Sequence record: OL770074.2
DNA length: 64,000 nucleotides
Source of the DNA: Escherichia phage vB_EcoM-RPN187
Reading direction: 5' to 3' (one strand)
The notes under the pieces: generated by a model
What the model saw: the letters and a program-made list of their open reading frames with translations, nothing else
What the model was told of the DNA's origin: nothing
Database searches by the model: none
Shown: positions 1 through 64,000 of the stretch, in pieces
Numbering within the stretch: position 1 is the first letter of the stretch
Layout of the letters: each line of letters opens with the position of its first letter
Program-made: the position numbers and the translations under genes

Positions 1-397
1 TCGGGTGTTTTGCTTGTGACGGCTCAGGGAACCCATCCGGAGATGTTACTTCGATGTCGAAGTTAGCCACACGAATTTTTGTATGGTCGTATTTGATTTC
101 ATAGTTATAAGTGTCAGACAAATACGCCAATTTGAAATCGTCCATGCCAAGTGCTTCAAGTCCGATATCTTCCATGCGTTTAATCCATTGGGAGGCATCA
201 CGCATATTGGCGAACAACTTACGAGTACACGGCTTACCGTAGATATCGAAATATTTCGTAGCCTGACTTTCTGGACAATGAGCAAACAGTGATGGTTTAT
301 ATTCTACTTCACGAGTACGTTCACGGCCGTTAGAATCGATGTAACGTTCAAAAATTGAATCACCAATCTGTTCAACCGTTAAGTAAAATTCTTTCAT
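1..397 (-). CDS. 43: DNA polymerase gp43, N-terminal fragment (gene runs off the window start)
   Basis: Minus-strand translation from ATG at 395-397 reads MKEFYLTVEQIGDSIFERYIDSNGRERTREVEY...RMEDIGLEALGMDDFKLAY, matching the recalled T4 gp43 N-terminus; frame stays open to position 1. Confidence 0.9.
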   Translation of the reverse strand, partial: MKEFYLTVEQIGDSIFERYIDSNGRERTREVEYKPSLFAHCPESQATKYFDIYGKPCTRKLFANMRDASQWIKRMEDIGLEALGMDDFKLAYLSDTYNYEIKYDHTKIRVANFDIEVTSPDGFPEPSQAKHP

Positions 398-482
398 TTA
401 ATTTCCTTTAGACGAGTTATTGTCTTTTGTTTGTTGATGAACTTATTATACTCCAAATGGGACCGAAGTCCCATTGCTTGCT

Positions 483-851
483 TTAATTACCAATTGTATA
501 TTTTGCTTTCAAAGTCCAGTCATCTTTCTGTTTAAAAGAGATAACACGGAAGTTATTAGTCAGGCTAAATAGATCTTCACGAGCAGAGTCTTCAATAACA
601 ATCAATCCCCAGTCTTCAAGCAACTGAGCAATCGAATCACGTCGCTGATAGTCTTCACCATCAATATCAACCTGACGTCCGTCCATACGCAGCATTTCTT
701 TAAAGTGGACGATATAGTACTTACCTTGCTTTTGGAGGATATGACAAGACTGGTAAAGGACTTTATCCTTGTTATTAGCGATGCCCATACGGGTCAAAGT
801 CTCTTTGACTTTCAGAAAATCTTCAGGGTTCTTCAATTTAATTTCAATCAT
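483..851 (-). CDS. regA: RegA translational repressor
   Basis: MIEIKLKNPEDFLKVKETLTRMGIANNKDKVLYQSCHILQ... near-identical to recalled T4 RegA; sits immediately upstream of gene 43 as in T4; ATG at 849-851. Confidence 0.9.
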   Translation of the reverse strand: MIEIKLKNPEDFLKVKETLTRMGIANNKDKVLYQSCHILQKQGKYYIVHFKEMLRMDGRQVDIDGEDYQRRDSIAQLLEDWGLIVIEDSAREDLFSLTNNFRVISFKQKDDWTLKAKYTIGN

Positions 852-853
852 TT

Positions 854-1417
854 TTACCATTCCAATGCTAATTTTTTAAATTGTTTTTGTTCTTTCACAT
901 TTTTTGTAACTTCTTTGAGAAACTCATCAGTGACCATGGCCTTCAGTTCTTTAAGGACTATTGGCAACTTGTTATTTTTTTCAAGGAGCCGCTTATACTC
1001 AGTAGCATCATTCATGTTGATTGTGTAATGTTTCATCAACAGTTTGATAACTAGTAACTCTGAAGTGTCTTCGACTAGTTTAGCCCATTTAGAGAATCGA
1101 CGACCACGCGGAATTGCCGCCATCATATAGTTGAAGTGCGCTTCATCACTTAATTCAGAACCGACTAAGTTCATCATGTAAACAGCTGGCATACATTCTG
1201 GGAACTGGGATAATGAGTTCTCAACCATAAATTTTGAGTAGTCGACCTGAGCAATTGACATAGATTTCTTTTCATTAATAGCATTAATGATTTTAAAGAA
1301 TTCATTCTCAGGTTTTTCTTTAAACATATCAGCACATTTTTGAATCGCATCAGCGTCATTAGACTTCCATGCAATTTGGTGCTCGTTAAGCTGGACGTCA
1401 TCATCGAATAAGTTCAT
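854..1417 (-). CDS. 62: clamp loader small subunit gp62
   Basis: 187-aa ORF in the T4 position between 44 and regA; same length as T4 gp62; tight stop/start spacing with neighbours. Confidence 0.8.
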
Positions 1418-1418
1418 A

Positions 1419-2381
1419 TTATTTCCAAGTCAGTTCGCAGGTCAGTTGAAGAAGCATATACATAACATGTAATTCAATATTACTTGCTAATCCATGAAAC
1501 TTATTGTTTTCGCCTGCAATTTCATAAAGCGAAATAATACTTTTACCAGGTGCAACTTGGTCATAACATTCTGAAACTAATTTATCGATGAACCATGAAT
1601 AATCTGCGGCATATTTTGGAGCTAATGCACGAAGCTGTTTGATATCTTTGTTCTTCATTGCTTCGATAACATCAGAGACTGTGCCACGGTCATTAGTTAC
1701 GATAGACAAAATACCCGCATCAAGAACACCTTTAGACGAGTACTGGTCTAATTGACCAATTGTGCGACGAAAGTCTGGGAAGTTCTTTTTAACCAGAGCT
1801 GCAACAACTTTCATATCAGCGATTTCGATATTTTCGTTCTTACAGATTTCAACCATACGATGAATCATTTTCTTCATCATCGAGATTTTATCTTCTTCGG
1901 TTGGACGTCCGAATTCGATAACTCGACAACGACTACGTAATGGTTCAATAATTCCATCGATGTTGTTAGCAGTAATAATAATAGAGCAGTTACTAGAGAA
2001 TTCTTCCATAAACGTACGAAGGTGACGTTGTGATTCGGCGAGACCACTACGGTCAAATTCATCGATAACAATAACTTTCGGCTTGCCTTCCATTGAGACT
2101 GAACGAGCAAATGCGGTTAACGGTCCCCGTACAAAATCAATCTTACAATCAGAACCGTTGACGAACATCATTTCGGCATTGATATCATTACATAATGCTT
2201 TTGCTACGGTTGTTTTACCTGTACCAGGAGAAGGAGAGTGCAAAATAATATGAGGAAGTTTTCCTTTAGATACTAAAGACTTGAATGTTTCATGGTCATA
2301 CGCAGGCAGAATACATTCGTCAATGGAAGAAGGACGATATTTCTGTTCTAGAATGTGTTCTTTGGAATTGATAGTAATCAT
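1419..2381 (-). CDS. 44: clamp loader ATPase gp44
   Basis: 320 aa with Walker [11 protein letters not shown] and Walker B VIVIDEFD; RFC-like; T4 synteny 45-44-62. Confidence 0.9.
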
Positions 2382-2456
2382 GTAATTTTCCTCATTATCA
2401 TTAAACTGGAGGATTTCTCCTCCATAATAGTACTACATTAAACGTAAAGCTTTGAC

Positions 2457-3143
2457 TTAGAAGTCGTGAGTAGAATCGGCTTCCATCGCAATAACATAAC
2501 TTACTTGGGAGCTTTCAAACTTGGCTGCAACTTTATCACCAGCTCCCCACAACATTACTTTATAGTTACCTGGCTGGATTTTCATATTAGCCATATTGAT
2601 TACGAAGTTAAAATTGTTAGAACCGTCATAATCGGTAAGAGTCAAAGAATACTTAGGACGAGTTAGTCCAGAATCTTCAACTTTATTATAGCCATTGATA
2701 ACAATTTTACCATCTTTATTTGTAATAGCAATTGTATCAATCTGAAGACCACGTGAAACTCGAAGCAATTGTTGAAGGTCTTCAGCTTTAATTTCAGTAA
2801 TCACAGAAGCCACTGGGAATTGAATTGGCTTATTAGGAAAAACAATGGTGCTCTTGTCAGCGGCAGGCCAATAAACCGTGGAACGTGTATCTGCAATTTT
2901 AATATTGCCATCGGTGTGCATTGAAATTTCAGCATCATCAGACACTAGACTCAAAATGCTTAAGAAGCTATTCAAATCATAAAGTGCTACGTCAAAATCA
3001 ATTTCATCAGAGATATTTGCTTCCGCATAAGTGGTGCCATTAACTGCACGAGTCATAATAAATTTACCTTGACTCAGCAGAATGCCAGAGTTAATAGAGG
3101 CAAAGTTTTTCAGAATAGCGATAGTATCTTTAGACAGTTTCAT
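2457..3143 (-). CDS. 45: sliding clamp gp45
   Basis: MKLSKDTIAILKNFASINSGI... matches recalled T4 gp45; ATG at 3141-3143 (track ORF begins 5 codons earlier). Confidence 0.9.
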   Translation of the reverse strand: MKLSKDTIAILKNFASINSGILLSQGKFIMTRAVNGTTYAEANISDEIDFDVALYDLNSFLSILSLVSDDAEISMHTDGNIKIADTRSTVYWPAADKSTIVFPNKPIQFPVASVITEIKAEDLQQLLRVSRGLQIDTIAITNKDGKIVINGYNKVEDSGLTRPKYSLTLTDYDGSNNFNFVINMANMKIQPGNYKVMLWGAGDKVAAKFESSQVSYVIAMEADSTHDF

Positions 3144-3183
3144 TTTATTTCCTTTCAAGACAATTCAAAGTTTAACAAATTTA

Positions 3184-3600
3184 TTATGCAGTAACCATTT
3201 GCTTTTTAATAGCTTCAGGCAGTGATTCAATATATTCTGGAATTTTAGAAGCAACAATTTCGCCGGCTGCAATTAGTTGTTCGTCGGCATCAACACAGTA
3301 GAAATCTTCCAGACGCTCAGAACCATCTTTATCAAGAACGATTTTTCCGCCGGCTTCAATAGAATCTTTATAGTGCTTACGCATCAGATGAATCCACATA
3401 TCAGATACATCGTTATCAATAAAACCATAAATCATAAAACGAGTTTCTTGTGGCAAAGATTGGAGTTTTTTAGCACTTGCGTCATCACAATGCAGGACCC
3501 ATGCTTTACGAACACGATTATGGTTATGTGGGTTAGCGTCAGTACGGATAGAAGTAACTTTCAGATCAGCAGCAGTGAAACCTTTAGCAGTAGTAAACAT
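3184..3600 (-). CDS. rpbA: RNA polymerase-binding protein RpbA-like (by position)
   Basis: 138-aa ORF in the slot that rpbA occupies in T4 between 45 and 46; sequence not independently recognised. Confidence 0.45.
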   Translation of the reverse strand: MFTTAKGFTAADLKVTSIRTDANPHNHNRVRKAWVLHCDDASAKKLQSLPQETRFMIYGFIDNDVSDMWIHLMRKHYKDSIEAGGKIVLDKDGSERLEDFYCVDADEQLIAAGEIVASKIPEYIESLPEAIKKQMVTA

Positions 3601-3612
3601 ATTATTTCTCTC

Positions 3613-3813
3613 TTATTCGTAGAAGTCGGTAACTGTCCATGCGGAATTGCGATTAGACATTATTTTATTATACTCATCTTTAAAAGCAGATTTGAGCATT
3701 TGTTCAGTAACAATATGTTCTTCACCTGAAAACGTATTGGTCAAAACATATTTTTTAATTTCAGGGACAACGAGAAGATGTTGGCCAGTTGAATACTCCA
3801 TGTTGTTCTCCAT
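3613..3813 (-). CDS. hypothetical protein (66 aa), 45.2 position
   Basis: Small ORF packed between rpbA-like and gene 46 on the coding strand. Confidence 0.4.
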   Translation of the reverse strand: MENNMEYSTGQHLLVVPEIKKYVLTNTFSGEEHIVTEQMLKSAFKDEYNKIMSNRNSAWTVTDFYE

Positions 3814-3855
3814 TTAATTTGATGTGGTCATTATAACCACATCGTGTTAAAGCGT

Positions 3856-5544
3856 TTATGAAACAGTCATTACCGTAAATCGTCCAACTTTGCTCATCTG
3901 AAGATGCTGTCCATACCGTTGAGGGTCATGGTCTCGATGAGAGATAATGAACACATTAGTATTTTGTAAACTTCCAAGAATGGTATCTATAGCCTTAACA
4001 GCCTCAGAATCGACAGCGCCATCAAAAACCTCATCAAGAATCAGAGTGTTGATTTTAACACCAGAGACCTTTTCAGCAATATCTCGCCATGTAAACAACA
4101 ATGCGATATCGATACGTGCCTTTTCACCTTGACTAAATGAAGCATAACTAAAATCTTCACGACCACGTGATTTTATAGATTCATTGAATTCTTCGTCAAT
4201 AGAAAACACGTAATCAGCTTCCATGATTTTAAGATAATAGTTAATCTGCTTGTTGAACAGAGGCACATATTTTTTAATGATAGCACCTTTAATACCAGAA
4301 TCTTTTAACATATCTGTGATAATACCACGATGGTATTTTTCAAGAACGATATCCGATTTTGTTTTAATGATTTTATCAAGTTCTTTTTGAAGCAAAGCTA
4401 TCTCATCGGCATGGTCGATAAATTCCGCTGAGGCTTGTTCTATTGCAGCTTTAACTTTCTTAGCTTTATCAATAGTGGCAATCATTGCTTGTTTCTTGGT
4501 ACGAATATCAGATGCAAGGTCCTGTTTAGTCTTAACATTAGCTCTATATTCGTCCACTAGGACACTCAGATTATCTCTGTGACATGTAAGTTGCTCGAAT
4601 GAGTGATTACATTCGTGAAGCTTATCGGTAATCTTAGAGACAATAGGATCACCCTGGTGCAACTGTGATGCACAAGTAGGACATGTGCCGCCGTCATGAT
4701 ACATCTTAATAACTTTGTTATATGAGTCAATTTTAGATTTAATCAAGAATGCTTCTTGTCCTATCTTGTTGAATGCCTCAGTAGGGTCTTCATCAAGAAC
4801 GATATTAAGTAGTCGCTCATTAGCTTCTTCGATTTCTGCTTTTAATGAACGAGCTTCTTTGGCTAGGTCGTCATACATATTCTGTAGACGCGCTACATTA
4901 TCACCAGATAATTTCTTTTGACGTTCGATATTCTCGTTATAAATCTTAATTTGTTGGATAACACCATCTTTCTTGGCATCGAGAACTTGTCCCTGGGAAT
5001 TAAGTTCTCGAACTTGAGACTTATTGATTTTATCCATTTCAGCGAGTGTGCCGACTTCTAAAAGGTCTTCAACAAGTTTTCTGCGAGCAGGGGTGCTAAG
5101 AGCCATGAAAGGGGTATACCCTGCCGTCCCAAGCACAACGATTTGTTTAAAAGACGCGTATGACATTCCGATGCTACGTTCAAATTCTTCTTGGAAGTCA
5201 CGACTGCTGGCAGATTCATCAAGACGAACACCGTCAACGGAGATTTCGAAAATATTGGGCTTTTGGCCACGTTTAATGAAGTATTTTTTACCATCAAATT
5301 CCATCCAAAGCTCAACTAAGAGCTCTTTCTTGTTCGTGCTATTAATGATTTGCCCTTTCTTAACATCACGAAATGGTTTACCGAAAAGTCCAAAAGTAAT
5401 GGCTTCTAACATCGTAGATTTACCACCACCATTTTTACCAGTGATTAATGTCTTTTGGACTTTATCTAATTGGATGTCAATAGGATTCCCGCCTACCGAC
5501 ATGATGTTTTGATAACGAACACGATTTAATTTAAATGATTTCAT
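3856..5544 (-). CDS. 46: recombination endonuclease subunit gp46 (Rad50/SbcC-like)
   Basis: 562 aa, Walker A GKNGGGKST near N-terminus, long coiled-coil middle, CxxC hook (CPTC), C-terminal LILDEVFDG D-loop region. Confidence 0.9.
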   Translation of the reverse strand: MKSFKLNRVRYQNIMSVGGNPIDIQLDKVQKTLITGKNGGGKSTMLEAITFGLFGKPFRDVKKGQIINSTNKKELLVELWMEFDGKKYFIKRGQKPNIFEISVDGVRLDESASSRDFQEEFERSIGMSYASFKQIVVLGTAGYTPFMALSTPARRKLVEDLLEVGTLAEMDKINKSQVRELNSQGQVLDAKKDGVIQQIKIYNENIERQKKLSGDNVARLQNMYDDLAKEARSLKAEIEEANERLLNIVLDEDPTEAFNKIGQEAFLIKSKIDSYNKVIKMYHDGGTCPTCASQLHQGDPIVSKITDKLHECNHSFEQLTCHRDNLSVLVDEYRANVKTKQDLASDIRTKKQAMIATIDKAKKVKAAIEQASAEFIDHADEIALLQKELDKIIKTKSDIVLEKYHRGIITDMLKDSGIKGAIIKKYVPLFNKQINYYLKIMEADYVFSIDEEFNESIKSRGREDFSYASFSQGEKARIDIALLFTWRDIAEKVSGVKINTLILDEVFDGAVDSEAVKAIDTILGSLQNTNVFIISHRDHDPQRYGQHLQMSKVGRFTVMTVS

Positions 5545-5795
5545 ATGTATTCTCTTCGAATGAAGTCCTCTACATATTTTAACATGTCATCTCTATCAGC
5601 AAAATATTCATCTAGTTCTGCATACATAACAACACCCGGTGCGTACTCACAGGTAACATACATTGTTCCAAAGAAACGAGGAGTTGATTCCTCGTAATTC
5701 TCAGTCCATTCAACGACACCAATATAACCGTCACCAATACTAAATTCATGACGTTGGATTTCGTAATCAGTCTTCGTCATTATACGCGTCCTCAA
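5541..5795 (-). CDS. hypothetical protein (84 aa)
   Basis: ORF between 46 and 47, 4-nt overlap with gene 46 start; position of T4 46.1/46.2. Confidence 0.4.
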   Translation of the reverse strand: MRTRIMTKTDYEIQRHEFSIGDGYIGVVEWTENYEESTPRFFGTMYVTCEYAPGVVMYAELDEYFADRDDMLKYVEDFIRREYI

Positions 5796-6024
5796 TACAC
5801 GCTTCAGCCATTTTAAGAATAGAGCCAGGAGTATCGTTGTCCATTATATTAAAGCTAAATTCAATAGCCCAGTCAGTGCAGACATGAACTGCTTTAACTT
5901 CATTGCCTTCAACGCGTAATGGCTCAATCCAATACTTGATAGTGTTCTCGAATCCATCATCATCTTTAACGTCCATTTCAACTTCAAGCCTGAGTCCAGC
6001 ATTGTTAAATTCATCTAAAGTCAT
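5767..6024 (-). CDS. hypothetical protein (85 aa)
   Basis: ORF between 46 and 47, overlaps gene 47 stop; position of T4 46.1/46.2. Confidence 0.4.
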   Translation of the reverse strand: MTLDEFNNAGLRLEVEMDVKDDDGFENTIKYWIEPLRVEGNEVKAVHVCTDWAIEFSFNIMDNDTPGSILKMAEACIEDAYNDED

Positions 6025-7040
6025 TGTGTTGCCTCAATATAAAGTTCGTTGGAATATTTGACCAGCGCTTCTCTGTCTTCGTCTGAGATATCTGGAATCG
6101 CGTCAATATATTCTTTAATGATATCTTGAAGTGATTTAATCTCGATTTCCTGGTCGTCATCAGATTCAACACTGTTATCAACTTTAGAAACCATACGAAG
6201 AGAGTGAACTACTTTTTCAAGTTCAGATTCAAACTTAGTCAACTCTGAATCAATTTCTGATACTATAACACGTACGGCTAGATTAGTATAATCAGAATAA
6301 TTGATTTTGCCTTTAAACGGATAAGTGATTCGTCGATGCCATGTTGTTTCATTAGGAATAAATTCCATACGTTCAACATCGGTGTCAAATACCCAGAATC
6401 CTCGAGGGTCGTTTTCATCACCTGCAGTAAGGGTCCATGGTGTCCCAATATATTTGACGTTAGCAGCTTCAGAGATTGTGTGGAAGTGGCCGGACCAGAC
6501 TTGTTTATAGGTCTTTAAAAAATCAGGTTCAAGCCCATGAGACTTCATTCCTTTATAGAAATAAAAACCATTCAGTTCCCAGTGCCCAACACAATACGCG
6601 GCAGAAGAAGTCTTGATGTGCTCTAAGATTTCACCAGTATTTTCTTCGCACATCCAAGGAATTAAATCAATCAAACATCCGTCAAAATCTACTGTAGTAG
6701 GCTTATCATATACTTTAACATTAGGATATTTAGCTAAAAGCTCAGTAGAAGCGTTTGGAGTTAAAGTATTTTTAAAGTGCATATCATGGTTTCCTACAAC
6801 AGTATGTAGGGTAATACCAGCCTCATCAAGCATTTGAACTATTTCACGTGCGAACTCCATAGTTTTATGCGTGATTGCTTTTCGCACATCAAAAATATCG
6901 CCGTATTGAATCCATGTAGTAATTCCATTTTTCTTAGAATATTCTATCGCCTGCTTAATTCCATCCAACTGAATGGATTGAACCCACTCATCATCGGCTT
7001 TAACACCTAAATGCCAATCACCTAAATTTAAAATTTTCAT
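6021..7040 (-). CDS. 47: recombination endonuclease subunit gp47 (Mre11/SbcD-like)
   Basis: 339 aa; calcineurin-like phosphoesterase motifs (LGDWHLG, GDIFD, GNHD, GHWE, GHFH). Confidence 0.9.
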   Translation of the reverse strand: MKILNLGDWHLGVKADDEWVQSIQLDGIKQAIEYSKKNGITTWIQYGDIFDVRKAITHKTMEFAREIVQMLDEAGITLHTVVGNHDMHFKNTLTPNASTELLAKYPNVKVYDKPTTVDFDGCLIDLIPWMCEENTGEILEHIKTSSAAYCVGHWELNGFYFYKGMKSHGLEPDFLKTYKQVWSGHFHTISEAANVKYIGTPWTLTAGDENDPRGFWVFDTDVERMEFIPNETTWHRRITYPFKGKINYSDYTNLAVRVIVSEIDSELTKFESELEKVVHSLRMVSKVDNSVESDDDQEIEIKSLQDIIKEYIDAIPDISDEDREALVKYSNELYIEATQ

Positions 7041-7083
7041 ATTATTTCCTCATTAGTTAATTCATTCTATCATCCGTTTATAA

Positions 7084-7118
7084 AGCAAAAAAAAAAGGAA
7101 CTCCGAAGAGTTCCTATC
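7084..7118 (-). terminator. rho-independent terminator (GGAACTC-ttcg-GAGTTCC plus U-run)
   Basis: Minus strand reads GGAACTCTTCGGAGTTCC followed by TTTTTTTTTT; overlaps the stop of the 57-aa ORF and lies upstream of gene 47. Confidence 0.6.
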
Positions 7119-7287
7119 CACATAGTACACCGTACAGAGGCTCATTTGAACTTTTAAATCGAATGGGCTTGTATGTAATAGTTCCTTCGGCTTTAGCTTT
7201 ATCATAAGACTCTTTAAAACGTCTCATTCTTTCTGCTTTGCCTTTACGGATTTTATCGAAATTTTCAGAAGTCGGGATGTTCGTCAT
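7114..7287 (-). CDS. hypothetical small protein (57 aa, below the track cutoff)
   Basis: ATG at 7285-7287; MTNIPTSENFDKIRKGKAERMRRFKESYDKAKAEGTITYKPIRFKSSNEPLYGVLCG; stop inside the terminator hairpin. Confidence 0.3.
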   Translation of the reverse strand: MTNIPTSENFDKIRKGKAERMRRFKESYDKAKAEGTITYKPIRFKSSNEPLYGVLCG

Positions 7288-7326
7288 GCATAAGCACCTC
7301 TCAGAAAATGCCTAAATCGATTTCTC

Positions 7327-7548
7327 TCATCGTTTCCACCATTTCTTAACTTGAAATGAATCAACCCACACGAGTTGTTTTGGGTCTGCCTTTACAATAG
7401 GCGGACAAATTTCTGTAATAGAACCGTCGTGATATTCCTTTTCAGAGATTTTAACGCAAAGAGGACCTCCCAATTTAAGGGTGAACCCTGCGTTCAGCTT
7501 CAGACGTTTAAACTTTGTTTGAACTAGCGCCATTAATGATGTCCTCAA
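7327..7548 (-). CDS. hypothetical protein (73 aa)
   Basis: ORF on coding strand in the 47-55 spacer; start uncertain, overlaps next ORF. Confidence 0.3.
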   Translation of the reverse strand: MRTSLMALVQTKFKRLKLNAGFTLKLGGPLCVKISEKEYHDGSITEICPPIVKADPKQLVWVDSFQVKKWWKR

Positions 7549-7831
7549 TAGCCTGACGAGTAGTAACCCACTGGATTTTAATTAACTTGTCGTTATATGG
7601 TTGTCGTAGAATATCCCGAGATTTCTTAATAGCATATTCGTAAGCTTCGAAGTTGTTTTGAATTGCTGCTTCTTGAGCATGAGCATAAAGACGGTTTAGT
7701 TCAAAACGATTCTTTTTAAGAATCTTTTCGGATTTTTTACGTGCTTCAGCTTCATTTTTCTTTTGGATTTCTTGTAGCATTTTAGCTACTGCATCTTCTG
7801 CTTCTTTATTTTCAATAATCTCGGTAGTCAT
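7508..7831 (-). CDS. hypothetical protein (107 aa)
   Basis: ORF on coding strand in the 47-55 spacer. Confidence 0.4.
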   Translation of the reverse strand: MTTEIIENKEAEDAVAKMLQEIQKKNEAEARKKSEKILKKNRFELNRLYAHAQEAAIQNNFEAYEYAIKKSRDILRQPYNDKLIKIQWVTTRQAIEDIINGASSNKV

Positions 7832-7832
7832 A

Positions 7833-8126
7833 TTATCTCATTAAATTAAAATAAAAACGTCCATCCTCTTCAATACAGAACTCATACTCAACCGGAGTCC
7901 CATTTATCGAAAATGACACGTCATGTGGGTTCAAAGGGTCGATGTCAAAATTAATTTTAAATTCACGACCCAACAGTTTTACCAAATAAGGGATTGCTTC
8001 GTCAAAAGGTTCTTCTAAGTAGTTAGAGATGTCAATTGTCATCCTCATATAAAAAATCCAAACTAGGCGAATCGCTAACAACTTCCTTCTTTTCAGCCCC
8101 AGGAGCTTTATAAGCGGATTCTTCAT
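7833..8126 (-). CDS. hypothetical protein (start probably internal, about 70 aa)
   Basis: Track ORF overlaps the gp55 C-terminus; internal Met near 8042 gives a short overlap. Confidence 0.35.
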
Positions 8127-8589
8127 AATGCGTCATTTTATCGTAGATGTCTTGAATAAACGTTTCATCTACCAACGCTACCATATCATCGTCATGACTG
8201 TCGTAGACGTTATGAACGAAGTAACTATATTTCTTTGCAACTTCCTTACGTTCTTTTTTGATACGTTGGACAAAAGCATTAAAACAAGCTCGAGTTATGT
8301 ATGCATGTGGGTTATTGTACTTAGTTTCGTCGAAATTATGAAGTCCCTTAATAGAGGCTTCAATCCCATCTGCAATCATCTCCTGCTTCCAAGACTGGGT
8401 ATATCCTGAAAAGTTGAAACGTTTGGACAGGCCTTCAGCGATAAGCATAATTGCTAAACCGATGGTATCATTCTGACGAATAATTTTGTTTGGGTCTTTA
8501 TTATTTAAGAGCTCCTTTTTCCACTCGATTATAGCGGCGAGAAGCTCTTTATTATTCACATAGTTATTTTTAGGTTTTTGTTCAGTCAT
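8032..8589 (-). CDS. 55: late-transcription sigma factor gp55
   Basis: 185 aa; [24 protein letters not shown]...[53 protein letters not shown], close to recalled T4 gp55. Confidence 0.9.
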
Positions 8590-8599
8590 AAGTACCTCT

Positions 8600-8656
8600 T
8601 AGCTCAATTCATAGGTCTATTATATCATAATATTTAGAGACCTATCTTAAAGCACG
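8600..8656 (-). promoter_or_regulatory. promoter region upstream of gene 55 (MotA-box-like TGCTTTA plus TAAATA, inside palindrome TAGGTCT...AGACCTA)
   Basis: Minus strand: gTGCTTTAagataggtctcTAAATAttatgaTATAATagacctatg. Confidence 0.4.
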
Positions 8657-8661
8657 AGATA

Positions 8662-8931
8662 CTATCGGAGCAAACAATAAGCCTGAAACACTTTTTCCAT
8701 TAAACGTTTGAACTCATGGATATCGATATAAAGCTCAGTAAGACCGGCATTATAAAGAAAATCTAAAAAGTTCTCATGTGTTTCGTTATAGTCGCCTTCG
8801 TTTAATTGAGATACATGAGTTTCCCAAAAACCAACACCTTTAACGAATGGAAAATACGTGACTTTCATGTATTCGTCAACATAAAATTCGCCCAGCTTTT
8901 CTTCAGTTATACTGATTCGAGTTAATTTCAT
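8662..8931 (-). CDS. hypothetical protein (89 aa)
   Basis: Coding-strand ORF, 4-nt overlap with the next ORF. Confidence 0.4.
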   Translation of the reverse strand: MKLTRISITEEKLGEFYVDEYMKVTYFPFVKGVGFWETHVSQLNEGDYNETHENFLDFLYNAGLTELYIDIHEFKRLMEKVFQAYCLLR

Positions 8932-9155
8932 TCTAGTTCCTTTGCTGCTTCAAGAGCATCATCCAACGAATCAAATTGGTCAACGAAATCGATATTCAAC
9001 GCATCGTCAGCCGTAGCATATAGCCACCATTGTTTGAATTCATATTCTAGGATAAATCCAAGCCCTTCAATCTGAGAAAGACCTAGGCTATTTGTACCAA
9101 CTTCGTAACCAGCTAGACGCAGGTCATTAATCAAAGATTCTGTTAATACGCTCAT
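8928..9155 (-). CDS. hypothetical protein (75 aa), acidic
   Basis: Coding-strand ORF with ATGA-type overlaps at both ends. Confidence 0.4.
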   Translation of the reverse strand: MSVLTESLINDLRLAGYEVGTNSLGLSQIEGLGFILEYEFKQWWLYATADDALNIDFVDQFDSLDDALEAAKELE

Positions 9156-9484
9156 TTTACCGCCTTAACAATTTTCAGGTCAACGAATTTTTTCTTACGT
9201 TGATTTTTCATACGACGGATAGTCTTTTCAGAGATTTCATGTTTCTGATAAGCTTTAGATTCAACACCAAATGCAGCAACGTCAAATTCAGAAAGAATAT
9301 ATTGTACTAGAATTTCACGAATAGAATTACGTCCAATTTTCTGGTCGTGTTTTTGCATGATTTCATAAAGACGGAATTCCCATGCGTCAAGGACTTGAGG
9401 AGTAACAATATTGCCGGATTCCAGAAGAGCAACAACTTTATCGAAAGCGAAAGAATTAACTACGTTTTTGATTTTAGTAGACAT
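9152..9484 (-). CDS. hypothetical protein (110 aa)
   Basis: ATG at 9482-9484 preceded by CCGAGGAAAATAAT; the track ORF extends upstream through a non-ATG codon. Confidence 0.45.
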   Translation of the reverse strand: MSTKIKNVVNSFAFDKVVALLESGNIVTPQVLDAWEFRLYEIMQKHDQKIGRNSIREILVQYILSEFDVAAFGVESKAYQKHEISEKTIRRMKNQRKKKFVDLKIVKAVK

Positions 9485-9519
9485 ATTATTTTCCTCGGTT
9501 ATTTTATTATCCAATGAGA

Positions 9520-9550
9520 GCATTATACTCTGCTCTCAAGAGTTTGTGCA
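9520..9550 (-). promoter_or_regulatory. early promoter with hairpin (TGAGAGC-AGAGTATAAT-GCTCTCA)
   Basis: Minus strand: TGTGCA..AACTCTTGAGAGCAGAGTATAATGCTCTCATTGG; near-identical copy at 40078-40125. Confidence 0.5.
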
Positions 9551-9790
9551 TTATTCCGTGATAAGATAATGTAAATAGTTTGCTTGACGAACACTGATAT
9601 CAACACCCATATCAAAGATACCTTTATAGAACGGGTATTTGTTTTCAGTAGAATCTAGACTAAAAGCCTTTCCACCACAACTAACGGTAATAGCATCAGT
9701 TAAAGTGTCATATACAAACTTAATAGTTGAGCCATTCACTACGACTTCAAGACGTTTTTTCGATGTAATAACGTCTAATTCTTGTTCCAT
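9551..9790 (-). CDS. hypothetical protein (79 aa)
   Basis: Coding-strand ORF. Confidence 0.4.
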   Translation of the reverse strand: MEQELDVITSKKRLEVVVNGSTIKFVYDTLTDAITVSCGGKAFSLDSTENKYPFYKGIFDMGVDISVRQANYLHYLITE

Positions 9791-9853
9791 GATATTTTCC
9801 TCATTTTAAGACGATAGGAAGATAATAACACGTCTTCCTATCGTTGTACATTA

Positions 9854-10066
9854 TTAACCGAACTTTTTAGCGCCTTTCCAGCCTTCATACATAGCTGCAC
9901 AAGTCAGTAGTACAGCGTGCTGGCATTCTTTGTATTTGTAAATCCAGAACCAACGTAAAAAGTCTTCGTCCTCAACGCCGTTGAGTTTCATATTGGCAAA
10001 GAATTCGGCACGTTCTTCACGAAGTTGCCATGACACAATATTTTCAGGATTCATTTTGTGTTCCAC
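9854..10066 (-). CDS. hypothetical protein (70 aa)
   Basis: Coding-strand ORF. Confidence 0.35.
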   Translation of the reverse strand: MEHKMNPENIVSWQLREERAEFFANMKLNGVEDEDFLRWFWIYKYKECQHAVLLTCAAMYEGWKGAKKFG

Positions 10067-10192
10067 GTCCCATTTTCATCGATGAACTTAATCCAGTCAT
10101 TTACAGACCATTTAGTTGTATCACCCTTTGGATTAACATTTAAAGTATATAATCCCTGCTTAAAAAGCATTCGTTTGATATTCATAATTTCC

Positions 10193-10513
10193 TCAACTGT
10201 AACGATAACATTCATTAGCTTTACGTTTGGCTTCAGTATGAGAAGTATTATAATCATAATCTTCTTTACTGTAAACATCTTTTTTCAACTTACGAACTTC
10301 TTTGCGGAGTTGTCGATTCATTTCGTTCTTGACTTCAGAATCAACGCCTTTCATACGTTTCCATTTATCTGAGCGGAAAATGTTTTCAACCATGTCTTTG
10401 TGGCTAACACCGTCAGGAGCTTTACGTTTACCAAAATAGTCGTAATCACGAACTTTCAAATCTTTACGACGATACGTTTTACCCATAAGTACCTCAGAGG
10501 TTGATTGATACAA
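10193..10513 (-). CDS. hypothetical basic protein (106 aa)
   Basis: Lys/Arg-rich ORF on coding strand. Confidence 0.4.
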   Translation of the reverse strand: MYQSTSEVLMGKTYRRKDLKVRDYDYFGKRKAPDGVSHKDMVENIFRSDKWKRMKGVDSEVKNEMNRQLRKEVRKLKKDVYSKEDYDYNTSHTEAKRKANECYRYS

Positions 10514-10742
10514 TGCGTTTGATAAAATTTACTTCACTTACTGAAAGGTCTTTAAGACCAATTGATTCTAAACGCTGAGTAAGCGTCAACATTGGGATAT
10601 AGTCCCAATGTATTTTAGACGTTTGATAAGTACGGACGCCATTAGCAATTTCAACGTTCAAATCGGAAATGGTAATGAACACCAGACGTTCGTTGTTTAC
10701 ATTAAGAGTTAGAACAACTTTCTTTGAATCTAAACTAATCAT
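10494..10742 (-). CDS. hypothetical protein (82 aa)
   Basis: Coding-strand ORF. Confidence 0.35.
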   Translation of the reverse strand: MISLDSKKVVLTLNVNNERLVFITISDLNVEIANGVRTYQTSKIHWDYIPMLTLTQRLESIGLKDLSVSEVNFIKRIVSINL

Positions 10743-11083
10743 GGCTTAATTTCCTTCGCAATTGAACAGAAGATACCACGGTCACAAAGCATTTCACCAA
10801 TTTCTGGATATTTGATTGAACGGTACCAAACATCCAGGCTTGAAACTCTGGTTATCTGTACTGCATTACCATTGACAGAATAGTACTGGTCGACCTTAAT
10901 TTCTTTATCTTCAATTGTCATTTTATTTTCCTCTATAGTAGATGGTTTAATCTTAACACATCTATTGAGGATGTAAACTGTTTTATGAAAATATTTTCGA
11001 TTTGAGAGGGGCACAAGGAGATAGTGAAGTGAAGATTCCAATTGGATTATATTAGAAATGAGATAAAGAAGACCAGGCGGCAC
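10739..11083 (-). CDS. hypothetical protein (start uncertain)
   Basis: Coding-strand ORF; a likely internal start gives MTIEDKEIKV... Confidence 0.35.
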   Translation of the reverse strand: MPPGLLYLISNIIQLESSLHYLLVPLSNRKYFHKTVYILNRCVKIKPSTIEENKMTIEDKEIKVDQYYSVNGNAVQITRVSSLDVWYRSIKYPEIGEMLCDRGIFCSIAKEIKP

Positions 11084-11087
11084 CTGG

Positions 11088-11411
11088 TCAATCTTCTATG
11101 ATATCAGAGTCATATCCTAATGAAATCAAGGACTTTTTAAACTCTGCAATATTCTTTTGTTTCTTATCATTTAAAAATATGACAGGATAACGAATATTAA
11201 GTGAAGTGAATCCTGCACGTTTAGCAAGAGATACGATTAAAGGACGGTCATATTCAATCTTACCATTATTAGTGAGGACTTTATAAAATGTATAAGGAGC
11301 ATTGAGCTCCTTTAAAAGTTTTGTAACAGTATAACATCCCGGACAACGTCCTACTTCTTCAGGGATGCCATAAATTTCAATCTTGTTCTTTAAGTTCGAG
11401 TTTTGTTCCAC
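11088..11411 (-). CDS. nrdH: NrdH-like glutaredoxin (CPGC redox motif)
   Basis: KIEIYGIPEEVGRCPGCY... thioredoxin-fold CxxC; sits upstream of nrdG/nrdD as in T4. No in-frame ATG; GTG at 11409-11411 with AAGGA upstream is proposed as the start. Confidence 0.5.
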   Translation of the reverse strand: MEQNSNLKNKIEIYGIPEEVGRCPGCYTVTKLLKELNAPYTFYKVLTNNGKIEYDRPLIVSLAKRAGFTSLNIRYPVIFLNDKKQKNIAEFKKSLISLGYDSDIIED

Positions 11412-11694
11412 GAGAAATAATTCCTTGGTAAGCCCAATAAGGAGGATTAACAGAATCCTCACCAGAGTTTTCTTCAGGAAAATAAACCTGGATAACAAAT
11501 CCAGATTCATCAAAGGTAAAATAAACTGTAGGTAATTCACCTAACAATTCAGCACGATTATTAATTTCTTCGAGTTCTCGTTCACATCCAGCCCAAAAAC
11601 TAGGATTTAAACTACATTCGTAAAAATAATAGTCATTACCGAACATATCAAAACCATTCCAACTCTCAACCACATACCGCTCAAAACTAATCAT
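11377..11694 (-). CDS. hypothetical protein (105 aa)
   Basis: Coding-strand ORF whose stop overlaps the nrdH-like start region. Confidence 0.4.
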   Translation of the reverse strand: MISFERYVVESWNGFDMFGNDYYFYECSLNPSFWAGCERELEEINNRAELLGELPTVYFTFDESGFVIQVYFPEENSGEDSVNPPYWAYQGIISRGTKLELKEQD

Positions 11695-11696
11695 AA

Positions 11697-11912
11697 TTAA
11701 GCCTTTTTATCAAGAACAGAATTCAGTTTATTAGTAATTTTGTCCAAACGTTCATTGAATTCGCTGGAGGATAAACCCTTTTCCGGAGAAATTAAACTAA
11801 TCACGAAAAATACAACAGTAAAAGGAATAAGAAAAATAGCTCCAACTGCCATAAACAAAAAGAACGTTACAGTTGTAAGAAAATCAGCTAAACCTTTACG
11901 AAATTTATACAT
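11697..11912 (-). CDS. hypothetical membrane protein (71 aa)
   Basis: One strong hydrophobic helix (FLFMAVGAIFLIPFTVVFFVISLI). Confidence 0.4.
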   Translation of the reverse strand: MYKFRKGLADFLTTVTFFLFMAVGAIFLIPFTVVFFVISLISPEKGLSSSEFNERLDKITNKLNSVLDKKA

Positions 11913-12027
11913 ATTTTACCCTTAATTGATTATCCAAGCATTGATAAGCACTAAACTATATTGTGAATAAAATTCTGGACCAAAATTAAAAATCATATCA
12001 TTTATAGTATCCATAATATAATTCAAT

Positions 12028-12498
12028 TTAATCATGTTTCCACACCCCATCGGTATTTGACCAAAGTCGCTGATTATCTGATCCTCGCCACAGTTTTTTG
12101 GTCGGAAGATTTTTCTCATACTTCCCATCAATAATAACATCAACATATTTAAGCATTTCTAGTTGTTTAATATCTTCAAACTTATATCCTGTCCACAACC
12201 AAATGCTTTTATTGGGATAAAGATTTTTTACTGTTTGAACGATGCAATGAACAACATCTCGGTTATCAGGATAGAGAGGGTCTCCTCCAGTTATAGTTAA
12301 TCCTTCTATATAATCGTTATTCAAACATTCAATTAATTGCTCTAGTGTTTCACCCGTAAATGGAATACCATTTCTAGCGTTCCATGTTGATTTATTATAA
12401 CACCCCTCGCATTTATGCAAACAACCTGTAACGAAAAGAACGACCCTGCAACCAGGGCCATTCACAAAATCGCAAGGATAAAATCTATCATAATTCAT
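12028..12498 (-). CDS. nrdG: anaerobic ribonucleotide reductase activase NrdG (radical SAM)
   Basis: 156 aa; CDFVNGPGCRVVLFVTGCLHKCEGCYN cysteine cluster; 4-nt overlap with nrdD. Confidence 0.9.
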   Translation of the reverse strand: MNYDRFYPCDFVNGPGCRVVLFVTGCLHKCEGCYNKSTWNARNGIPFTGETLEQLIECLNNDYIEGLTITGGDPLYPDNRDVVHCIVQTVKNLYPNKSIWLWTGYKFEDIKQLEMLKYVDVIIDGKYEKNLPTKKLWRGSDNQRLWSNTDGVWKHD

Positions 12499-14312
12499 TG
12501 GTGTTTAACCCTATGCATGATTTCTTTATTTTTGCCGAGATTAAATCCGCGTTCGTTCGGATTTCCAAGATATCCGCATGTTCTTCTTATGGTGTTCATC
12601 TTTTTAGGATCAGTTTCTCCACAAACTGAACAAACAAATCCGTTTTCAGTAGGAGTCATTTCATGGGTACTTCCGCACGTAAAACATTTATCTACTGGCA
12701 TATTAACACCAAAATAATCTAAATGTTGTGCAGCATAATCCCATACAGCCTCAAGACCTTTTAGGTTATTTTTCATATCAGGAAGTTCAACATAAGAAAT
12801 GTGACCACCTGTCGCAATGAAATGATATGGCGCTTCACGAGAAATCTTTTCAAATGGAGTAATATTTTCTTCTACTGAAACATGGAAACTATTAGTGTAC
12901 CAGCCTTTATCAGTAACATCTTTTACACTTCCATATTTTTCTGTATCAAGTTTACAGAAGCGATAACAAAGGTTTTCAGCAGGAGTAGAATACAGGCTAA
13001 AAGCAAAACCGGTTCTTTCAGTCCACTGCTTAAGACGAGCATTCATTTTAGTCAAAATTTCCTGTCCAATATCACGTCCGACAAGAATATTCAATTCGTG
13101 AATACCAACGTATCCTAAAGACACCGAACTTCTACCGTTTTTAAATAACTCAATTATGTCGTCATCAGGTTTAAGACGAACCCCGAATGCACCTTCTTGG
13201 TAAAGAATAGGAGCAACAGTAGCTTTAACTCCTTTTAAGGAACTAATTCTACACATCAATGCTTCAAAACACAAATCCATTCGTTCATTGAACAATTCGG
13301 CAAATTTCTGTTCATTGAACTGTGTTCCAATATAAGAATCTAATGCAATACGAGGAAGATTCAGTGTTACAACGCCAAGATTATTACGTCCATCAAGAAT
13401 TTCATTACCAGTCGAATCTTTCCATACGCTCAAGAAACTGCGGCAACCCATTGGAGAAACAGGAACAGATGAACCGGTGATAGCTTTATTATTCTTAACT
13501 GAAATAATATCAGGATACATTCTTTTGCTTGCGCATTCTAAAGCAAGCTGCTTAATATCATAGTTCGGATCGTCTTTATAAAGATTAACACCCTCTTCAA
13601 CAAACATAACAAGTTTAGGGAAAATAGGAGTTATCCCATCGCGTCCAAGGCCTTTAATACGATTTTTCAGAATTGCTTTCTGAATCATTCGTTCAGTCCA
13701 GTCAGTTCCCGTACCAAACGTAATTGTTACAAAAGGCGTTTGTCCGTTTGAACTAAAGAGAGTATTTACTTCATATTCATACGCTTGGAATGCATCGTAT
13801 ACATCTTTTTCTGTTTTAGATTGGGCATAATTCAACGCATCAGCGATTTGCCATTTTTCTGCATCCTCAATATGTTTTGCATAGGTGCGTTTAACATAAG
13901 GAGAAAGAACTTTATCGACATTCGCAAATGTAGTTCCACCATACTGATGCGAAGCAACCTGTGCAGTAATTTGCGCCATAATTGCAGTAGCAACACCGAT
14001 TGATTTAGGAGTTTCAATCTGTGCATTACCGAGCTTAAATCCGTTCTCAAGCATTCCTTTTAAATCTACTAAACAGCAATTAGTAAACGGAAGAGCAGGG
14101 GAATAATCAATATCGTGCACGTGAATAATTCCGCTTTCATGCGCTTTCATAATAAAAGACGGGACCATATTTTTGGCAATGTGCTTAGACACAATACCAG
14201 CCATAAGGTCCCGTTGAGTTGGAAAAACACGAGAATCTTTATTAGCATTCTCGTTTAAAAGGTCTTTATTAGTTTTATGAATCAATCCTTCAATTTCTTT
14301 TTCAATTGTCAT
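12495..14312 (-). CDS. nrdD: anaerobic ribonucleoside-triphosphate reductase NrdD (no intron)
   Basis: 605-aa uninterrupted ORF; C-terminal Zn site CFTCGSTHE...CSVCG and glycyl-radical motif RRTCGYLGNP. Confidence 0.92.
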   Translation of the reverse strand: MTIEKEIEGLIHKTNKDLLNENANKDSRVFPTQRDLMAGIVSKHIAKNMVPSFIMKAHESGIIHVHDIDYSPALPFTNCCLVDLKGMLENGFKLGNAQIETPKSIGVATAIMAQITAQVASHQYGGTTFANVDKVLSPYVKRTYAKHIEDAEKWQIADALNYAQSKTEKDVYDAFQAYEYEVNTLFSSNGQTPFVTITFGTGTDWTERMIQKAILKNRIKGLGRDGITPIFPKLVMFVEEGVNLYKDDPNYDIKQLALECASKRMYPDIISVKNNKAITGSSVPVSPMGCRSFLSVWKDSTGNEILDGRNNLGVVTLNLPRIALDSYIGTQFNEQKFAELFNERMDLCFEALMCRISSLKGVKATVAPILYQEGAFGVRLKPDDDIIELFKNGRSSVSLGYVGIHELNILVGRDIGQEILTKMNARLKQWTERTGFAFSLYSTPAENLCYRFCKLDTEKYGSVKDVTDKGWYTNSFHVSVEENITPFEKISREAPYHFIATGGHISYVELPDMKNNLKGLEAVWDYAAQHLDYFGVNMPVDKCFTCGSTHEMTPTENGFVCSVCGETDPKKMNTIRRTCGYLGNPNERGFNLGKNKEIMHRVKHQ

Positions 14313-14782
14313 TTTAAACTCTTTCTAAGCTGCTTTTTGAATGAAGCTATTAATTGTGTTTTAGTATCAGATTCATTATATTCAAATCCTCTTTGAAGCA
14401 TCTCAGCCATCATTTCCTCTTTACCTAGTCTTGAGAACTCTTTAGTTTTGTCTGGAACAAAATTAGGATGGATATTATTATCAGAATAATCTTGTTTCAA
14501 ATAAGCGAGAAGAGCTTCAAGCCATTCGAGGTAGTCGACATCACGTCCTTTAAGACCGGAACGGTTGAACTTATGCTTCATTTGACCTTCTGCTGCGTTG
14601 CACAGATTACAGAGTAATCCACGAACTCTACCGGCTTTTGGCCCGTTTAATTCATGGTCGTGGTCAAGATGGTTACCTTGAACATCAGGGTCTAATTCAC
14701 GGTGGCAAATAGGACACTTACCGTTCTGTGCATCATAAAATTTTTGTTTTTCTTCTTTATATTTTGCGCCTGATAATAACAT
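14309..14782 (-). CDS. 49: endonuclease VII (Holliday-junction resolvase) gp49
   Basis: 157 aa; MLLSGAKYKEEKQKFYDAQNGKCPICHRELDPDVQGNHLDHDHELNGPKAG... near-identical to recalled T4 EndoVII. Confidence 0.9.
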   Translation of the reverse strand: MLLSGAKYKEEKQKFYDAQNGKCPICHRELDPDVQGNHLDHDHELNGPKAGRVRGLLCNLCNAAEGQMKHKFNRSGLKGRDVDYLEWLEALLAYLKQDYSDNNIHPNFVPDKTKEFSRLGKEEMMAEMLQRGFEYNESDTKTQLIASFKKQLRKSLK

Positions 14783-14817
14783 GATAAACCCTTACCTTAA
14801 ATAGATAAGGGTATTTA

Positions 14818-15243
14818 TTAACTTAAACGTCTTTCTAAATATTCAATGTATTCTGCGGCTGCTTGCATCAGGTTACCTTCATAGCCGTCGTTATTTTCTT
14901 GTCCAGCTAATTTAGCTAATGCATAAGAAATTCGTTCACCTTCGAATTCACCAAGTTTACTACCTAGCACATCCGCAATATCAGCCGAATCAATTTCTTC
15001 GAGTTCATCTATTGAATGGGATTCCCAGAAGCACCAAAGAGAAGTATCACGGTCATAGATGCAAAGTTTCTCACCTGTGTTCAACATCACTTCGATAATG
15101 CCATGGCCGCCATAACCATCTTCGGTAGTAGTACCAATTACCTTGATGATTGTTCCTTTCTTTAATTCAGGAAACTTGTCTTGTAGTTCTTCATCTTCTT
15201 TAACAATCTTGAACCATTTACCGCGAGTTTCAGAAATATTCAT
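14818..15243 (-). CDS. hypothetical acidic protein (141 aa)
   Basis: Coding-strand ORF in the 49-nrdC spacer (T4 pin/49.x position). Confidence 0.45.
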   Translation of the reverse strand: MNISETRGKWFKIVKEDEELQDKFPELKKGTIIKVIGTTTEDGYGGHGIIEVMLNTGEKLCIYDRDTSLWCFWESHSIDELEEIDSADIADVLGSKLGEFEGERISYALAKLAGQENNDGYEGNLMQAAAEYIEYLERRLS

Positions 15244-15543
15244 ATCAATATCCTCTATAAAAGTTGCGATGCGTGCGTTTCGCTTTGCGAAGCTGACGTT
15301 TAGTTGGTCGAACCGTAAATGGTCGTCCGGAGAAAAAATTTGGTTCGGTTTTAATCAACACATACCAATCGTGTTCGCCACTTTTTAATAAACGGTACAA
15401 TAATTTAACTTGCATAATAATCTCTTCCCATTTCCAAATCAATCATATCGTTTACTGTAGGTTCATCATAACACGTTTCTTCGTCGTTGTAAACTGTTTC
15501 GACGTCCGGCTCGACAGTTTCCCATCGAGCCGAATACCATGGT

Positions 15544-15861
15544 TTAACCCCGGAGTTTATTGAGCTCTTCATAATCAATCCAGGATTCTAGCCCTGACGG
15601 CAGGTCACATTCAATGTTCCACAGAAGCTCTTCGATGGCTTGTAGGCGATTATATTCTTCAACAGTAATAGTAACCATTGTTTCAGGCTTTTTAACCATC
15701 ATGTCATTCATCAGAATGTACAGGTCGTCCCATGTCCATATTTCAGCATCTCGAACTAATGAAGTCGGAATCGAATTTAAAACTTCAATCTTAGTAGGAG
15801 CGTCAGGGCCGAGAAGAGTTGCTACAAATTTATACGCTCTGGCGAAATCAATATCATTCAT
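15544..15861 (-). CDS. hypothetical protein (105 aa)
   Basis: Coding-strand ORF, 4-nt overlap with nrdC. Confidence 0.4.
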   Translation of the reverse strand: MNDIDFARAYKFVATLLGPDAPTKIEVLNSIPTSLVRDAEIWTWDDLYILMNDMMVKKPETMVTITVEEYNRLQAIEELLWNIECDLPSGLESWIDYEELNKLRG

Positions 15862-16121
15862 TTAAAATATTCTCGCAGTTGGTCAAATCCACCAATGTGA
15901 CTTCCGTCAGGAGCAAACACTTGAGGCATAGTCAATCCGACTTGTGATTCACGTCCAAGCTTAACCAGAAGCTCAGCAATTTTCTCATCATCAAAAACAC
16001 CTTTTTCTGGCATAACATTAATGAATTCAAATGGCTGTTTCTTAACAGTCAGCAATCGTTTCGCATTATCGCAATAAATGCATTTATGAATAGTAGAGTC
16101 ATACCCATACACTTTAAACAT
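15858..16121 (-). CDS. nrdC: thioredoxin/glutaredoxin NrdC
   Basis: MFKVYGYDSTIHKCIYCDNAKRLLTVKKQPFEFINVMPEKGVFDDEKIAELL... matches recalled T4 NrdC; ATG at 16119-16121. Confidence 0.85.
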   Translation of the reverse strand: MFKVYGYDSTIHKCIYCDNAKRLLTVKKQPFEFINVMPEKGVFDDEKIAELLVKLGRESQVGLTMPQVFAPDGSHIGGFDQLREYFK

Positions 16122-16527
16122 TATTTTTCCTTTCATCAATTAAATATGCAATGCCAAATACAATACATGTAATAAAACCTGTGATACAGATAGAAACCAA
16201 CAACACTGTACCAAAGAACCAAATCAAGTTATCTTTAGTAGTTTGTTTGATATCCATCTCACGAATTTCTATAGCTATCGTATCACCTTTATTAAGAAGC
16301 GTATAAAACGATGGTGATACATGCCTGTCAAAAACTCGTCCTTGTTCATCTTTATAAACTGCAATAAATTCTAATTTAGAATATTTTCCTGTAGATTGAC
16401 CTGAGATTAATTCTACTACCTCCACAGGAATTACTTTAGTTTCCATGTAAGTATTCTGGCTGTTCCAAATGAATGGAATGATGGCAAAAACTAAAGCTGT
16501 AATAAAACAACGAAGGCTATATCTCAT
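16114..16527 (-). CDS. hypothetical membrane protein (two TM helices flanking a soluble domain)
   Basis: N-terminal and C-terminal hydrophobic helices; ATGA-type overlap with next ORF. Confidence 0.45.
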   Translation of the reverse strand: MRYSLRCFITALVFAIIPFIWNSQNTYMETKVIPVEVVELISGQSTGKYSKLEFIAVYKDEQGRVFDRHVSPSFYTLLNKGDTIAIEIREMDIKQTTKDNLIWFFGTVLLVSICITGFITCIVFGIAYLIDERKNNV

Positions 16528-16832
16528 TATAATGTTCTCTCAAATTTGTGGAAGCATTTACGGCATTTCAATTTCAAGTTATCAGTGGTCCAGTTAACCA
16601 GTTGGACTTGGATAGTTCCACATTCCGGACATGGATGTTTTGCTGCCGATTTGGCAGCATTTTCACGTCGTTCAACCATTTTCATTATTTCGTTCCATGC
16701 CGGAGGAACGAACTCTTCTTCACCGTGGATTTTATCTCGCTGAACAAATTCAATCTTTGAACTATCGTCGATAAACTTAACCAAGCTGTGATTAGTGCTC
16801 ATGTCAATATCCTCTAAAAGACGTAGTTTCAT
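16527..16832 (-). CDS. hypothetical zinc-ribbon protein (101 aa)
   Basis: CPECG...CRKC pair of CxxC motifs. Confidence 0.45.
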   Translation of the reverse strand: MKLRLLEDIDMSTNHSLVKFIDDSSKIEFVQRDKIHGEEEFVPPAWNEIMKMVERRENAAKSAAKHPCPECGTIQVQLVNWTTDNLKLKCRKCFHKFERTL

Positions 16833-17782
16833 TATAAAACCTCAATGGCATTTCGTAAACCATCCGCTTTCGCATTCAGAGCTTTTAACGATTTAGTTTT
16901 TTCTGCAATCTGGGCTTCGACTTCTTTCAGTCGAGATTTGAGATATTCGCGTTCTTCTCTTAAATTATCAACTTTTTCTACTTTAGGTTCTTTAATAGGC
17001 TTAGGTTTATACGTATTAGGGTTCTTCAGTTTAATTAGAATGTGTGAACTGTACAGCATTGAACCATTATCTTCGGTTTCGTCATACATTTCCACTACGT
17101 CCATCATCTCCACCATCGTGCAGAGTTTATAAGACAACGAACGAATAGTTTTGTTGTGCTTATTAATTTCTTTAGAGTTCATGGTGCCTAGATTACGCGA
17201 GTAGTAATAAGGAACCTGGATATCAATTGTCAATGATGCGTTACCATTACCAGTTGGTTTGAATACTGCAGTAACCCAATCTTTAACATGAACTTTATTT
17301 GTACGACCATCGCCACCTGTGAATAATTTACGAGAATGTTTAAAAAGCATATTCACTTGGTTATTGAATTCACAAGCAAATTTATCAGCAAATTTAGTTT
17401 CAGGAATGGTAGATAACCAATCAGCCAAGTAGGTCTTTTTAACATCGTTAACAATAGTAAATTCAACCAAATCGGTTATAGATGTCGCAGTTTTAATGAA
17501 GCTCGGCTTCATAAAGTTTTTAATGTTATCGCGAGCTACAGTAGAAGATAATAAACGAGAACGTTTGAACCATTGAAGCAGTGTCCCTAATGAATGAGAA
17601 TACGCGTTTTGAGTATCTTTACAGATATGATTTTCTTGGCCTGTGTATGTACCAAAATCGCGAAGAATGCCACTTACTACAACTCGGTGTGGAACATCAA
17701 ATCCTAATGATCCAGAAGCACGTTGGGCATGAACGTTAGCGATAAGACCTGCAAAATAATCAATGTAATGTGAACGTGTCAT
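16832..17782 (-). CDS. hypothetical protein (316 aa) with C-terminal coiled coil
   Basis: Long ORF with own early promoter; C-terminal 45 aa have a heptad-like Lys/Glu pattern. Confidence 0.5.
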   Translation of the reverse strand: MTRSHYIDYFAGLIANVHAQRASGSLGFDVPHRVVVSGILRDFGTYTGQENHICKDTQNAYSHSLGTLLQWFKRSRLLSSTVARDNIKNFMKPSFIKTATSITDLVEFTIVNDVKKTYLADWLSTIPETKFADKFACEFNNQVNMLFKHSRKLFTGGDGRTNKVHVKDWVTAVFKPTGNGNASLTIDIQVPYYYSRNLGTMNSKEINKHNKTIRSLSYKLCTMVEMMDVVEMYDETEDNGSMLYSSHILIKLKNPNTYKPKPIKEPKVEKVDNLREEREYLKSRLKEVEAQIAEKTKSLKALNAKADGLRNAIEVL

Positions 17783-17810
17783 AATATTTTCCTCTCGTTA
17801 AGATAGAAAG

Positions 17811-17840
17811 ATTATACTCCAACCATCCTTGGTTGTAAAC
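17811..17840 (-). promoter_or_regulatory. early promoter (GTTTAC-N17-GTATAAT) with hairpin CAACC/GGTTG
   Basis: Minus strand: GTTTACAACCAAGGATGGTTGGAGTATAAT, then GAGAGGAAAATATT-ATG. Confidence 0.55.
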
Positions 17841-17844
17841 TGAT

Positions 17845-18777
17845 TTATGATTTTAATGCATTCATTGCGTTAAAAAGTTTAGAGTACTGCAACTGGAGCT
17901 TGGTGACTACTTGTTGAGCATCACGAAGCTTAGCTTGTGCTTTGTCAAGTTCAACAGACAGTTGGTCCACAGTGCCTTTGATTTGATTATAATAGTAATC
18001 TTCTGCAGGAAGAAGACCGTTAGAGATTTCCAGTTTAGTCGACGGTGTGCCATTAAACATAACAGGTTGTGCTGAAGCCGCATTAATCTTACCGATAGTC
18101 GGGGCGACAATAATTGACGCTTCGAACGTTGCATTTTCCTTTTTAAGATTTTTATAATATTCAGAGTCTTTGTGCCACCATGGTGCAGGAACCTTTTTAC
18201 CAATAGATACACGAGCCTGGATAGCGATATGGCCCTTATTCTTGATAGGGTCGATAATATTAAGCTCACGAGAATAAATTGCTTTAATCTGGTGGATATT
18301 ATCACCTAACACTTCCAACGCTTGGTGGAATACACGAGCAACGTTATCATTCTTAGGTTTATACGTAAGAGTGAACTCGTTCTCACTGATAACCATGATT
18401 TCTAACTTATCGTAAGTATATTTCAAATGTTTCATGTTAATTGCTTGAGGACGAATACGAGAAGCAATGGCCATCAAATTGTTAAGGTTATTCCGGAACT
18501 GCTTAGCGAAATATTGTCCTTCACCGCCAATACAAAAATTACGAAGTTTCTGTTTGGCTAATAAACGGCTGAACTCACCATTTTTAATGAACTCTTTAAC
18601 GGGTGTGTTAGTAACGCATTCAAATTGAGTAAACTTACGAGAAGTAATCCCATAATATGAACAGATTTCCTCAATCTCTTCAGGAGTCTTTACAGGCATA
18701 CGGATAGGATTAGGACCTGGGGTATATGCGTTCGAGGTAAATTCTTTGATAAGTTCTCTACGTGTAATAGAAGCCAT
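17845..18777 (-). CDS. hypothetical protein (310 aa) with C-terminal coiled coil
   Basis: Long ORF with own promoter; C-terminal heptad-like segment. Confidence 0.5.
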   Translation of the reverse strand: MASITRRELIKEFTSNAYTPGPNPIRMPVKTPEEIEEICSYYGITSRKFTQFECVTNTPVKEFIKNGEFSRLLAKQKLRNFCIGGEGQYFAKQFRNNLNNLMAIASRIRPQAINMKHLKYTYDKLEIMVISENEFTLTYKPKNDNVARVFHQALEVLGDNIHQIKAIYSRELNIIDPIKNKGHIAIQARVSIGKKVPAPWWHKDSEYYKNLKKENATFEASIIVAPTIGKINAASAQPVMFNGTPSTKLEISNGLLPAEDYYYNQIKGTVDQLSVELDKAQAKLRDAQQVVTKLQLQYSKLFNAMNALKS

Positions 18778-18803
18778 TTTATATTCCTCATGTTGAAAAA
18801 TTT

Positions 18804-18832
18804 ATTATACTCCAACCATCCTTGGTTGTACA
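18804..18832 (-). promoter_or_regulatory. early promoter, near-identical copy of the 17811-17840 element
   Basis: Plus-strand string ttatactccaaccatccttggttgta repeated at 17812-17837 and 18805-18830. Confidence 0.5.
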
Positions 18833-19828
18833 TCATTCCTTAAGAAGTTTTACTACTTGAATAAGATTAGCTCGTTCTGTTTTATTTTTACCGTTTAAGC
18901 CTGCTAATCGTGAGATTTCATCGTCAGTCTGTTGAATAGTTACATTAAGTTCGTTAATCAAAGCTTCAAAGTATTTGATTTGCTCAGCATGTTTTGATTC
19001 AAATTTCTGAACCGGAATAACGTCTTGGTTCAGTTCATCAATAAGGTCTTTAAGAGCATCTTCTTGATTGATATCATATTCAACTTCTTTTATTTCTTCA
19101 ACGAGCTCGTCTTTATATCTAACGTCTTTTAGTCCTGGTGCTGGTCCTGAAATCTCTTCTTTAAGAGTACAAACATATCCAATACGGTATCCAATGCCGT
19201 CTCGCTTGATATCAACTTCGTCAATAAATCCACAATGTTTAAGACCAGAGCCGATTAAGTCAAAATATCCTTGACGACGTCCTTCAAACGTTACACGAAC
19301 TACTAAGACAGTTTTACCTGCAACCTTTTGAAGCTCACATTTATAAAAGTTTGTTGAACCTGAATAACGTGGATGAGTTTTAAAGTTCATCTGACGATCT
19401 AGGCCCATTTGTAAGCGTGCTGATACGGCCATAAAACGTGTTTGGTTCTCGTTAAGATGAGCAACAATCCATTTCAAAGGCATTTTACACTGTTCACGTC
19501 CGAACAAATCAGTACGTCCTAGATTACGCAGGATGTTGTTAGAGTTAATCATCGACAGAACGTTAAGTTTATTCAGCGCGCTGAAGATTCCATCGGCCAT
19601 TGATTTTCCGTAACCTTTACACGCTTTAATAAGCGCTCGCGGTAGATTAGTATAGATTTCAGACGGCATATGAAAATCAAATTTACTAGTCAGTAATTGA
19701 TGAACTTGGATAGCAATTTGCTCATAATTAAGTGCTCTGCGATCATTATGGTCTTTAAACCACACTTTAATCTGTGAAGCACATAAACCGTTAATTTCAT
19801 GTTTTACCGCATCAGATGTAATGCTCAT
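18833..19828 (-). CDS. hypothetical protein (331 aa) with acidic C-terminal coiled coil
   Basis: Long ORF; N-terminal globular part, C-terminal Glu/Lys-rich helix. Confidence 0.5.
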   Translation of the reverse strand: MSITSDAVKHEINGLCASQIKVWFKDHNDRRALNYEQIAIQVHQLLTSKFDFHMPSEIYTNLPRALIKACKGYGKSMADGIFSALNKLNVLSMINSNNILRNLGRTDLFGREQCKMPLKWIVAHLNENQTRFMAVSARLQMGLDRQMNFKTHPRYSGSTNFYKCELQKVAGKTVLVVRVTFEGRRQGYFDLIGSGLKHCGFIDEVDIKRDGIGYRIGYVCTLKEEISGPAPGLKDVRYKDELVEEIKEVEYDINQEDALKDLIDELNQDVIPVQKFESKHAEQIKYFEALINELNVTIQQTDDEISRLAGLNGKNKTERANLIQVVKLLKE

Positions 19829-19890
19829 AACTATTTCCTCAGATTGAATTGGAACTCAAAACCATTATAACCCGTCCTTGGGTAAAGCGT

Positions 19891-20418
19891 TTATGCGTGA
19901 ACCGTCTTTAAACGTTCTTCAAATTTCCGAAGAGTACTAATACGTTCTGCTTTCTGTTTTGTATAGTTTGCAATACGTTCTGAAGTGAGAGCGTATCGTT
20001 CATTTACTGTTTCTTTCATGAAGTCAGGGATTTCACGAGAAGCTTTAATTTCATCAAACTTATCGAGTACTGCCTGGTCTTCAGTGATTAAATTTTCGTA
20101 CATCTCGATATCTTTCTTGATGAAGTCGATATCTTCCTGGGTTACTTTGGATAAACGAGATGCTTTATCCTTTTTGTACTGCTCGTTAGTTTCACGAGAC
20201 CAGAATAATGTACGTTTTTTGTTAGTGTTTTTGTAGACTTCCACAATTCCAACTGAATCAATGATAGCAATCCAATTCCAGCGAGATTTGAAAATCTGAC
20301 CTCCGTCCACGGTAATCTCGTTACCATAAGCAACGTCATTAAAGAACTTGCTTTGTGCTTCAGATTTAAATTTACCGTCGTTATAATTTACCAGGTTGAA
20401 AATATCTTTAGCGTTCAT
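19891..20418 (-). CDS. hypothetical protein (175 aa)
   Basis: Coding-strand ORF with own early promoter. Confidence 0.5.
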   Translation of the reverse strand: MNAKDIFNLVNYNDGKFKSEAQSKFFNDVAYGNEITVDGGQIFKSRWNWIAIIDSVGIVEVYKNTNKKRTLFWSRETNEQYKKDKASRLSKVTQEDIDFIKKDIEMYENLITEDQAVLDKFDEIKASREIPDFMKETVNERYALTSERIANYTKQKAERISTLRKFEERLKTVHA

Positions 20419-20445
20419 GTTTTACCTCCAGTAGTTGATAGGTCT

Positions 20446-20474
20446 ATAATAACACAACCATAGACCTTGTAAAC
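20446..20474 (-). promoter_or_regulatory. early promoter GTTTAC-N17-TATTAT inside palindrome GGTCTAT...ATAGACC
   Basis: Minus strand: GTTTACAAGGTCTATGGTTGTGTTATTATAGACC. Confidence 0.55.
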
Positions 20475-20476
20475 AA

Positions 20477-20764
20477 CTAAAAGAAACTTTTTTCGGTATT
20501 TTTTCCACTGAACCAAACAGACTTCGGGACTTTCTGTAATTTTTCAGATTTAAGTTTCTCTTCCTGTTCTTTCTTATATGCATCCTTGTCGTACTGGAAC
20601 AACTCTAGGGCATTCTTTTGTAGACGGTCTAAGGTAATTAAGGCTTTAGTTTTTCCTTTCAAGGAAGAGTCCTGGCGAACCTCCTCGCTATATTGCATCG
20701 TAGAACTAACCATACGATGAGCATACAGTTCGACTGCGGCTTTAATTTTTTGCATAAAATCCAT
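20477..20764 (-). CDS. hypothetical protein (95 aa)
   Basis: ATG preceded by AAGAGGA. Confidence 0.4.
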   Translation of the reverse strand: MDFMQKIKAAVELYAHRMVSSTMQYSEEVRQDSSLKGKTKALITLDRLQKNALELFQYDKDAYKKEQEEKLKSEKLQKVPKSVWFSGKNTEKSFF

Positions 20765-20902
20765 AACATATCCTCTTTGATTTGTACACCATTATTTTTA
20801 AATATTTCTATGCCCTCAGTAGGTTCCTGGTGTCCTTCTTTGAGGTAAGCCATATGATTATTCATCTTTATGGCTTTTGTTACCTCAGAACTTCCTATAA
20901 GC

Positions 20903-21904
20903 TTATTTCAGTAAAGTTACTTCAGAGATTTCTTCCCAACCATCTTTATCAGTTGAAATAAAATCTGCTACATAAAGAGCCGTACGTAATGATACATTGC
21001 GAAGACGAGATACGTTAGCCTTCATCCAGGACAATGCTTTATACGTTTCTGCATCGGTCAGACCACGTTTCTGCATCATGTCAGTAGATAATATTACATC
21101 TTCAACTCGAACCATAATCTCTTCATTAGAGTGTACTCCAAGGTCGAGATACACCGAACGAGATACTAAAGCTTGAAGGTGTGGGGCAAGTTTCGAACCG
21201 CGTTCTAACTCTTTATCGATATCAACGTTTGTAATGAAAACGATAGTACCTTCAAACTCAAATTCTTTATCAATACCCTTATCATCGAGATAAGATGACG
21301 CAGTGCTCCAGCAAACTTTGCGTTTATCTCCAGTATCTAATGCTGCTTTAAGAAGGTTCAAGATGTCCATATCTGAGAATACGTCAACGTCGTCGATTAA
21401 GAGAACGCTGTCTGCATCACGGTTGAGCCAAAGTTGTTCGTAAAGGCCAATACCGGAGATTTTACCATTAATGCTTTTGTATTTGATGAAACCATTATCA
21501 TTAGCGTTATTAAGTGCTTTATCCAGAGAATACGTCTTACCAATACCAGCTGCACCTGAAATAATGAGTGAACGAATTTTGCCATCGATAATGCCATTCG
21601 TCATCATGTTCATTACTTTAAAGCGTTTGTTGATACGAGTTTTCATATCTTCAGTGCTTTCAACAACTGCAACTGGTGATGTCTCAACTCCTTCCATTAC
21701 GATGTCTGATTTGAAGACCCATACTCCACGTTCAGAACCATCAATCATAACGAAAATTTTACCATCACCTAAGTGGGAACATTCAGGATTAAGCTTTGCC
21801 GGGAACCATGTCTTTGTGGCGACATAAGAACCAGAGATTTCGTTATTACGATAGATACCTTTTTTGATTTGAACGTTGAACATTTTATTCTCCAATTTAC
21901 TCAT
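20903..21904 (-). CDS. P-loop NTPase (333 aa)
   Basis: Walker A GAAGIGKT, Walker B VLLIDDVD; about 110-aa N-terminal domain ahead of the ATPase core. Confidence 0.55.
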   Translation of the reverse strand: MSKLENKMFNVQIKKGIYRNNEISGSYVATKTWFPAKLNPECSHLGDGKIFVMIDGSERGVWVFKSDIVMEGVETSPVAVVESTEDMKTRINKRFKVMNMMTNGIIDGKIRSLIISGAAGIGKTYSLDKALNNANDNGFIKYKSINGKISGIGLYEQLWLNRDADSVLLIDDVDVFSDMDILNLLKAALDTGDKRKVCWSTASSYLDDKGIDKEFEFEGTIVFITNVDIDKELERGSKLAPHLQALVSRSVYLDLGVHSNEEIMVRVEDVILSTDMMQKRGLTDAETYKALSWMKANVSRLRNVSLRTALYVADFISTDKDGWEEISEVTLLK

Positions 21905-21921
21905 TTCGTTTCGATAGGTCT

Positions 21922-21950
21922 ATAATAACATGTTTAAAGCAAAAGTAAAC
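21922..21950 (-). promoter_or_regulatory. early promoter GTTTAC-N17-TATTAT
   Basis: Minus strand: TGTTTACTTTTGCTTTAAACATGTTATTATAGACC. Confidence 0.5.
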
Positions 21951-21952
21951 AA

Positions 21953-22171
21953 TTATTTGCGACGAGATTTTTTGGTAAGAGGTTGAAAGAACACTGCTTT
22001 ACCTGCTGGGGTTAAGGTGACTCGTAACGCATTACCGATTCCCAAGGATGCTTTAACTAGACCTTTAGCTTTCAGTTCACCGAATGCTTGACGTTGGTCT
22101 GCATCACGAGTGTTAACCATAAGACCTTTATCACCAGCTTCACGAATCATTTCTAACATTTTGGTTTTCAT
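21953..22171 (-). CDS. hypothetical small basic protein (72 aa)
   Basis: ATG at 22169-22171 preceded by GAGGAGAA; MKTKMLEMIREAGDKGL... Confidence 0.4.
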   Translation of the reverse strand: MKTKMLEMIREAGDKGLMVNTRDADQRQAFGELKAKGLVKASLGIGNALRVTLTPAGKAVFFQPLTKKSRRK

Positions 22172-22199
22172 TTTGTTCTCCTCTTGTTTTGATAGGTCT

Positions 22200-22228
22200 A
22201 TAATAACATATCCTAAAAGCATGTACAC
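22200..22228 (-). promoter_or_regulatory. early promoter (GTGTAC-N17-TATTAT)
   Basis: Minus strand: GTGTACATGCTTTTAGGATATGTTATTATAGACC. Confidence 0.45.
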
Positions 22229-22251
22229 TACTTTTTTAAAAATATTTTAAC

Positions 22252-22280
22252 CCCCTAAAGGGACCCGAAGGTCCCCACAT
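22252..22280 (-). terminator. hairpin GGGACC-cgaa-GGTCCC downstream of the secreted-protein gene
   Basis: Perfect 6-bp GC stem with 4-nt loop immediately after the stop at 22281; weak U tract. Confidence 0.4.
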
Positions 22281-22562
22281 TTACTTATCACACTTAGCAA
22301 CATAATTAGGCATATCACAGAATACGGAGCGAGTAACTACTCGGCCCTTTGACCATGCTTCAGTTGCTTGTCCGGCTGTGCTATTGATATAGCTTGATCT
22401 AATGTTCTCAATACCCTGAGAATGTGATGCATTTACCGAACCATTAGAAGACCCAGAAGACTGGTTACCACCAGCTCCTGCGCTACCGCTGGCTGCACCC
22501 GTGGTAGCACCGACAGAGAATGCCATCATTACTGCGAATAAACCAATTACTAATTTTTTCAT
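22281..22562 (-). CDS. hypothetical secreted protein (93 aa)
   Basis: N-terminal signal-peptide-like MKKLVIGLFAVMMAFSVGA, then a Gly/Ser/Ala-rich linker and a C-terminal Cys pair. Confidence 0.45.
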   Translation of the reverse strand: MKKLVIGLFAVMMAFSVGATTGAASGSAGAGGNQSSGSSNGSVNASHSQGIENIRSSYINSTAGQATEAWSKGRVVTRSVFCDMPNYVAKCDK

Positions 22563-22593
22563 ATTTACCTCAAGTTAATGGTTATTTATCTAC

Positions 22594-23583
22594 TTATTTA
22601 TAGTAAGAATTATGATTTTCGAGATAGACTTGTTCAAGGAAGTCATCCCAGAAACTCATATCTACTTTTTGTCGCATACCGTTCTTGGCAGCTTGTTCTG
22701 ACGCATGTTCAACTTGGTCAACGATATCTTCTAGGAATTCTTGTACAGTTTTAAACGTATGTTTACCAAGCTTAACATCGAGAATAAATGGAGCATCCTG
22801 AAGTGGGTAAACCAGGTCGCCGGTTTTATAAATTTCTAATAGTTGAAGTCCACCACGACATGCATGACTCAATGCTTTCCAGTCAATACCTTCGTTAGCT
22901 TCTGCCTTACGAGCACGTTCACCATAGTTCTCTTCCAGTTTAACCAGGATGGCATTGAACTCTTTATTGGTTAATGTGTCTTGGAATTTACGGTCTAACA
23001 GATTATAGAATGTTTGCTTACCTGTTTTCTCGTTTTCAGTTTCAACCCACGAAGCAAATTCACCTACAGGCAGAACATTCTTCATATGTGATAAACGAAT
23101 TACTGCACCATTATCAAAGTATTGTCCCCATTCATTAGAACGTTTAAGGGCTTGACGAAGAACAGCCAGTCGAGAACCCTTGACACCGTATTTAGAAGCT
23201 TGCTTACGGACATACCCTAAATAAGATTTCATGTTAGTGGTATAGAAACGAGACCTGTTATCTTGAATATACTTCCATACATCAGGCAAATCAGATTTAA
23301 CTACTAAACTTGGTGGAGTGTGAAGCATATCTAATGCGACGGTTTCACCATCCGCCGCTAATTTAAAGAAATATTTGAGACTATACAACTCATGGTCCAC
23401 GTCGTCTTTTGTGTTCTTAGAAGATGTGTTATTCGTGTTCTTGCTCATGTGTTCTTTAACGTTACCTGTCAAGATGTCACGAGCATGAGGGACATAAATT
23501 TCTTTAAAATCGACGTCAGATTCAGGAGTAGACGTTCCGTAAAGGTGGCTACCAAAGTAGCCTTTCATAATTGTTTTCATCAT
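22594..23583 (-). CDS. nucleotidyltransferase-fold protein (329 aa), function unknown
   Basis: GSHLYGTSTPESDVDF (G-S-x10-D-x-D) and downstream VALDMLH fit the polymerase-beta-type minimal NTase signature; helical C-terminal half. Confidence 0.5.
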   Translation of the reverse strand: MMKTIMKGYFGSHLYGTSTPESDVDFKEIYVPHARDILTGNVKEHMSKNTNNTSSKNTKDDVDHELYSLKYFFKLAADGETVALDMLHTPPSLVVKSDLPDVWKYIQDNRSRFYTTNMKSYLGYVRKQASKYGVKGSRLAVLRQALKRSNEWGQYFDNGAVIRLSHMKNVLPVGEFASWVETENEKTGKQTFYNLLDRKFQDTLTNKEFNAILVKLEENYGERARKAEANEGIDWKALSHACRGGLQLLEIYKTGDLVYPLQDAPFILDVKLGKHTFKTVQEFLEDIVDQVEHASEQAAKNGMRQKVDMSFWDDFLEQVYLENHNSYYK

Positions 23584-24053
23584 TTAGCCTTATATTCAAG
23601 AGTAGGACAGATTTTTTCTTTACGAGCTTTAAGGTATTCACCTATTAATGATTTCTTACGTTCAATAGGTTCAAGTCCGTTTTTAATTCGTTCTTGGTTT
23701 TGCGCAATGAGCTCAATTTCTTTATAATATTTTCTGTCGTTATATTTGTCTAACAACCAAGACGGACCAATTACCAACCCGGTAGCAATAAAAGCCATGA
23801 CTGCTACCATTAAAATGCCTACACCAATTGAGGCCGGAACTAATGTCCATAGACTGCTAAAAACAAAGAATCTAGTTAAAATTTCCTGGCCAATGATTAC
23901 GACTGCTGCTAAAATAGCAAATCCGATAATTGAAACAGACAATACCGGGATTAACGTTTTCCAAAAATAAGCACACAACGTTTTCGGGCGATTCCATGTA
24001 CTATTGAACGCGGCATAAATTTTAAAGTGCCAAGAGTTTTCATTAATAATCAT
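23580..24053 (-). CDS. hypothetical membrane protein (157 aa)
   Basis: Three hydrophobic helices; basic C-terminal tail; 4-nt overlap with the NTase-like ORF. Confidence 0.45.
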   Translation of the reverse strand: MIINENSWHFKIYAAFNSTWNRPKTLCAYFWKTLIPVLSVSIIGFAILAAVVIIGQEILTRFFVFSSLWTLVPASIGVGILMVAVMAFIATGLVIGPSWLLDKYNDRKYYKEIELIAQNQERIKNGLEPIERKKSLIGEYLKARKEKICPTLEYKAK

Positions 24054-24062
24054 AATAATTCC

Positions 24063-24593
24063 TTATTTCAAAGTCGGGATAATAGAATCAAGATAAGCTT
24101 TAAGAGCAACTGCTTCATCTTTGTCTAATGTAATGATATGTTGACGAAGGTCATCAATTTGACGAATAACTACGACATCACCATCTTCATACGAAGGATT
24201 AACGCCTAAGACCGTTGTAGAGTCAGGGTTGGCCGGATTTGTAATAAAAGCATTACGGCATTTAGCCCATTGAAGTTTGGCCTTTTTGGCTGTTTCAGAT
24301 TCCACGAATTCTTTCACCTTAGTGACGAATGTTTTCCAATTATTAATAGAAAAACATTCGTCTTCAGTTTCGATATTAACCCCACTATAAAGTCCATGAT
24401 AAAAACGAACTTGAAGGTCTTCATTAATGTTAATTACAGATGCATGACCCGGTGGATTGAGTTTCAAAATCTTGTCCAGTTCCATAGGAAGAATAGTAGC
24501 AGCATCATCTTCTTGTGTCAGAACATACACATAACCACGTTTTTCGATACATAAATCACCAAACAACTCGGTTGTTTCAATTACAGTTTTCAT
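24063..24593 (-). CDS. hypothetical protein (about 176 aa)
   Basis: ATG at 24591-24593 (MKTVIETTELFGDL...); the track start is an upstream non-ATG codon. Confidence 0.45.
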   Translation of the reverse strand: MKTVIETTELFGDLCIEKRGYVYVLTQEDDAATILPMELDKILKLNPPGHASVININEDLQVRFYHGLYSGVNIETEDECFSINNWKTFVTKVKEFVESETAKKAKLQWAKCRNAFITNPANPDSTTVLGVNPSYEDGDVVVIRQIDDLRQHIITLDKDEAVALKAYLDSIIPTLK

Positions 24594-24594
24594 A

Positions 24595-24774
24595 TTATTC
24601 ACCAATTAAAGTTTCAACAAAATTCACCAAAGCATTCTGACAAGCATCAACCTGATTTTCATAAAAGCCTACATTATCATTTACCGCATGATAAGCTACA
24701 TCATTCAAATCTGAATCAGCTTCGCGCAAGTCACGAATAAGGTCCATCAATTTATTAGCTTGTTCACGGGTCAT
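24595..24774 (-). CDS. hypothetical small protein (59 aa, below the track cutoff)
   Basis: MTREQANKLMDLIRDLREADSDLNDVAYHAVNDNVGFYENQVDACQNALVNFVETLIGE; its stop TAA abuts the next ATG. Confidence 0.25.
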   Translation of the reverse strand: MTREQANKLMDLIRDLREADSDLNDVAYHAVNDNVGFYENQVDACQNALVNFVETLIGE

Positions 24775-24909
24775 TTTACCATACTCGTTTCAATAAGATT
24801 CACTATGCCGTTTACCATGTTATAAGTAAACATCGGATAATTGTATTGTACTACAACATAAGCGATAAGCAAAAGTTTCATTTTGTTCTCCATTTGTTTT
24901 GGTAGGACT

Positions 24910-24939
24910 ACTATAACATAGTCCTACCAAGACGTAAAC
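24910..24939 (-). promoter_or_regulatory. early promoter GTTTAC-N17-TTATAGT with hairpin GGTAGGAC/GTCCTACC
   Basis: Minus strand: GTTTACGTCTTGGTAGGACTATGTTATAGTAGTCCTACC. Confidence 0.5.
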
Positions 24940-25229
24940 TACCGATTATGTTTTAAAATACTATAAAGAGCTTCTACTTGGCTTGCATCCAGGTAAATAA
25001 CATCATCATCTTGCTCAATGGAAATTCCGCCAGTATTACCTTCAACGAAATTACATTCGCATACTTCAACGGTGCGATATACATCACCAACTGGATGCCC
25101 AGGCTCCAGAACAATCACACCATCTTCAGAACAACCGCTTGGGTCATATAACATTACAGTTTCCTCGCTAACCATGAAAAGAATAAACCAATTAAAACAG
25201 GTCCTACAGCCATTGTTAACCAAGCCCAA
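24939..25229 (-). CDS. hypothetical small protein (71-96 aa depending on start)
   Basis: Two candidate starts, both with an SD; C-terminal part MLYDPSGCSEDGVIVLEPGHP is paralogous to the next ORF. Confidence 0.35.
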   Translation of the reverse strand: MGLVNNGCRTCFNWFILFMVSEETVMLYDPSGCSEDGVIVLEPGHPVGDVYRTVEVCECNFVEGNTGGISIEQDDDVIYLDASQVEALYSILKHNR

Positions 25230-25245
25230 GGTTCAAGATAATAAA

Positions 25246-25410
25246 TCATCTCATGCTCCTGTGCCAACAGTTTCTTGGTTCACGTTTAAAAATTTCATCA
25301 TGCATTGATTGACAACCAACACAATATATCACCACCATATCATCTTCAGCGCTTTCAGGTAAAAGTTCAAGTACACCGTCTTCAGATTTTCCAGTATAAT
25401 CGTAAAGCAT
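25246..25410 (-). CDS. hypothetical small protein (54 aa), paralogue of the previous ORF
   Basis: MLYDYTGKSEDGVLELLPE... shares the N-terminal motif with 24939-25154. Confidence 0.35.
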   Translation of the reverse strand: MLYDYTGKSEDGVLELLPESAEDDMVVIYCVGCQSMHDEIFKREPRNCWHRSMR

Positions 25411-25417
25411 AATATCC

Positions 25418-25597
25418 TCACATAATCTCGTTAACATACATTTGCAATTCGGTGTGGGCTTCGGCCATCTTTTTCATAGCTCTGTTAATGTCGATGTCTC
25501 CATCTTCGCAACCATGAGCATTTTCCCAATCAGATACAGCATTAGCGTACTCTTCAATCAAAAACATTAACTTAGAAATTTTTTCTTTACGTGACAT
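25418..25597 (-). CDS. hypothetical small protein (59 aa)
   Basis: ATG preceded by GAGGAGAA; MSRKEKISKLMFLIEEYANAV... Confidence 0.35.
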   Translation of the reverse strand: MSRKEKISKLMFLIEEYANAVSDWENAHGCEDGDIDINRAMKKMAEAHTELQMYVNEIM

Positions 25598-25624
25598 AAC
25601 GTTCTCCTCTAGTAAGTAAAGACT

Positions 25625-25653
25625 ACTATAACACAACCTGAGGAGAAGTAAAC
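25625..25653 (-). promoter_or_regulatory. early promoter GTTTAC-N17-TATAGT
   Basis: Minus strand: GTTTACTTCTCCTCAGGTTGTGTTATAGTAGTC. Confidence 0.5.
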
Positions 25654-25663
25654 TGCTAAATGC

Positions 25664-25692
25664 AAAAAAGCCCCAACCGTAAGGAAGGGGCT
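25664..25692 (-). terminator. rho-independent terminator (GCCCC...GGGGC plus U6), copy 1
   Basis: Minus strand: GCCCCTTCCTTACGGTTGGGGCTTTTTT just after the rI stop; same element at 41024-41052, variant at 41570-41598. Confidence 0.6.
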
Positions 25693-25698
25693 AGTAAA

Positions 25699-26001
25699 TT
25701 AGATAGATGTAGGCTCTAATTTTATTTTCATGAACTCGGCAAATTGTCTGGCAGTTTTTATGCCTTGTTCATGACATTCAAATGCATCATCACAGGGGCT
25801 ATTTTTGTAATGCTTTACCATATACTTATAGAATTTTTCAGAATTCTCAACATTTTGAATTTCAAACAAAGTATATACGTTTTTAATCCCTGATTCCATA
25901 AAGTTATCAAAATATGGGTCGGTATACGCAGTACCAACGTTAGGAGTTGTTGCTGCAAAAAACCCCAGCATCGCCATTACAGCTATCGCTCTTAAGGCCA
26001 T
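25699..26001 (-). CDS. rI: lysis-inhibition antiholin RI
   Basis: Signal-anchor N-terminus then DPYFDNFMESGIKNVYTLFE...FYKYM...YKNSPC...FEC..., matching the pattern of recalled T4 RI; next to tk as in T4. Confidence 0.7.
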   Translation of the reverse strand: MALRAIAVMAMLGFFAATTPNVGTAYTDPYFDNFMESGIKNVYTLFEIQNVENSEKFYKYMVKHYKNSPCDDAFECHEQGIKTARQFAEFMKIKLEPTSI

Positions 26002-26013
26002 ATAGGCCTCCTG

Positions 26014-26226
26014 TTAATTTTGGCCAGTATTTATTTTTCGCCTTTGGACGGCCTTAACATCTGTGAGGTATTTTTCCAGCTTGCGCTTGCGTGTATAATC
26101 AGCTTTAGAACCGGTTTGACGGATATCCTCGTTTAAATGAGAAATAGAATGTCCTAATTCTCTTCGGATTTCATCCAATTGGGTTACAGTAAGATTACGA
26201 AGTTGTCTTTCGTTTAATTGCTGCAT
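26014..26226 (-). CDS. hypothetical protein (70 aa), rI.1 position
   Basis: Small basic ORF between tk and rI. Confidence 0.35.
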
Positions 26227-26253
26227 ATATACCTCTTGGTTAGATATTAGTAT

Positions 26254-26835
26254 TTATAACAACCCTGTCAAATCATTCCAATGCTTCCGGCATAATGACA
26301 CATATCTATCAGTATCACCAATTTCAATTTGACTGCCATCTGTAATTGGAAGTCCGTCTTCCGTGACTCTAGCTACCATTGTGGCCTTTTTACCGCAATG
26401 ACAGACACCTTTAAGTTCAACAAGCTTATCGGCAATAGCCATTAATGCTTGAGAACCTTCAAATAGATTACCTTTAAAATCTGTTCGTAGTCCATATGCC
26501 ATTACCGGCACATTGTATACGTCAACAATACGACTAAGTTGATACACCTTTTCAGTAGTTAAGAACTGAGCTTCGTCAACAAATACACAATGAATATCCT
26601 TTTGTGCTGCGGCCCATTTATAGAATTCAAAGATATCCATGTCTTTTGTAATTATATTGGCGTCCTGACGAATACCAATACGAGAGACTATTTCACCTTT
26701 TGAATCGCGAGTATCAATAGCCGGTTTAAGAACTAATACACCCATGCCACGTTCTTTATAGTTATGTGCGGCAGTAAGTAATGAAGCAGACTTACCAGCG
26801 TTCATAGCGGCATATGTAAAAATTAAACTAGCCAT
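26254..26835 (-). CDS. tk: thymidine kinase
   Basis: 193 aa; P-loop AAMNAGKSASLL; C-terminal Zn cysteines CHCGKKA...CRKH. Confidence 0.9.
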   Translation of the reverse strand: MASLIFTYAAMNAGKSASLLTAAHNYKERGMGVLVLKPAIDTRDSKGEIVSRIGIRQDANIITKDMDIFEFYKWAAAQKDIHCVFVDEAQFLTTEKVYQLSRIVDVYNVPVMAYGLRTDFKGNLFEGSQALMAIADKLVELKGVCHCGKKATMVARVTEDGLPITDGSQIEIGDTDRYVSLCRKHWNDLTGLL

Positions 26836-26844
26836 AAGAGTCCC

Positions 26845-27027
26845 TTATAGTGAATTCACGTAGTCAATGAGTTCTTGTTCTTTCCTATCAAATGATTCCA
26901 ACAATGCTTGATATTCTTCATCTGTTAAAGGAGCATATTCATCGTACGCATTGGTGGCTGCTTGCTCATCCAATAGGTCATGGATAAGATCAAACAGTTT
27001 AGCTTTCTCTTCTTTAGTTAATTTCAT
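26845..27027 (-). CDS. hypothetical acidic protein (60 aa)
   Basis: Coding-strand ORF with 4-nt overlap. Confidence 0.3.
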   Translation of the reverse strand: MKLTKEEKAKLFDLIHDLLDEQAATNAYDEYAPLTDEEYQALLESFDRKEQELIDYVNSL

Positions 27028-27230
27028 TTAGGTTCACCTTCTTTAACGAAATCTGGGTAAGGGTAAAATCCTGAGTAAAACCCTTCACCTTTATGATTGC
27101 TACAACCTTTGTTCGAACAGTAACACCAATAATCAAAATCACAAGCCATTTCGTCATTGCATAAAGCAAAAACTACAGGCCATTCGCATTTTTCGCATTT
27201 AGCACCTGTAAGAATTTTTGTTTGACTCAT
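27024..27230 (-). CDS. hypothetical cysteine-rich protein (about 68 aa)
   Basis: Ten Cys in 68 aa (CEKCEW...CNDEMACDFDYWCYCSNKGCSNH). Confidence 0.35.
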   Translation of the reverse strand: MSQTKILTGAKCEKCEWPVVFALCNDEMACDFDYWCYCSNKGCSNHKGEGFYSGFYPYPDFVKEGEPK

Positions 27231-27439
27231 AGCCATGTCACCTTTAAGCAATATTCTTCTACATGTTGTTTACGACCTTTCTTATCAATAAAGGTATATT
27301 CAACGAATGTTCCGATGTAGTCTTTATCTACATCATGTGGACTATTAATTGGACATTTGGTACGACAAATGCGTTCCCATTGACGAATAATTACTGCCTT
27401 ATTCTTTGGGTCATACGGATGTGGATAATGTATATTCAT
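27227..27439 (-). CDS. hypothetical protein (about 70 aa)
   Basis: Coding-strand ORF; likely start MNIHYPHPYD. Confidence 0.35.
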   Translation of the reverse strand: MNIHYPHPYDPKNKAVIIRQWERICRTKCPINSPHDVDKDYIGTFVEYTFIDKKGRKQHVEEYCLKVTWL

Positions 27440-27933
27440 AATAATGGTTCCCAATCAACAATCACAATTTCTAGTTTAGTGGAATACGTATCTAAAATCT
27501 CTTCGATGACATCCCAGTTTCCACCACCGATACCTGCACCAATTCTTGGCATGTAAATTACAGGCTTTGTTATCTTATTCTTTCCGAATTCATTTAATTC
27601 TATTATACAATTCATTAAAGCAAAGTACTCAAAATTAGGTCCAGGCTCAAACTGCGTATAAAGATTAAAGCAATAAGCTTTATGTGTCTTAAAATATTTT
27701 TCATAAACTGAATAAGTCCCGAGTTTAGACTCGTCTCCGAATTCAGTTTGAAGTTTATCGGCTTCTAGAATTTTTGGATAAGCCTTTGCTAATTGTCCTG
27801 CCACACCAGCGCCCATTGTATGAAAACAATTACACCCATGAGCAATATTATTACCTTTAGAAAACAGGGCGACAATATCGCCCTTGATATAGTTTTTAAT
27901 CACTTGCTGCAAGTCCTCTAGTATAAGAGTCAA
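27436..27933 (-). CDS. macrodomain-like protein (165 aa)
   Basis: NIAHGCNCFHTMGAGVAGQL and PRIGAGIGGG resemble the two glycine-rich ADP-ribose-binding loops of macrodomains; size fits a single macro fold. Confidence 0.5.
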   Translation of the reverse strand: MTLILEDLQQVIKNYIKGDIVALFSKGNNIAHGCNCFHTMGAGVAGQLAKAYPKILEADKLQTEFGDESKLGTYSVYEKYFKTHKAYCFNLYTQFEPGPNFEYFALMNCIIELNEFGKNKITKPVIYMPRIGAGIGGGNWDVIEEILDTYSTKLEIVIVDWEPLL

Positions 27934-28243
27934 CTAGACGGTCCACCATAGAATTGCATGCTGCCTTATCTTTAGGTTCCGCCACCGAGCATTCTAATAT
28001 TTGCCATTTTTTATAGTATCTTTTAATTAAGGTGGACGCCTTGAACCTACTAGTCGCCCCATCTTTTTCTCCGTCTTTATACGCATATAACAATTTTTGT
28101 GAAAAATCTACTTTACACTCTTGACTTTTACCACAATAATCAGACGCTGTTCTGTTTGTATACTCCGTTACATCAGTATATGTAGTATTAGCAAGAGCGT
28201 TAAACGAAACCAAGCCAACTATTAAAGCCAACATTTTGGTCAT
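27896..28243 (-). CDS. hypothetical secreted protein (115 aa), vs position
   Basis: Signal peptide MTKMLALIVGLVSFNALA; four Cys. Confidence 0.4.
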   Translation of the reverse strand: MTKMLALIVGLVSFNALANTTYTDVTEYTNRTASDYCGKSQECKVDFSQKLLYAYKDGEKDGATSRFKASTLIKRYYKKWQILECSVAEPKDKAACNSMVDRLVDSYTRGLAASD

Positions 28244-28782
28244 TCTTTTATTTCCAGTAGTTTGTTTGATTTAAGGTAATTAGCCTTTTCTAGGACTTCA
28301 GAAGCATATTTACTTCCAGCACTTGTCTTCCATCCCGCATTATATGAGGATATAGCTTTTCTTATATCCCCGTTATGTATATTTAACCAATAAGAAAATT
28401 CGATATAAGCCCATCTGGCTGAATTAGACCGCTTAGATAGCATTTTCTTAATTTGGGCATCAGTCATATTATAACCAAGCTGGTTAATTCTTGCCCTCAT
28501 TGTTGGTAGATAATTTTGGAACATTCCATACGCATGGTGACCTTTCTTATCTTTAAGATTAATACCGGCAGATGATTCCTGCCATAGTATTGCGGCCATT
28601 ATGTATCCAAGTCCTTTCTTATGCATGTTTTCATGCGTTTTAAATTTTCCATCCTTAGAAAACTGTTCCCCAAACTGATAAGCATAATTCAAGTTATCGA
28701 GTTGGACATTACTAAAAGTATGCTCGGAGCTATGTGCTGATAATGAAAGAGCAAATAGACCAGCGAGTAGTGCTTTTCTCAT
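28240..28782 (-). CDS. periplasmic lytic transglycosylase-like protein (180 aa)
   Basis: Signal peptide MRKALLAGLFALSLSAHS; family-1 lytic transglycosylase motifs WQESSAG, YGMFQ, SYNAGW. Confidence 0.55.
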   Translation of the reverse strand: MRKALLAGLFALSLSAHSSEHTFSNVQLDNLNYAYQFGEQFSKDGKFKTHENMHKKGLGYIMAAILWQESSAGINLKDKKGHHAYGMFQNYLPTMRARINQLGYNMTDAQIKKMLSKRSNSARWAYIEFSYWLNIHNGDIRKAISSYNAGWKTSAGSKYASEVLEKANYLKSNKLLEIKE

Positions 28783-28790
28783 GTTTACCT

Positions 28791-29249
28791 CTAGATTTTA
28801 ATCACTGCTTTAGAAGCTTTTCCTGGTAGTCGTTTACTGTTAATAATAGCCATTCTGCATTGAAGAGTCTTCATTTTGAACGCTGGATTTTCGCGACAAA
28901 CTGTAAGTCCTAACCAAAGATTTCCGTCAGTTATTTCTAAACGGCCTGGGCGATATTCGACACCTTCGACAAAATCTTCATCAACATCTGGACGTGCCGG
29001 CATTGATAAAAATTCTGTAACTTCTTTAACATGATTTTTTACTTTACGAAATAATTCAAAAACGTAGTTCTCATCTATTTCTCTCTGGATGGCACGATCT
29101 AAGAGATGTTGAGAATACTTGATATGAAAGCCTGGTAGTCCAAGAGACTTTGCAGCATCTTTTATACCGGCATTTATTTTGCGGAACTCCGTTTCAAAGA
29201 TTCGACGGAGTTTATTACGGCGGATAAAAACGTCAGAATTGATAGTCAT
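28791..29249 (-). CDS. regB: RegB site-specific endoribonuclease
   Basis: MTINSDVFIRRNKLRRIFETEFRKIN...SQHLLDRAIQREIDE...RLPGKASKAVIK, close to recalled T4 RegB. Confidence 0.85.
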   Translation of the reverse strand: MTINSDVFIRRNKLRRIFETEFRKINAGIKDAAKSLGLPGFHIKYSQHLLDRAIQREIDENYVFELFRKVKNHVKEVTEFLSMPARPDVDEDFVEGVEYRPGRLEITDGNLWLGLTVCRENPAFKMKTLQCRMAIINSKRLPGKASKAVIKI

Positions 29250-29278
29250 TTTTTATTTCTCCTCTAGTTGACAGGTCT

Positions 29279-29307
29279 ATAGTAACACAACTAGAGGAGA
29301 AGTAAAC
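29279..29307 (-). promoter_or_regulatory. early promoter GTTTAC-N17-TACTAT upstream of regB
   Basis: Minus strand: GTTTACTTCTCCTCTAGTTGTGTTACTATAGACC. Confidence 0.5.
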
Positions 29308-29311
29308 TACT

Positions 29312-29527
29312 TTATTGATAAAATGGAGTTAAAGCCCAAGATTCTTTAGATACCATATCGGCGAAATGCCTCATCTCTTCGATTTGGCGACGACGCTGGT
29401 CAGCATAGTCTTCTTCGCCTTCTTCCTTACAATCTTCAAGGTCTTCTTCAAGATACTTTAAGTATTCACTACAAATTTTGTTGACCTTTTCTTGAAAGTC
29501 CAATAACCCAGTAATAGTAGAAGCCAT
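29312..29527 (-). CDS. hypothetical acidic protein (71 aa)
   Basis: Coding-strand ORF upstream of regB. Confidence 0.35.
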   Translation of the reverse strand: MASTITGLLDFQEKVNKICSEYLKYLEEDLEDCKEEGEEDYADQRRRQIEEMRHFADMVSKESWALTPFYQ

Positions 29528-29793
29528 TAGTATTTTTCCTCAGGTCGAAATACTGCACGACATGCCCACATGCTGGCTTCTTTTAGATGTTGCTTAGCAT
29601 ACTTAAGAGCCTGCACTGCATCCATATCTTCTTTGGTTTGTTGCTCTGATTCATTTTCTTTCAAGATATATGCTTCTTCAATCAGAGCATCAAACATCAA
29701 TCCAAGACGGACTTCTGCATCTTTAATAGCGTTCACTTTACTGATTTTATCATCGGTATGCGGCTTGTAGCCTTTGATGTCTTCAATCGACAT
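29527..29793 (-). CDS. hypothetical protein (about 88 aa)
   Basis: Internal ATG with GAGGAAA SD (MSIEDIKGYKPH...); the track ORF is longer. Confidence 0.35.
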   Translation of the reverse strand: MSIEDIKGYKPHTDDKISKVNAIKDAEVRLGLMFDALIEEAYILKENESEQQTKEDMDAVQALKYAKQHLKEASMWACRAVFRPEEKY

Positions 29794-30007
29794 AAGGAAT
29801 TTCCTCATCGGTGGCAAGGTCATATTCGACCAATTGGATAGGCTCATTAATACCATATCCGCGTACAGTGATATCGGTTGACGGATATTTTCCAGTAATA
29901 TCACCAATTCTAAATGATTCAATGAATGATTGCTCGCCTGAGCAACTAAACCAGGCGGCAAAACATTTTAAAACATCTTCAGACCCTTCTATAATCAATT
30001 TAGCCAT
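29783..30007 (-). CDS. hypothetical protein (74 aa)
   Basis: Coding-strand ORF; its stop overlaps the next start. Confidence 0.35.
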   Translation of the reverse strand: MAKLIIEGSEDVLKCFAAWFSCSGEQSFIESFRIGDITGKYPSTDITVRGYGINEPIQLVEYDLATDEEIPYVD

Positions 30008-30369
30008 TATAGGCTCTCAGTAAAGGTACGAGCGATAACGTCGCGCTGCTGTTCCGGAGTCAGAGAGTTAAAGCGAACTGCATAACCGGATACACGGATG
30101 GTCAGCTGCGGATATTTTTCCGGATGCTTAACTGCATCTTCCAGAGTTTCACGACGCAGAACGTTAACGTTCAGGTGTTGACCACCTTCAATTTTAACTT
30201 TAGGTTGATGTTCAATTTCAATTTCACGGGCATTCAAACCGTAGAAAATTTCTGGGTCTACAATAGCGTCTTCTTTAAAAGTCTTAGAGACAATAATCCG
30301 GGCTTGAGCACCGTCTTCAAAATAAATAGTGCCTTTATGTACACCTTCAAGAATTTGATATGCTTTCAT
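30007..30369 (-). CDS. grcA: autonomous glycyl-radical cofactor (GrcA/YfiD-like; T4 Y06I family)
   Basis: C-terminal [59 protein letters not shown] with glycyl-radical motif RVSGY; 3' half of the gene is markedly GC-richer than the surrounding phage DNA. Confidence 0.8.
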
Positions 30370-30375
30370 ATAACC

Positions 30376-30684
30376 TCAATTAGAAAATAAATTTATCCAA
30401 GATTTTTCTTTAATCAAAAATGGGTCGGAATTAAACGCCATTAAACTTTGGGTGATTAATCCCTTAAATGGTCCATCAATAAATTCCATTTTGAAATGTG
30501 GAATACTAGTCATCAACCGTGCATTAGGAGCAGTACAAAGAACCTGCTGACCTGCGAACGGACCTTTAGTCAAACGATATCGTTTAGGTTTAAAATGGTA
30601 AATCTCGTAATTTTCTACAAGAGCCCTTTTATTGCATACTGGGCTGTTATAACAATACTCAAAAACTTCAATAGTGGTCATCAT
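30376..30684 (-). CDS. hypothetical protein (about 102 aa)
   Basis: Coding-strand ORF; internal start MMTTIEVFEY gives an ATGA-type junction. Confidence 0.35.
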   Translation of the reverse strand: MMTTIEVFEYCYNSPVCNKRALVENYEIYHFKPKRYRLTKGPFAGQQVLCTAPNARLMTSIPHFKMEFIDGPFKGLITQSLMAFNSDPFLIKEKSWINLFSN

Positions 30685-31220
30685 TGCATTCCAATCACAA
30701 AAAATTGAGGACGAGCAATACCGCCGATGCAATATTTGCTTTTGCAGCAGTGCTGTATTGCTTTAATATGGACATTGTAAATCTTATCCATATCAGGAGC
30801 TTTAATAGGCTCGTCAATTATATACAGAATACGAGAAAGCGTTAATCCACGGAATTTAGAACCTTCATTACCAATAAAACTACGGACAGAATCAGTAAAT
30901 AAACGGAATCGAATATCATCGCTAGAATAACGTGAAAATTCTTTTTTAATGTTGCCAGCAGAAATTTTAGCATAAGCTGAAGTATTAGAAAGAACAATAA
31001 CTGTTCCACCATCGAGCAGCCAATTAGCGGCAAAATTAGTTACTGCGGTAGATTTACCAGATTGTCTGCCACCGTCTAAACGAAGTGTACAGTACTGCTT
31101 GAGTACGTCTTCAAATGGTGGGGCACAACCGTTCTTACAAATTTCTTCTACTCTAGCATCAGAATGGTGTGTAAAAGCATTCATCAGGGATAGATAAGGT
31201 CCAGTTAAAAATGTTCTCAT
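30681..31220 (-). CDS. small P-loop protein (about 179 aa)
   Basis: Walker A GGRQSGKST; Walker B-like ILYIIDE. Confidence 0.45.
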   Translation of the reverse strand: MRTFLTGPYLSLMNAFTHHSDARVEEICKNGCAPPFEDVLKQYCTLRLDGGRQSGKSTAVTNFAANWLLDGGTVIVLSNTSAYAKISAGNIKKEFSRYSSDDIRFRLFTDSVRSFIGNEGSKFRGLTLSRILYIIDEPIKAPDMDKIYNVHIKAIQHCCKSKYCIGGIARPQFFVIGMQ

Positions 31221-31466
31221 ATTATTTCTCTTAAGGTTTGGGCCATTCCATGGCACATGTTAGGTCCTTCGATTCGCTATGTAAACCCATTACCGCACTT
31301 GGGCTCGACCTTATTACAGGTTGGCGGGAATCCCTCATAGAATCATGAGGTCCAGGTTGTTCCCATGTTATTTGAATGTAAATATTTTTGCCGTAATACT
31401 TATACCAGTGTGGCTTCGTTAAAATTTTTTCATCGAGTCATTTTACCTCTCCAAGTAATTATGAAT

Positions 31467-31496
31467 ATACTATCACAATTTTAGGAGAAAGTAAAC
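31467..31496 (-). promoter_or_regulatory. early promoter GTTTAC-N18-TAGTAT
   Basis: Minus strand: GTTTACTTTCTCCTAAAATTGTGATAGTAT; followed by about 180 nt without an ORF. Confidence 0.45.
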
Positions 31497-31498
31497 TG

Positions 31499-31801
31499 TT
31501 ATTTACCTTTAATTACTTTAGCTGCTTCGATAGCCGCTTGCTGAAGGTCATCCATCGACATACCGAATTTAGAAGCAAAGTTATCAATTTTCTTTTCGAC
31601 AGCATTCAAAGGCTTGGCCTGTTTACCTTCATTAGCGCCAGGAAGAGCGAGAATACGCTCTTTGTCAATATAAAGGCTTACAAGTTTCTTACGGTCTTTA
31701 TCGGACAAATCATGAAATGAATGGGCCTTTTTATTTATAGCGGCTTCTAATTTACCTGCACTCACTCGCGCTTCAGTAATAAATTCTTGATATGTTTTCA
31801 T
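31499..31801 (-). CDS. ipII: internal protein II (capsid-targeted, injected)
   Basis: 100 aa; capsid-targeting leader MKTYQEFITE then ARVSAGKLEAAINKK...; recalled T4 internal-protein family. ipII versus ipIII naming rests on length. Confidence 0.7.
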   Translation of the reverse strand: MKTYQEFITEARVSAGKLEAAINKKAHSFHDLSDKDRKKLVSLYIDKERILALPGANEGKQAKPLNAVEKKIDNFASKFGMSMDDLQQAAIEAAKVIKGK

Positions 31802-31842
31802 ATGTTTCCTTTAAATGTAAATAGGCCTAAATATAGGCCTTA

Positions 31843-32421
31843 TTAATTACCACGGGCTGCATTAGCAACGGCGTAAGCGTACTGAACATTAGCGTCTTTA
31901 AACGTACCTTTAGAGGTATCTAGTTCTGCCTTAAAGCCACCTTTAGCCATAACATCGGCAAATTCTTTACGGAAGGCCATTGCATCAAGACCTTTCCATG
32001 ATGATTTGTGCTTGGCGAATTCAAGACCAGCGTAGTTGACAGCCTTAGCTAATTTATTATCAATGACCCATTTACCGGCTTTAGGCACAAACACCGGGCC
32101 TTTCTGTTTAGAGAATAGTTTTAAATTCCAGCGACGAAGATCACTGTCGGCTTTAACAAAAGCTGCGTCTAAGTTACTAGCAACAACATCTTGAATATGG
32201 CCAAATTTAAGCCCATCAACTTCAATATTTAAATCGGTACGCCAGCGAAGTCCTTCCCAAGCGAAGGCTTTAAAATCAGAAGCTTTTGTGGCTAGATATC
32301 GTTCAAGTGGAGCAGTTTTAGGGTCAAAGCCGTTACCGCCACGATAAGTCCACTCGTCCTTATTAATGCCTTGAGCTTTTCCTGCAAAGGCCTCGGCGAT
32401 AAATTCTTTATATGTTTTCAT
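31843..32421 (-). CDS. ipIII: internal protein III (capsid-targeted, injected)
   Basis: 192 aa; leader MKTYKEFIAE; basic Lys/Ala-rich body. Confidence 0.65.
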   Translation of the reverse strand: MKTYKEFIAEAFAGKAQGINKDEWTYRGGNGFDPKTAPLERYLATKASDFKAFAWEGLRWRTDLNIEVDGLKFGHIQDVVASNLDAAFVKADSDLRRWNLKLFSKQKGPVFVPKAGKWVIDNKLAKAVNYAGLEFAKHKSSWKGLDAMAFRKEFADVMAKGGFKAELDTSKGTFKDANVQYAYAVANAARGN

Positions 32422-32484
32422 TTTTGTTTCCTTGTTTGTTTTGATAGAGTAATTATACCATATTAATACTTAAGCGTAAACTGT

Positions 32485-32745
32485 TTAAGCTTTACCGCCG
32501 GAAATAATTCCGAAGTTGTTAAAATCGTATCCAATATCGTCAACATCTACTTTAGGACTTGTAGCAACATAAGCAATTTCACTACGTTTTGCATAGGTGT
32601 TGATTTCTTTACCATCGCCACCTAAGAAAAAATACCCATTACGTTTTAATGAGCCAAAGTCTTCCGCATCACCAATGAAAGCTTTAACTTTAAATTTAGG
32701 ACCTTTGGCATCTGCTTCAGCGATAAATTCTTGATACATTTTCAT
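32485..32745 (-). CDS. capsid-targeting-leader protein (86 aa), unassigned internal-protein candidate
   Basis: N-terminus MKMYQEFIAE-A shares the IP leader and the I-x-E site. Confidence 0.5.
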   Translation of the reverse strand: MKMYQEFIAEADAKGPKFKVKAFIGDAEDFGSLKRNGYFFLGGDGKEINTYAKRSEIAYVATSPKVDVDDIGYDFNNFGIISGGKA

Positions 32746-32751
32746 TTTTCC

Positions 32752-33165
32752 TTAGTAAATTGATTTACCATAGTATTTGTACCAAGTAGGACGTTGAGCA
32801 ATTTTTTCATCTAAGCGTGCTTGACTTATCGCAATGGACGCTTCGGACGGGACATAATTATTACGAAATTCGGCAGGGATGTCGGAAATATCCTGGACAG
32901 TCGTGTCCTTGATTTTGAAACCACGTTTCAAGCATTCAGCGATTAGCTCGATTTGTCGTAAACGTAAAAATTCGAGTTTGTCGTAAAAGAATGTTACGTG
33001 GCCGGTGCCTAAGATAAATGTTGGAGAGATTTTAAAATCCCTTACACGTTTACCGTTTTGAACATGTTTACGGACTGCACTAAATACACGTGGTAATTCA
33101 CGATACTCAGCCATAAGATGTTGGTCGGTCAGTTCAGAAACAAGTGTTAAATTGATACGAGTCAT
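32752..33165 (-). CDS. denV: endonuclease V (pyrimidine-dimer DNA glycosylase) DenV
   Basis: [35 protein letters not shown]...[23 protein letters not shown], near-identical to recalled T4 DenV; ATG at 33163-33165. Confidence 0.9.
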
Positions 33166-33192
33166 AATTTCCTCCAAGTAGTTGATGAATGT

Positions 33193-33222
33193 ATAATATC
33201 AAAACCCTTGGAGGAAGTAAAC
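33193..33222 (-). promoter_or_regulatory. early promoter GTTTAC-N18-TATTAT upstream of denV
   Basis: Minus strand: GTTTACTTCCTCCAAGGGTTTTGATATTATAC. Confidence 0.5.
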
Positions 33223-33223
33223 A

Positions 33224-33505
33224 CTATTTTTCTGAAGCGCCTGAAATATATTTTTCAAGACGTTGTTTCATTAGCGAGCCGTTCTTAGCGATTTCTTCCG
33301 GTTTATCGCACATACGCAACAAGGCTTCAAGCTTAACGATATCGCTGGTACGTTCAAATTTGCGAGTATCTATCTTACTAGCAAGTTCAGAAATACGTGC
33401 TAATAGACTTTCAGCTTCAACCAAAGCTGCGCCTAGCTTAGTTGCAAATGTGTCAGTAGCTTCGTTAAGAATAGATTCTGATAAAAATTCACTATATGTT
33501 TTCAT
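33224..33505 (-). CDS. capsid-targeting-leader protein (93 aa), unassigned internal-protein candidate
   Basis: ATG at 33503-33505 gives [11 protein letters not shown]...; start overlaps the lysozyme stop (ATGA). Confidence 0.5.
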
Positions 33506-33990
33506 ATATACGCTTTCCAAGTTCCTGTTTTAAATGTTGAGATTACGCGTTTCGCGCGATTAGGTGTCTGACGATACCATTTAGATTGGGCTAGATTTAC
33601 TGCCGCTTCATCCCAACGTTTCTGTTGAAGCATACGAAGAGAATTAGTAAAACCAGCAACGCCTGCTACACCCATTTGGAAGACCATATTGACCAATGCA
33701 CATCGACGAACCGCATCTAAAGAATCATATACCGGTTTAAGTTTAGCATTACCCAAGATTCCTCGAACGGCTTTATCAACGTCTTCATTAAATAGCTTTT
33801 CGGCCTCATCAAGGGTAATTGTACCGTTGCATTTACGTCCGATCATTCTGTCAAGTTCAGCTTTAGCTACGGCTAAAGACGGGTTCTTTGTTACTAAATG
33901 ACCTATGCCAATCGTCCAAAAGCCTTCAGTGTCTTTGTATAAAGACAGTCTAAGACCTTCGTCATTACGAAGCATTTCAAATATATTCAT
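33502..33990 (-). CDS. e: endolysin (T4 lysozyme e)
   Basis: [32 protein letters not shown]...[25 protein letters not shown], very close to recalled T4 lysozyme. Confidence 0.92.
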
Positions 33991-34024
33991 AATACCTCCC
34001 ACGTTTATAGGAGGTATTTATTAC

Positions 34025-34483
34025 TTATAGGAGGGTAGTGAGCACCTTATATAATGATTTGCCCATTACATATTCCCATTGAGAAGGTTTAATTAACGCG
34101 AATGCATCAAATTCAGGAATCTGTCTTCCGTCCGGGAACGTATGATAGGAATTACAAACACTGTTTCTGAATTGCTCGTGCTCTACAGGGATGGTATATA
34201 GGAACAGATGAATATTCTTATTGTCTGAGTAATGATGTTCACCTAGGTCTTTCAGGAAGGCAGGGTCATATTGTGTAAACCCAGTTTCTTCTTCGCATTC
34301 ACGAATAGCGGCTTCGATAGGAGATTCACCGGGCTCGACACGACCTTTAGGAATATCCCACCGATGAGCTAAAGAACCTTTAGGACGAGAACCAGTTACA
34401 CGCCCCATGAATAATTCTTTATCTTCGGTAAGGAAAATAATACCAGCTGATAGTTCTTTCACTTTATTTTTCTTACTCATCAT
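34025..34483 (-). CDS. nudE: Nudix hydrolase NudE
   Basis: Nudix box GRVEPGESPIEAAIRECEEETGF; adjacent to e as in T4. Confidence 0.75.
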   Translation of the reverse strand: MMSKKNKVKELSAGIIFLTEDKELFMGRVTGSRPKGSLAHRWDIPKGRVEPGESPIEAAIRECEEETGFTQYDPAFLKDLGEHHYSDNKNIHLFLYTIPVEHEQFRNSVCNSYHTFPDGRQIPEFDAFALIKPSQWEYVMGKSLYKVLTTLL

Positions 34484-34971
34484 CTCAAATTCCTGCATTC
34501 GGTAATAAAACGTTCAACTTCATTATTCTTGGCCTTTATCTTGTCTTTATGTTCTTGTAAACTACTTTTAATAAGATTAATAATGATGGCGGCGGTACCG
34601 CCGCCAATGATGCCACCAACAACACTTATGATAATAGATGCTAATAAGATAGCAATAATATCAACAAAACCGAAAGAACTCACCTTAGTACTGAAAAACC
34701 ATATAGATGGTACAAATATAATCCATCCTGTTATCCATTGGCACTTATTGAAAAACTTTTCAAGCTCAGCTTGAGTTGTTCGTATTACTTCATCGATAGG
34801 TTGATATCCATTAATGTATCTGTTCACAATAATACCTGCTGGCTGGTCGATTTTAAATTCTTGGCAAATACGTTTCACTAAGTAGGATGGACATCCTGTC
34901 CATCCTACTGAATAGTATGAAATACCTTCGTTGCCATCGTCTATATTAGACCAATATGTTTTGTTAATCAT
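34480..34971 (-). CDS. hypothetical membrane-anchored protein (163 aa)
   Basis: C-terminal TM helix plus Gly-rich helix; ends in ERFITECR motif. Confidence 0.4.
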   Translation of the reverse strand: MINKTYWSNIDDGNEGISYYSVGWTGCPSYLVKRICQEFKIDQPAGIIVNRYINGYQPIDEVIRTTQAELEKFFNKCQWITGWIIFVPSIWFFSTKVSSFGFVDIIAILLASIIISVVGGIIGGGTAAIIINLIKSSLQEHKDKIKAKNNEVERFITECRNLR

Positions 34972-35657
34972 TACCAGCCTTCCATAGGGAATTCCAGATA
35001 AACTTGGGCGTTGACACGAATTTCATTGGTAATCTTTTTAAATCGGTCTGTATTACGAGATACACGTCCGAACCAACGCCATCCATTACTAATTGCACGA
35101 GAACCAGTGTGCCATGTTTGCCAATCAAACTGAAGAAGAGTACGATCTGGAGCTTCCCATTTCTCTAGTTCACCTTTTTCAATTTTTTCGAGGACTTCTT
35201 TGTGCCACTGGCGATAGATAAGTTCGCCATCAGGAATCTGACTGAACTCTGCAGTTCCTGTTGCAAAATGAGTAGGACACACATCAGCGTTAACAAGACC
35301 AAGAATATGTTCAGAATGGTAACGAGGGTTATCATAATCAGGTTGTCCTGCAGTAATAAAGTGTTGACCAACTGGAATATCAGGGCGTGGTACATCATCA
35401 TGGTGATATCCAGGAATAGCAGGATACCAACCAGGCATCAGCATGTGAACTCGTGAATCAAATACTACATCCGAGTCTTTCCAATCATCAGGAAGATTTT
35501 GGATAAAGCTACGAGTAATTGGGCCACCATTATCAAAAGCAAAATTCAAATCGCAGTTAAAGAACATAGGCTCGTTTTTAATCTGGTTGTTTTTAATCTC
35601 ATGAGCAAAACCACCTACTGCACGAGCTTGGCTATTAAACACTTTAGAACTATTCAT
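34971..35657 (-). CDS. hypothetical protein (228 aa)
   Basis: Coding-strand ORF with GAGGAAAATAAT-ATG; His/Asp-rich segment PGYHHDDVPRP. Confidence 0.45.
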   Translation of the reverse strand: MNSSKVFNSQARAVGGFAHEIKNNQIKNEPMFFNCDLNFAFDNGGPITRSFIQNLPDDWKDSDVVFDSRVHMLMPGWYPAIPGYHHDDVPRPDIPVGQHFITAGQPDYDNPRYHSEHILGLVNADVCPTHFATGTAEFSQIPDGELIYRQWHKEVLEKIEKGELEKWEAPDRTLLQFDWQTWHTGSRAISNGWRWFGRVSRNTDRFKKITNEIRVNAQVYLEFPMEGW

Positions 35658-35658
35658 A

Positions 35659-35964
35659 TTATTTTCCTCGGCATTCTTTAATGAAATTTTCTAGATTGGT
35701 AGATTCAATAGCTTTTTTACGAGCTTCTGCGTGTTCTTCTTCAGACAATTTACATTTATAATTGACCCAGGCATTATGGTCGAAACTAGTCGTGGCATAT
35801 AATAACAATGCTCCGACGAATAATAAAAACGGTGATAAGAATACAAAACCAGGAACACCATCCATATCGTAAGCCTTTTGTAATACTGCAACAGAAAGGG
35901 CCGCGTAAAAAGGTGATGCAAATATTGTTAAAAGACCAATTCGGTTGGTTTCTGTTAATTTCAT
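35659..35964 (-). CDS. hypothetical membrane protein (101 aa)
   Basis: Two TM helices; ends in ENFIKECR motif. Confidence 0.4.
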   Translation of the reverse strand: MKLTETNRIGLLTIFASPFYAALSVAVLQKAYDMDGVPGFVFLSPFLLFVGALLLYATTSFDHNAWVNYKCKLSEEEHAEARKKAIESTNLENFIKECRGK

Positions 35965-35992
35965 ATTATTCTCCTCATGTTTTAATAGGACT

Positions 35993-36022
35993 ACTATAAC
36001 ATAGTCCTATCATGTTGTAAAC
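35993..36022 (-). promoter_or_regulatory. early promoter GTTTAC-N17-TTATAGT with hairpin TAGGACTA/TAGTCCTA
   Basis: Minus strand: GTTTACAACATGATAGGACTATGTTATAGTAGTCCTA. Confidence 0.55.
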
Positions 36023-36034
36023 AGTTTTGTGAAG

Positions 36035-36991
36035 TTATTTGAAAGGTTTCACCATATGAAAATTTTCTTTAAACCGTTTGATGTAATCATTTTTGCCGAG
36101 CTTATGATACATAGCCACTACTTCATAATAGTTCTCGTATGCGTACTCACGGAACCAACCAGAGGTGATGCTTGTACAGACCTTTTCCAATGCCATCATG
36201 AAACTGGCTTCAGGGTTAATTTTAAAGTCATTAGGAATCTGAGAACGTTCTAATGCTAGTACACATGATTCTTCGTATACACCGGCCAATTTGACCATTT
36301 CTGGTAATGATTCGAACTTCTCTCGTGAGGTCATGACTTCAGAACCGTCTTTCATATAAAATGTATACGCTGGACGGTCTGTTAGCGCAATGGCTTCATG
36401 AATAGTATCATGGTCATATGTATAGATGTCATCTTTAAAGAACGCACTTTTAGAAGTGTCAAGAACTGGGTGAGCATAGTTCAAGGTTTCTTTCTGGCGT
36501 TTCAGCATAATTTCAGTAAGTTCATCGTTCAGTGTAACACCTTTACCGCGAAGATACTGAATATGGTTCATAGTCTTTAAAAAGAATGGATTATTTTTCT
36601 TGAAACGATGAGACATCTTAATTGCAAGACACATCTCAGGAGTTGCCCAGTAAAACCCGTTCAAACGGTCTTTAGTCAAATTTTTCTTGGCGTATTTTAA
36701 AAGGTCATAAGAAGACGTGAAATCTTCAGGAGTGAGTTCACCGACTAATTCACGGACATTAGTGATTGCCGGAACAATATATGCTTCAAAATGAGTTTCG
36801 CGTCCGTTATGGAAACATTTGAAAACTTGGACACCAGGGTTATCTTGATGAACGTATACACCCATCATTTGATTTTTGAATGCATTCCAAGAACCTTGGT
36901 CTGCAATAAAGTCCCAGTCACTATTTTTGATAGCGTTAGAATCAATAAGACCGTGATAGTGAAGTGCACGAGAACCAATAACTAACATCAT
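36035..36991 (-). CDS. hypothetical protein (318 aa)
   Basis: Long ORF with strong SD (CCGAGGAAAATATT-ATG); no motif recognised. Confidence 0.5.
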   Translation of the reverse strand: MMLVIGSRALHYHGLIDSNAIKNSDWDFIADQGSWNAFKNQMMGVYVHQDNPGVQVFKCFHNGRETHFEAYIVPAITNVRELVGELTPEDFTSSYDLLKYAKKNLTKDRLNGFYWATPEMCLAIKMSHRFKKNNPFFLKTMNHIQYLRGKGVTLNDELTEIMLKRQKETLNYAHPVLDTSKSAFFKDDIYTYDHDTIHEAIALTDRPAYTFYMKDGSEVMTSREKFESLPEMVKLAGVYEESCVLALERSQIPNDFKINPEASFMMALEKVCTSITSGWFREYAYENYYEVVAMYHKLGKNDYIKRFKENFHMVKPFK

Positions 36992-37019
36992 AATATTTTC
37001 CTCGGATTAATTCATTAAC

Positions 37020-37259
37020 TTAAATTTCACGACATGCGATATCATATTCATCCCATAGGTCATCGTGTGAAGCCTCTACTAATGGAACGATTGTACCATT
37101 TATGTCTTCATTATAAGGGCAAATTGTACAGTGTGCATCTTCGAATCGGATGCCTTTGTGTTCAGATTTTTTATAACGCATATCGAATATCTTTGCAAAC
37201 TTTTCACGAGTAATGGTTTTAGCAACCACTTTGGTTCCAACACTTTCGTAATAAATCAT
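37020..37259 (-). CDS. hypothetical protein (about 79 aa)
   Basis: ATG (MIYYESVG...) preceded by GGAG; contains HCTICPYNED. Confidence 0.4.
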   Translation of the reverse strand: MIYYESVGTKVVAKTITREKFAKIFDMRYKKSEHKGIRFEDAHCTICPYNEDINGTIVPLVEASHDDLWDEYDIACREI

Positions 37260-37286
37260 TGTGGACTCCATTTAATTTGATAGGAC

Positions 37287-37316
37287 TACTATAACATAGC
37301 CCTATCTTGTTGTAAA
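37287..37316 (-). promoter_or_regulatory. early promoter GTTTAC-N17-TTATAGT with hairpin
   Basis: Minus strand: GTTTACAACAAGATAGGGCTATGTTATAGTAGTCCTATC. Confidence 0.55.
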
Positions 37317-37321
37317 CTGTT

Positions 37322-37519
37322 TTAGCAAGAATAACTAGATGATACCCAGCCTTGAACAGTAATACTATTATTTGATACCGAGATTGCATTCTGGAGATTC
37401 AAACCTGCATTATCTTCAATCCACAATGTAACTTCTTCGCGTTCTTCTGTTGCAATTTGGAACAGGTTTTCTAGGGCAGCTACTGCCGTACGTACAGCAC
37501 AATCCAATTCACGAGACAT
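37322..37519 (-). CDS. small protein with C-terminal GWVSSSYSC tail (paralogue 1 of 3)
   Basis: 65 aa; begins MSRE, ends ...VQGWVSSSYSC. Confidence 0.4.
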   Translation of the reverse strand: MSRELDCAVRTAVAALENLFQIATEEREEVTLWIEDNAGLNLQNAISVSNNSITVQGWVSSSYSC

Positions 37520-37528
37520 ATAGTTTCC

Positions 37529-37801
37529 TTAGCAAGTGTGAGAAGATGCAATCCAACCACCAGTTTCAAGGCTCAGGTTGTAGTCGTATTGGTAAACGTC
37601 AGCCCATTCAGCATAGCCGTTTTTTGTACAACGTTCAAGATCGGCTTTAAGTTGTCCGGGTGAATGATATGTTCCACCCATACCATAAGCTGGATACAAG
37701 TCGAATGTTGTGTTTTGTTTATCAGCAATTTCTTTGGCAGCCTCAATAGCTGCATAGATTTTTGCTACGGCTTCAGCCAGTTCGGTTTGTTCTTTAGACA
37801 T
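37529..37801 (-). CDS. small protein with C-terminal GGWIASSHTC tail (paralogue 2 of 3)
   Basis: 90 aa; begins MSKEQ, ends ...ETGGWIASSHTC. Confidence 0.4.
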   Translation of the reverse strand: MSKEQTELAEAVAKIYAAIEAAKEIADKQNTTFDLYPAYGMGGTYHSPGQLKADLERCTKNGYAEWADVYQYDYNLSLETGGWIASSHTC

Positions 37802-37810
37802 AATGATTCC

Positions 37811-38116
37811 TTAGCACAACGCAGAAGACGAAACCCAAGCACCTTCAGTAATAACGTAACCATTACCTTCACGCTTAACATCGCCACCATTATTTTCAAT
37901 TTCATCTTTCATCCACTGGGATACGATTTCACCCTTAGGATAATAAGTACGACCGCTACCATAATCACCTACAGAAAATGATACGGCGTATTGGTCTGCG
38001 ATCTTTGTTGCTTCTTCTTCGATACGTTCAGCTTGATTCAGAAGTTTATAAATTGCATCTGAAGCGGATTTGGCATCATTAAACTCTGGTACTTTAATTT
38101 CAATAATCTTACTCAT
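37811..38116 (-). CDS. small protein with C-terminal GAWVSSSALC tail (paralogue 3 of 3)
   Basis: 101 aa; begins MSKI, ends ...ITEGAWVSSSALC. Confidence 0.4.
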   Translation of the reverse strand: MSKIIEIKVPEFNDAKSASDAIYKLLNQAERIEEEATKIADQYAVSFSVGDYGSGRTYYPKGEIVSQWMKDEIENNGGDVKREGNGYVITEGAWVSSSALC

Positions 38117-38472
38117 TTTCTACATTCCTTAATAAAGTTTTCGATTGTTTCATTTTCACGTCTAGCTAGGAGTTCATTATAACTAATCATTTGAGAAGCG
38201 TAAACCTTTTTATTTTTCTTGTTATGGTTTATAAAATCGTAGTAAAAATAGACTACAGTACAAAATGATGCGATGGATGCAAAGGCTTGGGTATACCGTA
38301 AGTCCTGCCATTGGTCTGTGAATCCACCAGTGTTCCCTATAAATCCTAACACAACGCCGTCAATAAGAAATCCAACTAATCCAAAGGCAAATCCCATGCC
38401 AATACTCATAATAAAAATTAGAATGTTCTCACCAAGAGAAGGCCATACGGTTAAGAGTTGAGGCTTTTGCAT
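38113..38472 (-). CDS. hypothetical membrane protein (119 aa)
   Basis: Two to three TM helices; ends in ENFIKECRK. Confidence 0.4.
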   Translation of the reverse strand: MQKPQLLTVWPSLGENILIFIMSIGMGFAFGLVGFLIDGVVLGFIGNTGGFTDQWQDLRYTQAFASIASFCTVVYFYYDFINHNKKNKKVYASQMISYNELLARRENETIENFIKECRK

Positions 38473-38846
38473 CTTATTTCCTTAACGAATTCCATAGCTT
38501 CTTCATATTCGTACTTTTTAACAGCTTCATCATACTGAGCTTGGGCTTTTGCGCACTGAACTTTCCATTCTCTTAATCGGGCTCTATAATGACGTCCTTG
38601 GTGCCAATATCCTACCCAATTAATAGGCATTAATAAAAACGGTACAATAAGTGGTGCGACGAACATTAATGAAAATGCTGCATCAGACGATATAACTTCA
38701 CTAGAATCTAAAACAGCTCCTATAATCATAAAGATTAAAAATGCTAAAGCTAAAATAGGGCCAAATAGTACTTCGTTTGGGATTAATTTACGCTTGTATT
38801 CATACGCCCAGGGCTTAATTGGCATGTATAGGGTTGGCTTTGACAT
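38451..38846 (-). CDS. hypothetical membrane protein (about 131 aa)
   Basis: Internal start MSKPTLYMPI; two TM helices; tail ...MEFVKEIRCK. Confidence 0.4.
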   Translation of the reverse strand: MSKPTLYMPIKPWAYEYKRKLIPNEVLFGPILALAFLIFMIIGAVLDSSEVISSDAAFSLMFVAPLIVPFLLMPINWVGYWHQGRHYRARLREWKVQCAKAQAQYDEAVKKYEYEEAMEFVKEIRCKSLNS

Positions 38847-39411
38847 ATTCTCTACATTCCATAATAAATTGCTCAAGGATTAAATTGTTAGTGAAATTAG
38901 GACTAACAACCATGGTTTCATAAAGCGCATCAATAGCACTTAAAGCATCAACTCTTTTAAGCAAAGGCTTGCCTTCATACATAGTTTCAGAATCGACGAT
39001 TAACGTAAAGTAATATTTTTTATTATTGACCAGAACTTCTGTATCAATATAAAACATGTTAGATCTTAAAAGCTTATCTCTAAAACCATAATAATCTTCA
39101 GAGCGTTCGCTGATATATTCCAATTCAGTGTTTAAACAACAAACAGACCACGTAGGAGCAACGAAATCAGTGAATCTAATATCATGGTCTGCAACTAGTT
39201 TAGCAATAGCTCCGATATCATGAATCATAATACCTGGGGCTAATAAAGATTTTCGGTTATTTGCATATTCAGTTGTCTCATAAGAAGACGACCAGTACCA
39301 TTTACGTCCAGTTGCAACATATCGTAATGAATCAACTAAAGACGTAGGTGGATTTACCTTATTTCGGAACTCTTCGAACATTGAGTCAATATCATTATTT
39401 TGGTTTCGCAT
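38815..39411 (-). CDS. hypothetical protein (about 198 aa)
   Basis: ATG preceded by AAAGGAG; C-terminal ...EQFIMECREYV. Confidence 0.4.
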   Translation of the reverse strand: MRNQNNDIDSMFEEFRNKVNPPTSLVDSLRYVATGRKWYWSSSYETTEYANNRKSLLAPGIMIHDIGAIAKLVADHDIRFTDFVAPTWSVCCLNTELEYISERSEDYYGFRDKLLRSNMFYIDTEVLVNNKKYYFTLIVDSETMYEGKPLLKRVDALSAIDALYETMVVSPNFTNNLILEQFIMECREYVKANPIHAN

Positions 39412-39432
39412 GTTAACTCCTTTATTATCCAA

Positions 39433-39460
39433 AAGGAGGACCGGAGTCCTCCGTATTATT
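39433..39460 (-). terminator. terminator hairpin GGAGGAC-N4-GTCCTCC plus U tract
   Basis: Perfect 7-bp stem directly after the stop at 39461, followed on the minus strand by TTTTGG. Confidence 0.5.
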
Positions 39461-40054
39461 TTATTTCAAAGAGTTAATATATTCTTGTACATCAGCAGAA
39501 GTGGTTTCGACACCAGCTGGAGTGCCATTGAACGTTTCAACACGAGTCAGAGTGTCTTCGATATCAACCTTAGTCAGTGCAGCGATTTCAATTACATCGT
39601 CAGCCGTAGAGATACCAAGGGCATTGGCTGCTCGAGTTTCACGAATGTATTCGAGTTTGATTGCCAGGTTCTGACGAGCATCGTCAAGTTCAACCACCTT
39701 ACGAGCAATTTCAATTCGCATAGCAGCGTACCCGTCAGCTTTTGTATTAAGTTGTTCGGCGGTTCGACGATACAGAAGACCAAGCTTAGCATGCATGGTA
39801 ACATCTTGTCCTTCAGCCAGGAGCTTACGAATTTCAAGTTCCTTAGAAGCGGCTTGCTTATTCTTTTCATTAACAAGTTCGCGAATACGTTTTTCTTCAT
39901 TAATAGATTTAACAGAAGCCGTTTTTAGTTCTTTGATTTGGGTAATCAACTTATCTGCGGCTGCGTTATACTGTTCTTCGACAGTCAGATTTTTAGCCAT
40001 AGCAGTACCCAGTTTAGTGCGGATGAATTCAACAAGTTTCTTCAGTGTGTTCAT
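39461..40054 (-). CDS. hypothetical coiled-coil protein (about 197 aa)
   Basis: Largely helical Ala/Lys/Glu-rich sequence. Confidence 0.45.
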
Positions 40055-40077
40055 ATTATTACCTTTCAATTGGTGGT

Positions 40078-40127
40078 TTATTATCCAATGAGAGCATTAT
40101 ACTCTGCTCTCAAGAGTTTGTACACTT
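40078..40127 (-). promoter_or_regulatory. early promoter with hairpin, copy of the 9520-9550 element
   Basis: Plus-strand string ttattatccaatgagagcattatactctgctctcaagagtttgt repeated at 9506-9550 and 40078-40122. Confidence 0.5.
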
Positions 40128-40374
40128 ATTTGTACGAATTAATAATCTCTTCCATTTTATCCAGAACATGGATATCGATTATACGAGGAAGTGCCGAAAG
40201 ATTAGAACCGTCGAAAGATTTAAGGTCTTCCAAAATAATATTTTCAATGGCCTTTAAAGCTTCCGCAGATTCTGATGCAGAATTAAATTCAGGAATTTCT
40301 CCAAAAAGACGTAAGAATGAACCAAAGTATTCTGCGGCGATTTCTTTAGCTTGTTCGATATCAGACTTAAACAT
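40126..40374 (-). CDS. hypothetical acidic protein (about 82 aa)
   Basis: ATG with GAGGAAAA SD (MFKSDIEQAK...). Confidence 0.4.
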   Translation of the reverse strand: MFKSDIEQAKEIAAEYFGSFLRLFGEIPEFNSASESAEALKAIENIILEDLKSFDGSNLSALPRIIDIHVLDKMEEIINSYK

Positions 40375-40431
40375 TTTGTTTTCCTCATTTGTTGGTGGAG
40401 TAATCATATCACCATCCTTGGCGTTTGTACA

Positions 40432-40935
40432 TCATTTATTTTTAATTTTGCAAATTTTTTCTGCTTCAGCAATTGCAGCGTCAATGATGCTTTGTGCAAT
40501 TTTATTACTAGTTGACCTGGCAATCACACTAAGAACAATTTCTTTTTCTTCACCACCCCAACCCCAAGTCCTTTGTTCGTGGGTACCTTTAACTACAGCT
40601 GAAACTTCAACAGAACGTCCACCATCAGAAGTTTTAACATCTACAACCCAATCACCATCTTTCTCTTCTACCCTTGATTTATCCCAAGAAATACTAATAT
40701 ATGATTCGTTGTCAATAGAAGTCGCCGGGTTTTTCTCTACCGTAAGACCTTCACTTTCCAGCCATTCAATAGTATTTGCGCATAAATCGGAGGAACACCT
40801 CATCGGGAACCGGCAAGATTTTTCACCTTTAGATGCGGCGTTATACATCTTTTCTAAAATACGCTTTTGCACGTTTTTAAAAATAGTTTCAGCAGATTCT
40901 TCAGATTTTTTATTCAGTTCAGTATAAAGACTCAT
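40432..40935 (-). CDS. hypothetical protein (167 aa)
   Basis: Coding-strand ORF with its own promoter at 40964-40992. Confidence 0.45.
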   Translation of the reverse strand: MSLYTELNKKSEESAETIFKNVQKRILEKMYNAASKGEKSCRFPMRCSSDLCANTIEWLESEGLTVEKNPATSIDNESYISISWDKSRVEEKDGDWVVDVKTSDGGRSVEVSAVVKGTHEQRTWGWGGEEKEIVLSVIARSTSNKIAQSIIDAAIAEAEKICKIKNK

Positions 40936-40963
40936 AACATTTTCCTATGTTGTTGATAAGTCT

Positions 40964-40992
40964 ATAGTATCATGTCCTTAGAAGAAGTAAAC
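40964..40992 (-). promoter_or_regulatory. early promoter GTTTAC-N17-TACTAT
   Basis: Minus strand: GTTTACTTCTTCTAAGGACATGATACTATAGAC. Confidence 0.5.
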
Positions 40993-41023
40993 ATCTTTAT
41001 GAAATATTTTTATGCCCTAGATA

Positions 41024-41052
41024 CCAAAAAGCCCCAACCGTAAGGAAGGGGC
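41024..41052 (-). terminator. rho-independent terminator, copy 2 of the GCCCC...GGGGC-U6 element
   Basis: Same string as 25664-25692, just after the stop at 41059. Confidence 0.6.
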
Positions 41053-41058
41053 ATTCTA

Positions 41059-41523
41059 TTATTTAATTTGTTTAGCAGACCAGATACGGTCTTTAATAAG
41101 TTTTTGGATATCTTCAACATACTCAAGGCTATGAGCGTGAGGATTATCTTTGAAGCTATGTGCTCGTGCCAGTTTCTGGCCTTCTGTTTTGATTACTAAA
41201 AGCTCTTTAAGAATTGCTTCATACTTAGAAATAATTCCTTTGGCGATATTTTTTTCTTGAGCGGCTTTAGGGTCCGCTTTTGGCGCAGGTGCTTTACCTG
41301 TAGCTTTCTGGAACAATTCACCTGATGCAGCTAGGCTTTTAAAAACTCGGCTAACAGTATTAGCATTAGTAAAACCTTCGGCTTTAAAATCTCTAATAAA
41401 ACGGAAACGTTCTTCATCAGAGGCGTCTTTGTAAGAATATTTACCTGCTCTAATTGCTGCAATCGCAGCGGCTTTTACATCTGAACTAGATTGTTCAGTC
41501 AAAAATTCAGCGTATGATTTCAT
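41059..41523 (-). CDS. capsid-targeting-leader protein (154 aa), unassigned internal-protein candidate
   Basis: N-terminus MKSYAEFLTE-Q with the L-x-E site; Ala/Lys-rich body; isolated between two terminators. Confidence 0.5.
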   Translation of the reverse strand: MKSYAEFLTEQSSSDVKAAAIAAIRAGKYSYKDASDEERFRFIRDFKAEGFTNANTVSRVFKSLAASGELFQKATGKAPAPKADPKAAQEKNIAKGIISKYEAILKELLVIKTEGQKLARAHSFKDNPHAHSLEYVEDIQKLIKDRIWSAKQIK

Positions 41524-41569
41524 GTTGCTTTTCCTAAGTTAATTAACTTATCTATTTATTATTATGCAA

Positions 41570-41598
41570 AAAAGCCCCAACCTTTCGGAAGGGGCTAT
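41570..41598 (-). terminator. rho-independent terminator, variant copy (end of the tRNA/stable-RNA unit)
   Basis: Minus strand: GCCCCTTCCGAAAGGTTGGGGCTTTTTT. Confidence 0.55.
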
Positions 41599-41644
41599 GC
41601 CTTGCGGCAACCTTGTCGGGGTTCCACCTGCTAAGGCAAGTGTT

Positions 41645-41795
41645 TGTACGAAACGCCGGGATTCGAACCCGGTTATTAAGCAGTTGACGCTACTCAATAT
41701 TTTTAAAAGGCCATATCTCGACCATATCCGAACGTTCCGTCAAAAACGCTACTCGGCTTACGGCAAAGATATTTCCTCGAATCGATAATTCTGTG
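41645..41795 (-). ncRNA. candidate tRNA-like stable RNA (about 140 nt), analogous in place to T4 RNA species C/D
   Basis: No ORF; minus strand carries a perfect T-arm CCGGG-TTCGAAT-CCCGG followed by CGTTTCG, which can pair with GAAACG about 140 nt upstream; lies between tRNA-Arg and a terminator. Confidence 0.3.
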
Positions 41796-41907
41796 CGCCG
41801 TTTCAGCTGTGATAGTAAAGAACCAGAACACAGTAAAACTGTGGGAGGAACTATACTCCAGGGAACATCAGTCCGACGACTTACCGGTAGCGACCCGGTT
41901 TCTTGTT

Positions 41908-41983
41908 TGGTCGAGGCAGTAGGGGTCGAACCTACGACCTAGGACTTAGAAGGTCCTTGCTCTTCCTTCTGAGCTATGCCTCG
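41908..41983 (-). tRNA. tRNA-Arg (anticodon UCU)
   Basis: Hand-folded cloverleaf: acceptor CGAGGCA/TGCCTCG, D-arm GCTC/GAGC, anticodon loop CUUCUAA, T-arm GTAGG-TTCGACC-CCTAC, encoded CCA. Confidence 0.8.
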
Positions 41984-41987
41984 GATT

Positions 41988-42062
41988 TGGCGGACATGCA
42001 TGGATTCGAACCATGGACCAATTGATTAACAGTCAACTGCTCTACCACTGAGCTACACATCC
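41988..42062 (-). tRNA. tRNA-Asn (anticodon GUU)
   Basis: Acceptor GGATGTG/CATGTCC (two G-U pairs), D-arm GCTC/GAGC, anticodon stem GTTGA/TCAAT with loop CUGUUAA, T-arm CATGG-TTCGAAT-CCATG, CCA. Confidence 0.7.
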
Positions 42063-42066
42063 AAAT

Positions 42067-42153
42067 TGGTTGGGAGTGATGGAGTCGAACCACCTGAGTC
42101 GCAATGACAATGGATTTACAGTCCACACCGCTACCTCTACGGGATAACTCCCC
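42067..42153 (-). tRNA. tRNA-Tyr (anticodon GUA), class II with long variable arm
   Basis: Anticodon loop CUGUAAA; T-arm GGTGG-TTCGACT-CCATC; CCA encoded; the acceptor stem pairs only with a mismatch or bulge, so the 5' boundary is uncertain. Confidence 0.55.
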
Positions 42154-42162
42154 AAATTAATT

Positions 42163-42237
42163 TGGTGGCCCTGGGTGGAATTGAACCACCATCTGGCGAT
42201 TATGAGTCGCTTGCTTGAACCTTCCAGCTACAGGGCC
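42163..42237 (-). tRNA. tRNA with anticodon CAU (Met or lysidine-type Ile)
   Basis: Acceptor GGCCCTG/CAGGGCC, anticodon loop CUCAUAA, T-arm GGTGG-TTCAATT-CCACC, CCA; occupies the T4 tRNA-Ile position. Confidence 0.7.
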
Positions 42238-42238
42238 T

Positions 42239-42314
42239 TGGTGCTGATTGACGGAATCGAACCACCGACCTTCTCATTACAAGTGAGTTGCTCTACCTAC
42301 TGAACTAAATCAGC
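42239..42314 (-). tRNA. tRNA-Thr (anticodon UGU)
   Basis: Acceptor GCTGATT/AATCAGC, D-arm GTTC/GAGC, anticodon loop CUUGUAA, CCA encoded. Confidence 0.75.
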
Positions 42315-42319
42315 AAAAC

Positions 42320-42410
42320 TGGCGGAGGCGATAGGATTTGAACCTATGAGTCGCCGGAGCGACTGCCGGTTTTCAAGACCGGTGCATTAAACCACTCTGC
42401 CACGCCTCCA
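42320..42410 (-). tRNA. tRNA-Ser (anticodon UGA), class II
   Basis: Acceptor GGAGGCG/CGCCTCC, anticodon stem CCGGT/ACCGG with loop CUUGAAA, long variable arm, 91 nt. Confidence 0.8.
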
Positions 42411-42411
42411 G

Positions 42412-42485
42412 TCTCCATACAAGGATTTGAACCTTGGACCTCCTGATCCCAAATCAGGCGCTCTACCAAACTGAGCTACACGGAG
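42412..42485 (-). tRNA. tRNA-Pro (anticodon UGG), CCA not encoded
   Basis: Acceptor CTCCGTG/TATGGAG, D-arm GCTC/GAGC, anticodon stem CCTGA/TCAGG with loop UUUGGGA, T-arm CAAGG-TTCAAAT-CCTTG; one nucleotide separates it from tRNA-Ser. Confidence 0.75.
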
Positions 42486-42495
42486 TAAATTAAAT

Positions 42496-42569
<74 letters not shown>

Positions 42570-42574
42570 AAATT

Positions 42575-42661
42575 TGGTGCGAGAAGTGGGACTCGAACCC
42601 ACAAGGAAATCATTCCGCAGCATTTTAAGTGCTGTGCCTTTACCAATTTGACCATTCTCGC
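42575..42661 (-). tRNA. tRNA-Leu (anticodon UAA), class II
   Basis: Acceptor GCGAGAA/TTCTCGC, anticodon stem CAGCA/TGCTG with loop CUUAAAA, variable arm GGAA-TGAT-TTCC, T-arm GTGGG-TTCGAGT-CCCAC, CCA. Confidence 0.8.
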
Positions 42662-42662
42662 G

Positions 42663-42735
42663 CTGGGAATAAAGGACTCGAACCTTTGCATCCTGGAATC
42701 AAAATCCAGTGCCTTACCAACTTGGCTAATTCCCA
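42663..42735 (-). tRNA. tRNA-Gln (anticodon UUG), CCA not encoded
   Basis: Acceptor TGGGAAT/ATTCCCA, D-arm GCC/GGC, anticodon stem CTGGA/TCCAG with loop UUUUGAU, T-arm AAAGG-TTCGAGT-CCTTT; one nucleotide from tRNA-Leu. Confidence 0.75.
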
Positions 42736-42799
42736 ATTATTAACAAAGGCTCTCAAGCAAGAACCCTTGATGATAGAGGGTATTAATCAGTGCGATATG

Positions 42800-42832
42800 A
42801 GTTAATAATAACAAATAATTCTTAAAGCATAT
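42800..42832 (-). promoter_or_regulatory. candidate MotA-dependent middle promoter upstream of the tRNA cluster
   Basis: Minus strand: aTGCTTTAAgaattatttgtTATTAT (MotA-box-like TGCTTTA, 12 nt, then TAnnnT). Confidence 0.4.
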
Positions 42833-43126
42833 TTACCATTTATGATAATACATATTTACGATGCATTCAAGACCCAAAGGATTCTTGAAAATATCATATT
42901 CAAGAGGACCTTTTTCCGTTTCAATAAAGAAATCAAAGTTAACTGTGTTAAATTTACGGTCTTCCTTTACTAATTTAACTTGAGAAGATGAACGGTCAAT
43001 GTAAACCTTTTCAACTTCAAAACATGTTAAAATGCCATAATCATCAATCAAGGCTTTAGCCGCATCTTGATCATATTTATATCCATTTTCAATGGATGAT
43101 ACTTTCGCATAAAGAATCATTATCAA
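42833..43126 (-). CDS. hypothetical protein (97 aa)
   Basis: Coding-strand ORF with 4-nt overlap. Confidence 0.4.
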   Translation of the reverse strand: MIMILYAKVSSIENGYKYDQDAAKALIDDYGILTCFEVEKVYIDRSSSQVKLVKEDRKFNTVNFDFFIETEKGPLEYDIFKNPLGLECIVNMYYHKW

Positions 43127-43503
43127 CCTTCATCAACAATAGTATGCGTATTGGCATTTACAATTTGCCACCAATCAAAGAGATTAGAACCATACATCAG
43201 TTTGTTTTCATTTTCTTTGATAATATCACGGAGTTCATCTTCAGTGGCGGCTTTCGCGATTAAATCAGCATATCCACCACGAGGATAATAATTATCACCT
43301 GCAAAAAGTAAAAAGTTTGGTTTAATGTTATTGAACTCTTCAAGAGTAATAACTTTTCCTGACGGTTGAACAATCTCTACATATTTATATCCCAATTTTT
43401 GAGCAGCATCTACTGCTTCAAGCAAAGTATCATGAGCCCATCCAATTTGACAACCTGGCTTTTCAGATGGATTAGCCTGATAATCCGCATACACTTTGTA
43501 CAT
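43123..43503 (-). CDS. hypothetical protein (about 126 aa)
   Basis: Coding-strand ORF; likely start MYKVYADYQ. Confidence 0.4.
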   Translation of the reverse strand: MYKVYADYQANPSEKPGCQIGWAHDTLLEAVDAAQKLGYKYVEIVQPSGKVITLEEFNNIKPNFLLFAGDNYYPRGGYADLIAKAATEDELRDIIKENENKLMYGSNLFDWWQIVNANTHTIVDEG

Positions 43504-43504
43504 T

Positions 43505-43690
43505 CTATTCACCTTTAGAAATTTTATCCATAACGATAGCAATTAAACCAATTAAAAATGCTACTACAAGTGAAAACACATTTTCTGCTGTAGTTAATAA
43601 TCCGCATATAAATCCAACAAACATTGAAAAACTAAAAGCGGAAGCAGAAATTGCAATAGCAACATTTCGAATTAATTCACAACGTTTCAT
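43505..43690 (-). CDS. hypothetical small membrane protein (61 aa)
   Basis: Hydrophobic core FSFSMFVGFICGLL...LVVAFLIGLIAIVM. Confidence 0.35.
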   Translation of the reverse strand: MKRCELIRNVAIAISASAFSFSMFVGFICGLLTTAENVFSLVVAFLIGLIAIVMDKISKGE

Positions 43691-43718
43691 TTTATTCTCC
43701 TCTGTAGTTGATAGGGTA

Positions 43719-43748
43719 ATAGTATCACTACCCCATCTAAAAGTAAAC
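43719..43748 (-). promoter_or_regulatory. early promoter GTTTAC-N18-TACTAT
   Basis: Minus strand: GTTTACTTTTAGATGGGGTAGTGATACTATTACC. Confidence 0.5.
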
Positions 43749-44021
43749 TCATTTTAAATAAATTGCGTATTTTTTATAGCCACCAGGCTCGTGTCGAAGA
43801 CCCTTATCATTAGCAAAACGCTCAATGTTGTTAATTTGATTCTGGTCAAGTTCAGAGATGTCAAACACGAAATAGTTACGTTTGTTACCAACTGTTACAT
43901 AGTCAGTTAAATCAATACCATATAGGTAATTGATGTCAGCAATCATAGTCTTGACAGCTTTGCTAATTTTTACTTTTTCGTTAAAAGTAGCTTCATTGAT
44001 AAATTCTTTAAATGTTTTCAT
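43749..44021 (-). CDS. capsid-targeting-leader protein (90 aa), ipI-locus internal-protein candidate
   Basis: N-terminus MKTFKEFINE-A; own promoter at 44053-44082. Confidence 0.5.
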   Translation of the reverse strand: MKTFKEFINEATFNEKVKISKAVKTMIADINYLYGIDLTDYVTVGNKRNYFVFDISELDQNQINNIERFANDKGLRHEPGGYKKYAIYLK

Positions 44022-44052
44022 TTTATTTTCTTAATTAATTTTGATAGGACCT

Positions 44053-44082
44053 ACTATAACATAGTCCTATCAACATGTAAAC
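44053..44082 (-). promoter_or_regulatory. early promoter GTTTAC-N17-TTATAGT with hairpin GATAGGAC/GTCCTATC
   Basis: Minus strand: GTTTACATGTTGATAGGACTATGTTATAGTAGGTCCTATC. Confidence 0.55.
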
Positions 44083-44084
44083 TA

Positions 44085-44348
44085 TTAAATACCTGCTTCG
44101 CGCTTAACATAAGCAACATAAGCTTCGATAGCTTTCTTGCTGGTAATTTTTACCTGACCGCGTCCGTTGCCTTCTTTAGAGTTTTTCTTAACAACTACAT
44201 TACCATCTTTAACACCCCATACATGGACATAAGTACCGATGTTTCGGTCGTAGAACATTGCATGGTCGTTGTTGTAAGAGAATGATTCGTAGTTCTCTGT
44301 CAGAGTAGAAGATTGAGATTCAGCGATAAATTCTTTATACGTTTTCAT
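44085..44348 (-). CDS. capsid-targeting-leader protein (87 aa), ipI-locus internal-protein candidate
   Basis: N-terminus MKTYKEFIAE-S; sits just upstream of 57B where T4 carries ipI. Confidence 0.5.
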   Translation of the reverse strand: MKTYKEFIAESQSSTLTENYESFSYNNDHAMFYDRNIGTYVHVWGVKDGNVVVKKNSKEGNGRGQVKITSKKAIEAYVAYVKREAGI

Positions 44349-44382
44349 TTTATTTCCTTGAGGTCGTTTATTTGATAGGATG

Positions 44383-44412
44383 ATAGTAACACACCATCAT
44401 CCTTATGTAAAC
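44383..44412 (-). promoter_or_regulatory. early promoter GTTTAC-N17-TTACTAT with hairpin
   Basis: Minus strand: GTTTACATAAGGATGATGGTGTGTTACTATCATCC. Confidence 0.55.
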
Positions 44413-44425
44413 TGTTTTGTGAAAA

Positions 44426-45111
<686 letters not shown>

Positions 45112-45115
45112 TTTA

Positions 45116-45850
45116 TTACCTTAAGATTGTTTCAATTTTAGAATAAAGCTCTTCTAAAGAGCCGTCGTTTGTAATAACTAAATCGCCTTCTTCAATAGGC
45201 AACCCAGCTTCTGTAATATGTTTATCAGTGGATTCCGTACCAGAGCGAACCACATGAATAACTGTAGCACCCATCGCTCTAGCGGTTTCCATTTCATGGA
45301 CTTGACGTGTATCGGTTACAACATAGTAATCGAAATCACTTCCAATATAATCCATATAGTTTAATGCAAAAAGTTTAACCCAATACATACGGTCAAATAA
45401 ATTAACGACAATATCCGTACCGAGGGCTTGCATAAGACGGCGGATTGACCATGTGTCGTTGATATTATTTATAGCTTCACGCAGGGCTTCATACGGTTTA
45501 ACATCTAGATATGAATACCCACCTTCTAATGATGATAATACTTTAACATTATTAATTGGTAAATATTGACTTTGTAAATAAATTAGCGTTTCTTCCATTA
45601 ATTCAATAACATCCAACTTATTGATATTTAATGGTGTTTCACGGTCGTATCCAACACCTTCAAAGTATTCATATTTCAACTCAGTGAATACATCAGGGTT
45701 TTCGGCATGTTTACGTCCCCAGGCTATTGCTAGAGCGTCTTTAATCGGATATGCCAATTGGTATTTTACGGATTTAAAGTTTGAATTGATGTAATCAGCA
45801 GTAGTGTCTTTACCACTACGTTTGATGCCGCTTAAAAAGATTAGCTCCAT
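45116..45850 (-). CDS. 1: dNMP kinase gp1
   Basis: 244 aa; P-loop-like LSGIKRSGKDTTADY at the N-terminus; T4 synteny. Confidence 0.9.
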   Translation of the reverse strand: MELIFLSGIKRSGKDTTADYINSNFKSVKYQLAYPIKDALAIAWGRKHAENPDVFTELKYEYFEGVGYDRETPLNINKLDVIELMEETLIYLQSQYLPINNVKVLSSLEGGYSYLDVKPYEALREAINNINDTWSIRRLMQALGTDIVVNLFDRMYWVKLFALNYMDYIGSDFDYYVVTDTRQVHEMETARAMGATVIHVVRSGTESTDKHITEAGLPIEEGDLVITNDGSLEELYSKIETILR

Positions 45851-45903
45851 AGGTTTTCCTCATATAATTTATGAGTGATTATAACATACGGAGCTAGAAG
45901 CGA

Positions 45904-46488
45904 TTAACGCAAGGAAGGGTGTCTAGAAATGGATTTAGATTCGACTGCTTGACGTGGTTGTTGAGATACAATGACTTCGCCATCCTTTTCTATCGTCATA
46001 TACGCGTAGTGAATAGTTGCTACGCACGTAACGGCAGGGTCAGAGTCTTCAGTGTAACTAAATTCAATTTCACTCAAATCAGAAATCCATGGTTTATAGA
46101 AATTTGCTGTCAAAACTACTTCGGTCTTATTGTTGTTTAAAATGTGCAAAGTAACAAACTCAGGACCATCGGAGTGGGCCGTATTATGTCCGGTTATATA
46201 GTTATTAGTGCTGAGCATCCATTTATACATGTTCATCCAGGACGTCATGTCTTCATCAACTATAAATCGTACAACAAAAGGGTCGTATTCAAATGTGGTG
46301 CCTGCACGCATTGCACGTCCTAACCCCATTGTGCCTGTCACAGTTTCAACAACAGGAATTCTCACACCGGGCAATGGAGCCGTTTGGGCATTGAGCACAA
46401 AACCTGAAGTTCGTGTACTATCTGGGATATCAACAACAAAGTTTGTTATATTTGTTTGGTTAAAAATCTGTCTCGCTGGACGAGTCAT
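45904..46488 (-). CDS. 3: tail completion/sheath stabiliser gp3
   Basis: ATG at 46486-46488 (MTRPARQIFNQ...); T4 order 1-3-2-4. Confidence 0.8.
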   Translation of the reverse strand: MTRPARQIFNQTNITNFVVDIPDSTRTSGFVLNAQTAPLPGVRIPVVETVTGTMGLGRAMRAGTTFEYDPFVVRFIVDEDMTSWMNMYKWMLSTNNYITGHNTAHSDGPEFVTLHILNNNKTEVVLTANFYKPWISDLSEIEFSYTEDSDPAVTCVATIHYAYMTIEKDGEVIVSQQPRQAVESKSISRHPSLR

Positions 46489-46590
46489 AAGCACCTCAAA
46501 AACGCTTTAATAAAAATGCAGTATAATGGTTTTAGGTCTCTTCCATTAATCCGGTTCAACAGAATATCAGAAGAACGGAAGAGAATAGAA

Positions 46591-47412
46591 TTAAGATTTC
46601 CAAACAGTATTCGCAGAGAAACGTTTTCCTTTTGACATAAACTGCTGAGTAGGTAACATGATTATGTTAGCCCAGTCTTTAGGAGCTATTTCTGTTATTG
46701 TTCCTCTAATGTGGCCTGGCAGGTATGCTTTAATCATTTTGTCAGCACCTTGAAATCCTTTCACCTTGCTCCAGTCTATCTTCAACTTTGTGTTATTAGT
46801 AATAGTAGTTGTGCTAGCATATTGCTTCAGCAATTCTTCAAGAAACTGTTGTCGTGCTTTAGGTGGGATATAGTGCAAGTTTAACCCATACATCAAATTA
46901 TGTTTACCTAATCCTAAATAAATAATCAAAGGATATCGGTCCCAATACGGCAGAGTATCTTTATGTTTAGCATCATACACGTAAGTATAAATTTTGCCTG
47001 GCGTAGGCTTGACTACTTTATGACCTTTTACACTTTTCTTAATTGTTTCAATAAACCACTTAGATGATTTGTTGTTTACTGCTGCGCCTTCATTTCTAAT
47101 CTTTTCTCGTATTGAACTGCGAAACGAGTTTATCATCAGAAGTTGACGTTCTTGCTTATTGAGTTTATTTTTAGGTTTAGATTCAAGCGTTTCAATTTTC
47201 TGTGCAGTCTTAATAGATGATGCATATCTAGACATTGCAGATGTAAACGACGAGTATTTTATTCCTTTTGATTCTGCAAATGCTTTTGCAGTGATTCCTT
47301 TCTCTTTAGCTTTCTTGTATTCTAATCCTATCTCAATCCATTTTCTTTCATTCATAGACTGAGCAATCTTAGGGGCTTGTACGCCTTCAGATATAATTTG
47401 GAATATGCTCAT
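46591..47412 (-). CDS. 2: DNA end-protector gp2
   Basis: 273-aa basic protein in the T4 gene-2 position and of its size. Confidence 0.8.
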
Positions 47413-47414
47413 AA

Positions 47415-47864
47415 TTACCCCTTGTATCCGAGTTTTCTAAGACCATCTTCGGTTAGAACTCGAAATTTTATATTTCTCTTTTCAGCAACAGCTGAGGCAG
47501 CTTTCCATTTGTCACAGTTCACAGACCAGGTATATATTTCATTCATATAACGTTTCTTTGCTGCAGTCGTAAGATTTACAGGCTTAATAGGCGGTTGAGT
47601 TTCTTTCTTTGGTTTTATTTCTACAAAGAACTCTTGACCTGATGCATCTTTCATCCATATGTCCATATAGTATCGACGTTTCTTACCTTCAGCATTACAA
47701 AAATATGGAATTACTGCCGTTTCACTACCCCATGCAATAATTTCTGGATTTTTATCCAACCATTCGAAAAAGAATTTTTCCCAGTTTGAACGATACGTTA
47801 TTTTGGTATGGTCTCCACGGTATTTTTTTAAATTTTTTGGGACCCATTTACCAGAGTAGGCCAT
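47415..47864 (-). CDS. 4: head completion protein gp4
   Basis: [55 protein letters not shown]..., near-identical to recalled T4 gp4; ATG at 47862-47864 with AAGGAGG SD. Confidence 0.88.
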
Positions 47865-47875
47865 GTTGTCCTCCT

Positions 47876-47883
47876 TATAAATA
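47876..47883 (+). promoter_or_regulatory. late promoter TATAAATA for the 53/5 operon (plus strand)
   Basis: Exact TATAAATA 43 nt upstream of the gp53 start; divergent from the gene-4 late promoter. Confidence 0.6.
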
Positions 47884-47890
47884 GTATTAT

Positions 47891-47898
47891 TATTTATA
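47891..47898 (-). promoter_or_regulatory. late promoter TATAAATA for gene 4 (minus strand)
   Basis: Exact T4 late -10 consensus 27 nt upstream of the gene 4 start. Confidence 0.6.
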
Positions 47899-47925
47899 CC
47901 AATTTCATATTGGAAGGAGACTATC

Positions 47926-48501
47926 TTGTTATTTACATTCTTCGACCCAATAGGATATAGTGCTAAAACAGTTAATAAGAACGCACCTACTATTCCTATG
48001 ACAGACATATTTCGTAACTATAAAGAGTACTTTAAACGTGTTGCTGCCAATTATAGATTACGTTCTTATTATATTAAAGGCTCTCCACGTCCTGAAGAAC
48101 TAGCAAACATAATTTATGGCAACCCTCAATTATACTGGGTCCTTTTGATGTGTAATGACAACTATGATCCATATTATGGTTGGATTACATCTCAGGAAGC
48201 CGCGTATCAAGCTTCTATTCAGAAATATGCTAATGCTGGCGGCGACCAAGTTCTTTATCATATTAATGAAAATCGTGAGAAATTTTACAATTTGGTTTCA
48301 TATCCGGATGAGCCTTTAGTGTGGTATGATAAAGGTGATGAAGCTCGTAAGTATCCGCAATATAAAGGACCTTTAGCTGCAGTAGATACTTATGAAGCGG
48401 CAGTATTAGATAATGAAAAACTTCGTAAAATAAAAATTGTTGCAAAAGAAGATATAAACTCGTTTATCACAGATTTGATTCGTGAGATGGAGATTGCATA
48501 A
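47926..48501 (+). CDS. 53: baseplate wedge protein gp53
   Basis: MLFTFFDPIGYSAKTVNKNAPTIPMTDIFRNYK... matches recalled T4 gp53; the first codon here is TTG, preceded by GGAAGGAGA. Confidence 0.85.
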   Translation: MLFTFFDPIGYSAKTVNKNAPTIPMTDIFRNYKEYFKRVAANYRLRSYYIKGSPRPEELANIIYGNPQLYWVLLMCNDNYDPYYGWITSQEAAYQASIQKYANAGGDQVLYHINENREKFYNLVSYPDEPLVWYDKGDEARKYPQYKGPLAAVDTYEAAVLDNEKLRKIKIVAKEDINSFITDLIREMEIA

Positions 48502-50234
48502 TGGAAATGATTAGCAGTAGCCTTAATTGGTTCGTGGGTGTTGTCGAGGACAGAATGGACCCATTAAAACAAGGGCGAGTTCGAGTTCGAGTCGTTGGTC
48601 TTCATCCGGCGCAGAGAACACAAGGTGATGTACAAGGTATTCCTACAGAAAAACTTCCATGGATGACTGTTATTCAACCTATTACGTCTGCATCAATGTC
48701 AGGTATTGGTGGTTCTGTTACAGGTCCTGTTGAAGGAACTCGAGTATATGGTCATTTCTTAGACAAATGGAAAACAAACGGGATTGTACTTGGTACATAT
48801 GGCGGAATAGTACGTGAAAAGCCTAATAGACTTGAAGGTTTTTCAGACCCGACAGGCCAGTATCCGCGACGTTTAGGTAATGATACGAACGTACTAAACC
48901 AAGGTGGTGAAGCTGGTTATTATTCGAACTCTAACGTAATTCAAGATAACAACTTGGATTATGGTATAAACCCAGACGATACAGATTTAGCAAATATTCC
49001 AGAAGATGATGACCCTAATTTTACAATAACAGAAATGTTACGTCGTGACGAAGGTCTTCGTGATAAAGTGTATTGGGACCATCTAGGGTATCCTACAGTA
49101 GGTATTGGACACCTTATCGTAATGGAAAAGACCCGAGACATGACTCGAATTAATAAATTGTTATCCGATCAAGTAGGGCGTGAAGTAACAGGAAATCCGG
49201 GAACTATTACATTAGAAGAAGCAACAGCGTTATTTGAGAAGGACCTTGCTAAGATGCAGAAAGACATTCGTTCTAATTCTAAAGTAGGTCCTGTTTATGC
49301 TAAAATGAACAGATCTCGCCAAATGGCATTAGAAAACATGTGCTTCCAGATGGGCGTTGGCGGTGTAGCAAAATTCAATACTATGCTTAAAGCAATGGCC
49401 ACAGGCGATTGGAAAACCGCATACAAATCTGGGCGCGATTCGTTATGGTTCCAACAGACTAAAGGGCGTGCTTCACGTGTAACAACAATTATTTTAACTG
49501 GTAACATGGAATCATATGGCGTTCCTGTTAAAACACCACCTTCACCAGGAGTTGGTGCCGATTTAGTTACTAGAAATACCGATCCAGAAGACCCAGCTGG
49601 TCCTCCTGTTCCGTTAGATTCACGTATCCTTTTTAAAGAACCTGAATCAAGTTATCGTGGTGAGTATCCATACGTTCATGCTATGGAAACAGAAAGTGGT
49701 CATATCCAAGAATTTGACGATACTCCAGGTAATGAACGTTATCGCTTAGTTCATCCAACAGGGTCATATGAGGAAGTTTCTCCGTCTGGGCGTCGTACTC
49801 GTAAAACTGTAGAAGACCTTTTTGACATCACTAATGGCGATGGGAACTTCTTGATTTCTGGCGATAAGCTTGTTAACGTTGGTGCTAATGAAATATATTA
49901 TAATATGGCAGACCGCCTCCATCAAATAGACGGCAATGATACAATCTTTATTCGTGGTAACCAATCTAAAACTGTTGAAGGCGATGGAACTCTTTACGTT
50001 AAGGGCAATATCAAAATAGTCGTTGACGGAAATGCAGATATTCTTGTTAAAGGCGATGCTAAAACTCAGGTCGAAGGGAATCATGATTACACCGTAAACG
50101 GAAACGTTAAATGGACTGTTAATGGTAATGTTGATATGACTGTTGCTGGGGATTGGGCAGAGACAATGTCTACAATGAGCTCAGTAGCTTCAGGACAATA
50201 CACTGTTGACGGATCTCGTATTGATATTGGGTAA
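48501..50234 (+). CDS. 5: baseplate hub and tail lysozyme gp5
   Basis: 577 aa; N-terminal OB domain, central lysozyme domain (RRDEGLRDKVYWDHLGYPTVGIGHL), C-terminal VxGxxxxx beta-helix repeats. Confidence 0.92.
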   Translation: MEMISSSLNWFVGVVEDRMDPLKQGRVRVRVVGLHPAQRTQGDVQGIPTEKLPWMTVIQPITSASMSGIGGSVTGPVEGTRVYGHFLDKWKTNGIVLGTYGGIVREKPNRLEGFSDPTGQYPRRLGNDTNVLNQGGEAGYYSNSNVIQDNNLDYGINPDDTDLANIPEDDDPNFTITEMLRRDEGLRDKVYWDHLGYPTVGIGHLIVMEKTRDMTRINKLLSDQVGREVTGNPGTITLEEATALFEKDLAKMQKDIRSNSKVGPVYAKMNRSRQMALENMCFQMGVGGVAKFNTMLKAMATGDWKTAYKSGRDSLWFQQTKGRASRVTTIILTGNMESYGVPVKTPPSPGVGADLVTRNTDPEDPAGPPVPLDSRILFKEPESSYRGEYPYVHAMETESGHIQEFDDTPGNERYRLVHPTGSYEEVSPSGRRTRKTVEDLFDITNGDGNFLISGDKLVNVGANEIYYNMADRLHQIDGNDTIFIRGNQSKTVEGDGTLYVKGNIKIVVDGNADILVKGDAKTQVEGNHDYTVNGNVKWTVNGNVDMTVAGDWAETMSTMSSVASGQYTVDGSRIDIG

Positions 50235-50237
50235 CAT

Positions 50238-50753
50238 ATGGCACAAATACTTCCTTTAAATACCGACTTAGGAGAAGACATGGAAGGGGCGTCTATTGAC
50301 GTCCTTTTTACTCCACAGTTAGAAACAACCGAAACTTTAGTGTCAATAAATATAACAGATTATGAACCGACACAAGGCATTACGGTAGATGGTAATCGTT
50401 TATATGGAACATATGAAAGTGTGTTTAGCTTTTCTTCGGATGCATTGAAATACCGATTAAATGATGATTTTGAAACCGCATCTTCATGGGATGATTTACC
50501 AAAAGATGAATCCACACAGTTATATTTGTGGAGAGCTCCTCAGAATCTTCGTAAAGTGTTTAGTTATACGGTTGAAATGATTTATAACTACCAAGAAGAA
50601 AGTTCATCAGGCGGCTCTAGAAGTGACTCTGGTACAGAACCTCCACCGGCTCCAGTACAAAAAACTCTTACTAAGGTTTATACAAAAACTATAGTAGGAA
50701 ATTGGAGCAAATGGGCTCAACAATTACGAAACTATGTTTATGTGAGGCCGTGA
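50238..50753 (+). CDS. 5.1: gp5.1-like protein
   Basis: 171-aa ORF between 5 and 5.4. Confidence 0.6.
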
Positions 50754-50755
50754 AA

Positions 50756-51049
50756 ATGTCTGGCTTAAGTTACGACAAGTGCGTTACAGCAGGTCATGAA
50801 GCATGGCCTCCTACTGTAATAAATGCTTCCCAATCTAAAGTGTTCACCGGTGGTATTCCTGTTCTTGTGGCAGGAGACCAAATAACACCTCATACAGAAA
50901 CTAAAAAACCATACGAGACTCATGGAGGTGTTACTGAACCTCGTACATCTAAAGTATACGTCACCGGTAAAAAGGCCGTTCAAATGGCCGACCCAATTTC
51001 ATGCGGGGATACTGTTTCTCAGGCCTCGTCAAAAGTCTTTATAAAATAG
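50756..51049 (+). CDS. 5.4: spike-tip PAAR-like protein gp5.4
   Basis: ATG at 50756; [41 protein letters not shown]..., near-identical to recalled T4 gp5.4. Confidence 0.88.
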
Positions 51050-51057
51050 GAATTAAA

Positions 51058-53031
51058 ATGGCAAACACTCCTGTAAATTATCAATTAACCCGAACAGCGA
51101 ATGCTATTCCCGAGATTTTTATCGGGGGCACATTTGCCGAAATCAAACAGAACATTATCGAATGGCTCAATGGACAGAATGAATTTCTTGATTATGATTT
51201 TGAAGGTTCGCGTTTAAACGTATTGTGTGACCTTTTAGCATATAACACTCTTTACATCCAACAGTTCAGTAATAGTGCAGTGTATGAAAGTTTTATGCGT
51301 ACTGCAAACTTGCGTAGTTCTGTTGTACAAGCGGCTCAAGATAACGGATATCTGCCTTCATCTAAATCAGCAGCACAAACAGAAATTATGCTCACATGTA
51401 CGGATGCATTAAATAGAAACTATATCACCATTCCACGCGGCACTCGTTTCTTAGCATACGCTAAAGATACTTCTGTTAACCCGTATAACTTTGTTTCTAC
51501 TGAAGATGTCATTGTAGTTAAAGACAAAAATAACCAATATTTTCCACGTCTTCGATTAGCTCAAGGACGTATTGTTCGCACTGAATTAACATTTGATAGA
51601 TTAAAACCTATCATTATTCGTGATAAGAATATTGACCGTAATTTGGTTAAGTTGTATGTTGACGGAGCAGAATGGATTAACTGGACTCGTAAGTCGATGG
51701 TTCACGCTGGTTCTACGTCAACAATCTATTATATGCGTGAAACAGTTGATGGGAACACCGAATTTTATTTTGGTGAAGGCGAAATCTCTATTAACACATC
51801 AGAAGGTGCGTTAACATCTAACTATATTGGTGGCCTTAAACCTGTTCAGGGTTCTAAAATTGTAATTGAGTATATTTCTACTAACGGCGCAGATGCTAAC
51901 GGTGCTGTAGGATTTTCTTATGCCGATACATTAGCTAATATCACGGTAATCGGTATTAACGAGAACCCTAGCAATAACCCAGACTTTGTTGGGGCTGATG
52001 GTGGTGGCGACCCTGAAGATATTGAACGTATCCGCGAATTAGGCACAATTAAACGCGAAACTCAACAACGTTGTGTAACTGCTTCCGACTATGACACATT
52101 CGTCTCTGAGCGGTTTGGTTCTATTATTCAAGCGGTTCAAACATTCACAGATTCATCTAAGCCTGGGTACGCATTTATTGCTGCTAAACCTAAGTCTGGG
52201 TTGTATTTGACTTCTGTTCAACGTGATGATATCAAAAACTATTTAAATGATTATAACTTAGGGACTATTACACCTGTTGTTATTTCGCCTGATTATTTGT
52301 TTATCAAAATGAATATCAAAGTTACGTACGCGTTGAATAAACTCCAAGAATCAGAACAATATCTTGAAGGGCAGATTATTAATAAAATAGACCGTTATTA
52401 TATTGAAGATGTAGAAATTTTTAACTCATCATTTGCAAAATCTAAAATGCTAACTTATGTCGATGATGCAGATATTTCTATTATTGGTTCTTCAGCTACT
52501 ATTCAAATGGTTCGCGAAGTACAAAACTTCTATAAAACGCCTGAGGCCGGTATTAAATACAATAATCAGATTAAAGATAGATCGATGGAATCTAATATAT
52601 TCTCGTTTGATTCACACAGACCTAATCCAGAAAATGCAAACGAAACTATTAAATATGGTGTTCGCATAGTATCTTCTGACCGTAATGACCGTGGCATAGG
52701 TCAAGTTATTATTGGTCCATTTGCAGACGGCGATGTTGTTGAAAACGAAAATATACAACCTTATACAGGTAATGATTTTAATAAACTTACTGTTACTGAC
52801 GGACGAAACAAATACTATTCAATTGGTGAAGTGAATTATCCTGCCGATTCGATTTATTGGAACATTGCTAAAATTGACCTCACTTCAGACCGTTTTGAAG
52901 TTCAAACAATTGAACTTTATTCCGACCCTGCAGATGATATTATTTTTACAAAGGATGGTTCTTTAATCGTATTCGAAAATGACTTACGTCCTCAGTACTT
53001 AACTATAGATTTGGAGCCTATTTCACAATGA
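51058..53031 (+). CDS. 6: baseplate wedge protein gp6
   Basis: ATG at 51058 (MANTPVNYQL...); 657 aa; 4-nt overlap with gp7. Confidence 0.9.
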   Translation: MANTPVNYQLTRTANAIPEIFIGGTFAEIKQNIIEWLNGQNEFLDYDFEGSRLNVLCDLLAYNTLYIQQFSNSAVYESFMRTANLRSSVVQAAQDNGYLPSSKSAAQTEIMLTCTDALNRNYITIPRGTRFLAYAKDTSVNPYNFVSTEDVIVVKDKNNQYFPRLRLAQGRIVRTELTFDRLKPIIIRDKNIDRNLVKLYVDGAEWINWTRKSMVHAGSTSTIYYMRETVDGNTEFYFGEGEISINTSEGALTSNYIGGLKPVQGSKIVIEYISTNGADANGAVGFSYADTLANITVIGINENPSNNPDFVGADGGGDPEDIERIRELGTIKRETQQRCVTASDYDTFVSERFGSIIQAVQTFTDSSKPGYAFIAAKPKSGLYLTSVQRDDIKNYLNDYNLGTITPVVISPDYLFIKMNIKVTYALNKLQESEQYLEGQIINKIDRYYIEDVEIFNSSFAKSKMLTYVDDADISIIGSSATIQMVREVQNFYKTPEAGIKYNNQIKDRSMESNIFSFDSHRPNPENANETIKYGVRIVSSDRNDRGIGQVIIGPFADGDVVENENIQPYTGNDFNKLTVTDGRNKYYSIGEVNYPADSIYWNIAKIDLTSDRFEVQTIELYSDPADDIIFTKDGSLIVFENDLRPQYLTIDLEPISQ

Positions 53032-56000
53032 CAGTAAAAGCGCCAGCAGTCACAAGTCTCAGAATATCCAAGTTGTCCGCTAACCAAGTTCAAATACGCT
53101 GGGATGACGTTGGTGCTAATTTCTACTATTTCGTAGAAATCGCTGAGACTAAAACGTCAGACGGGGAAATAATTCCACCTGCCAACTACAGATGGATAAA
53201 TTTAGGATATACTCCTAATAGCAACTGGTTCGAAAGTAGCTTAGACCCATTAACTTCTTATATTATTCGTGTATCAACTGCCGCCGAAGGCTTCGAGAGA
53301 TCTGATTGGGTATACACCGAAATATTTGAATCATTTCAGACCAACGCGTATACATTTCAACATATGATTGAAATGCAATTGGCTAACAGTTTTATTAGAG
53401 AAAAATTTACAAATAACAACATGGCTTATGTCGATTTTAATAACGACACTATAATGGCAGCTCTAATGAATGAATCGTTCCAATTTAGCCCTGCTTATGC
53501 GGATATTTCATCTATTAAAAATTTCATTATTGGCGAAAACGAGTATCATGAAATTCAAGGTTCGATTCAACAGGTGTGTCATGATATAAACCGTGTTTAT
53601 TTGATGGAATCCGAAGGAATTCTTTATTTGTTTGAACGGTATCAGCCTGTGGTTAAAGTCTCTAATGATAAGGGACAAACCTGGAAATCGGTTAAATTGT
53701 TTAATGACCGTGTAGGGTACCCTGTATCAAGAACAGTGTATTACCAGACGGATCACACCACGTATGTTCTTGGGTATGATAAATTATTTTACGGCCGTAA
53801 ATCAACCGACGTTCGTTGGTCTGCCGATGATGTGAGATTTAGTTCTCAAGATATAACATTTGCTAAAATTGGCGACCAATTAAATTTAGGATTTGATGTA
53901 GAAATATTTGGTAACTACGCATCATTACCTGCTAACGTATCACGTATTGCAGAAGCTATCGTTTGCAATGACGATTATGTATACGTTGCTGCTCGAGATA
54001 AAGTTCGTTTTATTAAAACTAGTAATGCCCCTATTGATTCGGACCCGTTATCTCCGACATATTCCGAACGTTTGTTTGAACAAGAAACATTTAACATCAC
54101 AGGTAACCCTAAGGCAGTTTGCTATAAAATGGATTCTGTCGGTGGTAAAATATTTGCACTGATTGTCGGTGAAGTTGTTAATCTTAATGACGACCCGAGG
54201 ACCACTCCTATTGTTGATTCTGCTGATAAGGGTGTTTACGTTCTAGACCATGATGCTGGCACATTTAAACGTGTGTTTGGTAATACTGAAGAAGAACGCC
54301 GTCGTATTGAACCTGGGTACACCAGTATGTCTACTGATGGTGTTGAGTTATCTATTTCATCTAGTAATTTTAAATTTTTAGAATCAGATATTGTTGATGA
54401 CCAAAAAACACAAGTCAAGTACGGTTTAAACGGTGCTGTTAAATACGAGTATCCTCGCGAATGGTTGGCTGATAAACATTATCATATGATGTCATTTATT
54501 TCAACTGAAGACTCTCAATGGGAATCGTTCACTCCTCAACCGATGGAATACTATGCTGAGCCATTCTTTAGTTATTCTAGAAAGTCTGGTACTCGTTGTT
54601 GGATTAATAACTCAGACAAGGCCGTTGTAATTTATTCTGATTTACTTTACACTAAGGTTATTGAGAGTCATCCACTTAGTTCTCCAGACCGTGAAGTTCA
54701 TGAATATTGGAAGGACGGTGACTGTACAATAGTGATGCCTAACGTAGATTTCACCGGATTTAAAAAATATGCATCCGGCATGATTTTCTATAAAGCATCA
54801 GGTGAGATTATTTCTTATTATGATTTTAGTTACCGTGTTAGAGATAATGTTTCTATAATTTGGAAGCCTACTAATGTATTCTTAACAGCATCGTTACAAA
54901 ACCAAGAAAAAGATACCACATGGTCTCCTGTGGAAGAGAACGGTATTGCGGACCCAGATTTACGACCATTGCTCACTACAATGATGCCGGAGTCTTATCT
55001 TTTAGATAATACAAACTTCGAAGCATTCTGCGAGGCTTATATTCAGTATCTTTCTGACGGCTATGGGACCCATTATAACAACCTTTTAAATCTTATTAAA
55101 AATCAATATCCGCGAGAAGAACATGCGTGGGAATATTTATGGTCTGAGATTTATAAACGAAACATTTACTTAAACGCCGAAAAACGCGATTTAGTGTCTC
55201 GTTTCTTTGAATCAAGAAGTTATGACTTCTATTCAACTAAAGGAACTGAAGCATCATATAAATTCTTGTTTAAAGTGCTTTATAATGAAGATGTTGAAAT
55301 TGAAATTGAATCTAGTTCCGGGACCGAATATGATATCATCATTGAATCTGATTCGTTGACAGAAGATTTGGTCGGACAAACCATATACACCGCTACAGGA
55401 CGTTGTAATGTGACGTATATCGAGAGAAGTTACTCTAAAGGTAAATTACAATGGGCTGTAACAATTCACAACCTCTTAGGTCGTTTAATCCAAGGACAGG
55501 AAGTTAAAGCTGAAAGACTCCCTGGTTTTGAAGGTGAAATTGTTCGTGGTATTAAAGGTAAAGAGCTTTCTCAGAACAACATCGATTACATAAATCGTGG
55601 TAGAGCATACTACGTAATGAAGATTAAATCTAAACTTCCATCATCTCGTTGGAAATCAGACGTATTACGTTTTGTTCATCCGGTTGGATTTGGATTTATC
55701 GCAATTACCCTTCTCACAATGTTTATTAACACCGGATTAACACTTAAACATGTTGAAACCATTATTAATAAATACAAAAACTATAAGTGGGATTCTGGAT
55801 TACCGACTAAATATGCAGACCGAGTGGCTAAATTAGACCCACAAGGAAATGTTGAGTTTGACCCTATTACAGGTGAAGCGATATATGAAATAGGCCCTAT
55901 GGCTGGTCAAGATTATCCATTGCCTGAAGATTATAACGCTGAAAACAATAACTCCATATTTCAAGGTCAACTTCCATCGGAACGACGTAAACTGATGAGC

Positions 56001-56126
56001 CCATTATTTGATGCGTCCGGAACAACATTCTCTAGATTTAGAGATTTGGTTGAACAGCGGTTAATCGATAATGTAGGAAATCCAAGAGACCCCGTGAATC
56101 CACCACAGGTTAAATTAGATGAATGA
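53028..56126 (+). CDS. 7: baseplate wedge initiator gp7
   Basis: 1032 aa, the same length as T4 gp7; synteny 6-7-8. Confidence 0.9.
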   Translation: MTVKAPAVTSLRISKLSANQVQIRWDDVGANFYYFVEIAETKTSDGEIIPPANYRWINLGYTPNSNWFESSLDPLTSYIIRVSTAAEGFERSDWVYTEIFESFQTNAYTFQHMIEMQLANSFIREKFTNNNMAYVDFNNDTIMAALMNESFQFSPAYADISSIKNFIIGENEYHEIQGSIQQVCHDINRVYLMESEGILYLFERYQPVVKVSNDKGQTWKSVKLFNDRVGYPVSRTVYYQTDHTTYVLGYDKLFYGRKSTDVRWSADDVRFSSQDITFAKIGDQLNLGFDVEIFGNYASLPANVSRIAEAIVCNDDYVYVAARDKVRFIKTSNAPIDSDPLSPTYSERLFEQETFNITGNPKAVCYKMDSVGGKIFALIVGEVVNLNDDPRTTPIVDSADKGVYVLDHDAGTFKRVFGNTEEERRRIEPGYTSMSTDGVELSISSSNFKFLESDIVDDQKTQVKYGLNGAVKYEYPREWLADKHYHMMSFISTEDSQWESFTPQPMEYYAEPFFSYSRKSGTRCWINNSDKAVVIYSDLLYTKVIESHPLSSPDREVHEYWKDGDCTIVMPNVDFTGFKKYASGMIFYKASGEIISYYDFSYRVRDNVSIIWKPTNVFLTASLQNQEKDTTWSPVEENGIADPDLRPLLTTMMPESYLLDNTNFEAFCEAYIQYLSDGYGTHYNNLLNLIKNQYPREEHAWEYLWSEIYKRNIYLNAEKRDLVSRFFESRSYDFYSTKGTEASYKFLFKVLYNEDVEIEIESSSGTEYDIIIESDSLTEDLVGQTIYTATGRCNVTYIERSYSKGKLQWAVTIHNLLGRLIQGQEVKAERLPGFEGEIVRGIKGKELSQNNIDYINRGRAYYVMKIKSKLPSSRWKSDVLRFVHPVGFGFIAITLLTMFINTGLTLKHVETIINKYKNYKWDSGLPTKYADRVAKLDPQGNVEFDPITGEAIYEIGPMAGQDYPLPEDYNAENNNSIFQGQLPSERRKLMSPLFDASGTTFSRFRDLVEQRLIDNVGNPRDPVNPPQVKLDE

Positions 56127-57123
56127 TTCAAGTGTTATCTATCGTGCAATAGTTACATCAAAATTTAGAACAGAGAAAATGCTGAATTTTTATAATTCAG
56201 TTGGGGATGGAGATGATAAGAACTCCATTTATATTACGTTTGGACGTTCAGAGCCTTGGGCGTCAAATGAAAATGAGGTGGGCTTCGCCCCACCTTATCC
56301 TACAGATTCTGTTCTTGGTGTTACTGATATGTGGACCCATATGATGGGTATCGTTAAAGTTTTACCTTCAATGTTAGATTCTGTTATTCCTAGACGTGAT
56401 TGGGGAGATGTGCGATATCCAGACCCTTACACGTTTAGAATTAACGATATAGTCGCATGTAATACTGCTCCGTACAACGCGACAGAAGTTGGAGCTGGTT
56501 GGTTAATTTACCGTTGTTTAGATGTCCCTGACGTAGGGCTCTGTTCAATAGAATCTTTAGATAATAAAGATGAATGTCTTAAATTAGGTGGTAAATGGAC
56601 TCCGTCTGTTCGTTCTATGTCTCCTCCTGAAGGCAGAGGCGATGCTAATGGGGTTATCGAAACCGGTGATGGATATATTTGGGAATACCTTTATGAGATT
56701 CCTGCCGATGTGTCAATTAACCGTTGCACTAATGAATATCTTGTAGTTCCATGGCCGGAAGAAATTAAAGAAGACCCCACCCGTTGGGGATATGAAAATA
56801 ACTTAACTTGGCAACAAGATGACTACGGCTTGATTTACCGTGTTAAAGCCAATACGATGCGGTTTAAAGCATATTTTGATTCTGTTTATTTCCCTGAGGC
56901 GGCTTTGCCTGGTAACAAGGGTTTTAGACAGATATCAATTATCGCAAACCCGTTAGAAGCTAAGAAAAATCCAAATGACCCTAATGTTAAAGCAGAAAAG
57001 GATTATTATGACCCTAGAGACCTGCAGCGTCATTCCGGTGAAATGATTTATATGGAAAACCGACCACCTGTTATTATGGCAATGGACCAAACAGAAGAAA
57101 TTAACATTTTGTTTATGTTTTAA
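56119..57123 (+). CDS. 8: baseplate wedge protein gp8
   Basis: 334 aa, the same length as T4 gp8. Confidence 0.9.
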   Translation: MNDSSVIYRAIVTSKFRTEKMLNFYNSVGDGDDKNSIYITFGRSEPWASNENEVGFAPPYPTDSVLGVTDMWTHMMGIVKVLPSMLDSVIPRRDWGDVRYPDPYTFRINDIVACNTAPYNATEVGAGWLIYRCLDVPDVGLCSIESLDNKDECLKLGGKWTPSVRSMSPPEGRGDANGVIETGDGYIWEYLYEIPADVSINRCTNEYLVVPWPEEIKEDPTRWGYENNLTWQQDDYGLIYRVKANTMRFKAYFDSVYFPEAALPGNKGFRQISIIANPLEAKKNPNDPNVKAEKDYYDPRDLQRHSGEMIYMENRPPVIMAMDQTEEINILFMF

Positions 57124-57150
57124 TTAGGGAGCCTTCGGGCTCCCATTTTT
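57124..57150 (+). terminator. rho-independent terminator after gene 8 (GGGAGCC-ttcg-GGCTCCC plus U tract)
   Basis: Plus strand: GGGAGCCTTCGGGCTCCCATTTTTGT. Confidence 0.7.
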
Positions 57151-57155
57151 GTATC

Positions 57156-57163
57156 TATAAATA
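57156..57163 (+). promoter_or_regulatory. late promoter TATAAATA for gene 9
   Basis: Exact TATAAATA 33 nt upstream of the gp9 start. Confidence 0.6.
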
Positions 57164-57195
57164 GAATATAATATCGGACAACAAAAGGCAGAATT

Positions 57196-58068
57196 ATGGC
57201 ATTTTTTAAGCAAACTCCTAAACAATTAATCGATACCGGCGAAATTGGTAATGCCTCAACAGGTGATATCTTATTCGACGGTGGTAATAAAATAAATGAC
57301 GATATCAACGCTATTTACAATGCATTTGGCGATCAACGTAAAATGGCCGTAGCAGATGGAACCGGACCTACAGGTCAAACTATTCATGCCACAGGCTATT
57401 ATCAAAAAGGAAAGGCTGTCGATTATCAAACTCCTATTAAACCAGGCACAATGCATGATATTGATGCTTCTGATGGTGGTGTGATTGTTATTATTGACCG
57501 TCCTGAATTAGGTGACTCTGTAGAATTCATAAACTCTAATGGGTCTATTTCTGTTAACAATCCTTTAAGTATCCAAGTAACCGATGGTTCAATTAAAGGT
57601 GTTCTTAATAATCTTGTTATTTCCACCCCTTATACACATGTTGTTCTTCGTTGTATTGAAATTAATGGGCCAACTTCAGTATGGAATTATTCTACTGATA
57701 GCATGTTTGGACAGAAAGAATCTCCTGTCGATGGGACTTGGAGTCTTACAGGAAACACAGTTTCTATTCCTCTGTTTTATCGCACAGATTATAACATGGC
57801 TAAATTGCTTGTTACATGTCAATCCGCCGACGGTAGAAAAATAAAAACATGCGAAATAAATATTCTAATAGATACAATTAACTCAGAAGTTCTTTCTACC
57901 GAATTTGCAGTAATGCGAGTTGGTAATGTAGATGAAACCGACGAGATTGCTAATATTAGCTTTAGTATTATTAACAACTTTGTTACTATGACGATTACAT
58001 CTGATATTATTGGATTACGTTCAGCAGTTAAAATTATCTCAACTCAGAAAATTGGGGTCGCTCAATAA
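57196..58068 (+). CDS. 9: baseplate long-tail-fibre connector gp9
   Basis: LIDTGEIGNASTGDILFDGGNKIN...NAFGDQRKMAVA...KIGVAQ, close to recalled T4 gp9. Confidence 0.9.
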   Translation: MAFFKQTPKQLIDTGEIGNASTGDILFDGGNKINDDINAIYNAFGDQRKMAVADGTGPTGQTIHATGYYQKGKAVDYQTPIKPGTMHDIDASDGGVIVIIDRPELGDSVEFINSNGSISVNNPLSIQVTDGSIKGVLNNLVISTPYTHVVLRCIEINGPTSVWNYSTDSMFGQKESPVDGTWSLTGNTVSIPLFYRTDYNMAKLLVTCQSADGRKIKTCEINILIDTINSEVLSTEFAVMRVGNVDETDEIANISFSIINNFVTMTITSDIIGLRSAVKIISTQKIGVAQ

Positions 58069-59873
58069 TGAAACAAAATATTAAAATTGGTAACGTCGTT
58101 GATGACGGACAAGGCGATTACCTTCGTCGAGGTGGTGAAAAAATAAATGAGAACTTTGACGAAATCTATTATGAATTAGGTGATGGTGAAGTTCCTTATT
58201 CCGCTGGCGCATGGAAGACTTATGATGCGGCTGATGGTCTTAATCTTAATGCCGCTTGGGGTAAATCTTATGCAATTAATACTACTTCTGGGCGAGTTTC
58301 GGTAAATCTTCCTAAAGGGACAATTGCAGACTATAATAAAGTTATTCGTGCTCGTGACGTATTTGCAACTTGGAACATTAACCCTGTTACTTTAATTCCG
58401 GCAAACGGAGACACGATTAAAGGTTCTTCATCTCCGGTAGAAATTAACGTTCAGTTCTCTGATTTAGAATTAGTTTATTGTGCTCCTGGACGTTGGGAAT
58501 ACATCAAGAACAAACAAATTGATAAAATAGTTAGCTCTGACATTAGTAATGTTGCTCGTAGAGAATATCTGGTTGAAACCCAAGGTCAGACCGATTTCGT
58601 GGATGTTTTTAACGGGACCTCTTATAACGTTAATAACATTCGCGTAAAACATCGTGGCAACGAATTGTATTATGGTGATGTATTCAGTGATAATAGTGAT
58701 TTTGGTTCTCCAGGCGCTAATCCTGGTGAACTGGTTGCACTTGATGGATTTAATATTAGATTACGCCAACCATGTAATGTTGGCGACACTGTACAAATTG
58801 AGACATTCTTAGATGGTGTTTCTCAGTGGCGCAGTTCATATACTCGTCGCCAAGTTCGCATTTTAGATAGTAAATTGACCGCTAAAAAGTCTATTGATGG
58901 AAGTATTTACGTCACTGATTTGAGTACGTTCCGGTCTATTCCATTTACAGCATTTGGTATTAATCCTACGGAACCACCTAACCCGAATTCGTTAGAAGTT
59001 CGCTTCAATGGTATTCTCCAAGAATTAGCTGGTACTGTTGGAACTCCTATTTTCCGTTGTGAAGGTGTGGATGCTGATTCTGAAGAGACATGCGCTAATC
59101 TCGGTGGGACATGGACTCAATCATATACAGATTATGCGATTGAATATACTGATAATATCCCTAGCGCAATTTTGTTTGACCGTCAATTTGAAGACCAAGA
59201 CATTATTACCATCACATGGTTTAATAACGATTTAGGAACTCTTCTTGAAATGGAAGAAATCCTTGATGTCGCTGATGAGAAATATGTTTCTCAAGGGTCT
59301 AACATTGAAATTACTGGTGACGTTGCATTAACCGATTTCGATAAAATTGGATGGCCTAATGTAGAACCTGTTCCTAAGTATGAACGTGAATTCTCGACTA
59401 TCTCAGCAATATTTGATACAATTTATCCTGTCGGGACTATTTACGAAAATGCGGTTAACCCTAATAATCCGGCAACTTATTTAGGTTTTGGTTCGTGGAA
59501 AATTTGGGGACAAGGCAAAGTATTAGCAGGTTGGAATGATGACGCGTCAGATCCTAATTTTGCATTAAATAATAATGACCTTGACGTCAATGGTAACCCT
59601 ACTCATACCGCAGGTGGGACCGTTGGTGTAACAACCATCACATTAGAAAATGCTGATTTACCAGCTACACAAACCGATGAAAAGGTTCTTATTTCTGATG
59701 ATAATGGTACAGTAATTATAGGCGGTTGCCAATATGACCCAGATGAAGAAGGTCCTATTTACACTAAATATCGTGAAGACCATGCAAAGACTAATGGATC
59801 TCATGTTCCAGCGCGTTCTATAACTAATATTCAGCCATCTATAACTGTATACCGTTGGGTAAGGATTGCATAA
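58068..59873 (+). CDS. 10: baseplate wedge/tail pin gp10
   Basis: 601 aa; T4 synteny and size. Confidence 0.9.
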
Positions 59874-60532
59874 TGACTGTACTTAATACAAAGGCGGGAG
59901 TTATTTCCCGTCATGCTGATTTTTTGAATTACAGAAAAAATCCAGCTCAAATTGATGTTTTAAACAACCAAGCTGTAGGTTCCGTGACTATTTCTCAGTT
60001 AGCTCGCGGTTTTTATGATGCCAACGTAGAATCTGCAATAAATGATGTCCATAATATGGCACGAGCTGATATTGGTACTGTTGTCACAAACACTTCAGGC
60101 GTATCGCCTGAAGGTGCAGCACAAGTTGATTATTGGACTTTTTCCGGTGATGTTCTCGACGATACTTTGGACACTGGAACGCCAGTCGTTATTAACGTAT
60201 TTGGACTTGCCGTTAAAGCAACAATCGGTATGACTGATAACGAATTAACGGCACAAGTTCGTATAGCTTTACAAGAAGCCATTGCTAATCAAATCGCTAT
60301 TTCTTCTTATAAAGACCATCCGTCCGAAGGTAATAAACTTCAGGTGACATATTTAGATAACCAACGTCATGTGTTGCCAACATATGCTTCGTTTGGTGTA
60401 ACAATTTCGCAAGAAATTTTGTCTGAAGCAAAATCCGGATACGGAACATGGAATTTATTGGGTGCCCAAACGGTTACTCTTGATAACCATAGCACTCCTA
60501 CCGTTTTCTACCACTTTGTGAGAGCCTCATGA
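59873..60532 (+). CDS. 11: baseplate wedge/short-fibre connector gp11
   Basis: ATG at 59873 overlapping the gp10 stop (TAATG); about 219 aa. Confidence 0.88.
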
Positions 60533-62112
60533 GTAATAACAATACATACCAACACGTTTCAAACAAATCCATTTACGTTGAATTCGACCCCGTAGGGTCG
60601 AATTTTCCAGATACAGTCACTAATGTCCAAGCCGCATTAGCTGCTATTTCTCCTTCAGGTGTTAATGGCGTACCGGAAGCAACAACTACTACACCAGGAA
60701 TTATTCAAATAGCTACTCCACAAGAAGTTATTGATGGATTAGATAATAGTAAAGCTGTTACTCCGGCAACACTGAATGCTCGTCTACAATATCCTAATGC
60801 AACCGAAACTCAATACGGCTTAACTCGTTATGCTACTGAAGATGAAGCAGTAACCGGAGCTATTGACGATGCATCAATTACTCCGCTTAAATTGAATCAA
60901 AAAATAGACAATGTATTTCAGACAAAAGTGTCAACAGAAGCAACAAATGGTGTAATTAAAATTTCAACTTCTGCCGCGGCATTAGCTGGTTCTGACGATA
61001 CAACGGCAATGACTCCGTTAAAAACGCAACAATTAGCAATTAAACTTATTTCGCAAATTGCTCCAAATAATAGTGACGCCACCGAATCTATTACAGGTGT
61101 TGTTCGTTTGGCTACAGTTGCTCAAGCACAGCAAGGCACCCTGCGTGAAGGATATGCAATTTCACCTTATACCTTTATGAATTCAGTAGCGTCAGAAACT
61201 AATAAAGGTGTCGTTAAACTAGGGACACAGACTGAAGTAAATAGTAACAACTCTTCAGTTGTAGTGACCGGTGCAACATTAAACGGGCGTGGGGCTACAA
61301 CTTCTTTACGTGGAGTTGTTCGTTTAACTACACAAGCTGGTAGTCAATCAGGTGGTGATGGTTCTTCTGCCCTTGCTTGGAATGCTGATGTTATCCACCA
61401 ACGAGGTGGACAAACTATTAACGGCACGCTTCGCATTAATAATACGTTGACGGTTGGTTCTGGTGGAGCTAATATAACTGGTAATGTCAATATGACAGGT
61501 GGTTATATTCAAGGCAATCGTATTGTGACTCAAAATGAATTAGACCGAATTCTTCCAGTTGGCGCTATTACAATGTGGGCTGCGGATAGTTTACCGAGTT
61601 CTGACTGGCGCTTCTGTCACGGTGGGACTGTTTCTGCTTCAGAATGTCCGGTATATGCTTCCAGAATTGGGACACGATATGGTGGTAGTTCTTCTAACCC
61701 GGGCTTGCCTGATATGCGTGGATTATTTGTTCGCGGCTCAGGTCGTGGTACCCATTTAACTAACCCTAATGTTAATGGTAATGACCAATTCGGTAAGCCT
61801 CGTCTGGCGGTAGGTTGTACCGGTGGATATGTTGGTGAAGTGCAAAAACAACAGATGTCATATCATAAGCATGCTGGTGGTTTTGGCGAGCATGACGATT
61901 CCGGTGCATTTGGTAATACTCGTCGTTCAAACTTTGTTGGTACTCGTAAAGGACTTGACTGGGATAACCGTTCGTATTTTACTAACGAGGGATATGAAAT
62001 TGATCCAGCGTCTCAGCGTAACTCTAAATATACCATGAATCGTCCAGAATTAATTGGAAATGAAACTCGCCCATGGAATATTTCTTTAAACTATATCATT
62101 AAGGTAAAATAA
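60529..62112 (+). CDS. 12: short tail fibre gp12
   Basis: 527 aa, the same length as T4 gp12; repetitive Thr/Gly/Ala-rich fibre sequence. Confidence 0.9.
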
Positions 62113-63560
62113 TGACTGATATAACTCTGGTAGATTTACCATATGTTGACGGCCCACCAGACGCGGGTCAGAGTCGTATTGAATGGATTAAAAACGATGA
62201 AGAAATAACAGGTGCTGACACAAAATACGGTTCTGAAGGTGTAATGAACCGTCCTATTGTTGAAGTTCAACGTAACGTAGAAGCGTTAGATGTTAATATT
62301 AAAACTATAGCATCTTCTCTGAATACAGCCAATGAAGATATCAAAGTTATTCAAGGTATTTTAGATGTTTCTGGGGATGTTGATGCTCTTGCACAGATAG
62401 GCCAGAACACCCAAGATATCGATGTCATTAAAGTCACAGTTCAAACCCATGCTAGTGAATTGAATGATTTGAATGAACATATTGATGCGAATACTGATGA
62501 TATTGGTGTTTATAATCAGGAAACAGATTCAGTTTATAGAACTGTTCGTAACGACCTGCTTTGGATTAAAAATGAATTAGGACAATATACGGGTCAAGAT
62601 ATTAACGGGGTTCCTACTCCAGGAAATGATAGCACCGGTATGAAACGCCGTATTATGACTAATAGCTCCGTGATTGTTGACCACGGTGTTCGATTAACTG
62701 ATTTAGAAACTAAATTTGCTGATTCTGACGTCGGCTCTTTAACTAATGAAGTCGAACACTTACGCGAAGAAATGGGACCTCGCACTTCTTTCACTACTCC
62801 AGTATTTAGTCGTCTTTCCGGTATTGATTTAACTTTGTCGCGTCAAAATGCTGACTTGGATGGCATTAAACAGTCTATTGGGTATCCTAATACGACTTCT
62901 ATTATTACCACAACTAATGCGAATAGTTCAGCAATAAATGACATTAATCTTGAGCTCAATCAATCGGGCGGTATTAAACCTCGTTTGACTACAGTAGAAA
63001 CTGCCATTGGCTCTGATGATTTGCCTACTACAATCCAAGGACGTATTAAACTCAATACTGATGCTATCGGAGCATTGAACACTGTTGTCGGCTCTGATTC
63101 TTCGTCAGGATTGCGTTTTAATGTGTCATGGTTAAATAACGTAGTTGGTGTTGACGCTTCAGGTGGGAAACCGGAACCAGACGGCTCTTTGCTTTATCGT
63201 ACTCGAGTGCTTGAAGGATCTATCAGTGAGATGAGTAATGACATTCAGAACGTTCAAACTGATGTTGGGACTAATACCACAGGAATTAAGGGTTCTGTAA
63301 ACACATTAAATACTCTTATAAACGGCACCAACCCAAATGGTTCGACTGTTGAAGAACGTGGTATATTGCCTACAGTTAAAAGTCATGATACGACAATTAA
63401 TGGTTTAACTTCTAGAATTGCTACTCTTGAAACTGATTTGGCCGCTGCAGAAGCTGAAATCCAAACTCTTAAGGACGCTGGATATATTGAAGATGCTCCT
63501 TCAGACGGTAAATTCTATGTTCGCAAAGACGGTGCATGGGTTGAACTTCCTACAGCTTAA
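62112..63560 (+). CDS. wac: fibritin (whisker) Wac
   Basis: 482-aa coiled-coil protein ending in the foldon-like GYIEDAPSDGKFYVRKDGAWVELPTA. Confidence 0.9.
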   Translation: MTDITLVDLPYVDGPPDAGQSRIEWIKNDEEITGADTKYGSEGVMNRPIVEVQRNVEALDVNIKTIASSLNTANEDIKVIQGILDVSGDVDALAQIGQNTQDIDVIKVTVQTHASELNDLNEHIDANTDDIGVYNQETDSVYRTVRNDLLWIKNELGQYTGQDINGVPTPGNDSTGMKRRIMTNSSVIVDHGVRLTDLETKFADSDVGSLTNEVEHLREEMGPRTSFTTPVFSRLSGIDLTLSRQNADLDGIKQSIGYPNTTSIITTTNANSSAINDINLELNQSGGIKPRLTTVETAIGSDDLPTTIQGRIKLNTDAIGALNTVVGSDSSSGLRFNVSWLNNVVGVDASGGKPEPDGSLLYRTRVLEGSISEMSNDIQNVQTDVGTNTTGIKGSVNTLNTLINGTNPNGSTVEERGILPTVKSHDTTINGLTSRIATLETDLAAAEAEIQTLKDAGYIEDAPSDGKFYVRKDGAWVELPTA

Positions 63561-63562
63561 TG

Positions 63563-63585
63563 AAAAGGGCCTTCGGGCCCTAAAG
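63563..63585 (+). other. hairpin GGGCC-ttcg-GGCCC between wac and gene 13
   Basis: Perfect 5-bp GC stem with UUCG loop; no U tract, so a terminator role is uncertain. Confidence 0.35.
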
Positions 63586-63592
63586 GATTTAT

Positions 63593-64000
63593 ATGTCAGG
63601 TTATAATGCACAAAACCCTAAAGAATTAAAGGACGTAATATTACGTCGTTTAGGCGCTCCTATTGTAAATGTTGAATTAACTACAGATCAAATTTATGAT
63701 TGTATTTCACGAGCGTTAGAACTTTATGGCGAATACCATTTTGACGGGTTGAATAAAGGTTTCCATGTATTTTTTGTTGATGACGAAGAAAAATACCGTC
63801 ACGGCGTATTTGATATGCGTGGTTCTAACGTATTTGCTGTAACAAGAATTATAAGAACAAACGTTGGCTCTATTACTTCAATGGATGGTAATGCAACTTA
63901 TCCATGGTTCACTGATTTCCTTTTAGGAATGGCAGGTGTTTCAGGTGGTATGGGTAGTAATTGCGGTAAATTCTACGGCCCGAACGCTTTTGGCGCTGAT
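63593..64000 (+). CDS. 13: neck protein gp13, N-terminal fragment (runs off the window end)
   Basis: ATG at 63593 ([30 protein letters not shown]...); frame open to position 64000; follows wac as in T4. Confidence 0.8.

Follow-up and report, generated by a model that had tools for sequence, protein, structure and literature searches.

An RlaP-family nucleotidyltransferase orthologous to T4 NrdC.11 in an RB69-like phage, with a probable role in tRNA repair

We analysed a window of 64,000 nucleotides from Escherichia phage vB_EcoM-RPN187 (OL770074.2), in which a 329-aa ORF (22594..23583, minus strand) had been flagged as a nucleotidyltransferase (NTase). Judged by their sequences, this gene and T4 nrdC.11 are orthologues, the present phage being RB69-like (Mosigvirus). 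The product has the Pol-beta nucleotidyltransferase fold, its active-site motif is intact and conserved, and we assign it to the "long" phage-type subfamily of the RlaP family (RNA-ligase-associating Pol-beta, PF10127). We propose, with a probability of roughly 0.6, that the protein is an RlaP-family enzyme that takes part in tRNA repair by adding one or two NMPs to the ends of broken RNA and serves the phage as a counter-defence accessory. The nucleotidyltransferase annotation and the assignment of NrdC.11 to the RlaP family of RNA repair were both already known, and the locus does not represent a new kind of system. The initial annotation had delimited the NTase gene and two neighbours, coding for a membrane protein (23580..24053) and a secreted protein (22281..22562); all three ORFs were confirmed and all lie on the minus strand, which had not been specified before.

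The 329-aa sequence (MMKTIMKGYFGSHLYGTSTPESDVDF) contains G11-S12, ten residues and D23-x-D25, as had been noticed from the DNA letters, and these hG[GS] and DxD active-site codons (G11-S12 ... D23-V-D25) occupy positions 23509..23553 on the minus strand. In an alignment of 86–87 homologous sequences with a mean column identity of about 34%, residues G11, S12, G16, S22, D23 and D25 were invariant; a loss of the two aspartates of D-x-D among relatives, which had been named as telling against an NTase, was thus not seen. The protein matched Pfam PF10127 above threshold (E 9.7e-13, 48.8 bits, gathering cutoff 23) over residues 7–152, i.e. its N-terminal half only, and PHROG 388 over its full length (E 1.7e-126), scores which place the motif far beyond chance. 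PF10127 was the sole family match in 85 of 86 diverged relatives (identities as low as 34%), and the only significant one in the Pfam search of the protein itself: the PolyA_pol/CCA-enzyme families (PF01743) and AbiEii gave no match, NTP_transf_2 stayed below its cutoff (E 0.12), and an MntA-like local match was weak (E 0.076, 12.9 bits against a cutoff of 60).

The fold searches also supported a Pol-beta-type enzyme. The core of the AlphaFold (AF2) model superposed on solved NTases with the alpha-beta-alpha-beta-alpha-beta-alpha topology, and was followed by a helical C-terminal domain with a terminal helix at residues 309–328, which fits the PfRlaP structure by description, while a beta-hairpin insertion was modelled at about residues 177–201. 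The top Foldseek matches were KNTase/ANT(4') and related antibiotic NTases (1kny, 6p01 and LinB 3jyy). Sequence searches of a PDB set that lacks PfRlaP, carried out with the single protein and with a profile of 86 sequences, returned no relevant solved structure.

The third catalytic carboxylate was less obvious. The motif VALDMLH, previously described as an acidic strand, was indeed found at residues 82–88 (V82-A-L-D85-M-L-H88; codons 23320..23340, minus strand) with a conserved D85, but residues 81–87 were helical in the model, and the strand (residues 62–68) instead ran through D61-V-D63-H-E65 (codons 23389..23403, minus strand). D61, D63 and D85 were each conserved in at least 90% of the aligned homologues. 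By comparison with the canonical Pol-beta topology, D61 and D63 are most likely better candidates than D85, with D63 favoured. The basic residues K131, R138, K236 and R243 were also invariant or at least 90% conserved.

The initial annotation had not linked the motif to any core gene of T4; however, the protein was 78% identical end to end to T4 NrdC.11 (NP_049709.1, 336 aa), annotated as "nucleotidyltransferase" in the T4 RefSeq record and assigned to COG3541 already in 2006 (PMC1524935). NrdC.11-type homologues were present in 1,540 phage records. The gene carries the same motif and lies between nrdC.10 and mobD.1 in both phages, but in T4 the HNH homing endonuclease gene mobD is located upstream of nrdC.11, where the window has the 157-aa membrane gene, and the window has two additional ORFs (the 93-aa secreted one and a small one) inserted between nrdC.11 and nrdC.10. 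The nrdC.11-mobD.3 block of T4 can be deleted (PMC9825161), which fits an accessory role of nrdC.11.

What is known of the family comes mainly from bacterial enzymes described in a 2025 preprint (PMC12776372). These RlaPs add one or two NMPs to RNA 3'-OH ends with little NTP specificity, use Mn2+ and prefer a mimic of cleaved tRNA; the break in the anticodon loop is preferred over the end of the 3' half, and full-length tRNA-sized species in total RNA are also among the targets. When a tRNA lacked one nucleotide, a bacterial RlaP partly rescued its aminoacylation, but the nucleotide that the enzyme leaves at the 3'-OH end is random, so that function would return in only a fraction of the molecules, and the biological scenario for such repair is still a proposal (PMC12776372). 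Another study predicted that RlaP puts back lost nucleotides ahead of ligation, and found it to follow the occurrence of RNA ligases among jumbo phages (PMC7824862).

The phage protein shares with the bacterial RlaPs of P. fluorescens and P. aeruginosa (rtcB-rlaP-rtcA operon) the PF10127 domain and the hG[GS] and DxD motifs of the hG[GS]/DxD/D active site, for which D63 is the favoured third carboxylate; its predicted architecture, with the NTase domain at the N-terminus and helices in the C-terminal domain and at the very end, would also agree with theirs. It differs in being some 60–80 aa longer, with the beta-hairpin insertion and a PF10127 match confined to its N-terminal half, and it belongs to another cluster of the PF10127 similarity network: T4 NrdC.11, which the preprint calls "RlaP of unknown function", was placed in cluster 5, and these bacterial RlaPs in cluster 1a (PMC12776372). 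The phage type, in addition, has no adjacent ligase gene, and NMP addition has been seen in the Pseudomonas enzymes only.

The link of the phage type to RNA repair came from its cellular relatives and from genome content, and not from the phage locus itself. The closest cellular relative was an Asticcacaulis plasmid protein (38% identity, E 4e-60) located in a Hen1-Pnkp-RlaP-RlaP RNA-repair operon beside a canonical RlaP, and a Deferribacter relative was found in an RtcB-containing cluster. Since the long type of Asticcacaulis occurs together with a canonical RlaP, their functions may differ, and such a tandem of "long" and canonical RlaP in a bacterial Pnkp/Hen1 operon is a modest lead of its own. 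In the phage collection, RnlA and NrdC.11 had near-identical genus distributions, and Mosigviruses carry rnlA. No RNA ligase or Pnk gene was found among the window ORFs of at least 240 aa, nor beside nrdC.11 in T4.

The repair of tRNAs cut by anticodon nucleases has its classic model in the T4-type phages. In the mechanism that we propose, nrdC.11 would be expressed along with the early/middle genes of the nrdC-tk block around it. Its product would bind two divalent metal ions through D23, D25 and a further carboxylate, probably that of D63, and use NTPs to extend the 3'-OH of a broken RNA by one or two NMPs. As substrate we consider most plausible the 5' half of a tRNA lacking one or more anticodon-loop nucleotides, as might be left by RloC-type anticodon nucleases of the host, which trim the RNA after the cut; religation to a full-length tRNA could follow through the phage Pnkp and Rnl1/Rnl2, whose genes lie elsewhere in the genome. 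Fold, family, active-site conservation, T4 orthology and the RNA-repair operon linkage of cellular relatives were shown here, and the NMP addition to RNA 3'-OH ends is known from published work on bacterial homologues; we infer that the phage enzyme shares this activity and acts against "nucleotide-excising" ribotoxins. If this is correct, the restoration of excised anticodon nucleotides would make another step in the arms race of PrrC/RloC against Pnkp/Rnl.

Other activities of the same fold were also considered. The protein could act on tRNA 3' ends, either completing or repairing the CCA of phage tRNAs or restoring CCA trimmed by host nucleases, a role already suggested in the initial annotation from the tRNA-Pro and tRNA-Gln of the window; we confirmed that these two lack an encoded CCA, while the other eight tRNAs encode it. 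This role is the closest in spirit, given that RlaPs work at the 3' ends of RNA, tRNA-sized full-length species included (PMC12776372), and class II CCA-adding enzymes likewise belong to the Pol-beta superfamily and add nucleotides without a template to RNA 3'-OH ends. Those enzymes, though, form another family with another architecture of accessory domains, and the characterised RlaPs add one or two nucleotides without CCA specificity, at little NTP specificity and with their preference for the anticodon-loop break (PMC12776372). PF10127, and no CCA-enzyme or PolyA_pol family, was matched here, which makes the protein an RlaP rather than a CCA-adding enzyme. Moreover, T4 tRNAs lacking CCA reportedly rely on the host cca enzyme (a result said to go back to Deutscher, Foulds and McClain in 1974), which argues against a CCA-adding activity of the phage's own. 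We regard this role as unsupported and very unlikely. Nucleotide-sugar synthesis, another early suggestion, found no support.

A non-RNA substrate, i.e. a small molecule or a protein nucleotidylated for example to inactivate a host factor, seems very unlikely to us. Aminoglycoside and lincosamide NTases modify small molecules, and MntA, DrrA and GlnE-type AMP-transferases modify proteins; the layout of an NTase core with a helical domain does resemble KNTase/ANT(4'), LinB, ANT(3'')(9), DrrA and GlnE, and the weak MntA-like local match points the same way. The likeness to ANT(4') and the other antibiotic NTases, which act on small molecules, is one of two-domain layout (core and helical bundle), but global superposition was weak, with a TM of about 0.3 and 9% identity, and no sequence family was shared. 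An identity as AbiEii/MenT toxin or MNT antitoxin was rejected in view of the missing AbiEii match, the MntA score far under its cutoff and an empty PADLOC result. Highly improbable, in turn, is the synthesis of a nucleotide or oligonucleotide signal or decoy, either a CD-NTase-like messenger or a HalB-like oligodeoxyadenylate; in the latter form the protein would, with the coupled membrane protein, build or counter a Hailong-like pair of NTase and membrane effector. The 329-aa ORF matched neither a CD-NTase profile nor a cGAS/DncV-like structure, and none of the NTase, membrane and secreted proteins matched a PADLOC defence-system model, so that CD-NTase, Hailong and toxin-NTase readings were rejected at the sequence level and the cGAS-like immune signal suggested at first was left unsupported. 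Hailong HalB (PDB 9dbh/9dbj), a shorter protein of 217 aa that polymerises oligo-dA, was 16% identical to the 329-aa ORF and gave no sequence-profile or PADLOC match, and a HalA-like membrane partner was not found either, by a PDB search with the profile of the membrane family or by Foldseek of the membrane protein's AF2 model (best E 2.4). The RlaP-type addition of NMPs to broken RNA remains our preferred reading of the 329-aa protein.

The gene directly upstream (23580..24053, minus strand) codes for a 157-aa membrane protein of PHROG 944 (RB69ORF104c family) without a Pfam domain. Its TGA stop overlaps the ATG of the NTase gene in an ATGA sequence (23580..23583, minus strand), and a second in-frame ATG, corresponding to the T4 start, touches the stop too; the same ATGA overlap was seen in RB32. 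As read from the DNA, this is a translational-coupling arrangement, in agreement with what had been described. The protein had been taken to span the membrane three times; it has a continuous hydrophobic stretch at residues 29–102, and in its model two long helices are seen and the two termini pair, which makes two transmembrane helices more likely than three. C27, Y29, F30 and C149 were invariant in the family.

Homologues of the membrane protein were carried by 1,106 phage records, and the gene is a conserved but non-obligatory neighbour of the NTase across T4-like phages, and another modest lead. Genes of the end-repair type were located near PHROG 944 members in four lineages: RlaP adjoins it in the T4-like phages; in pakpunaviruses it lies within a split end-repair cassette (HD, metallophosphoesterase, membrane gene, Rnl1-type RNA ligase and P-loop kinase); one metagenomic phage has an Rnl2-type ligase 1.3 kb downstream; and another lineage has an ATP-dependent ligase two genes upstream. 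In nine further lineages, among them ICP1 and an Erwinia jumbo phage, no repair gene neighboured PHROG 944, which leaves the link unproven. It is an unlikely proposal that the family forms a previously unrecognised accessory part of the modules by which phages repair ends of RNA or nucleic acids; if real, the protein could anchor such repair to the membrane or control it there.

The NTase gene had been described as flanked by the membrane and the secreted protein, and this holds only on the membrane side as a conserved association. The 93-aa secreted protein (22281..22562, minus strand; PHROG 2243) has the signal-like hydrophobic N-terminal segment expected from its earlier description (residues 1–24), a middle part rich in G, S and N, and two C-terminal cysteines. 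It was present in only 102 phage records, compared to 1,540 for the NTase, and absent in T4, where the gap between nrdC.11 and nrdC.10 measures 114 bp; it is an unrelated, Mosigvirus-specific insertion between these two genes. A host origin of this weakly YbgS-like ORF was rejected: none of 5,426 E. coli genomes matched its DNA, and Pfam YbgS scored below its cutoff. A match to the T4 late-promoter consensus (TATAAATA; 22595..22602, minus strand) overlaps the NTase stop 33 nt upstream of the secreted ORF, and a GGGGACC-UUCG-GGUCCCU hairpin followed by U-rich sequence lies just downstream of it (22259..22276, minus strand). The promoter motif occurred 9 times in the window against 8.0 expected, a chance level, and the hairpin (-12.9 kcal/mol, z-score -0.77) was no more stable than shuffled sequences, so the putative late promoter and terminator around this ORF are only a hint.

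Between the secreted ORF and nrdC.10 we found a small ORF (21953..22228, minus strand) that matched PHROG 6001 over residues 20–87 only; its translation probably begins with the ATG of residue 20 (nt 22171). The nrdC.10 orthologue itself (20903..21904, minus strand) codes for a 333-aa P-loop/AAA-type protein with 78% identity to its T4 counterpart (PHROG 1250, weak AAA_22/AAA_16 matches), and is the ancestral downstream neighbour of nrdC.11. Finally, upstream of the membrane gene, a 180-aa y05I-like protein (24063..24605, minus strand; PF24449 and PF24448) was identified as the T4 MobD.1 orthologue, with 47% identity.

The three ORFs of the initial annotation were confirmed, all of them on the minus strand: a 329-aa NTase (22594-23583), a 157-aa membrane protein (23580-24053) and a 93-aa secreted ORF (22281-22562). 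The reported overlap of the first two was borne out, as the stop of the 157-aa ORF and the start of the NTase share an ATGA in the sequence (23580-23583). The NTase matched the Pfam family PF10127 (RlaP, RNA repair pathway DNA polymerase beta family) over residues 7-152 with 48.8 bits against a gathering threshold of 23 (E 9.7e-13), and PHROG 388 (nucleotidyltransferase) covered it end to end (E 1.7e-126). The window was assigned by megablast to the genus Mosigvirus (RB69/JS09/ST0 group, Straboviridae), and tblastn detected NTase homologues in 1,540 phage records (1,449 near full length), several of which name the gene nrdC.11. Over its full length the NTase is 78% identical to T4 NrdC.11 (NP_049709.1), annotated as nucleotidyltransferase in RefSeq; therefore, the earlier claim that no core T4 gene carries this motif was wrong. 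The gene is already known, namely as T4 nrdC.11 of the RlaP family, and has been assigned as a nucleotidyltransferase (COG3541) since 2006 (PMC1524935). The T4 flanks are also kept, with a 333-aa NrdC.10 orthologue (20903-21904, minus strand, 78% identity) and a 180-aa MobD.1/y05I orthologue (24063-24605, minus strand, 47% identity). The NrdC.10 orthologue is of P-loop/AAA type, with a Walker A motif (GAAGIGKT), a Walker B-like motif (LLIDDVD) and weak matches to AAA_22, AAA_16 and STAND; nrdC.10 is the ancestral neighbour directly downstream of nrdC.11 in T4 and RB32. Many GenBank phage records label the NTase and other nrdC.x ORFs as "thioredoxin", apparently an annotation error propagated from the nrdC.N gene names.

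When 1.84 billion cluster representatives were searched exhaustively, 3,215 clusters matched the NTase at E <= 1e-3, of which 742 reached E <= 1e-30. The family alignment comprised 86-87 members with approximately 34% mean column identity, and PF10127 was the sole Pfam family matched by 85 of 86 members. The N-terminus, MMKTIMKGYFGSHLYGTSTPESDVDF, contains G11-S12 followed by ten residues and D23-x-D25. Loss of the D-x-D in relatives, which would have spoken against the assignment, did not occur: G11, S12, G16, S22, D23, D25, Y132, K236 and R243 were invariant among the aligned members, and D61, D63, D85, K131, R138 and H240, among others, were conserved in at least 90% of them. The AlphaFold2 model was confident (mean pLDDT 94.3, pTM 0.83); it starts with an alpha/beta NTase core and continues with a long helix at 119-155, an inserted three-stranded beta element at 177-201 and a C-terminal helical domain that closes with a terminal helix (309-328). 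All 20 top Foldseek matches were Pol-beta NTases, though with weak global scores, so the fold prediction agreed with the initial reading. The proposed acidic strand VALDMLH (residues 82-88) did not hold, since the model has ALDMLH in a helix. The strand adjoining the DxD strand is instead predicted to be D61-V-D63-H-E65, which makes D63 a more likely candidate than D85 for the third catalytic carboxylate.

PF10127 was named RlaP by Burroughs and Aravind because, according to the papers that cite them, its genes are located in RNA-ligase operons (via PMC7824862, PMC12776372). In jumbo phages, the distribution of RNA ligases is mirrored by RlaP (Iyer et al. 2021, PMC7824862). Two Pseudomonas RlaPs whose genes lie between rtcB and rtcA were characterised in a December 2025 preprint (PMC12776372): they labelled RNA but neither DNA nor protein, added 1-2 NMPs (or dNMPs) to the RNA 3'-OH with little NTP specificity and Mn2+ as the best metal, and favoured the 5' half when given a mimic of a cleaved tRNA. 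In the same study, a tRNA missing one anticodon-loop nucleotide partly regained aminoacylation with RlaP, the authors proposed RlaP as an antidote to ribotoxins like RloC, which cut and then excise a nucleotide, and T4 NrdC.11 was placed in similarity-network cluster 5 of PF10127 as an "RlaP of unknown function".

A tblastn search against plasmids placed the closest cellular relative of the NTase in Asticcacaulis, with 38% identity across 287 residues (E 4e-60). The RNA-repair operon that holds this relative, on plasmid pASDW145_1 of Asticcacaulis sp. DW145 (comparison locus L039, 1077-6790), encodes by Pfam matches Hen1 (PF12623), Pnkp (AAA_33 kinase, Metallophos, PNKP_ligase), the NrdC.11-type NTase itself (327 aa, with a partial PF10127 match of 48.6 bits like that of the window) and a canonical RlaP (269 aa, 236.5 bits). 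This tandem of "long" and canonical paralogues suggests non-redundant roles of the two subfamilies. A Deferribacter relative lies within a cluster headed by RtcB; thus, bacterial RNA-repair operons include the "long" NrdC.11-type subfamily itself. Neither a ligase nor a Pnk gene was found among ORFs of at least 240 aa in the 64-kb window or beside nrdC.11 in the T4 record, and the tie of the phage NTase to RNA-repair genes is only at the genome level. T4 RnlA had homologues in 1,854 phage records, and its counts per genus nearly matched those of NrdC.11 (Escherichia 636 vs 627, Klebsiella 287 vs 286, Shigella 83 vs 83, Acinetobacter 69 vs 69), counts that are not phylogenetically independent. 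Mosigviruses carry rnlA with 67% identity to that of T4.

Most likely, the NTase would act in phage tRNA repair by template-independent addition of 1-2 nt to damaged RNA 3' ends, an activity shown for the bacterial homologues and presumed for the phage enzyme. T4 can do without the nrdC.11-mobD.3 block (PMC9825161), as would be expected of a gene with an accessory role in counter-defence. The initial annotation was right in its observation and in the Pol-beta NTase fold, but most of its functional guesses did not stand. Synthesis of a nucleotide immune signal by a CD-NTase-type enzyme was rejected at both the sequence (PADLOC) and the fold (Foldseek) level. A Hailong-like pair of NTase and membrane protein was suggested only by a HalB fold match and by the gene architecture, and failed on the membrane partner, which is unlike HalA in PDB profile and Foldseek searches, and on PADLOC, which gave no match. 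Nucleotidylation of a small molecule or protein is at most suggested by the generic resemblance of the fold, and is opposed by the RNA-only labelling of bacterial RlaPs (PMC12776372) and by the repair-operon contexts of the relatives. CCA addition had been proposed for tRNA-Pro and tRNA-Gln, which indeed lack an encoded CCA, but it is not supported by the family (PF10127), whose characterised members add 1-2 nt non-specifically. These two belong to a cluster of ten tRNA genes (41908-42735, minus strand: Arg, Asn, Tyr, Met, Thr, Ser, Pro, Gly, Leu, Gln); the other eight encode the 3' CCA, while tRNA-Pro and tRNA-Gln each abut the next tRNA directly, like the T4 dimeric precursors.

The membrane protein belongs to PHROG 944 (RB69ORF104c family), with homologues in 1,106 phage records and no Pfam domain. 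Hydropathy showed a single long hydrophobic block (residues 29-102); the AlphaFold2 model (pLDDT 79.7), a two-helix hairpin with paired N- and C-terminal strands, makes two TM helices more likely than the three of the initial annotation. C27, Y29, F30 and C149 are invariant in the family, and neither sequence nor structure searches against the PDB gave a match, including HalA. The RB32 membrane gene overlaps nrdC.11 identically and is remarked in its record as "replaces mobD"; in T4, mobD encodes a free-standing homing endonuclease of the HNH type and is an insertion between nrdC.11 and mobD.1 (PMC2988022). In T4-like contigs, an RlaP gene always lay 0-2.1 kb downstream of the membrane gene on the same strand, sometimes with 1-3 small ORFs in between, yet no family member was found in the T4 nrdC-tk region; the membrane gene is thus conserved as a neighbour of nrdC.11, though not obligatory. 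No RlaP gene was found in the 12-kb locus L024 of a 162-kb T4-like contig (IMGVR_UViG_2706796796_000001), so some lineages have lost nrdC.11 or had it displaced. In the stretch 6001-8250 of this locus, only a truncated membrane gene of 122 aa is left, and a 255-aa ORF without Pfam match separates this remnant from the nrdC.10 homologue.

Besides the window (23580-24053, minus strand), membrane-family members were located in the comparison loci L005 (3001-3408), L033 (6001-6687), L031 (1354-1824), L034 (4604-5074) and L035 (3662-4132). In pakpunaviruses, the membrane gene sat inside a cassette, between HD and metallophosphoesterase genes on one side and genes for an Rnl1-type RNA ligase and an AAA_33 kinase on the other; one metagenomic phage had an Rnl2-type ligase 1.3 kb downstream of the membrane gene, and another lineage an ATP-dependent ligase two genes upstream. 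Nine further lineages had no end-repair neighbour. A tie of this family to nucleic-acid end-repair genes in unrelated phages is suggestive, at about 4 of 13 lineages against a background that is not phylogenetically controlled.

The 93-aa protein has a signal-like N-terminus by hydropathy, as previously described. The NTase gene had been presented as flanked by a secreted and a membrane protein, which holds for the conserved membrane gene but not for the secreted ORF, an insertion between nrdC.11 and nrdC.10 that is absent from T4 and present in only 102 phage records, essentially all Mosigvirus. Its DNA had no match among E. coli genomes, and its protein gave a weak, sub-threshold YbgS-like match. 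We take this ORF for an independent insertion without functional tie to the NTase. Together with its bracketing elements it spans 22259-22602 (minus strand): a late-promoter-like TATAAATA lies just upstream and a GC-rich UUCG hairpin just downstream, both statistically not distinctive.

Follow-up and report, generated by a model that had tools for sequence, protein, structure and literature searches.

What might a T-even phage gain from a small macrodomain? The question is raised by an open reading frame on the minus strand of Escherichia phage vB_EcoM-RPN187 (OL770074.2), within the stretch of 64,000 nucleotides analyzed here, which we call the window. A first-pass annotation, made from the letters alone, had proposed that this frame encodes a macrodomain-like protein with two glycine-rich, ADP-ribose-binding loops, and that such a protein could reverse ADP-ribose marks or degrade ADP-ribose-derived signals. 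The frame is real, and both motifs, NIAHGCNCFHTMGAGVAGQL and PRIGAGIGGG, are found in it exactly as quoted, in the ORF list and in the raw sequence (Table 1).

The tk.4 gene and its surroundings

The window is DNA of an RB69-like T-even phage (Mosigvirus), and a 3.5-kb stretch around the gene is 98-99% (98.8%) identical to many Mosigvirus genomes, in which the gene is labeled as a macro domain protein. The product of the frame is the ortholog, in Mosigvirus (the RB69 group), of T4 Tk.4, recently renamed AdfM. Over the full length, it shares 84% identity with T4 Tk.4 (NP_049723) and 99% with RB69 Tk.4 (NP_861803; 151 of 153 residues). The gene order in Mosigvirus genomes (regB, vs.1, vs, tk.4, small tk.x genes, tk, and rI) is the same in T4 and RB69, whose Tk.4 proteins have the same size, 154 to 155 aa, and whose genes lie at the same place between vs and tk.3/tk.2. 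T4 tk.4 starts with ATG and overlaps vs by 4 nt, whereas in the window the probable start is GTG and the overlap 8 nt; otherwise, we found no difference of substance. In the window, two small genes, one for a zinc-binding domain protein and one for a DUF7202 protein, separate tk.4 from a tk.2-like ORF. In RB69 (compared locus L085, 9317-9960), tk.2 directly abuts tk.4, so that the genus varies here by a small indel.

Because the gene is the ortholog of a recently characterized anti-defense gene, it has to be counted as already known: annotation of the macrodomain dates back to the genome papers on T4 and RB69, and its part in countering DarTG2 was reported for T4 in 2025. In GenBank, the T4 and RB69 genes are named "phosphatase; contains A1pp phosphatase motif"; the name in newer records is "macro domain-containing protein", and several others label tk.4 as "hypothetical protein". 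The A1pp domain in tk.4 orthologs was already pointed out in a comparative paper of 2006 (PMC1524935). Relatives of Tk.4 were detected by tblastn in 2,792 of 50,697 phage records, mostly in large myoviruses of enterobacteria, Vibrio, Acinetobacter, Aeromonas, and Pseudomonas. Compared with T4, the window gene has a dN/dS of 0.07 at a dS of 1.25, values that indicate strong purifying selection.

Table 1. Positions of the tk.4 gene, its neighbors, the conserved segments of the protein, and other features of the window.
Feature	Position	Strand	Description
tk.4 / adfM CDS, most likely from GTG	27436..27903	minus	one macrodomain; 155 aa + stop
Longest mechanical ORF	27436..27933	minus	165 codons from TTG
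5' end region	27901..27933	minus	TTG 27933..27931; GAGGA 27918..27914; GTG 27903..27901
vs (valyl-tRNA synthetase modifier)	27896..28243	minus	upstream neighbor, synteny anchor; stop TAA 27898..27896; annotation of closest record, T4, RB69
tk.3-like gene (DUF7202)	27227..27439	minus	downstream neighbor, synteny anchor; PF23832, E 1.6e-38; ATG overlaps tk.4 stop
Zinc-binding domain protein gene	27024..27230	minus	between tk.4 and tk.2-like ORF
Loop 1, residues H22-A35 (HGCNCFHTMGAGVA)	27799..27840	minus	conservation in 118 homologues, hhalign
Strand end N80-L-Y-T-Q84	27652..27666	minus	hhalign; N80, Y82, Q84 invariant (118/118)
Loop 2, diphosphate-binding, residues P119-W130 (PRIGAGIGGGNW)	27514..27549	minus	conservation in 118 homologues, profile alignments
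Terminator-like hairpin AGGGCGATATTGTCGCCCT, then GTTTTCT	27866-27884	minus	codons 7-13 of tk.4, ~20 nt past GTG
T4 middle promoter-like motif	27597-27622	minus	MotA box TGCTTTA, 12-nt spacer, TAGAAT; inside tk.4, towards tk.3/tk
Nudix hydrolase gene	34025-34498	minus	beside endolysin gene; equivalent of T4 e.1/NudE
ORF of 151 aa; H-x-T/S motifs HSTI and HITL	44426-44881	minus	after tail fiber assembly helper gene

The longest mechanical ORF begins at a TTG codon, and we rejected this start (165 aa) in favor of the GTG downstream of it. The gene was taken from the GTG because the T4 ATG falls on this codon when the DNA of the two phages is aligned, the Shine-Dalgarno sequence GAGGA is kept upstream of the start in both phages, Tk.4 is annotated with 155 aa in T4 and 154 aa in RB69, and homologues start with "MI.." at the residue position of the GTG. 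On these comparisons, the GTG is most likely the true start, giving 155 aa as in T4, and all residues below are numbered on this form of the protein. The start codon lies within the end of vs, and the stop codon TGA shares bases with the start ATG of the following gene (ATGA). In the closest record (GenBank OR062945.1, 85217-85597; locus L001, 4437-4817), tk.4 is annotated from an internal ATG as 126 aa, without the N-terminal strand and loop 1, and this truncation is probably owed to the GTG start.

A terminator-like hairpin lies within the first codons of tk.4. T4 has the identical sequence over the 26 nt around the hairpin, although the tk.4 DNA as a whole is only 81% identical. The hairpin could affect translation initiation or could be a by-product of the conserved KGDIVALF peptide.

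Fold and active site of Tk.4

The macrodomain fold suggested at first pass was recovered by profile, model, and structure comparison. Pfam Macro (PF01661) matches with 26.0 bits against a gathering cut-off of 22, over profile positions 2-117 of 118. The predicted fold is the three-layer alpha/beta/alpha sandwich around a central mixed beta-sheet. From a 52-sequence alignment, AlphaFold2 gave a model with mean pLDDT 95.4 and pTM 0.90, and a Foldseek search of the PDB returned TARG1, Poa1p, BT1257, DarG, and SCO6735, each with a probability of 1.0. The PDB matches by sequence are all ALC1-like (BT1257, 1e-10; yeast Poa1p, 2e-8; SCO6735, 8e-5; TARG1 and DarG, ~1e-3), and with the 52-sequence profile the E values are 3e-17 for TARG1, 1e-16 for BT1257, 6e-14 for SCO6735, and 3e-12 for the DarG of Mycobacterium tuberculosis (Mtb). 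The nearest neighbors in structure and sequence are thus ALC1-like/TARG1 macrodomains, and none is of the MacroD, PARG, or viral kind. With its 155 aa, Tk.4 is a stand-alone member of the ALC1-like/TARG1 class, a single domain whose size is right for one macro fold, as had been supposed.

To follow the loops through the family, we counted conservation in 118 Tk.4 homologues. The glycine loops singled out at first pass are indeed conserved: G23, N25, G33, and A35 of loop 1 and P119, I121, G122, and G124 of loop 2 are invariant, H22 is kept in 116 homologues, W130 in 117, and K60, outside the loops, in 113. In hhalign comparisons, H22 is equivalent to Poa1p H23 and SCO6735 H24, and N25 to DarG N22, SCO6735 N27, and PhiKZ AdfM N23. 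Loop 2 aligns to PRIGCGL in TARG1 and SCO6735 and to PPLGAGNGG in DarG.

The active site is where Tk.4 and DarG part. In profile-profile alignments, the strand end NLYTQ84 of Tk.4 aligns to YLITK84 of TARG1, NFPTK80 of DarG, and NMIGQ85 of SCO6735, with the same motif as the last in BT1257. By these alignments, Tk.4 has a glutamine, Q84, where DarG and TARG1 carry their catalytic lysine, and this glutamine is invariant across the family (118/118). In an ungapped HMMER alignment to BT1257, Q84 had come to stand opposite an aspartate, a pairing superseded by the gapped profile alignment. Human TARG1/OARD1 (PDB 4J5R; hhalign 98.4%) shares the ALC1-like fold class, but the second member of its K84/D125 dyad is also missing, D125 aligning to G126 of Tk.4 (hhalign).

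SCO6735 of Streptomyces coelicolor (PDB 5E3B) and BT1257 of Bacteroides (2FG1/2AFC) are, by contrast, Gln-type ALC1-like proteins as is Tk.4 (Q84=Q85, N25=N27, H22=H24). The equivalents of SCO6735 H24, N27, Q85, G126, and G128 are all kept in Tk.4. SCO6735 differs from Tk.4 in a "mobile loop" that is 5-6 residues longer and in the DNA-contact lysines K34 and K89, and Tk.4 is without all of these: a gap of 5-6 residues stands opposite the segments HGMKTGSKG (SCO6735) and HGIYKDSKGL (BT1257) in hhalign, and K34, a DNA contact in loop 1, aligns to A32. Since the SCO6735 residues are kept and the mobile loop with K89 as well as K34 are absent, we place Tk.4 in the ALC1-like class as a compact protein of Gln type. 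Its active site, as read from aligned residues, is of SCO6735 type and not of DarG type, and this Gln-type site is what goes beyond the Tk.4 literature consulted.

We accordingly rejected the idea that Tk.4 is a homolog of DarG sharing its catalytic lysine: Q84 stands on K80/K84 (hhalign), and the score with the DarG equivalog is far below the cut-off. PADLOC DarG matches Tk.4 at an E value of 4e-8, and NCBIfam DarG (NF048014) reaches 29.8 bits against a cut-off of 250, in the macrodomain part only (positions 4-146 of 338). DarG (PDB 5M31, 5M3I, 7OMU) has K80 in place of Q84, a C-terminal DarT-binding domain, and an adjacent darT, whereas Tk.4 has neither the domain nor a darT beside it, its neighbors being vs and the DUF7202 gene. 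Tk.4 is best described as a protein that would work like DarG but is not a DarG.

The same alignments bear on a metabolite role like that of yeast Poa1p, in which Tk.4 would act as an ADP-ribose 1''-phosphate phosphatase or an O-acetyl-ADP-ribose deacetylase. Poa1p (6LFQ; hhalign 97.9%) belongs to the same fold class, and the legacy name "phosphatase" originates in this idea, but such names for Tk.4 come from the domain name and not from assays. Of the residues probed in the Poa1p structures (H23, S30, and F152), the first aligns to the conserved H22, the second to T29 (Thr in 76 of 118 homologues), and the third to G126, which is Ala or Gly in all Tk.4 homologues. Poa1p also has Ser at the Gln position, while BT1257 and SCO6735, the closer relatives in sequence and fold, share the Gln. 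Given, in addition, that DarTG2 sensitivity is the sole phenotype reported for T4 tk.4 in the preprint discussed below, we consider a metabolite role very unlikely.

DarTG2 and the proposed reaction

Resistance to DarTG2 has been found in all Tevenvirinae examined, RB69 included, and is independent of AdfA and AdfN (PMC11257639); a further anti-DarTG2 factor was therefore predicted for these phages. In November 2025, the HIDEN-SEQ preprint reported a T4 transposon library grown on a DarTG2-expressing host, in which tk.4 was the single significant T4 gene (depleted); a clean T4 tk.4 knockout was DarTG2-sensitive, the gene was renamed adfM (anti-DarT factor Macrodomain), and enzymatic removal of ADP-ribose from DNA by Tk.4 "seems likely" to its authors (bioRxiv 10.1101/2025.11.20.689424). 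The earlier suggestion that the protein might reverse DarT-type marks fits these genetics of the T4 ortholog. The requirement for tk.4 against DarTG2, shown genetically for T4, would extend to the window phage by orthology. A six-frame search of the DarTG2-sensitive phage T5 with the Tk.4-family profile found no member: the best match reached 8 bits, and the window, as positive control, 221 bits. T5.105 ("Sir2") was considered as a hidden macrodomain and set aside, since no profile matched it and its DIDG motif looks, by eye, like that of HAD proteins.

Work on SCO6735 gives a model for the chemistry. Both in vitro and in cells, this enzyme takes off the ADP-ribose that DarT attaches to thymidine; its Q85A and Q85E mutants have no activity and N27S nearly none, and the proposed chemistry uses a positioned water and no lysine nucleophile (PMC9411070). 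DarG K80A is inactive (PMC5179494). TARG1, too, is reported to remove DarT marks (PMC8501950).

We think it quite probable that the window gene, as the Mosigvirus Tk.4/AdfM ortholog, encodes an ALC1-like macrodomain that erases DarT2 marks from thymidine with an SCO6735-type site. During infection, Tk.4 would bind the ADP-ribose put by host DarT2 on thymidines of single-stranded phage DNA and hydrolyze the base-ribose bond, releasing free ADP-ribose and leaving replicable DNA, and with its DNA so restored the phage would escape the DarTG2 abortive defense. The invariant Q84, held by the invariant N25, may position the distal ribose for water-mediated cleavage, with no catalytic lysine taking part. 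Catalysis on ADP-ribosyl-thymidine DNA by the window protein, and by Tk.4 generally, is what we infer from these comparisons. Because Tk.4 has neither the DarG/TARG1 lysine nor the TARG1 aspartate, and neither the mobile loop nor the K34/K89 contacts, the SCO6735 mechanism as a whole is likewise one that we infer for it. The Gln active site implies that Tk.4 chemistry should be modeled on SCO6735 and not on DarG, and that inhibitor and mutant designs based on DarG K80 would not transfer.

Tk.4 might instead protect mainly without catalysis, by binding or inhibiting DarT2 or by shielding ADP-ribosylated DNA as an antitoxin would. Protection through binding is conceivable because SCO6735 Q85A, although catalytically dead, inhibits DarT in vitro, and does so more strongly than DarG K80A or TARG1 K84A (PMC9411070). 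The DarG macrodomain alone, however, does not inhibit DarT once it carries K80A, and it is full-length DarG that blocks DarT through protein-protein contact as well (PMC5179494); Tk.4, with its 155 aa and its score far below the DarG cut-off, has no extra DarT-binding domain. The absence of a catalytic lysine would suit a binder, but the family-invariant N25, Q84, G122, and G124 are residues needed for catalysis in SCO6735 and DarG, and stand-alone chromosomal relatives exist in bacteria, with no conserved partner in the neighbor clustering across 80 loci. On balance, we judge protection without catalysis unlikely and favor the removal of the mark.

A further possibility is that Tk.4 erases ADP-ribose from protein or RNA, whether set by Alt, ModA, and ModB or by defense transferases, or destroys Thoeris-type signals. 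T-even phages themselves encode ADP-ribosyltransferases, and protein-linked ADP-ribose is also a substrate of SCO6735 and TARG1. Alt, ModA, and ModB modify arginine, however, and cleavage of the arginine linkage is not known for TARG1-class macrodomains. In HIDEN-SEQ, tk.4 was found specifically with DarTG2. CmdTAC is reported to defend robustly against the T-even family, so Tk.4 presumably does not neutralize the CmdTAC mRNA transferase. The link that the first-pass annotation had drawn to the phage's own Alt/ModA/ModB marks or to Thoeris signals found no support, and of all the explanations weighed here we give this one the least credence. The erasure of DarT2 marks from DNA remains the preferred reading.

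Namesakes, bacterial relatives, and other features of the window

Other counter-defenses against DarT toxins are known from T-even phages. AdfN (T4 gp30.3, a NADAR protein) and AdfA (gp61.2) have folds unrelated to that of Tk.4; they act against DarTG1, which makes guanine marks, and not against DarTG2, and both genes lie outside the window. AdfN is likewise an orphan antitoxin-like hydrolase (PMC11257639). T-even phages would stack dedicated erasers against DNA ADP-ribosylating toxins, AdfN for DarTG1 and Tk.4/AdfM for DarTG2.

The name AdfM was also given, independently, to PhiKZ gp104 (Cell Reports, 2026), which removes DarT2 DNA marks in vitro and shows reduced activity as N23A (PMC13309987). 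Like Tk.4, gp104 is a phage-encoded stand-alone macrodomain that counters DarTG2. Close kinship of the two was rejected: gp104 matches window Tk.4 only over 23 residues by BLASTP (E 7e-4) and at 95.9% by hhalign, and instead matches Mtb DarG at an E value of 9e-25 and retains the P-T-K lysine. T4-type and PhiKZ AdfM share fold class and target but belong to different subfamilies, and they appear to represent separate recruitments. The name AdfM has been coined for two only remotely related proteins, the Gln-type T4 Tk.4 and the DarG-like, Lys-type gp104. In practical terms, the analysis yields a probable corrected GTG start, a warning that two subfamilies share the name AdfM, and an active site with Gln instead of Lys.

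Relatives of Tk.4 at 35-45% identity occur at 251 bacterial loci in a scan of one genome per species, among them loci of the Roseobacter group, Verrucomicrobia, Planctomycetes, Desulfobacterales, and Hymenobacter. Clustering of the neighbors within 3 kb across 80 of these loci gave no partner conserved across the set, only lineage-specific ones, although a rare DarT neighbor could have escaped this clustering. In 11 of the 80, a gene of the endonuclease/exonuclease/phosphatase (EEP) family (~406 aa; PF03372, E 1.8e-10) lies 16 bp downstream on the same strand (e.g., L020, 6003-7223), and the macrodomain and EEP-family pair may form a two-gene module for DNA repair or ADP-ribose processing. SCO6735 is a chromosomal, DNA-damage-regulated gene, whereas Tk.4 is a phage gene; the bacterial relatives resemble stand-alone housekeeping enzymes of SCO6735 type more than toxin-antitoxin modules.

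Beside the endolysin gene, the window encodes a Nudix hydrolase, and the RB69 record lists FAD, Ap(n)A, ADP-ribose, and NADH as its substrates. That this enzyme disposes of the ADP-ribose freed by Tk.4 is speculation. A wider account would make T-even AdfM a Gln-type eraser akin to the housekeeping SCO6735 and BT1257, recruited independently of PhiKZ AdfM, with broader substrates (protein and RNA ADP-ribose), protecting beyond DarTG2 and with NudE.1 clearing the ADP-ribose; taken as a whole, we find this account rather doubtful.

A sigma-70 promoter scan of the tk.4 region showed no enrichment (18 found against 20 expected). MotA-type motifs number 12 in the window against 3.2 expected by chance, and one of them lies inside tk.4, pointing towards tk.3/tk. 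The consensus applied to it is that of T4 middle promoters, and the match is predicted from sequence. Further along, after a tail fiber assembly helper gene, the window holds a 151-aa ORF with two H-x-T/S motifs that is annotated as "cyclic phosphodiesterase" in the closest record. Its location presumably corresponds to that of T4 57B, which is the anti-CBASS nuclease Acb1.

Follow-up and report, generated by a model that had tools for sequence, protein, structure and literature searches.

Background

The closest described systems to the gene examined here are vs.1 of phage T4 and the 'specialised' T3SS glycosidases of the EtgA, IagB and IpgF type (PDB 8URN and 4XP8), which are small enzymes (~150–180 aa) with a Sec signal and a single SLT-like domain. 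A small helical protein partners EtgA and controls it (PMC10880428), and enzymes of the EtgA/VirB1 type are tied to a trans-envelope apparatus. The family-1 enzymes of E. coli and Pseudomonas (Slt70, MltC, MltE, MltF and MltD; PF01464, GH23) carry superhelical, lipoprotein-anchor, LysM or ABC-like modules, and effector/immunity pairs (T6SS Tse3-Tsi3) and inhibitors (Ivy, PliG, T4 Spackle) are known in which a wall-cleaving enzyme is matched by a small exported protein. Nolan et al. noted a marginal SLT match for T4 vs.1 in 2006 (PMC1524935) and several orthologues are named 'Transglycosylase SLT domain-containing protein' in UniRef, so that the transglycosylase assignment is already known as a prediction. 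The protein is nevertheless 'hypothetical' or of 'unknown function' in RefSeq and PHROGs, and the T4 gene was still of 'purely unknown function' in two 2025 genome-wide T4 screens, despite a fitness effect; with these listings standing, it is useful that the assignment, so far a marginal Pfam match, is given good support here for both fold and active site.

Vs.1 of the present phage differs from T4 Vs.1 by sequence drift only, signal peptide, motifs, length and the position between regB and vs being the same. It resembles the EtgA-type enzymes in size, export signal and domain content and shares their key residues (EtgA/Vs.1: E42/E69, Q65/Q89 and the Y-N-x-G motif Y116–G119/Y147–G150; PMC10880428). 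Unlike EtgA, which has a functionally important Asp60, it has Ala84 at that position, lacks the EtgA disulfide (no Cys), carries an additional N-terminal helix that is conserved and includes an invariant Q27, and is phage-encoded, early and without a known envelope-spanning machine to serve; its only candidate partner, by adjacency and translational coupling, is the product of the next gene, Vs. Compared with the cellular family-1 enzymes it is a bare catalytic domain that has none of their additional modules, and its sequence similarity to them is marginal (Pfam, 18.8 bits). The vs.1-vs layout, in which the gene of a small, predicted exported protein comes directly after that of the putative wall-cleaving enzyme, is like that of the effector/immunity and inhibitor systems, the likeness being read here from the genes.

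Identity of vs.1 and organization of the locus

The window, i.e. the whole stretch of 64,000 nucleotides that was analysed (Escherichia phage vB_EcoM-RPN187, OL770074.2), is part of a T4-like phage genome of the genus Mosigvirus, and the 1.8 kb around vs.1 are 99.5% identical to Escherichia phage AV112. An ORF that a first-pass annotation, made from the letters of the window, had described as a signal-peptide lytic transglycosylase is a real minus-strand gene with an ATG start, and the comparison with T4 vs.1 proposed there identified it as the Mosigvirus orthologue of that gene: the protein is 83% identical to T4 Vs.1 (UniProt P13311; NP_049725) over 178 aa, is of equal length and matches PHROG 600 over residues 1–178 (E=3.7e-67). 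Relatives of Vs.1 fell into 128 clusters in a word-indexed search and into 481 clusters at 50% identity in an exhaustive search, and vs.1 is conserved in >2,000 phage genomes, among them those of Straboviridae and at least one Ackermannviridae genome. The gene is distinct, as had been stated, from endolysin e and from the gp5 lysozyme domain, which are encoded by separate genes (Table 1).

Gene order in the window (regB-vs.1-vs-tk.4-tk) is that of T4. The stop codon of regB and the start of vs.1 are separated by an 8-nt gap on the same strand, the ATG of vs overlaps the vs.1 stop (ATGA at 28240–28243) and the GTG start of tk.4 overlaps the vs stop. Judged by its match to the consensus, which is inferred, the hexamer pair upstream of regB (Table 1) would be a T4-type early promoter and is likely to be the start of the regB-vs.1-vs-tk.4 transcript. 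In T4, vs.1 and vs give early RNA, and their proteins are detected in the middle period (PMC9697503 supplements); these data and the putative promoter bear out the placement of the ORF among early genes. A generic sigma-70 scan yielded 20 sites, compared with 23.4 expected in shuffled sequence, and the early-promoter-like site of regB was not among them; the late-promoter motif TATAAATA was not found between 26258 and 31732.

Several smaller features of the locus were recorded. The true start of tk.4 is probably the GTG at 27903, overlapping the vs stop, rather than the TTG at 27933 of the mechanical ORF list; the product of tk.4 has a macro domain and a weak match of the DarG type, and T4 Tk.4 has been named AdfM, an anti-DarT2 (anti-DarT) factor (HIDEN-SEQ 2025 preprint). 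A terminator-like hairpin (AGGGCGATATTGTCGCCCT, then GTTTTCT; 27866–27884, minus strand) lies just past the vs stop and within the first tk.4 codons, where it could bring about attenuation or stabilization of the regB-vs.1-vs transcript. A palindromic hairpin, AGGCCTAAATATAGGCCT, at 31823–31840 has a terminator-like score on both strands and adjoins a TATAAATA late-promoter motif at 31732–31739. The regB leader (29250–29311, minus strand) carries GGAG inside its Shine-Dalgarno region (CTAGAGGAGAAATAAAAAATG), which is consistent with the known target motif of RegB and with RegB autoregulation; the ribosome-binding site of vs.1 has GAGG instead of GGAG.

Table 1. Coordinates of genes, motifs and signals at the vs.1 locus and of related features
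Feature	Coordinates	Strand	Remarks
vs.1 CDS	28240..28782	(-)	180 aa, ATG start; T4 vs.1 orthologue, predicted to be an exported lytic transglycosylase (GH23/family 1)
Predicted Sec signal peptide, residues 1-18	28729..28782	(-)	MRKALLAGLFALSLSAHS / SEH; hydropathy and -3/-1 rule
Motif I WQESSAG, residues 67-73	28564..28584	(-)	catalytic Glu69 at 28576-28578, C-terminal end of helix 59-70
Motif II YGMFQ, residues 85-89	28516..28530	(-)	in beta-hairpin
Motif III SYNAGW, residues 146-151	28330..28347	(-)	Y147/N148/G150 = EtgA Y116/N117/G119
Motif IV, Tyr159	28306..28308	(-)	invariant tyrosine in all three alignments
regB endoribonuclease	28791..29249	(-)	Pfam REGB_T4, E=8e-69; directly upstream of vs.1
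Early-promoter-like site	29279..29307	(-)	GTTTAC-17 nt-TACTAT; upstream of regB; read from sequence
vs CDS	27896..28243	(-)	115 aa; T4 vs orthologue ('valyl-tRNA synthetase modifier', Pfam PF26829, PHROG 1256)
tk.4 orthologue	27436..27903	(-)	Pfam Macro; 83% identity to T4 Tk.4
tk	26254..26835		T4 gene order
Endolysin e	33508..33990		distinct from vs.1
gp5 lysozyme domain	~49026..49517		in ORF 48501..50234; distinct from vs.1
Further Vs-family ORF	L037:3549-3875		related locus
Further Vs-family ORF	L005:2992-3312		Klebsiella phage KpnM6E1
Further Vs-family ORF	L003:2959-3285		Acinetobacter phage Mokit

Predicted export signal of Vs.1

The N-terminus of Vs.1 consists of MRK (n-region), ALLAGLFALSL (h-region) and SAHS followed by SE at the predicted cut (c-region), and the AHS-S site obeys the -3/-1 rule. 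The signal peptide was called heuristically from these n/h/c features and the -3/-1 rule, and the claim of a signal peptide on this ORF was upheld by the alignments as well: all 36 close relatives and 59 of the 62 distant ones keep a hydrophobic N-terminus, and the remaining three look like truncated gene calls. Vs.1 would be exported by Sec and cleaved after about residue 18; since it contains no Cys, it is not a lipoprotein.

SAR endolysins have a long, weakly hydrophobic and uncleaved N-terminal TM helix and are expressed late together with a pinholin. This class was considered for Vs.1 and rejected, as the h-region has ~11–13 residues (~18–20 or more in SAR proteins) and runs into an AxS cleavage motif, the transcript is early, and the phage has a canonical holin t and a cytoplasmic endolysin e.

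Fold and catalytic motifs

The AlphaFold2 model of Vs.1 (pLDDT 88.6) has a lysozyme-like alpha-helical fold with a small beta-hairpin, in which E69-S70-S71 stand at the C-terminus of helix 59–70 and GMFQ lies in the hairpin; a low-pLDDT N-terminal helix (residues 3–14), corresponding to the signal peptide, is detached from the domain. When the model was searched with Foldseek, the informative matches were GH23/SLT and other lysozyme-like enzymes with weak E-values, among them the transglycosylase domains of T7 gp16 and phiKZ gp144, Tse3 and a PliG-lysozyme complex.

The three motifs on which the first-pass annotation had based its assignment (WQESSAG, YGMFQ and SYNAGW) are all present, and one of its refuting conditions, a catalytic Glu that is not conserved in homologues, was examined in three alignments: Glu69 is invariant in 30/30, 36/36 and 62/62 sequences. 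Among T4-like relatives G86, Q89, N90, Y147, N148, G150 and Y159 are invariant too; of these, Y147 and G150 remain so in every alignment, N148 in those of 30 and 36 sequences. In the alignment of 62 sequences, which has a mean column identity of 24%, the only invariant residues are Q27, E69, Y147, G150 and Y159.

Profile searches gave matches at the level of the family. The Pfam SLT model (PF01464) is matched by Vs.1 alone below threshold (E=0.0013; 18.8 bits, the gathering score being 21.3), 40 of the 62 distant relatives match it at E <=0.01 (best, 1.6e-10), and PF01464 is precomputed on several Vs.1 orthologues. The profile built from the 62 sequences matches EtgA (E=6e-6), with 'WQES' of Vs.1 aligned to 'WNES' of EtgA and Glu69 to the catalytic E42 (EtgA numbering according to PMC10880428). 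Searched against PDB sequences, Vs.1 alone had no matches and the close-family profile had only spurious ones to metacaspase (E ~0.3); neither Vs.1 nor Vs matched NCBIfam. With conserved motifs, fold and the family-level SLT and EtgA matches in agreement, the enzyme class named in the first-pass annotation (family-1/GH23 lytic-transglycosylase-like) is supported, and membership of Vs.1 in the GH23/SLT fold family with all four family-1 motifs is well supported.

Expression and fitness in T4

T4 vs.1 is non-essential in HIDEN-SEQ transposon mapping, in which 46 of 52 TA sites were hit. In the liquid-LB control of that data set the mean insertion counts were 22.6 for vs.1 and 26.6 for vs, compared with 179 for regB, 290 for tk.4 and 652 for vs.3, i.e. 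the two genes are roughly 7–30x below flanking non-essential genes; local insertion bias or polarity could account for part of this difference. In minimal medium vs was the most depleted gene (log2FC -2.19), and vs.1 had a log2FC of -0.87 (p=0.0055, not significant after correction). Under translational knock-down T4 vs.1 was scored 'Semi-Fit' (2025 screen). The gene is dispensable for plaque formation, yet makes a mild measurable contribution to fitness in T4.

The neighbour Vs and its pairing with Vs.1

The 'other secreted Cys-containing protein' to which the first-pass annotation had drawn attention downstream of vs.1 has the signal-like N-terminus (NALA, predicted cut before NT) and four Cys, and is the product of gene vs, which had not been recognized there. 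The label 'valyl-tRNA synthetase modifier' derives from biochemistry of the 1970s, and the published role of Vs is cytoplasmic, namely binding of ValRS. Vs matched no model in the Pfam copy that was searched, PF26829 being assigned in the protein database; the family comprises 68 clusters. A signal-like N-terminus is found in 46/47 aligned members, the four Cys are invariant across the alignment, and Vs of the Enterobacter phage CC31 group has a textbook lipobox (ALSGC). The AlphaFold2 model of Vs (pLDDT 87.2) is a bundle of four helices. Its first inter-helix loop is bordered by Cys37 and Cys43 and its third by Cys85 and Cys96, which suggests that the Cys pairs may form two disulfide staples; the predicted mature mass is 11.0 kDa. 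These features point to an exported, oxidized envelope protein and are hard to reconcile with a cytoplasmic synthetase target. No known inhibitor of lysozymes or transglycosylases was matched in a fold search with Vs, and a literature search for 'valyl-tRNA synthetase modifier' together with a signal peptide found no paper joining the two.

In viral contigs, a Vs-family ORF starts -8 to +7 nt from the vs.1 stop in 56 of 70 related loci; in the other 14 it lies 0.5–1.2 kb downstream (8 loci) or is absent within 3 kb (6 loci). The pair is kept in Acinetobacter phages that have no regB, and also where the downstream neighbour differs from tk.4. Adjacency and translational coupling suggest an exported two-gene module, and the control of EtgA-type enzymes by a small helical partner provides an analogy for Vs controlling Vs.1. 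Because T4-like gene order is broadly conserved, adjacency by itself is weak evidence for a partnership, and both the published ValRS-binding role of Vs and the 14/70 loci in which Vs.1 relatives have no adjacent Vs stand against it. It is possible, though we hold it to be doubtful, that T4-like phages share a conserved, translationally coupled pair of genes, vs.1 and vs, whose products are both exported (many lineages adding a third exported protein), and that Vs is a disulfide-bonded periplasmic partner or regulator of Vs.1, tethered as a lipoprotein in some phages. This reading is a more novel lead than the enzyme assignment of vs.1. If it were true, the ~50-year-old label of Vs would be incomplete, or would reflect an association formed after cell breakage, or would name the wrong biology, and the need for vs in minimal medium would be an envelope phenotype; the question of Vs-Vs.1 versus Vs-ValRS bears on one of the oldest unexplained host-modification phenomena of T4.

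Directly after vs, many related phages encode a third protein with a signal peptide, ~130–140 aa long and ending in ...NEY(A/V)TYK (L005:3309-3707 in Klebsiella phage KpnM6E1, L003:3282-3707 in Acinetobacter phage Mokit, and ~20 of the loci L007–L076). It was not detected in T4 or in window-like loci, where tk.4 comes after vs. In Mokit the cluster continues with a 99-aa protein that has an N-terminal hydrophobic segment and then with antiholin rI, forming a run of envelope proteins.

Proposed function and alternatives

From the computed orthology, fold, motif conservation and signal-peptide features we infer export, chemistry, role and a link to Vs as follows. The gene would be transcribed early, from the putative promoter that precedes regB; Vs.1 would be exported by Sec, lose its signal peptide after about residue 18 and work in the periplasm as a soluble lytic transglycosylase of family 1 (GH23), in which Glu69 would be the single catalytic acid and would cut the MurNAc-GlcNAc bond of host murein to leave 1,6-anhydroMurNAc ends. 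Its function would be accessory, i.e. neither that of the lysis endolysin (e) nor that of the tail lysozyme (gp5). We assign a probability of about 0.7 to this reading, i.e. to a soluble GH23 lytic transglycosylase that reaches the periplasm through Sec and has the accessory function of cutting host murein; vs.1 would then be an early, predicted exported murein-cleaving enzyme kept in >2,000 phage genomes. As a further step, the role that we favour for Vs.1 is to remodel the sacculus of the infected cell in a limited and controlled way together with co-translated, exported Vs, which would be its partner or regulator by analogy with EtgA; this is tentative and falls short of even odds.

The first-pass annotation had offered lysis timing or superinfection exclusion as roles. 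With respect to the former, Vs.1 might weaken the wall in advance or hasten its destruction beside e and be held until holin triggering, perhaps by Vs acting as an inhibitor in an effector-immunity-like manner, and the murein-cleaving fold, the export signal, the extension of the Mokit vs.1-vs cluster into antiholin rI and the need for vs being greatest in minimal medium, where walls differ, are all compatible with this. We nevertheless consider such a contribution to lysis unlikely: T4 e (mean 2.5 per site) and holin t (0) are nearly without transposon insertions whereas vs.1 is non-essential, the gene is expressed early and not late, no known lysozyme or transglycosylase inhibitor was matched by the fold of Vs, and there is no reported vs.1 lysis phenotype and no suggestion of a direct lysis role from the screens.

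A different chemistry is less probable still. Vs.1 could be a muramidase that works by hydrolysis, like g-type lysozyme, or could bind murein with little catalytic activity, since GH23 includes true hydrolases and a chitinase, so that the fold alone does not tell the reaction products, and since EtgA, the closest solved relative, is itself either a muramidase or a transglycosylase (PMC10880428). However, the position of the second carboxylate (Asp52 in lysozyme, Asp60 in EtgA) is occupied by a nearly invariant Ala84, no other conserved acidic residue was found in the loop after Glu69 in the 30- and 36-sequence alignments, and all four family-1 transglycosylase motifs are conserved. Replacement of the second carboxylate by Ala84 favours single-acid, non-hydrolytic transglycosylase chemistry over that of lysozyme, and the products of Vs.1 would most likely be 1,6-anhydroMurNAc.

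Superinfection exclusion or resistance to lysis from without, in which periplasmic Vs.1 would alter or compete for the wall and so block the tails of later phages, is very improbable. Early expression and the predicted periplasmic location fit its timing, and Spackle, an exclusion factor of T4, is likewise small and periplasmic, but cutting of murein is expected to aid penetration, which makes the mechanism unlikely, exclusion in T4 is already explained by imm and sp, and the fitness effects come from screens with no obvious selection for exclusion. That Vs.1 is a virion-associated wall-piercing enzyme, as the fold matches to the T7 gp16 and phiKZ gp144 domains might suggest (phiKZ gp181 being a similar case), is barely credible in view of its small size, its cleavable-type signal peptide, an early transcript and cluster with no late-promoter motif between 26258 and 31732, and gp5, which already fills the role of tail lysozyme.

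Observations on related genes

Two annotated relatives look, from the reading frame upstream, like mis-called starts. In Aeromonas phage SW69-9 (L004:2564-2983) the annotated vs.1 start at an internal Met drops the signal peptide (MRFLTILILLFTSHVFAG...), and in Shigella phage Ag3 (L006:2624-3013) an internal Met start drops the catalytic Glu motif, which is present upstream in frame. In the representative protein library, P0145, an oddly repetitive relative of 2,679 aa, has 16 separate stretches that match positions 122–166 of the Vs.1 profile, i.e. its C-terminal part.

Follow-up and report, generated by a model that had tools for sequence, protein, structure and literature searches.

How does a gene of a virulent phage come to have a 3' half that resembles the chromosome of its host? 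This question is raised by an open reading frame at positions 30007 to 30369 (minus strand) of a stretch of 64,000 nucleotides of Escherichia phage vB_EcoM-RPN187 (sequence record OL770074.2), which was analysed at its full length and is referred to here as the window. A sequence-only reading had described this frame as a GrcA-like glycyl-radical cofactor gene with a GC-rich 3' half, and had proposed that a C-terminal module of the host was recently captured onto a phage N-terminal segment.

Identity and genomic context of the gene

The genome containing the window is a Mosigvirus, with 99.7% identity to Escherichia phage AV112 in this region. This frame is the Mosigvirus (RB69-like) orthologue of T4 vs.6 (Y06I) and a homologue of GrcA, in agreement with the sequence-only reading. 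It is a small stand-alone open reading frame with its own start (ATG) and stop, encoding a GrcA/YfiD-like protein of 120 amino acids with homology to GrcA over the full length. The phage family profile phrog_1209 is likewise matched in full (E = 1.8e-62, positions 1 to 120 of 121), the Pfam family Gly_radical (PF01228) covers residues 59 to 101 (67.4 bits, cut-off 22.2), and the YfiD structure 6OWR of the PDB aligns with residues 20 to 120 (YfiD residues 26 to 127, E = 1.4e-42). Residues 696 to 759 of PFL (1H16) align with the window protein as well. The NCBIfam model of the autonomous glycyl radical cofactor GrcA (TIGR04365; InterPro IPR011140) was matched with 159.1 bits (residues 18 to 120 against positions 23 to 126 of 126), which is slightly below its equivalog cut-off of 170 bits because the N-terminal half is diverged. 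The T4 orthologue, named GrcA in RefSeq, is also 120 amino acids long and is one residue apart from that of T2; the identity of the window protein to Tequatrovirus copies such as that of T2 is 94%.

The gene order is in line with this assignment. The genes vs.8, vs.7, vs.6, vs.5 and vs.4 are located between denV and regB, collinear with RB69 and T4, and the synteny of vs.7, vs.6 and vs.5 is kept in RB69, T2 and T4. The upstream neighbour is the vs.7 orthologue (102 amino acids; 30376 to 30684, minus strand), recognised by synteny and phrog_2049. On the other side, the vs.5 orthologue (an open reading frame of 74 amino acids; 29783 to 30007, minus strand; phrog_1986) marks the 3' limit of the host homology described below. 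It is the translationally coupled neighbour of vs.6, the stop codon of which overlaps the vs.5 start (TAATG).

The last 60 residues of the protein (EGGQHLNV...TFTESL) are all identical to residues 68 to 127 of E. coli GrcA. Near-identity had been noted for the last 65 residues, of which 62 agree, PKVKI aligning with PEVRV ahead of the identical part. Alignments to 6OWR and to PFL 1H16 predict Gly95 (codon GGT, 30085 to 30087, minus strand) as the glycyl-radical residue. It is part of the motif RVSGYAV (residues 92 to 98) and corresponds to Gly734 of PFL and to the glycine of RVSGYAV in YfiD, for which the role of the residue is described in PMC8683613. The 5' half of the gene (codons 1 to 60; 30190 to 30369, minus strand) was classified as AT-rich and of phage lineage by its GC content, BLASTP and the comparison of phage genera. 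In BLASTP, its product matched YfiD residues 28 to 67 with 35% identity over 40 amino acids (E = 3e-6). Because of this match, and because TIGR04365 and 6OWR align from residue 18 to 20 or thereabouts, the N-terminal half is, on sequence comparison, a diverged GrcA N-terminus and no unrelated phage segment. The assumption of a host module joined to a foreign N-terminal segment was therefore given up in favour of a replacement (gene conversion) within an existing gene.

A compositional step within vs.6

The step in GC content inside vs.6, which had been estimated by eye, is real and unusual. The 3' 180 nt have a GC content of 50.0%, compared to 34.4% in the 5' 180 nt, and at third codon positions (GC3) the values are 43% and 22%, respectively. 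Across the 64 kb of the window, intervals of 180 nt have a mean GC content of 37.6% (SD 4.0%). Values of at least 50% were reached in just 0.7% of them, nearly all of which are located in the tRNA cluster at 41.9 to 42.7 kb. The codon usage of the 3' half deviates in single amino acids, with CTG used for five of six leucines (phage usage 9%) and CCG for all three prolines (phage usage 15%). Together with CGT and AAC, these are E. coli-preferred codons found in the tract described below. Among 60-codon segments, the overall codon-fit score of the 3' half ranks only at the 11th percentile.

A tract identical to E. coli grcA

Alignment of the nucleotide sequences revealed a perfect match of 175 nt between positions 30017 to 30191 (minus strand) and nt 200 to 374 of E. 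coli grcA, which is the longest exact run common to both genes. This host-identical tract encodes the structured glycyl-radical domain (EGGQHLNV...RTFTE). Codons 61 to 117 contain no mismatch to E. coli grcA at 171 sites, while directly upstream of the tract the similarity to grcA collapses. At the 3' end, the last three codons and the stop (GAG AGC CTA TAA; 30007 to 30018, minus strand) are the sole part of the 3' half that is unlike E. coli (GAA AGC CTG TAA), with two differences, and they are variable among phage lineages. A role of the change from GAA to GAG as part of a Shine-Dalgarno sequence for vs.5 was considered and set aside as speculation; T4 keeps GAA.

At the protein level, such identity is of little information, since the C-terminal module of 60 residues is near-invariant across Enterobacterales and Pasteurellaceae. 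The informative level is that of the DNA. Over the same 171 sites, two positions separate E. coli from a cryptic Escherichia lineage, 13 separate it from Citrobacter and 21 from K. pneumoniae, and the tract is only 83% identical between E. coli and Salmonella. In phages RB43 and Matisse, a nearly identical peptide is encoded with 81 to 83% nucleotide identity to E. coli in this segment, so that codon adaptation cannot account for the match. With a background identity of 0.82, the chance of 171 matches at 171 sites is about 1e-15 (0.82^171). When the whole window was compared to 5,426 complete E. coli genomes by megablast, the tract was the sole match, and it was found in each of these genomes.

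The host is identified as the donor by two observations. The 5' part of host grcA, to which nothing in the phage corresponds at the DNA level, diverges concordantly with the tract among Escherichia, Citrobacter, Klebsiella, Salmonella and Yersinia; moreover, GC content and codons of the tract are host-like and outliers in the phage. The recent capture of host DNA proposed by the sequence-only reading thus stands as far as host derivation and a recent date on the time scale of host divergence are concerned (no mismatch to E. coli, compared to the 13 and 21 that separate Citrobacter and K. pneumoniae). It does not hold as an event specific to this genome, since T4 and T2 have only one mismatch and RB69 has two mismatches to E. 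coli at the same 171 sites. The copy in the window, without mismatch, is hence hardly closer to the host than its T4 orthologue, an outcome that the sequence-only reading had itself named as speaking against it; the host origin is not affected.

Distribution among T-even phages of E. coli

The tract was found with 0 to 4 mismatches in approximately 630 T-even phage records, including T4, T2 and RB69. The alignments of these records begin either at nt 155 to 162 or at nt 200 of grcA. Identities of at least 95% to E. coli grcA were obtained for 486 records; 146 Mosigvirus-type records are at 90 to 95% because their alignments extend further upstream. Compared to K. pneumoniae grcA, the E. coli phages have 21 to 22 mismatches. 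The mosaic structure of vs.6 is a property shared by Tequatrovirus and Mosigvirus and is not peculiar to one phage.

To date the tract relative to the split of both genera, five Mosigvirus and six Tequatrovirus copies of vs.6 were compared. In the 5' half, dS between the genera is 0.40 and 12 differences are fixed. In the tract, dS is 0.044 and none is fixed, private variants being scattered around the E. coli sequence. The genus-specific fixed differences reach up to nt 170 of the gene and start again at nt 357 to 360. A similar profile was obtained for the window compared to T4, with identities of 60 to 85% in the neighbouring genes, 87 to 93% in the 5' half of vs.6 and 98 to 100% in the tract, followed by a fall to 60 to 73% in vs.5. 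For a single capture before the split of the genera, approximately eight to nine synonymous changes per lineage would be predicted in the tract, compared to 0 to 3 seen. In the Klebsiella phages of the genus Jiaodavirus, the same sites vary freely; the tract is therefore younger than the split.

This leaves either a separate conversion by E. coli DNA in each genus or the transfer between the genera of a patch that is nearly coextensive with the host homology. The former is favoured, because the fixed differences come within 13 nt of the 5' side of the tract and resume in the last codons, and because RB69-type phages reportedly take no part in recombination with phages of the T4 type (PMC6024577). 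A further argument is that synonymous variants of the phages coincide with natural Escherichia alleles. Eight variants were obtained from 25 natural Escherichia-type grcA tracts, and five of the 15 synonymous phage variants match five of these eight in both site and base (expected about one, P approximately 0.0003 to 0.001). This is suggestive of multiple E. coli donors, although shared hot spots or commonly tolerated codons could inflate the test.

Tracts in Klebsiella phages and other relatives

The 5' half of vs.6 in Jiaodavirus is clearly orthologous to that of the window. It is followed by a tract with 55 to 58% GC, which begins at the same codon (GAA GGC GGT; junction at codons 60/61). 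These tracts are nearest to grcA of K. pneumoniae, with 4 to 18 mismatches compared to 20 to 31 for E. coli. At the 171 sites, the mismatches to K. pneumoniae amount to 4 in L183, 5 in PSE-D1, 7 in pKp20, 11 each in KpV477 and Ra_O-1, and 18 in PKO111; pKp20 and K. pneumoniae agree without interruption over more than 100 nt. At the 21 sites that distinguish both hosts, the E. coli phages have the E. coli state except for isolated singletons, whereas the Jiaodaviruses mostly have the Klebsiella state, including two amino acid residues (LEDAVKH versus LLDAVEH). The segments thus cluster by host, E. coli-type in Tequatrovirus and Mosigvirus and K. pneumoniae-type in Jiaodavirus, with the same junction.

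Synonymous sites in the Jiaodavirus tracts decay freely, and no intrinsic synonymous constraint is apparent. The differences from K. pneumoniae are biased from GC to AT. Recurrent conversion within Jiaodavirus had been considered from the comparison of pKp20 and KpV477, which have identical 5' halves and differ at nine of 171 tract sites (Fisher p = 0.001). This interpretation was withdrawn. The flanks of vs.6 are mosaic between these phages, and within a module the diversity of the tract is not clearly above that of the flanks. Given these mosaic flanks and the GC-to-AT decay, one Klebsiella-derived event followed by amelioration suffices in this genus, so that recurrence is suggested for the E. 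coli phages only, by the contrast in dS and by the polymorphisms shared with E. coli alleles. The presence of 19 of 25 phage alleles also in hosts of the LLDAVEH type was discarded as an uninformative test, since among these hosts 51 of the 57 third positions are variable.

Three further candidates were not retained. L120, a contig from IMG/VR with 91% identity to Yersinia grcA, was evaluated as a third case of host tracking and is a bacterial gene, since it encodes a full-length GrcA of the host type. L191 and L212 are truncated host genes and not copies of the phage type. No close match to grcA within the host panel used was obtained for Slopekvirus, RB43, Karamvirus, Aeromonas phages and T5-like phages.

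Origin of the tract

The sequence comparisons make it quite probable that vs.6 is an old phage homologue of grcA whose conserved 3' domain host grcA has replaced on two or more occasions, most likely through homologous recombination in the course of infection. T4-like phages contain a full-length grcA homologue of ancient origin, the N-terminal half of which has diverged while the C-terminal domain was held near-invariant by its function. Such functional constraint keeps the DNA of the 3' domain at an identity of at least about 75% with the host gene. Phage DNA might then pair with fragments of chromosomal grcA, and host sequence would be copied in, both the pairing and its frequency being presumed. 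Tequatrovirus and Mosigvirus received the segment from E. coli, Jiaodavirus from a K. pneumoniae-like donor. As each replacement would restore perfect homology, the next one would become easier, and conversion may well have occurred more than once. The host-specific tracts point to at least two independent replacements from host to phage at the same place, probably to three or more.

Alternatively, the tract might have been captured only once, in the ancestor of Tequatrovirus and Mosigvirus, and inherited vertically since, its near-identity to the host being due to strong purifying selection on protein and codons. In favour of this, all E. coli-type tracts have the same junction and encode the same protein, and near-invariance of the domain is found throughout Enterobacterales and Pasteurellaceae. 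However, the nine-fold lower dS of the tract compared to the adjacent 5' half (0 versus 12 fixed differences), the deficit of synonymous changes relative to those expected per lineage, and the free synonymous change of the same segment in Jiaodavirus, RB43 and Matisse make such a history very improbable. A somewhat better case, albeit still an unlikely one, can be made for a single capture from the host in one lineage of E. coli phages, after which recombination between co-infecting phages carried the tract into the other genus. Mosaicism and ready recombination are characteristic of T-even genomes, a mosaic structure is also visible in the vs.6 flanks of Jiaodaviruses, and vs.6 as a whole is closer to T4 than the neighbouring genes are. 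Against this, the exchanged patch would need boundaries in both genera that lie, at either side, no more than approximately 13 nt from where host homology stops, recombination between RB69-type and T4-type phages reportedly does not occur, and several phage variants match distinct natural alleles of E. coli.

Explanations that do without a transfer from the host to the phage can hardly be credited. The tract is rich in codons preferred by E. coli, as would be the case for convergence by codon adaptation or for host reads contaminating an assembly. Codon adaptation does not extend to an exact run of 175 nt including all synonymous sites, and E. coli and Salmonella, which are alike in codon usage, are themselves only 83% identical here. 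Contamination is at odds with the roughly 630 independently sequenced phage genomes carrying the tract, the references of T4, T2 and RB69 among them, and with a reading frame that runs on without a break from the phage-type 5' half and has an overlap with the start of vs.5. The reversed direction, in which E. coli would have acquired the 3' end of its grcA from T-even phages, has nothing specific in its favour except that identity alone is formally directionless, and its probability is negligible. Distances across five host genera agree between the 5' part of host grcA and the tract, GC content and codons of the tract are host-like and outliers in the phage, none of the 5,426 E. coli genomes lacks the tract, and the tract of Klebsiella phages is Klebsiella-like.

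Replacement by host grcA remains the preferred reading, although it does not fully explain the 5' junction. This junction is sharp, with perfect identity up to the edge of the homology, which is unlike the simple conversion of a patch flanked by homologous sequence. Possible causes are a single illegitimate event in each lineage, or selection acting against tracts of greater length. As a tentative extension, the tract might represent a standing homology bridge between strictly lytic T-even phages that degrade host DNA and the host chromosome, reset by recurrent gene conversion from the current host.

Putative role during infection

T4 Y06I and E. coli YfiD rescue PFL that has been cleaved by oxygen, as stated in PMC8683613, which cites Wagner 2001 for this. 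According to the same article, the PFL activase of the host introduces the radical at a glycine of the C-terminal domain, and this domain replaces the piece of PFL that is lost when oxygen cleaves at Gly734. YfiD has a disordered N-terminal half, which aids binding to cleaved PFL as well as activation (PMC8683613). Since its C-terminal domain is identical to that of YfiD and the protein is 94% identical to Tequatrovirus copies, the window protein is presumed by analogy to be the same PflA-activated 'spare part' of PFL as T4 Y06I and YfiD. The host activase PflA would install the radical on Gly95, and the radical domain would plug into PFL cut at Gly734, restoring the production of acetyl-CoA and formate.

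Phage vs.6 may be of adaptive value during infection. As infection stops host gene expression, host GrcA and PFL would not be replaced in the course of a micro-aerobic infection in the gut, and a GrcA supplied by the phage could keep the fermentative energy metabolism of the host going after the shut-off.

Significance and relation to known systems

The gene vs.6 and its function are already known, from T4 vs.6 (Y06I) and from GrcA annotations in many phage records; the host-templated tract resembles the mosaics of cyanophage psbA. The sequence of T4 has been public for decades. In the literature searched, the coverage of which was incomplete, no description of a host-templated, sharply bounded tract in vs.6 was found. 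The value of the tract lies in its evolutionary signal, and nothing is added on function. As evidence that host sequence is still gained, by homology-guided replacement, in virulent phages that destroy the DNA of their host, it is unusually clean. If the resetting is indeed recurrent, T-even phages recombine with the host chromosome often enough to bear a species-specific imprint, and the tract would be both a self-updating match of the 'spare part' to the PFL of the host and a record of the most recent host species. The locus is an easily testable system for the rates and genetic requirements of host-to-phage recombination and for the host-matching of auxiliary metabolic genes. It might also serve as a marker for host prediction in T4-like phages, and such a tract should not be mistaken for contamination.

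In T4, vs.6 (Y06I) occupies the same position, encodes a protein of the same length and carries the same E. coli-identical tract with one mismatch at 171 sites; the copies of T4 and of the window are set apart by approximately 12 fixed nucleotide changes in the 5' half, by the last three codons and, in the T4 reference, by R73H inside the tract, and they are not known to differ in function. E. coli GrcA/YfiD shares the 60 C-terminal residues including RVSGYAV and presumably the same partners, PflA and O2-cleaved PflB, whereas the N-terminal half of the window protein is only about 35% identical and seven residues shorter. The same conserved C-terminal domain (phrog_1209) is encoded by T5-like phages (Tequintavirus), RB43, Slopekvirus, Karamvirus and Aeromonas phages. 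Their 3' segments are 72 to 83% identical to grcA of the host panel, which is near synonymous saturation, and are without a recent host tract.

Intragenic recombination between host and phage with patchy %G+C has been described for psbA and psbD of cyanophages (Zeidner 2005; Sullivan 2006, PMC1484495). These are likewise auxiliary metabolic genes of T4-like phages with a patchy %G+C and a clustering specific to the host range, and vs.6 shows the same kind of mosaic, a segment of host composition and host identity inside a gene that is otherwise of phage lineage. Unlike psbA and psbD, vs.6 contains a single, sharply bounded tract of 175 nt with 100% identity to the host, it is carried by enterobacterial T-even phages that degrade host DNA, and only the direction from host to phage was seen.

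Two sequence variants of vs.6 (window 30007–30369, minus strand) were found in other E. coli phages. The T4 reference copy (L091, NC_000866) carries a non-synonymous exchange inside the tract shared with E. coli grcA, CGT to CAT in codon 73 (R73H), so that the peptide reads LRHETLEDAV. R73H is absent from E. coli and from the 13 other Tequatrovirus and Mosigvirus copies compared. Biochemical characterisation was carried out on this T4 protein, Y06I (PMC8683613). In Escherichia phage OES_C-2 (L178), a 6-nt in-frame deletion in the 5' half of vs.6 removes two residues from the EIEIE repeat directly 5' of the tract, leaving a protein of 118 aa, and the tract itself shows 0/171 mismatches to E. 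coli.

Within the 3' half of vs.6 in the window, differences from E. coli are confined to the last three codons, where the variation is lineage-specific and patchy among the phage copies (GAG AGC CTA in the window, GAA AGT TTG in T4 and GAG AGT CTG in phage copy L095). This end of the gene (window 30007–30018) adjoins vs.5 (29783–30007, minus strand), the stop codon of vs.6 overlapping the vs.5 start in the motif TAATG. The patchiness could reflect variable end-points of conversion or selection for translation of vs.5.

Recombination between phages is indicated around vs.6 in the Jiaodavirus genomes, of which seven vs.7-vs.6-vs.5 regions were compared (L005, L174–L177, L182 and L183). For the module upstream of vs.6 and likewise for the one downstream, two or more strongly diverged versions exist (approximately 150 differences per 300 nt) among phages which are otherwise near-identical, which indicates that breakpoints of phage-phage recombination lie at or next to vs.6.

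Nearly all other GC-rich 180-nt windows are explained by a cluster of ten tRNA genes (41908–42735, minus strand; Arg-tct, Asn, Tyr, Met, Thr, Ser, Pro, Gly, Leu-taa and Gln). Another GC-rich spot (about 51% GC) is located near 61560.

CP125156.1 (L172, plasmid collection), titled "plasmid unnamed2", is a K. pneumoniae replicon of 5.37 Mb and therefore evidently the chromosome, despite its label. The grcA of K. aerogenes NCTC10006 (L173, LR134122.1, plasmid collection), annotated as "Pyruvate formate-lyase", is frameshifted (108 aa), probably by an assembly error. An Enterobacteriaceae-type grcA of the LLDAVEH type (protein 91% identical to E. coli) is found in NZ_JBQPOM010000029.1 (L040), named "Vagococcus sp. 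WN89Y", a Firmicute label; this record is likely contaminated or mislabelled. A 19-kb contig of the viral collection (L120, IMGVR_UViG_2706794630_000006) encodes a full-length host-type GrcA (MITGIQITKA...) with a tract 91% identical to Yersinia grcA, and is probably a bacterial sequence or prophage-adjacent fragment classed as viral.

Phage GrcA-like genes on other IMG/VR contigs (L110–L115, L121 and L130–L131) encode C-terminal peptides with Pasteurellaceae-type residues (NPDKY, ITRTFTESL). Their DNA is 81–84% identical to Haemophilus or Gallibacterium grcA, a comparison in which no near-identical host tract was found, the resemblance being at the protein level. These genes may have been matched to their hosts longer ago, in phage-host pairs different from those above.
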